Origin: Octopus sinensis
Lineage: Eukaryota
Length of the DNA stretch: 8,723 nucleotides
Assembly (NCBI RefSeq): GCF_006345805.1
Contig: NW_021828268.1
Coordinates: 1-8,723 of the forward strand
Direction of reading: 5' to 3'
The notes under the pieces are model-generated. The model saw only the letters and a list, made by a program, of their open reading frames with translations. It made no database searches and had not been told where the DNA came from. The translations under genes were made by a program, and so were the position numbers. Positions 1 to 8,723 of the stretch are shown here, piece after piece (the stretch's first letter is position 1; each line of letters opens with the position of its first letter).

Positions 1-30
1 AAGACTGGAACAAATAAAAGACAAAAGAAT
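1..30 (+). mobile_element. Probable 3' tail of an F2-family SINE cut by the window edge
   Basis: AAGACTGGAACAAATAAAAGACAAAAGAAT resembles the tail of the F2 copy at 3750-3780 read on the minus strand (AAATACTGCAACAAGTAAGAGAGAAAA). Only 30 nt are visible. Confidence 0.4.
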
Positions 31-39
31 ATGTATTAC

Positions 40-59
40 ATATATATATATATATATAG

Positions 60-90
<31 letters not shown>
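40..90. repeat. (TA)n microsatellite
   Basis: Near-perfect TA run with one GT interruption. Confidence 0.95.
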
Positions 91-91
<1 letters not shown>

Positions 92-398
92 TATATGGCA
101 TAAGTGTAATCGCTGGATTGCATTACTTTGGCGTTTCCATATTATTCCACATATATTCTACATGTATGTGTGCTTGTGCGTCGTGCGTATCTACGTATCT
201 ATGTATATGCATTTATGTATTATTACAATTCTGCCCCTGGTTCGATAACACTATCAAGAAATGCATGGCACTAAATACGAATAAAAAGTATATATATTTG
301 TATAGAGTAATGTAACTACAGATTTTCTCTCGTGATTACTTCACTTTCCTATCATTTACAAAACTAGACTTCGGCCTTTATAGAGATAACGGGTTGGC

Positions 399-419
399 TA
401 TATCAAAATACTGAACTTT
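399..419 (+). repeat. Left target-site duplication of the F1 SINE dimer
   Basis: TATATCAAAATACTGAACTTT matches 836-856 TATATCAAGATACTGAACTTT at 20/21 positions. Confidence 0.9.
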
Positions 420-421
420 AA

Positions 422-835
422 GGCGGCGAGCTGGCAGAAACGTTAGCGCGCCGGGCGAAATGCTTAGCGGTATTTCGTCTGCCGTTACGTTCTGAGTTCA
501 AATTCCGCCGAGGTCGACTTTGCCTTTCATTCTTTCGGGGTCGATAAATAAAGTACCAGTTTCGCACTAGGGTCGATGTAATCGACTTAATCCATTTGTC
601 TGTCCTTGTTTGTCCCCTCTATGTTTAGCCCCTTGTGGGTAATAAAGAAATAGTTATTTCGTCTGTCGTTACGTTCTGAGTTCAAATTCTGCCGAGGTCG
701 ACTTTACCTTTTATCCTTTCGGGGTCGATAAATTAAGTACCAGTTTCGCACTGGGGTCGATGTAATCGACTTAATCCGTTTCTCTGTCCTTGTCTGTCCC
801 CTCTATGTTTGGCCCCTTGTGGTAGTAAAGAAATA
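422..835 (+). mobile_element. tRNA-derived SINE family F1, dimeric copy (head + 2 x 184-bp units)
   Basis: A-box-like TGGCAGAAACG at 432 and B-box GAGTTCAAATTCC at 494 and again at 678. Unit period 184 (TATTTC at 471 and 655). Ends AAAGAAATA; flanked by a 21-bp TSD. The central GTCGACTTTGCCTTTCATCCTTTCGGGGTCGATAAA segment resembles, from memory, the MetaSINE-type conserved domain (needs a Dfam/Repbase/SINEBase check). Confidence 0.93.
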
Positions 836-856
836 TATATCAAGATACTGAACTTT
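836..856 (+). repeat. Right target-site duplication of the F1 SINE dimer
   Basis: Direct repeat of 399-419 with one mismatch (A407/G844), immediately after the SINE 3' end. Confidence 0.9.
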
Positions 857-1252
857 TGTCCTCAAATAAAGAAATCTTAGAGAATAAAGACCCTATAACA
901 ATAGTGAAGCTCAACTAGATTCAAAGATAAAATTCCTTATTCGCCTAACTCCATTCTATTTCCCCAACTAAAGAAAGGCACCGCTATGACATATTGTTTC
1001 TATGCCTCTTTTATATTTGACTTAAACTTTTACACATCCTTCAAACTTAATAGGTAAATACTGCCAAACAAACAATAAATAGAGAGCGCTGTTTAACAGA
1101 AATATTTTAAAATTAAACTACAGATGAAAAGAACATTGTATATACCACACAATAAAACTGAGGGGATATGATAGTACTGATATCTCGAAACGTGCATACT
1201 AAATTTTGCGGAAGCCATTATTTATAAATAGAGGTAATTTCTATAAAACCAA

Positions 1253-1290
1253 CCAATTACGTGGCACGTGAGCGATATATAGGCATGACC
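1253..1290 (+). promoter_or_regulatory. Possible cis-element cluster: CCAAT, TACGTG and CACGTG E-box cores, TATA-like
   Basis: CCAAT 1253-1257, TACGTG 1258-1263, CACGTG 1265-1270, then GATATATAGG. Motif co-occurrence only. Confidence 0.2.
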
Positions 1291-1452
1291 GAAAACTACG
1301 TTCTCTTTCAGACAATTTGATATTTGAAATCCGACGAAATTAGCTGTCTACATCTGGCAATTATCAGAAAAATCTCCTAATTACAACATCAAAAGGAAGA
1401 TTATGGAAAAATAAAAGACACGGAAGAATGGAAAAGAAAGACGTAATCTTTT

Positions 1453-1525
1453 ATGTATGTGTGTATGTGTCTTCATCTATATAGTTGTGTGTGGTGTGGT
1501 GTATGTACGTGTGTGTATGTGTGTT

Positions 1526-1558
<33 letters not shown>

Positions 1559-1620
1559 ATGCGTGTGTGTGTGTGTGTGCATGTATGTATGTATGTATGT
1601 ATGTATGTATATGCACACAC
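1453..1620. repeat. Compound (TG)n/(TA)n/(TATG)n microsatellite
   Basis: Direct reading of alternating purine-pyrimidine runs. Confidence 0.95.
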
Positions 1621-1675
1621 TCACACATGGAAGTATATAATTGATTCCATCGGAAAATTGATAGCCACTACCATT

Positions 1676-1972
1676 ATACATATATATATGGATATAGATA
1701 TATATATATATACAAACACGCATGCATATAATAGATAGATATCATATAGATATAAGACAGACAACAGACAGACAGACATACAGACAGATAAATACAGATA
1801 CATATGTATAGTTACATTTACGTACATATAGTCACACATACATACATATAATTTATATATATATTATATATTTATATATATATATAATTATATATATATA
1901 TATAGATATACCAAACATACTTTTACATATATCTATATATATTTATGCATTTGCATGTATGTATATGTATGT
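1676..1972. repeat. Compound (TA)n/(GATA)n/(GACA)n low-complexity tract
   Basis: Direct reading. Confidence 0.9.
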
Positions 1973-2502
1973 ATCCGTTATATAAGAGCAGTATTAGTTG
2001 CAGTATTCGTCGAAAAATAATATACCTTATGACCGTGCTTTATTTTACGAACACAATACATATCAGAGGTAGACGAACATCATACGAACAGTAGTAGCAA
2101 GTGTGTATGCAAGATGCGCATTTCTACATGGTTGAGCGTCGTCAGTAGAATATACTCACAGCCAAATGCAAGCTAAGATAAAATCTGTCACCACCGTTAT
2201 CGGAAAACTGTGAATGAACAGTCCACTGCGTTTTGTAAATAACCGTGCGGTTGAATAAAATTCCTGAGAGCAACCCACTGGCAGCGGCAACAGTAAATTT
2301 GTAAAGAACAGTTAAGGAAAGCACTAAAAGGAATTGGTTGAAGAATGAAAAAAACTTTTTACAAATTTTATTTAACCGTCGCGATTCGTTTCGTTACGGA
2401 CAGTGTAGAGAGCTTGCAGTAGTCGGCTGTTTTCCAGTGTTAAGAAGATAATAGTAACGAGAACGCTCGCCCACTTTTAAAGGCAATGTGTGGGTCGAAT
2501 AG

Positions 2503-3268
2503 GGTGGCGAGCTGGCAGAAACGTTAGCGCGCTGGGCGAAATGCTTAGCGTTATTTCACCTGTCGCAACGTTGTAAGTTCAAATTCCGCCGAGGTCGACT
2601 TTGCCCTTCATCCTTTCGGGGTCGATTAAATAAGTACCAGTTGCGCACAGGGGTCAATGTAATCGACTTAATCTGTTTGTCTGTCCTTGTTTGTCCCCTC
2701 TGTGTTTATCCCCTTGCGGGTAGTAAAGAAGTAGGTATTTCGTCTGCCGCTACGTTCTGAGTTCAAATTCCGCCGAGGTCGACTTTGCCCTTCATCCTTT
2801 CGGGGTCGATTAAATAAGTACCAGTTACGCACTGGAGTTGATGTAATCGACTTAATCCGTTTGTCTGTCCTTGTTTGTCCTCTCTGTATTTAGCCCCTTG
2901 CGGGTAGTAAAGAAATAGGTATTTCGTCTGCCGCTACGTTCTGAGTTCAAATTCCGCCGAGGTCGACTTTGCCCTTCATCCTTTCGGGGTCGATTAAATA
3001 AGTACCAGTTGGCACTGGGGTCGATATAATCGACTTGATCCGTTTGTTTGTCCTTGATTATCCTCTCTGTGTTTAGCCCCTTGTGGGTAGTAAAGAAATA
3101 GGTATTTTGTCTGCCGCTACGTTCTGAGTTCAAATTCCGCCGAGGTTGACTTTACCTTTCATCCTTTCGGGGCTGATAAATTAAGTACGAGATGCATACT
3201 GGGGTCAATCTAATCGGCTGGCACCCTCTCCCAAAATTTCGGGCCTTGTGCCTAATGTAGAAAAGAAT
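2503..3268 (+). mobile_element. F1 SINE tetrameric array: head + three tail-A units + one unit ending in alternative tail B
   Basis: Head GGTGGCGAGCTGGCAGAAACG at 2503. Unit starts (TATTTC/TATTTT) at 2552, 2736, 2920, 3103 (periods 184, 184, 183). The last unit leaves tail A after GGGGTCAATCTAATCGGCT and ends GGCACCCTCTCCCAAAATTTCGGGCCTTGTGCCTAATGTAGAAAAGAAT. No TSD found. Confidence 0.93.
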
Positions 3269-3477
3269 GTGGATGCCAAATGTCTGTGCTAGAAAGAGAT
3301 AGACGTACAATCGTCTAAGAGCAAAAAAATAAACAGTTCGAAGATTCTTGAGAGAGTTCCAATCTGTACATGTTTGAAAGTTGAAAGTAGGTCGGGAGGA
3401 CGAAGTAAGTGAATGGAGTTAGCTGTGTTGAGCTAAGTTTTACCTCAGATGTTGAGGAAATGGACAACACTTATTTA

Positions 3478-4195
3478 CAGTGTGATTGAAAAGTAACTCC
3501 CTATTTTCAAATACTTATAAATTATTTATTAATTGTAACTTTTGTGTTTGTTTGTCCTTAAGCGTATAGATGTAACGCTTCAAGGTTCTCACATCAGAAT
3601 AACCAGTGAATATCGAAGAATTAACACCAACAAGGAAGAAATATTATTTACATATATTATTTATTCGTTTACCCGACAGGTTGTTACAGAGACAGTAGAA
3701 AAAAGGTTGTCTGTCAGTAGAGAGGGAAAGAGTAAGGTAGTCATGGTGCTTTTTCTCTCTTACTTGTTGCAGTATTTGACTGCGGCCATGCTGGAGCACC
3801 GCCTTTAATCGAGCAACTCGACCTCGACCCCCGGGACTTATCTTGTGTAAGCCCAGTACTTATTCATCGGTCTCTTTTCCGAACCGCTAAGTACGGGGGA
3901 CATAACACACCAGCATCGGTTGTCAAAGCAATGCTAGGGGACAAACACAGACACACACATAATATATATCGTATATATACATATTACGACGGGCTTCTTT
4001 CAGTTTCCGTCTAACCAATCCACTCACAAGGCTTTGGTCGGCCGAGGCTATAGTAGAAGACACTTGCCCAAGGTGCCACGCAGTGTACACTGAACCCCGG
4101 GAACCATTGGCTGTAAACAAGCTACTTACCACACAGCGCACTCCTGCGCCTTTAATAACTTTTTTAAAATAGGGAGTTTCCTTTCAATCACCCTG
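3478..4195. mobile_element. Tc1/mariner-type MITE (non-autonomous DNA transposon) interrupted by a SINE
   Basis: Left TIR 3478-3507 CAGTGTGATTGAAAAGTAACTCCCTATTTT vs reverse complement of 4166-4195 CAGGGTGATTGAAAGGAAACTCCCTATTTT: 27/30 identical. TA on both sides (3476-3477, 4196-4197). CAG(G/T)GTG ends with a TA duplication are typical of Tc1/mariner. No transposase ORF. Confidence 0.85.
3750..4150 (-). mobile_element. tRNA-derived SINE family F2, full-length copy with internal microsatellite
   Basis: Minus strand starts GGCGCAGGAGTGCGCTGTGTGGTAAGTAGC (A-box-like), has a B-box-like GGTTCAGTG, then GGCACCTTGGGCAAGTGTCTT (CCTTGGGCAAG follows the tRNA head in CORE/V-type SINEs). Internal TA/TG tract at ~3944-3985; tail GGCGGTGCTCCAGCATGGCCGCAGTCAAA...CAAGTAAGAGAG. 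Recalled as an abundant Octopus SINE. Confidence 0.88.
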
Positions 4196-4685
4196 TATCT
4201 TGAACACAGTATGATAGTTGACTTTTGTAAATTTCTGAGCACAAATGCCGAGAACAAAGGAGAGAAGCTTGCAGAAACATTTAGTATGCGGTTTCAATTC
4301 CTGGATGAAAATCCAGGAACTAACCATCTAAGGTTCAAAACCTTATATATCTATTAGATACGATTTCGATTCCCAGTTGATTCAACATCCTTTTACTTAC
4401 TCCGTCACCATAGAAAGAGGAAGCCGCCATCACTTTGTTCGAACATAGAGTAATGTAATACGGGGGAAAACATTAAAAAAAAACATAGATAAAGTGAAAC
4501 TAGGGAAAACACTGGACAGTCACGGTTGGCATGGCATTTGATCATAGGTCTGTTCAATCAAAGCTGTCGCTAAATACTTTCTTTCTAAATGTTCCTCAGA
4601 GAAATTTCTGGAGACTCTTCTATTATATTTTCATTTTTTCTTTATAATTACATGATCTAGCTGCTGAGTCAGTTAGCTGATATTT

Positions 4686-5082
4686 GAGAGAGAGAGAGAG
4701 AAAGAGAGAGAAAGAGTGAGACAGAGGGAGACAGTGAGAGAGAGAGACAGAGGAAGACAGTGAGAGAGAGAGACAGAGGGAGACAGCGAGAGAGAGAGAC
4801 AGAGAGAGACAGAGGGAGACAATGAGAGAGAGACAGACAGAGGGAGACAGAGAGAGAGAGAGACAGAGGGAGACAGAGAGAGAGAGACAGAAGGAGACAG
4901 TGAGAGAGAGACAGACAGAGAGAGACAGTGAGAGAGACAGACAGAGAGAGACAGAGAGAGAGAGAGAGAGGGAGACAATGAGAGAGACATACAGACAGAC
5001 AGAGGGAAACAGAGAGAGAGAGAGGGAGACAGTGAGAGAGAGAGAGACAGAGGAAGACAGTGAGAGAGAAAGAAAGAGAAAG
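4686..5082. repeat. GA-derived degenerate minisatellite, ~24-bp unit AGACAGT(GA)nCAGAGGG
   Basis: AGACAG(T/C/A) and CAGAGG(G/A) recur around variable (GA)n spacers; almost entirely purine on the + strand. Confidence 0.9.
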
Positions 5083-5149
5083 AGTGTGTGTGTCGAGTAC
5101 ATAATTTTCGGCTCAAATTGGACATCGACGTTCCAGCGTGTGTGTTTGC

Positions 5150-5170
5150 TTGTTAGCGCGCCATCTTAGA
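5150..5170 (-). promoter_or_regulatory. YY1-like motif (AAGATGGCGCGC) in a CpG-containing unique island
   Basis: The plus strand GCGCGCCATCTT matches the YY1 consensus (CGCCATNTT) and lies next to a GA tract. Motif match only. Confidence 0.25.
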
Positions 5171-5259
5171 ATGTATGTTTCTGTTCACGTTCTCAGATGT
5201 GTATACGTATGTACAGGTATAAGTGTGCTTATATCTAGGTCAGTATATAAGCTTATATG

Positions 5260-5502
5260 TATATATGTGTTTATGTGTGTGTGTGTGGATGTGTGAGTGT
5301 GTATATGTGTGCGTTCAACTGATTCGATTGTAATTATAAGAACATTGCATTAATGGAAATATTATGTATATGTATGTGTATGTATATCTGTATGTGTGCG
5401 CGTGTGTGCGCGTGTAAGAGTGCATATGAATGTGTGTCAGCGTATGTGAGTGTGTGTGTGTGTGTGTATGTGTGTGTGTGTGTCTGTGTGTGTGTTTGTG
5501 TG
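5260..5502. repeat. Compound (TG)n/(TATG)n microsatellite
   Basis: Direct reading; interrupted by short unique pieces. Confidence 0.9.
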
Positions 5503-5607
5503 TCGTTAAGAGAACGTTTAGCTAGAATATAGAACTAAAGTCAGTGTTTATTGACCTCAGTGTGAACAATTAAGGGAGAGAAAAAGAAAGAGTTACACAT
5601 ATAAATA

Positions 5608-5695
5608 GAGAGAGACAGAGAGAGAGAGAGAGAGAGGAAAAGATGAAGAGAGGAGAGAAAGAGGGAGAGACAGGAGAGACAGGGAGAGGAGGGGA
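5608..5695. repeat. (GA)n/polypurine tract
   Basis: Direct reading. Confidence 0.9.
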
Positions 5696-5744
5696 ACCAC
5701 TAAATCAATATGTTACTCATCAATGGTGAACAAGGTAAGCAATT

Positions 5745-5769
5745 TATGTGTGTATGTACGAATATTATT

Positions 5770-5800
<31 letters not shown>

Positions 5801-6115
5801 GTGTGGTGTGTGTATATATTATATATTCATATATACATATAATATATATATATATATATGTATATACATAATATATATACATATATATATACATATATAT
5901 ACATATATATATATATATACTATATACAATGGCATATATAAGATTATAATATATACATATATATATATACATATACATATATATATACTTATATATGTGT
6001 GTGTGTCTACGTGAATACATACACACTCACAAATATATATATATATATAACATACAACCTACATACATCCATACATACATATATACTTATACACACACAC
6101 ACACACAAGCGTGTG
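5745..6115. repeat. Compound (TA)n/(TACA)n/(CA)n microsatellite
   Basis: Direct reading. Confidence 0.95.
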
Positions 6116-6204
6116 TGTCTGTCTCAATGACTGTATGTGTTTGTATGTGTGCGTTTCTTGGTTCTAGCAGCTTCGTGTATTTCCCACTTCTGCGCTGTAT
6201 TATC

Positions 6205-6435
6205 TAGCTATACATGTATATGTGTGTATGTGTACCCACACGAACGTACGTTCACACATATATACATATATGCCTATACACACTCATACACACATATGTG
6301 TTTCAATATCTATCCAAATGTATACATTTATGGATATGCATGTATGTGTGTATATATATATGTGTGTGTGTGTGTGTATCTATCCATCTATCAATCTATT
6401 TATTTATACACACACAGACACACACACATTTATAC

Positions 6436-6467
<32 letters not shown>

Positions 6468-6495
6468 ATATATAATATACTCACCACACATACAC
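6205..6495. repeat. Compound (TA)/(CA)/(TG)/(TCTA) low-complexity tract
   Basis: Direct reading. Confidence 0.9.
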
Positions 6496-6624
6496 AAGAA
6501 AATGCATGTGCAATGTAGACTTACAACTGTTTTGAGATGCATTTTGTGTGCATTCATCTTTCAGTTTACTCAATCGATCGACAGATCGATTGAAAATAGT
6601 CGACGACCGTTACAGCCTGCTACA

Positions 6625-6743
6625 AATATATAATACAATTTTATATATATTATATGTACATATATATACGCATGTATATATATATATGTACATGTATATG
6701 CTTGTATATATATATATATATTATGTATATATACACATGTATG

Positions 6744-6775
<32 letters not shown>

Positions 6776-6789
6776 CATATTATATATAT

Positions 6790-6839
<50 letters not shown>

Positions 6840-6900
6840 TATATTATATATTTATACTCACACACAACACACTCACACACACGCACATATATATATATAT
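6625..6900. repeat. Long interrupted (TA)n microsatellite with (CA)n
   Basis: Direct reading. Confidence 0.95.
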
Positions 6901-6986
6901 ACGATAAATGTAAACAAGCCAGTGTTTGCCTTAGAAGCTCTGAAATGTGTATTGTTAGATACAAATAAGATAATCATAAACTTTCA

Positions 6987-7011
6987 AACGCTGACCGAAC
7001 GCTGACCGAAC
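6987..7011 (+). repeat. 11-bp tandem duplication (AACGCTGACCG x2 + AAC)
   Basis: Perfect direct repeat at 6987-6997 and 6998-7008. Confidence 0.9.
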
Positions 7012-7066
7012 AGCAGAGAAAGGACAAAATATCCATACAAACCAGAAAAACCGCCCATTGACAGTG

Positions 7067-7137
7067 GACGGTTTAGCTTAACTGATAAATCAATTGACCG
7101 GTAATCAAAGAGATACGATTTCGAGTCCCCGCCTTTT
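7067..7137 (+). pseudogene. Degenerate tRNA-like sequence (tRNA-Thr-like pseudogene or SINE head)
   Basis: TAGCTTAACTGATAAA sits at tRNA positions 8 onward (A-box-like). Anticodon arm ATTGA-CCGGTAA-TCAAA pairs 4/5 with a 7-nt loop (xGT anticodon), followed by a TTCGAGTCCC T-loop and TTTT. T and acceptor stems do not pair, so it is not a functional tRNA. Confidence 0.4.
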
Positions 7138-7240
7138 ATGGATATTTTATCCTGTCTCAGCTGTTCTATCAGCGTTAGTGTATTTGAAAATATATTATTA
7201 TCTTATTTGTATTTCACATAAATATATAGATATATAGATA

Positions 7241-7578
7241 CATGGTGGCTGCCCCCTCGTTATCGAGTATGGCCATTGCACGAAGCTTAATCAATGTTGT
7301 TATCGTTCAATGCCTGTGCAAGAAGATATTTTTTTAAGTGAGGAAAGGCTGTGCACTGAGTCAATCCCACTCACTAAGCAACAGCAGCCATGATCCGAAA
7401 AGAAGAACAAGTCAACATCATCGGTAACCACTGAGCCGCAGGTTTTATGTCGGAGTTATCCCAGTTACCTGAGTTACCTTCTCCTAGAAGGATGCCCTAA
7501 CAAAAGCTAGGAGTCCTTCATTTCCAATTGTTTAACTGCGCGATCGGGTATTCAGTCCGATTATTTCTATGTCCCCGC
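7241..7578 (-). mobile_element. Probable non-autonomous RTE-derived (bipartite) retroelement
   Basis: Minus strand CTAGCTTTTGTTAGGGCATCCTTCTAGGAGAAGGTAACTC (7510-7471) resembles the recalled RTE 5'UTR motif (...GGCAACCAGTCTAGGAGAAGGAAAACTC). The 3' end CAATGGCCATACTCG-ATAA-CGAGGGGGCAGCC has an RTE-like terminal hairpin followed by a TATC/TA repeat tail. No ORF, no TSD; boundaries approximate. Confidence 0.55.
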
Positions 7579-7969
7579 GCATGATACATCCTTCAGAATA
7601 TGGAGAAAGTCAGGAAGTATGAGATGAATATATTTATTCATAGAATATCAATTGGTGAAATAAATGTATTCGTCTCACACCTTAATTTCTTCATATTCTA
7701 CAAACTCCTGCTGAAATAATCTTCGCGGATTGCGTTTATGAGATTTCAACTGCATAGGACCCTGCGTTACACTCTTACATATTGGCTTATTATGTGGTAT
7801 ATAGCCAGGTCCACTAAACGAGCTTCATTCTTTTATTTTGTGATTACCACTGGACTATATAAATCTATATAATCTCTGTCTGCCAGTCTCTTTCTCTCAA
7901 CCTTCCGCCTTTGCTCTCTCGTTGATCACACGTGACCATCGGCCATCTTTCTTTTCCTAACTTGAATTT

Positions 7970-8451
7970 CAAACAAGGACAGACAAAGGGATTAAGTCAA
8001 TTACATCGACCCCAGTGCGTAACTGCTAAGCATTTCGTCCGGCATGCTAACGTTTCTTATTTCTTTACTGCCCACAAGGGGTTACACACAGAGGGTACAA
8101 ACAAGGACAGACAAACGGATTAAGTCGATTATATCGACCCCAGTGCGTAACTGGTACTTAATTTATCGACCCCGAAAGGATGAAAGGCAAAGTCGACCTC
8201 GGCGGAATTTAAACTCAGAACGTAGCGGCAGACGAAATACCTATTTCTTTATTACCCACAAGGGGCTAAACACAGAGGGGACAAACAAGGACAGACAGAC
8301 ATAGGTATTAAGTCGATTACATCGACCCCAGTGCGTAACTGGTACTTATTTATCGACCCCGAAAGGATGATGAAGGCAAAGTCGACCTCGGCGGAATTCG
8401 AACTCACAACGTAACGCAGACGAAATACCGCTATGCATTCTGCTCGCCGCC
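7970..8451 (-). mobile_element. F1 SINE array, rearranged: deleted head + 2 units + re-entry into head + truncated third unit
   Basis: Minus strand starts GGCGGCGAGCAGAATGC (A-box largely deleted). Unit 1 is followed by the standard GAAATAG|GTATTTC junction (8234-8247) and unit 2 (8058-8241). Then AGAAACGTTAGC...ATGCTTAGC (8025-8057) is fused to AGTTACGCACTGG, and the copy is truncated at 7970. Confidence 0.92.
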
Positions 8452-8571
8452 TTTGAGTAATGATATAATGTCTAAGTTATGTTTGTACTTGTGTTGTTAT
8501 CAATCAAATAAAATTTCCGTAAGAAGAGTCGATGTGAAAACAAATTGATAGAATTTCATTTTTTCGGCTTT

Positions 8572-8643
8572 GCAGAATTTGAACTCAGAACCTAGACATA
8601 CGGAACAAATACTGCAAACATTTCTTCTGACGCCTAAACGTTT
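8572..8643 (-). mobile_element. Old degenerate F1-related SINE head fragment
   Basis: Minus strand AAACGTTTAGGCGTCAGAAGAAATGTTTGCAGTATTTG...GTTCTGAGTTCAAATTCTGC aligns with the F1 head through the B-box. Confidence 0.7.
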
Positions 8644-8723
8644 ACGTTTATTCAACACCTTCACACATGTGCATAAGCTACTATCAGAAAGCTTTAAATT
8701 CTTTTTTTTTTTTTTCCTGAGTT

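Follow-up and report, generated by a model that had tools for sequence, protein, structure and literature searches.

The window analyzed here, 8,723 nucleotides of Octopus sinensis DNA, contains three arrays of a repeat that we name type A, plus fragments of it, which is the appearance of a short, dispersed, multi-copy element. Array 1, with head, two units and tail, forms a complete dimer that lies within a single 21-bp target-site duplication (TSD). On the plus strand, the left TSD (TATATCAAAATACTGAACTTT, 399..419) abuts the SINE start and is followed by the full SINE head (AAGGCGGCGAGC...GCTTAGC, 420..468), recognized by BLAST and folding, which carries the A-box-like motif and the 5' arm of a hairpin. 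Unit 1 of 184 nt (GGTATTTCG...AAAGAAATA, 469..652) comes next, and then a headless unit 2 (653..835) whose ...AAAGAAATA directly adjoins the right TSD (TATATCAAGATACTGAACTTT, 836..856). The two TSD copies are identical at 20/21 positions, with an alignment score matched by 0/2000 shuffles, and positions 422-653 agree with the monomer consensus at 96.6% (BLAST). Array 2, 768 nt long and on the same strand, has a full SINE head (2501..2549) and four units: unit 1 (2550..2733), unit 2 (2734..2917), unit 3 (2918..3100), which is 183 nt long and has the private variant T154 in common with unit 2, and unit 4 (3101..3268), identified as a hybrid by alignment with type-B monomers of an Octopus bimaculoides locus, L001. 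The first ~17-50 nt of this last unit are array-2 type A (GCCGCTACG), followed by a type-B core and tail (...GGGCCTTGTGCCTAATGTAGAAAAGAAT), type B being a different SINE subfamily; the A-to-B switch sits within the unit, away from the junction. No significant TSD was found around array 2 (p about 0.13-0.29).

Array 3 (8058..8437, minus strand) is a 380-nt dimer, 5'-truncated at head position ~40, with unit 1 running from 8429 to 8242, unit 2 from 8241 to 8058 and the junction from 8247 to 8234. It interrupts an older type-A copy on the same strand, present as a 5' piece (AAGGCGGCGAGCAGAA, 8438..8453), in which AGAA is the putative TSD of array 3, merely 4 bp long, and a 3' piece (AGAAACGTTAGCATGCC...CCTTGTTTG, 7970..8057) that has an internal deletion and is 3'-truncated. 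Joining the flanks of array 3 gives a continuous head in which 44/48 head positions of the older copy are rebuilt, which means that the dimer of 380 nt entered as a single piece with a typical 5' truncation. A different join, GAAATA|AGAAACGTTAGC, lies after array 3; the preliminary description of this DNA overlooked this join and is also corrected here on the hybrid tail of the last unit of array 2.

All three arrays open with SINE head sequence and close at the SINE tail, and their flanks show no mutual similarity. A search for the 14-nt junction between units (GAAATAGGTATTTC), with up to two mismatches allowed, returned five sites: 647-660, 2728-2741 and 3095-3108 on the plus strand with one mismatch each, and 2912-2925 (plus) and 8234-8247 (minus) with none. 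Dinucleotide shuffles gave a mean of 0.14 matches and reached the observed count in 0/200 cases. The preliminary description was right that the same precise junction recurs five times and that multimers of the SINE, sharing one junction, occur at three unrelated loci; the five are not five independent events, since three belong to one array. In Tandem Repeats Finder, 471-835 and 2552-3216 both show a period of 184 nt, with 2.0 and 3.6 copies respectively, and 8058-8429 shows one of 188 nt with 2.0 copies; the number of units differs among the arrays, from 2 to 4. The exact join links the end of the tail to G48 of the head (GCTTAGC|GGTATTTCG), because terminal units end in ...AAAGAAATA without a G (at 835 before the TSD in array 1, at 8058 in array 3 and in the L001 monomer) and the next unit opens with GGTATTTCG. 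The breakpoint had been placed at GAAATAG|GTATTTC; a single precise join stands, and the true break lies one base to the left. At the junction, the upstream unit runs through to its final base. Downstream units are missing the first 48 nt, including the A-box-like motif, and keep the B-box-like motif, in agreement with the earlier observation.

The best explanation of this element is an octopus tRNA-like SINE. It is assigned to octopus because a six-frame query found exonised pieces of it in four O. bimaculoides proteins at 83-88% identity. The L001 locus (39 kb) holds ~14 dispersed head-plus-core copies, some with TSDs of their own, and includes one type-A monomer; variable TSDs around copies, a trait of SINEs, are seen for array 1 (21 bp) and for the type-B copies in L001 (10-14 bp, by eye). 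Our sample, 48 kb of octopus DNA, offered only four type-A loci, and the window was picked for its unusual look. Type A consists of a 48-nt head, a conserved core and a tail ending in ...AAAGAAATA; the A-box-like motif TGGCAGAAACG lies within the first 48 nt, and the B-box-like motif is GAGTTCAAATTCC. The head folds as a single long hairpin, not as a cloverleaf. ARAGORN found no tRNA. With the Rfam tRNA model there were 0 matches at E <= 10 in a lax-filter scan of array 2, and no match to any Rfam family in a whole-window scan fell inside an array. Two tails, A and B, occur with a common head and core, which suggests that two partner LINEs may be involved. An unrelated ENA assembly contains a tRNA-SINE-like element (L008:15723-15774) that positions 87-138 of the monomer match at 85% over 52 nt. 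The domain common to both may be the central 'Deu' domain of the DeuSINE superfamily; a text search for the motif gave no matches. In a repeat annotation of O. vulgaris, the recently active SINEs comprise a few tRNA-Deu families and a single tRNA-CORE family, most being unclassified.

The native head sequence CGAAATGC-TTAGCG-GTATTTCG is present at 456-477, as previously described, within a hairpin at 451-482 of 13 bp and -16.0 kcal/mol (z = -4.0), and the unit start G48 is the exact 3' edge of its apical loop. The junction is indeed an inverted repeat, GAAATA and TATTTC being reverse complements. The claim that it rebuilds the native hairpin holds only weakly: the junction folds with 4-5 bp, compared with 13 bp, and at -1.4 to -4.0 kcal/mol (z -1.0 to +0.3) it is no better than shuffled sequence and not thermodynamically meaningful. 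A stem of at least 6 bp arises from 7/215 possible start points (3%), or in 1.3% of random joins. The palindrome and its hairpin-apex position hint at guidance by sequence or structure, in the first join at least. The type-B monomers of L001 have the same head hairpin and none has such a junction, which is therefore a property of one lineage and not of head structure as such.

Some variants are private to an array, T96 to array 1 and C56 and T80/A83 to array 2; sharing of private variants by the units of one array is expected from in-register expansion or homogenisation. Column 180 is A in first units and G in second units of arrays 1 and 3, array 2 deviating, and it is the sole position-specific difference among the few copies compared. 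A neighbor-joining tree of the units is star-like. Phylogeny had been proposed as a check on clustering within arrays, with clustering by position named as evidence against a structure-guided mechanism; the tree groups units by locus weakly (46-56% bootstrap) and not at all by position. Hence a single ancient dimer that was never homogenised does not account for the units, and descent and repeated copying of a single RNA would be expected to look the same in such a tree.

We consider it fairly probable that the source copies were already multimeric and were retrotransposed in that state, and that in-register unequal exchange later altered the number of units. Most likely, the arrays represent a SINE lineage that is multimeric and propagates in that form, which is a known kind of repeat and not a new joining mechanism. 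In one lineage, the last base of a complete copy would have been joined to a second copy starting at G48; this first join probably happened a single time, with a LINE reverse transcriptase jumping end-to-end between templates as a plausible cause. A multimer with A-box-like and B-box-like motifs in unit 1 could then be transcribed through several units and retrotransposed whole. Read-through would be possible because unit 1 has both motifs and the consensus has no run of T>=4, TTTT runs occurring only as single-copy mutations; TTTT is the usual RNA polymerase III stop. Retrotransposition of the multimer would bring the same junction to unrelated loci, each inside its own TSD. Unit number would shift by in-register unequal exchange or slippage, either in source copies or after insertion, and in-register exchange would copy the junction exactly and make the units within one array alike. 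The foreign tail of array 2 may come from homology-driven template switching or recombination with a related type-B SINE. The single origin of the junction, the transcription of the multimer and the order of events are what we infer from these arrays.

The preliminary description took one breakpoint at separate loci as a sign of a recurrent, structure-guided mechanism. That inference is not supported, because the array 1 dimer lies in one TSD, array 3 is a nested dimer and in-register exchange keeps the junction; the junction of a retrotransposing multimer would be inherited, not re-made. Of the three mechanisms that it offered, read-through from a tandem master locus fits best. Several observations count against retrotransposition of existing multimers. 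A stable dimeric master predicts position-specific differences, which are nearly absent. Array 2 has no significant TSD and is long for a polymerase III transcript, and the array 3 TSD has only 4 bp. Finally, a palindromic junction at a hairpin apex is a coincidence of 1-3%.

One alternative, which we regard as rather unlikely, is that every retrotransposition generates multimers afresh. The reverse transcriptase would copy an RNA with its 5' end at G48, produced for example by cleavage within the apical loop of the head hairpin, and jump end-to-end to the ...GAAAUA 3' end of the same or another type-A RNA. The jump could be repeated, the last round reaching the 5' end of a full-length RNA, and weak GAAAUA-UAUUUC pairing might hold the acceptor end nearby. 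Units starting exactly at the 3' edge of a stable hairpin's apical loop, upstream units intact to the final base, the palindromic junction with its low chance probability and the differing unit numbers all agree with this, and private variants within an array would follow if one RNA were copied several times. Complementarity to TATTTC is confined to the type-A tail, and this would account for the monomeric state of the type-B copies in L001. However, copies starting alone at G48 should outnumber jumps, and 0 of about 20 SINE copies do so. The tail-to-arm pairing (-1.4 to -4.0 kcal/mol, z about 0) resembles that of shuffled sequence and would be outcompeted in a full-length RNA by the native hairpin of -16 kcal/mol, and a reading of the sequence gives the nascent cDNA end no complementarity to the acceptor 3' end. 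The switch from A to B in array 2, moreover, is within a unit and not at a junction, and the scheme has to presuppose both the RNA species and the jump frequency. It is improbable that structure itself guides multimerisation in each round, with a hairpin-apex cut giving the G48 RNA, the GAAAUA end of the same or a sister RNA held at UAUUUC as a mimic of the lost 5' arm, and either a reverse transcriptase jump (a pseudo-circular 'rolling' template) or tRNA-ligase-type joining. If true, this would be a dedicated path from SINE to tandem repeat, and with it a direct route from retrotransposon to satellite.

Another possibility, to which we give little credence, is that a monomer was inserted first and duplicated in tandem at the DNA level, independently at each locus, through unequal exchange, slippage, or breakage at the hairpin apex followed by rejoining. 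Such duplication has been proposed to give rise to SINE-derived satellites, and unequal homologous recombination has been offered for squamate and bivalve SINE arrays alike. It is in line with the weak clustering of units by locus and also predicts a TSD around the array. Its initial event, however, requires a non-homologous join of the tail end to G48, and no common microhomology is available because the array flanks differ. The sole direct repeat, GAAAT in tail and head, predicts GAAAT|GCTTAGCGG, which is not observed, and it is very unlikely that the same base pair was struck three times independently. A circular RNA or DNA of 184 nt, retrozyme-like or tRNA-intron-like, copied by rolling-circle reverse transcription or replication into multimers that integrate, is hardly credible. 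The period is exactly one unit, the unit ends are complementary over 6 nt and the break lies in the loop of a tRNA-like head; loop cleavage also occurs in tRNA-half or intron processing, an analogy to the unit break of the SINE. Nevertheless, Rfam models including hammerhead, twister, HDV and tRNA gave 0 matches in array 2 at E <= 10 with lax filters, a whole-window scan gave no match inside any array, and the CUGANGA core is absent from either strand of all three. Rolling-circle products should begin and stop at arbitrary phases, yet every array opens with the 48-nt head (5'-truncated in array 3) that such a circle lacks and ends exactly at the tail, which the circle proposed in the preliminary description leaves unexplained, and array 1 bears an ordinary LINE-type TSD.

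Metazoan retrozymes and hammerhead repeats resemble the octopus arrays in that short tandem units (~170-400 nt) are dispersed through the genome of an invertebrate, and in either case a circular RNA intermediate comes to mind. A retrozyme identity was rejected: the defining hammerhead is missing by Rfam scans and CUGANGA search, and the arrays show SINE head-to-tail polarity and a TSD. Alu, the dimers and trimers of colugo CYN and the multimers of jerboa Dip/B1 amplify as multimers; in these families a fixed junction is inherited, the multimer itself is transcribed and retrotransposed, and a single TSD surrounds it. In the window, likewise, a multimer lies within a TSD (array 1 and nested array 3) and one junction is found at three loci. 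The monomers of Alu-like families are usually complete small-RNA-derived modules, whereas the downstream octopus units lack the A-box half of the head; left and right monomers there have clear diagnostic differences, which by position are almost absent in octopus, and the octopus unit number is not fixed.

Among known cases, the SINE-derived tandem arrays of bivalves and squamates come closest. In the blood clam Scapharca broughtonii, tandem arrays of the form TSD1-(SINE)n-TSD1 have been described (Mob DNA 2024, PMC11481361). Clam and octopus arrays are both built of mollusc SINEs with a conserved central domain, tRNA-derived in the clam and tRNA-like in octopus, and both have a complete head of this kind in the first unit, inner units with one common head truncation point, a complete tail on the last unit and the whole array within one TSD (PMC11481361). 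Upstream clam units have truncated 3' tails as well, whereas the upstream octopus unit is complete to its last base, and the clam arrays studied have 4-15 units compared with 2-4. The clam study left the mechanism unestablished, its discussion citing unequal recombination between TSDs as a possible route (PMC11481361). The SINE-derived satellites (sSat) of squamates (Vassetzky et al., Mob DNA 2023, PMC10702118) are, like the octopus arrays, tandem repeats of a defined part of a SINE whose terminal units extend to the SINE terminus. They have the same unit boundaries at many loci (up to thousands in snakes) and are homogeneous within and between loci (PMC10702118); the unit boundaries in octopus are also recurrent. 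With 2, 2 and 3.6-4 units in total, the octopus arrays fall below the at least four middle monomers per locus by which sSat are delimited, while sSat reach about 1000 monomers and prefer subtelomeres, TSDs and retrotransposition of arrays being outside the scope of that study (PMC10702118). The units of sSat are usually internal SINE fragments, whereas an octopus unit consists of the rest of the head, the body and the complete tail.

The tandem units lie in AT-rich animal DNA with many microsatellites and have the layout of a tRNA-type SINE, with A-box-like (TGGCAGAAACG) and B-box-like (GAGTTCAAATTCC) motifs, a conserved core and a short tail. ARAGORN found no tRNA in the element, and no Rfam family matched the arrays at E <= 10. 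A six-frame chimeric query identified four Octopus bimaculoides proteins containing exonised pieces of the element at 83-88% identity. One of these is KLHL10 isoform X1, and its 39-kb locus in the O. bimaculoides chromosome assembly (L001) has this head and core in about 14 scattered copies. These copies are mostly monomers of a second subfamily, type B, with the tail ...GGGCCTTGTGCCTAGAGTAGAAAAGAAT, and some of them are flanked by their own target-site duplications (TSDs) as judged by eye. The subfamily of the window arrays, which we call type A, is represented there by a monomer at L001:4611-4839 (-) with the tail ...CCCCTTGTGG..AATAAAGAAATA. Since head and core copies occur in L001 and exonised pieces in O. 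bimaculoides proteins, the window is octopus DNA and, judging from these sequences, the repeat is a SINE that is abundant in octopus and present as monomers and multimers. Exact-pattern scans for the SINE core gave no hits in metagenome contigs, viral contigs or prokaryote genome contigs, and the 43-aa antisense reading frame of the SINE had no match in a protein search.

The RefSeq model of KLHL10 X1 includes an exonised antisense SINE (kelch-like protein 10 peptide ...RNWYLIYRPRKDERQSGPRWNLNSEHKDRRNT...); this piece spans L001:11561-11656 (+) within a type-B copy at L001:11537-11703 (-). Similar SINE-derived stretches are present in three more UniProt proteins of O. bimaculoides, an aminopeptidase-like, an MFS and a PLAT-domain protein. 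The stretches in these four proteins may be real exonisation or annotation artefacts. When a retrotransposon ORF of L001 was used as a query, no octopus protein with a contig was returned, and the Logan and ENA loci from this search (L002-L008) do not contain the window SINE. One of them (L008:15723-15774, ENA assembly ERZ25878469) carries a tRNA-SINE-like element sharing the central domain, 85% identical over 52 nt (...GGTCGACTCAGCCTTTCCTCCTTCCGAGGTCGATAAAATGAGTACCAG...). By sequence, this match is compatible with a deeply conserved SINE core domain. We take the shared domain to be probably 'Deu'.

Tandem Repeats Finder reported three arrays in the window, at 471-835 (184-nt period, 2.0 copies), 2552-3216 (184-nt period, 3.6 copies) and 8058-8429 (188-nt period, 2.0 copies). 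Array 1 (420-835, +) consists of a head, two units and a tail. Its flanks at 399-419 and 836-856 are identical at 20 of 21 positions (TATATCAA[A/G]ATACTGAACTTT), a score reached by 0 of 2000 shuffles. Array 2 (2501-3268, +) has a head, three type-A units and a fourth, hybrid unit, the first part of which is type A with the array's own variant GCCGCTACG and the remainder type-B core and tail. Because this unit starts as type A, the switch from A to B lies within a unit, where the two types are homologous, rather than at the junction. A TSD for array 2 was not significant in unconstrained and end-anchored tests (p = 0.13-0.29). Divergence from the consensus is ~16% over the head and initial ~27 nt of this array (2501-2580), versus ~6% in the remaining first unit; CpG decay in the CpG-rich head may explain the higher 5' divergence, or the 5' end may have a different history.

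Array 3, on the minus strand, has a shortened head at its start, and the join that follows it, GAAATA to AGAAACGTTAGC, differs from the unit junction. When the flanks on either side of 8437->8058 are joined, 44 of 48 positions of a type-A SINE head are rebuilt, and this third join was therefore not taken as an alternative unit junction. On the simplest reading of the sequence, array 3 is a dimer of 380 nt with a 5' truncation at head position ~40, and it would have inserted within an older copy's head; this older copy has an internal deletion and a 3' truncation. As the TSD is only AGAA, it is the rebuilt head, rather than the duplication, that supports the nested insertion. A 24-nt head deletion with an adjoining truncated copy is also possible, but requires more events. 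This nested insertion and the hybrid unit that closes array 2 had been missed by the preliminary description. With the arrays masked, no similarity was found among the flanks of the three loci, which are thus independent, and an assembly artefact is ruled out as the units differ by 5-13%.

Arrays 1-3 share one unit junction. The junction 14-mer GAAATAGGTATTTC was found with up to 2 mismatches at five sites in the window, 647, 2728, 2912 and 3095 (+) and 8234-8247 (-), while dinucleotide shuffles of the window gave a mean of 0.14; it was absent from the 39 kb of L001. The recurrence described previously is thus borne out, although five junctions do not amount to five events. Terminal units of array 1 (835) and array 3 (8058), as well as the L001 monomer, end in ...AAAGAAATA without a G, which places the breakpoint between the last base of a complete SINE and G48 of the head, i.e., between GCTTAGC and GGTATTTCG. 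The preliminary description was accurate in this respect except for a breakpoint that is one base off. In the predicted RNA fold, SINE nt 1-88 form a single long imperfect hairpin, the top of which (451-482) has 13 bp (-16.0 kcal/mol, z = -4.0), and G48 opens the descending strand, directly 3' of the apical loop. The head hairpin sequence had been correctly located at 456-477. The claim that the junction rebuilds this native hairpin did not hold: the predicted junction stem has only 4-5 bp of A/U (-1.4 to -4.0 kcal/mol, z -1.0 to +0.3), and by this modelling the rebuilding would have no thermodynamic meaning. A stem of at least 6 bp across the join arises from 7 of 215 monomer start points (3%) and from 1.3% of random genomic joins. 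The palindromic junction is a noteworthy coincidence.

We favour, as moderately likely, an explanation in which multimers were inserted as multimers and the junction was inherited within the type-A lineage. Because a retrotransposing element passes its junction on, the same junction can be present at separate loci without the breakpoint recurring. Evidence for insertion of multimers comes from the TSD around the dimer of array 1 and from array 3, a nested dimer with a truncated 5' end, and all arrays start with head sequence and end at the SINE tail. The consensus has no TTTT run, so a polymerase III transcript could cross several units; the two such runs in the arrays are both single-copy C-to-T changes. 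By in-register unequal exchange or slippage, an existing dimer could give rise to trimers and tetramers that keep exactly its junction, and these processes would also make units alike within one array. Type-B monomers of L001 have the same head hairpin without such a junction, which would fit a single origin of the junction in the type-A lineage. The earlier view that a recurrent structure-guided mechanism is required is unsupported in these 48 kb of octopus DNA, since an inherited junction suffices, although such a mechanism may still operate.

Recurrent joining, with reverse transcriptase jumping from an RNA 5' end at G48 to the 3' end of a type-A RNA, would explain why the breakpoint is at the hairpin apex, why the upstream tail is complete and why the junction is palindromic. 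We consider it unlikely, however, given that 0 of ~20 copies have a solo start at G48, that the proposed pairing is unstable and would be outcompeted by the native hairpin, and that the nascent cDNA end is not complementary to the acceptor. That each locus underwent its own duplication at the DNA level is very improbable, as the same non-homologous join would be required three times. The sole available microhomology, GAAAT in tail and head, predicts another junction (GAAAT joined to GCTTAGCGG) which is not seen, and was rejected as the junction cause. It is hardly credible that a 184-nt circle or retrozyme, proposed earlier as a retrozyme-like intermediate, produced the arrays: no ribozyme model matches them, the hammerhead core CUGANGA is absent from both strands, a circle would be without the 48-nt head that opens the arrays, and rolling-circle products are not expected to stop exactly at the tail beside a LINE-type TSD.

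Pairwise differences among the seven type-A units amount to 10-24 of ~184 positions. T96 is private to array 1 and found in both of its units, while C56 and T80/A83 in units 1-3 and T154 in units 2 and 3 are private to array 2. Only column 180 is position-specific across loci, with A in unit 1 of arrays 1 and 3 and in the L001 monomer and G in every remaining unit. The neighbour-joining tree has a near-star signal, with grouping by locus at 46-56% bootstrap and never by position. Such a tree excludes neither homogenised descent from multimeric sources nor repeated copying of one RNA, and would be compatible with both.

The feature is real, and multimeric SINE arrays are a kind of repeat already known elsewhere. 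Blood clam (Scapharca broughtonii) arrays are organised as TSD1-(SINE)n-TSD1, with a complete head in unit 1, a common head truncation in inner units and a complete last tail (PMC11481361), and the octopus arrays have this same architecture. Squamate SINE-derived satellites (sSats) repeat part of a SINE in tandem, with terminal units reaching the SINE terminus, and the same unit may occur at up to thousands of loci; whole-SINE multimers are known from jerboa (Dip/B1), and Alu amplifies as a dimer (PMC10702118). There is also a limpet satellite derived from Nin-SINE (PMC11121367). The octopus case differs in having an upstream unit complete to its last base, a breakpoint at a hairpin apex and direct evidence of an inserted multimer at two loci. 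The octopus arrays are short, with 2-4 units, under the sSat working threshold. No description of such arrays in cephalopods was found in the searchable literature, and the SINE sequence strings and core motif had no match in the text of that literature.

In octopus, 4-12% of the genome consists of SINEs, which have been linked there to genome reshuffling. Multi-unit copies in ordinary TSDs would show that a short tandem array can spread by retrotransposition, a concrete link from interspersed repeats to seeds of satellite DNA which was left open for squamate sSats and bivalve SINE arrays. The value of the window is chiefly descriptive, as a good test case in octopus genomes published at chromosome level; its value would be mechanistic only if the apex-of-hairpin breakpoint and palindromic junction prove recurrent.

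At L001:7474-8021 and L001:18782-19170, copies of different SINE families, each with its own full head, are arranged head-to-tail, within a few bases of one another's tails or tail microsatellites. Tandem-like SINE clusters in octopus thus also arise by a second, separate route, in which one SINE after another inserts next to a tail already in place.

Other repeats are also present in the window. Microsatellites are very dense at 1454-1910, 4686-5084, 5256-5503, 5769-6086 and 6431-6856 and comprise (TA)n, (TG)n, (GAGA)n and a ~400-bp GA-rich array with a 26-nt period. Rfam microRNA matches (mir-297, mir-466, mir-3149 and others) all lie in microsatellites, including TG/TA, far under gathering scores, and were rejected as artefacts. 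Just past array 3, a distant SINE head fragment at 8572-8643 (-) (...GAAATGTTTGCAGTATTTGTTCC...GGTTCTGAGTTCAAATTCTGC) is 73% identical to head positions 17-87. Terminal inverted repeats of 46 bp at 3476-3521 and 4152-4197 (TACAGTGTGATTGAAAAGTAACTCCCTATTTT..., 85% identical) bracket a ~720-bp element that by its sequence looks like a non-autonomous, MITE-like DNA transposon; its interior (~3770-4140) looks like another repeat. An 88-bp inverted repeat at 6953-7040 and 7134-7218 (80% identical) forms a ~265-bp foldback element, and the motif at its centre, GATACGATTTCGAGTCCCCGCC, is similar to GATACGATTTCGATTCCCAG at ~4350-4375 and may represent another small repeat family.

What the first reader, a model, noticed from the sequence alone, without database searches (positions are those of the whole stretch)
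2503..3268. Array 2 looks like three circularly permuted units popped into an older SINE with a different tail
Seen: the head and first ~25 nt of unit 1 (TTATTTCACCTGTCGCAACGTTGTAAG, to 2576) differ at ~7 sites from units 2-3, and unit 1 then switches to the array-private type (GCCCTTC, GATTAAAT). Unit 4 does the reverse: it begins like units 2-3 (CTGCCGCTACGTTCTGAG), then lacks the private variants (TTTACCTTTC, GATAAATT) and ends in tail B. Removing 2577-3127 (551 bp = 184+184+183) reconstitutes one ordinary tail-B monomer. The crossover window is the B-box region (2577-2602 / 3128-3153). Inference: homologous integration of a circular or multimeric donor, or homology-primed insertion into an existing copy, i.e. 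a SINE that targets its own family. The lack of a TSD is consistent with this.
Basis: partly seen in the sequence, partly recalled or inferred. Interest (0 to 1): 0.8.

Follow-up and report, generated by a model that had tools for sequence, protein, structure and literature searches.

The report
SINE-derived tandem array, partly homogenised
Array 2 is a short tandem array built from a SINE-like retroposon, a kind already described in molluscs and reptiles; its patchwork is better explained by neighbouring repeats overwriting part of each other than by a block of repeats jumping into an older copy.

Summary
Unit 1 starts with a divergent 25-nt patch. Units 1-3 share three private variants. Unit 4 lacks them and ends in a different tail. 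Removing 2577-3127 (551 bp) leaves a monomer.

- Units 1-3 are not a uniform young block. Their 5' halves are identical (exact repeats of 67-95 bp). Their 3' halves differ by 10-14%, as much as units from different arrays.
- The head and unit 4 up to about 3188 are no more diverged than the inner units, so an older host SINE is not shown.
- The A/B tail switch lies near 3189, not at the B box.
- No second tail-B copy exists in the window, and no outside copies could be retrieved.

My best reading is an old head+(184 bp)n array of the known TSD-(SINE)n-TSD type. All three copies of the family in the window are arrays, and array 1 has a 21-bp TSD. Recent short-tract gene conversion homogenised the 5' module of array 2, with tracts ending near the B box at both array edges.

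The unit-1 patch and the origin of tail B remain unexplained. Circular-donor or self-targeting integration is not excluded, but it is not needed. Interest is low to moderate.

The parts
2503..2551 (+). Head of array 2. It is the 5' arm of the head hairpin and contains two imperfect ~20-nt direct sub-repeats.
   Evidence: 46/48 identical to array 1's head. TRF reports period 20 over 2507-2550. In array 1 the head pairs with the first ~25 nt of unit 1.
2551..2575 (+). Divergent 'a1' patch at the start of unit 1: 7 substitutions of mixed type. It is the 3' arm of the hairpin.
   Evidence: 7/25 against the outside reference; other units 0-2/25. Max-chi-square p=0.021. Fold energy weakens from -41.6 to -31.1 kcal/mol.
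2552..2735 (+). Unit 1 (184 bp), tail A
2736..2919 (+). Unit 2 (184 bp), tail A
2920..3102 (+). Unit 3 (183 bp), tail A
3103..3268 (+). Unit 4. It is family-typical up to about 3188 and has a B-type 3' module after that.
2576..2643 (+). Homogenised 5' module, copy in unit 1
   Evidence: Exact repeats 2576-2642 = 2760-2826 and 2576-2643 = 2944-3011
2732..2826 (+). Homogenised segment: unit 1/2 junction plus the 5' module of unit 2
   Evidence: Exact 95-bp repeat with 2916-3010
2916..3010 (+). Homogenised segment: unit 2/3 junction plus the 5' module of unit 3
3109..3146 (+). Homogenised stretch at the start of unit 4. It ends at T3147.
   Evidence: Exact 38-bp repeat with 2742-2779 and 2926-2963
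3189..3268 (+). B-type 3' module ('tail B'). It is a diverged homologue of tail A, lacks about 20 nt of it, and is unique in the window.
   Evidence: Break at column 88, p=0.008. No second copy in the window. Weak collinear similarity to tail A (69/2000 and 37/2000 shuffles).
420..835 (+). Array 1, same family: head plus 2 units, flanked by a 21-bp TSD at 399-419 and 836-856
   Evidence: 0/2000 shuffles
7970..8453 (-). Array 3, same family: head with an internal deletion, 2 units, then a third piece that joins head positions 18-48 directly to unit column 90

Best explanation
What it is. Array 2 is one locus of a short non-coding retroposon family. In this window every copy of the family exists as head + n x 184-bp units. 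Each unit holds the 3' arm of the head hairpin, a B-box-like motif, a body and tail A.

Age. The locus is about as old as the other copies. The 3' halves of its units have each drifted 5-8% from the family consensus, in a star-like pattern. Its last unit carries a different, distantly homologous 3' module (B) from about 3189 onward.

How the mosaic arose. One unit's already decayed 5' module, carrying C55, T78 and A81, was copied over the 5' modules of the other tail-A units and over the first ~44 nt of unit 4. Tracts end in or near the B box at the two edges of the array, where the sequences beyond are too different: the a1 patch on the left and unit 4's own variants on the right.

Shown: the identity and divergence pattern and its statistics; the TSD of array 1; the same unit junction in all three arrays.
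Inferred: gene conversion as the process, and its direction and timing.
Not explained: why the a1 patch is so divergent, and how a B-type end came to close the array. A template jump from a B-type RNA to A-type RNAs during reverse transcription is my preferred guess for the latter.
For: 1. Columns 26-91 are identical among units 1-3 (0/64 in all three pairs). The array 1 pair differs at 5/64, the array 3 pair at 5/66, and pairs from different arrays at 3-7/64.
2. Columns 92-190 differ at 10, 13 and 11 of 95 sites within array 2. Between arrays the range is 11-15/95, and the array 1 pair differs at 9/95.
3. All 17 sites that vary among units 1-3 lie at column 94 or beyond (max-chi-square permutation p=0.017). 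From the family's own 5'/3' rate ratio I expect about 7 unit-specific changes in the 5' modules, and 0 are seen (Poisson about 8e-4; my calculation from the table, with the partition chosen after seeing the data).
4. The only variants private to units 1-3 (columns 55, 78, 81) lie inside the identical zone. There are none in the 3' half.
5. Exact repeats of 67, 68 and 95 bp occur inside array 2. The longest in array 1 around the same anchor is 23 bp.
6. The head and unit 4 columns 45-88 are no more diverged than the inner units.
7. The same junction AAAGAAATAGG|TATTTCG occurs in all three arrays, and a 21-bp TSD encloses the whole of array 1. Arrays are therefore the normal form of the family here.
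8. The same architecture is described for bivalve SINEs, sometimes mixing families (PMC11481361): first unit with a full head, inner units truncated at one head position, one TSD pair around the array. SINE-derived satellites approaching concerted evolution are described in squamates (PMC10702118).
Against: - Only 8 units from one 8.7-kb window were available, and the reference 'consensus' is built from them.
- The partition at column ~92 was chosen after looking. The conservative p-values are about 0.02.
- At least two or three separate conversion events with similar right ends (columns 82-100) are needed.
- The a1 patch (6-7 changes in 25 nt) is not explained by conversion.
- The array has no TSD, so a single clean insertion is not shown.
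- Homogenisation by assembly polishing cannot be excluded without the reads.
Confidence: 0.5

Rival explanations
1. An older tail-B monomer (head + a1 + unit-4 body + tail B) received three in-phase tail-A units (2577-3127). The route was homologous integration of a circular or multimeric donor, or homology-primed copying, with the crossover in the B box.
For: An integer number of units sits exactly in register. Both edges deviate from the inner type. The only stretch identical between units 1 and 4 is the 20-bp B-box region. No TSD flanks an inserted block. The a1 patch is otherwise unexplained.
Against: The head differs from the tail-A head at only 2/48 sites, and unit 4 columns 45-88 are ordinary, so the host is not visibly older. 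The inner units are not a uniform block; their 3' halves are as diverged as independent copies. The donor would therefore need the same partial homogenisation. The A/B boundary is at about 3189, far from the crossover. No other tail-B copy is present to show that such monomers exist. The a1 patch weakens the hairpin without compensating head changes.
Confidence: 0.12
2. A chimeric cDNA made in one retrotransposition event. The LINE reverse transcriptase started on a B-type RNA, then switched by homology near the B box, or end-to-end at the canonical junction, onto tail-A multimer RNA. The whole array was inserted as it is now.
For: All three arrays share one junction, located at the 3' side of the head hairpin loop. 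Array 3 has a second kind of junction inside the head, so junction formation recurs. Template jumping by non-LTR reverse transcriptases and chimeric retrocopies are established (for example PMC2104539 and PMC8857657, listed). Mixed-family arrays exist in bivalves.
Against: No TSD flanks array 2. This model does not explain identical 5' halves beside diverged 3' halves unless the source array already had that pattern. It also does not explain the a1 patch.
Confidence: 0.2
3. Plain unequal sister-chromatid exchange. An ancestral heterodimer, [head a1 b1 tailA][a4 b4 tailB], expanded by misaligned crossovers in the B box. This produced a4|b1 hybrid units.
For: The B box is the longest stretch shared by units 1 and 4. 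Columns 152 and 172 show a gradient across units 1, 2 and 3 that fits a hybrid unit 2.
Against: Unequal exchange duplicates whole segments, so it cannot produce three different 3' halves. Later decay would also have hit the 5' halves, which carry no unit-specific change.
Confidence: 0.08
4. Assembly or polishing artefact. The exact identity of the 5' modules was created by consensus polishing within a repeat.
For: Exact 67-95-bp identities sit next to segments that are 10-14% diverged. Reads were not available.
Against: The shared variants are non-consensus for the family, so mis-mapped reads from other copies would not create them. The 3' halves are well resolved.
Confidence: 0.05

Closest known systems
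Tandem-like SINE arrays of the TSD1-(SINE)n-TSD1 type in bivalves (Scapharca broughtonii; PMC11481361)
   Same: The first unit has a complete head. Inner units are all truncated at the same head position. One TSD pair encloses the whole array (seen for array 1). Arrays can include an element of a different family at one end. The host is a mollusc-like genome.
   Different: Here the inner units keep a complete tail A. In the bivalve arrays the inner units are truncated at both ends and only the last one has the full tail. Array 2 itself has no detectable TSD. The truncation point coincides with a hairpin loop. Partial, module-limited homogenisation was not reported for the bivalve arrays.
SINE-derived satellites in squamate reptiles (PMC10702118)
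   Same: Tandem repeats built from part of a SINE. The proposed history is an initial duplication by unequal homologous recombination, then amplification, then incipient concerted evolution.
   Different: The squamate loci are satellite-like and often long. This locus has 3.6 units, and homogenisation covers only half of each unit.
Concerted evolution of tandem repeats by gene conversion and unequal exchange, with less homogenised edge repeats; mosaic Alu elements made by gene conversion (established knowledge, from my own memory)
   Same: Short conversion tracts create mosaics between related SINE copies. The edge units of an array escape homogenisation.
   Different: Conversion here would act between adjacent units of one small array. 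It is not demonstrated directly.
Non-LTR retrozymes: tandem hammerhead-ribozyme repeats thought to move through circular RNA (bioRxiv 10.64898/2026.07.22.740005)
   Same: Tandem non-coding units of a few hundred bp in animal genomes.
   Different: No hammerhead or any other Rfam family is detected in array 2, even at E<=10.
Octopus tRNA-derived SINEs OK, OR1 and OR2 (Ohshima and Okada 1994, cited in PMC4758252 and PMC4824008)
   Same: The sequence looked cephalopod-like to me, with a B-box-like motif and dispersed short repeats. This is recollection, not a test.
   Different: The source organism is unknown. This family shows no significant CORE-domain similarity (45/500 shuffles). A different element in the window, at 3740-4150, does (0/500).

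Membership tests
SINE (LINE-mobilised short retroposon) | Variable-length target-site duplications flanking the element | tested here: met
   Array 1 has a 21-bp TSD with 1 mismatch (0/2000 shuffles). The TSD is not found for array 2 (823/2000) and is doubtful for array 3 (a 9-mer, 48/2000).
SINE (LINE-mobilised short retroposon) | Head derived from tRNA, 7SL or 5S RNA with an internal Pol III promoter (A and B boxes) | tested here: inconclusive
   The B-box-like motif GTTCAAATTCC (GTTCGAATTCC in array 3) is present in every unit. ARAGORN finds no tRNA. Rfam finds no tRNA or other family. The head folds as a long hairpin, not a cloverleaf.
SINE (LINE-mobilised short retroposon) | 3' tail shared with a partner LINE, or a simple-repeat or A-rich end | not testable with these tools
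   The element ends in ...GTAGTAAAGAAATA. No LINE is available for comparison.
TSD1-(SINE)n-TSD1 tandem-like SINE array (PMC11481361) | First unit with a full head; later units truncated at one common head position; a single TSD pair around the whole array | tested here: met
   All three arrays share the junction AAAGAAATAGG|TATTTCG. Array 1 has the enclosing TSD. Array 2 meets the first two features but not the TSD.
Tandem repeat under concerted evolution | Units more alike within an array than between arrays, with array-private shared variants | tested here: met
   Met only for the 5' module of array 2: 0/64 within against 3-7/64 between, with private C55, T78 and A81. Not met for its 3' half: 10-13/95 against 11-15/95.
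Non-LTR retrozyme | A self-cleaving hammerhead ribozyme in each repeat unit | tested here: not met
   The Rfam scan of 2480-3290 at E<=10 returned nothing. The whole-window scan returned only microsatellite noise.
CORE-SINE superfamily | Conserved ~60-bp CORE domain in the body | tested here: inconclusive
The query is recalled, so this is only a lead.
   Tail B occurs once in the window. No outside copies were retrievable.

The most novel reading that the evidence does not exclude
The constant unit junction sits at the 3' side of the head hairpin loop, and column 89/90 is a recurrent module boundary. These could mean that the arrays are made again and again by the reverse transcriptase. One route is jumping from hairpin-stalled or 5'-processed SINE RNAs onto the 3' end of another RNA. 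Another is rolling around a circularised 184-nt RNA, which would be a ribozyme-free analogue of retrozymes.
Probability: 0.1. Interest if true: 0.7.

Novelty: new member of a known kind. Interest (0 to 1): 0.3.

Why it matters
If the best reading holds, this is a small, clean example of a dispersed retroposon turning into a tandem repeat. It would also show concerted evolution starting in only one module of the unit. That is useful for understanding how SINE-derived satellites arise in repeat-rich mollusc-type genomes. It is also a caution for dating SINE copies by divergence, because half of each unit here looks young and half looks old. It does not by itself reveal a new mobility mechanism.

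Tried and rejected
1. Retrieving other genomic copies.
- Exact 22-mer scans of metagenome, viral and prokaryote-genome collections found nothing. The one exception was a chance match inside a Natrialba coding region.
- Searching the protein collection with the 93-aa antisense ORF that runs through the array gave no hit.
- The window holds no real gene to anchor a locus look-up.
- A literature search for a 12-mer of the core returned only unrelated papers.
- The supplement of the O. vulgaris repeat paper is a short document with no library.

2. tRNA or ribozyme identity: ARAGORN and Rfam found nothing.

3. TPRT insertion of a 5'-truncated array into the B box, treating the 20-bp repeat as a TSD. 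Rejected, because the right end of the 'insert' is mid-unit and not the tail-A 3' end.

4. Tail-A trimer inserted by TPRT just upstream of a 5'-truncated B copy. Rejected, because no matching TSD lies upstream of the head.

5. The a1 patch as quasi-palindrome correction or A-to-I editing. Rejected. By my own reading of the sequence, the changes are of mixed type and do not increase complementarity to the head. The fold gets weaker.

6. Tail B related to the flank downstream of array 3: not significant (184/2000).

7. CORE-domain membership of this family: not significant.

Full report
CONTEXT. The window is AT-rich, full of microsatellites, and has no credible gene. It holds three arrays of one short repeat family.
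- Array 1 lies at 420-835 (+): head plus 2 units.
- Array 2 lies at 2503-3268 (+): head plus 3.6 units.
- Array 3 lies at 8453-7970 (-): a head with an internal deletion, 2 units, and an odd third piece.
- A diverged head fragment of the same or a related family lies at 8572-8643 (-).
I suspect a cephalopod genome from memory, but nothing here verifies the source.

OBSERVATION.
- The 184/184/183 spacing of the B-box-like motif makes 2577-3127 exactly 551 bp.
- Unit 1 differs from units 2-3 at six of its first 25 positions, plus the base before them.
- Units 1-3 alone carry C55 (GCCCTTC) and T78/A81 (GATTAAATAAG).
- Unit 4 starts like units 2-3, lacks those variants, and ends in a tail found nowhere else in the window.
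- The unit-1 cluster is modestly significant (p=0.021).
- No TSD flanks array 2.

WHAT THE FAMILY IS.
- Array 1 is enclosed by a 21-bp TSD with one mismatch (0/2000 shuffles). The family therefore moves by a LINE-type retroposition mechanism, and an entire head+2-unit array sits inside one TSD pair.
- All three arrays use the same junction, AAAGAAATAGG|TATTTCG. No plain monomer is present.
- The head is not recognisably tRNA. In array 1 it pairs with the first ~25 nt of unit 1 as a ~30-bp imperfect hairpin (-43.4 kcal/mol, z=-2.3).
- The repeat unit begins at the 3' side of that hairpin's loop.
- Each unit has a B-box-like GTTCAAATTCC.
- This architecture is the TSD1-(SINE)n-TSD1 class described for bivalve SINEs, which sometimes includes elements of another family (PMC11481361). 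SINE-derived satellites with incipient concerted evolution are known in squamates (PMC10702118).

THE KEY NEW RESULT. I split the unit at about column 92.
- 5' part (columns 26-91): units 1-3 of array 2 are identical, 0/64 in every pair. The two units of array 1 differ at 5/64, those of array 3 at 5/66, and units from different arrays at 3-7/64.
- 3' part (columns 92-190): units 1-3 differ at 10, 13 and 11 of 95 sites. That equals the distance between arrays (11-15/95) and exceeds the array 1 pair (9/95).
- All 17 sites that vary among units 1-3 lie at column 94 or later (permutation p=0.017).
- The three array-private variants all lie inside the identical zone. The 3' halves share none.
- As exact repeats: 2576-2642 = 2760-2826, 2576-2643 = 2944-3011, 2732-2826 = 2916-3010 (95 bp) and 2742-2779 = 3109-3146. 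Array 1's longest exact repeat around the same B-box anchor is 23 bp.
The two halves of the unit therefore have different genealogies. The 3' halves are old and star-like, each 5-8% from consensus like every other unit in the window. The 5' halves coalesce very recently, onto one copy that had already picked up three changes.

- The inner 551 bp is not a uniform young block.
- The supposed older host is not visibly older. The head differs from array 1's head at 2/48 sites, both CpG transitions. Unit 4 columns 45-88 carry about four changes, like any other unit.
- Unit 4 becomes truly different only from column 89 (3189). It has about 30% divergence over columns 89-121, then a ~20-nt gap, then only weak collinear similarity to tail A. 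The A/B switch is therefore about 45 nt downstream of the proposed crossover window.
- Column 89/90 is also where the third piece of array 3 joins a head fragment to the body. I read it as a module boundary of the family.
- The a1 patch weakens the head hairpin from about -38 kcal/mol (array 2 head joined to unit 2's start) to -31, with no compensating change in the head. It looks like damage rather than the diagnostic sequence of an active subfamily.
- 'Ordinary tail-B monomer' has no support inside the window.

BEST EXPLANATION (confidence about 0.5). This is an old array whose 5' modules were recently overwritten by short-tract gene conversion, or an equivalent repair between neighbouring units. 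Tract ends fall in or near the B box at the two edges. The pattern is shown; the process is inferred. Two features are not explained. The first is the 6-7 changes packed into 2551-2575. The second is how a B-type 3' module came to close the array. I favour a template jump from a B-type RNA to tail-A RNAs during reverse transcription, because non-LTR enzymes do this and mixed arrays are known.

RIVALS.
It fits the integer, in-phase block and gives the patch a home. It needs a donor with the same half-unit homogenisation, and its 'older host' is not seen.
- One-step chimeric cDNA (about 0.2). It explains the A/B composition and the constant junction, but not the half-unit identity or the missing TSD.
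- Unequal exchange alone from a heterodimer (about 0.08).
- Polishing artefact (about 0.05). It is unlikely, because the shared variants are non-consensus.

WHAT COULD NOT BE DONE. No other genomic copies could be obtained. They are listed as next steps.

VERDICT. The object is a new member of a known kind, a SINE-derived tandem array, with a neat signature of module-limited homogenisation. Interest is low to moderate (0.3). The most novel reading still open is arrays generated through hairpin-guided jumps or circular RNA and then copied by homology into family members. I put it at about 10%.

Noticed in passing
399-419 and 836-856 (flanking 420-835): Array 1 (head + 2 units) is enclosed by a 21-bp target-site duplication, TATATCAA[A/G]ATACTGAACTTT. 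This is direct evidence that a whole array lies inside one insertion footprint.
   Followed up: yes
7970-8055 (-), within array 3: The third piece of array 3 starts at head position 18 (AAACGTTAGC...), jumps from ...GCTTAGC straight to unit column 90 (AGTTACGCAC...), and stops at GTCCTTGTTTG. This is a second type of intra-family junction. Its breakpoint is at the same column where tail A and tail B diverge.
   Followed up: partly
8428-8453 (-), head of array 3: This head lacks about 24 nt, roughly one of the two ~20-nt direct sub-repeats that make up the head (TRF period 20 over 2507-2550).
   Followed up: no
421-510 and 2502-2591: The head and the first 25 nt of unit 1 form a ~30-bp imperfect hairpin. 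The 184-bp repeat unit begins at the 3' side of its loop. The hairpin is intact in array 1 and weakened in array 2.
   Followed up: partly
8572-8643 (-): A diverged (73%) fragment containing a head and a B-box-like motif, from the same or a related family. It is followed by unrelated A-rich sequence.
   Followed up: no
about 3740-4150 (-): A different SINE-like element whose GGCACCTTGGGCAAGTG...AGCCTC stretch matches the CORE domain of MIR (0/500 shuffles).
   Followed up: partly
4357-4374 and 7112-7129 (+): Two copies of GATACGATTTCGA[T/G]TCCC (0 expected by chance), with partial similarity around them. This is probably a third short repeat family with a B-box-like motif.
   Followed up: partly
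4686-5084: A 400-bp purine-rich array (GAGA/GACA) with a 26-bp higher-order period. Long (TA)n, (TG)n and (ATAC)n tracts elsewhere produce only spurious miRNA hits in Rfam.
   Followed up: no
L001 3318-3339 (Natrialba taiwanensis contig): The only exact hit to the 22-mer SINE core in any collection lies in a haloarchaeal coding region. It is a chance match and is not related.
   Followed up: yes
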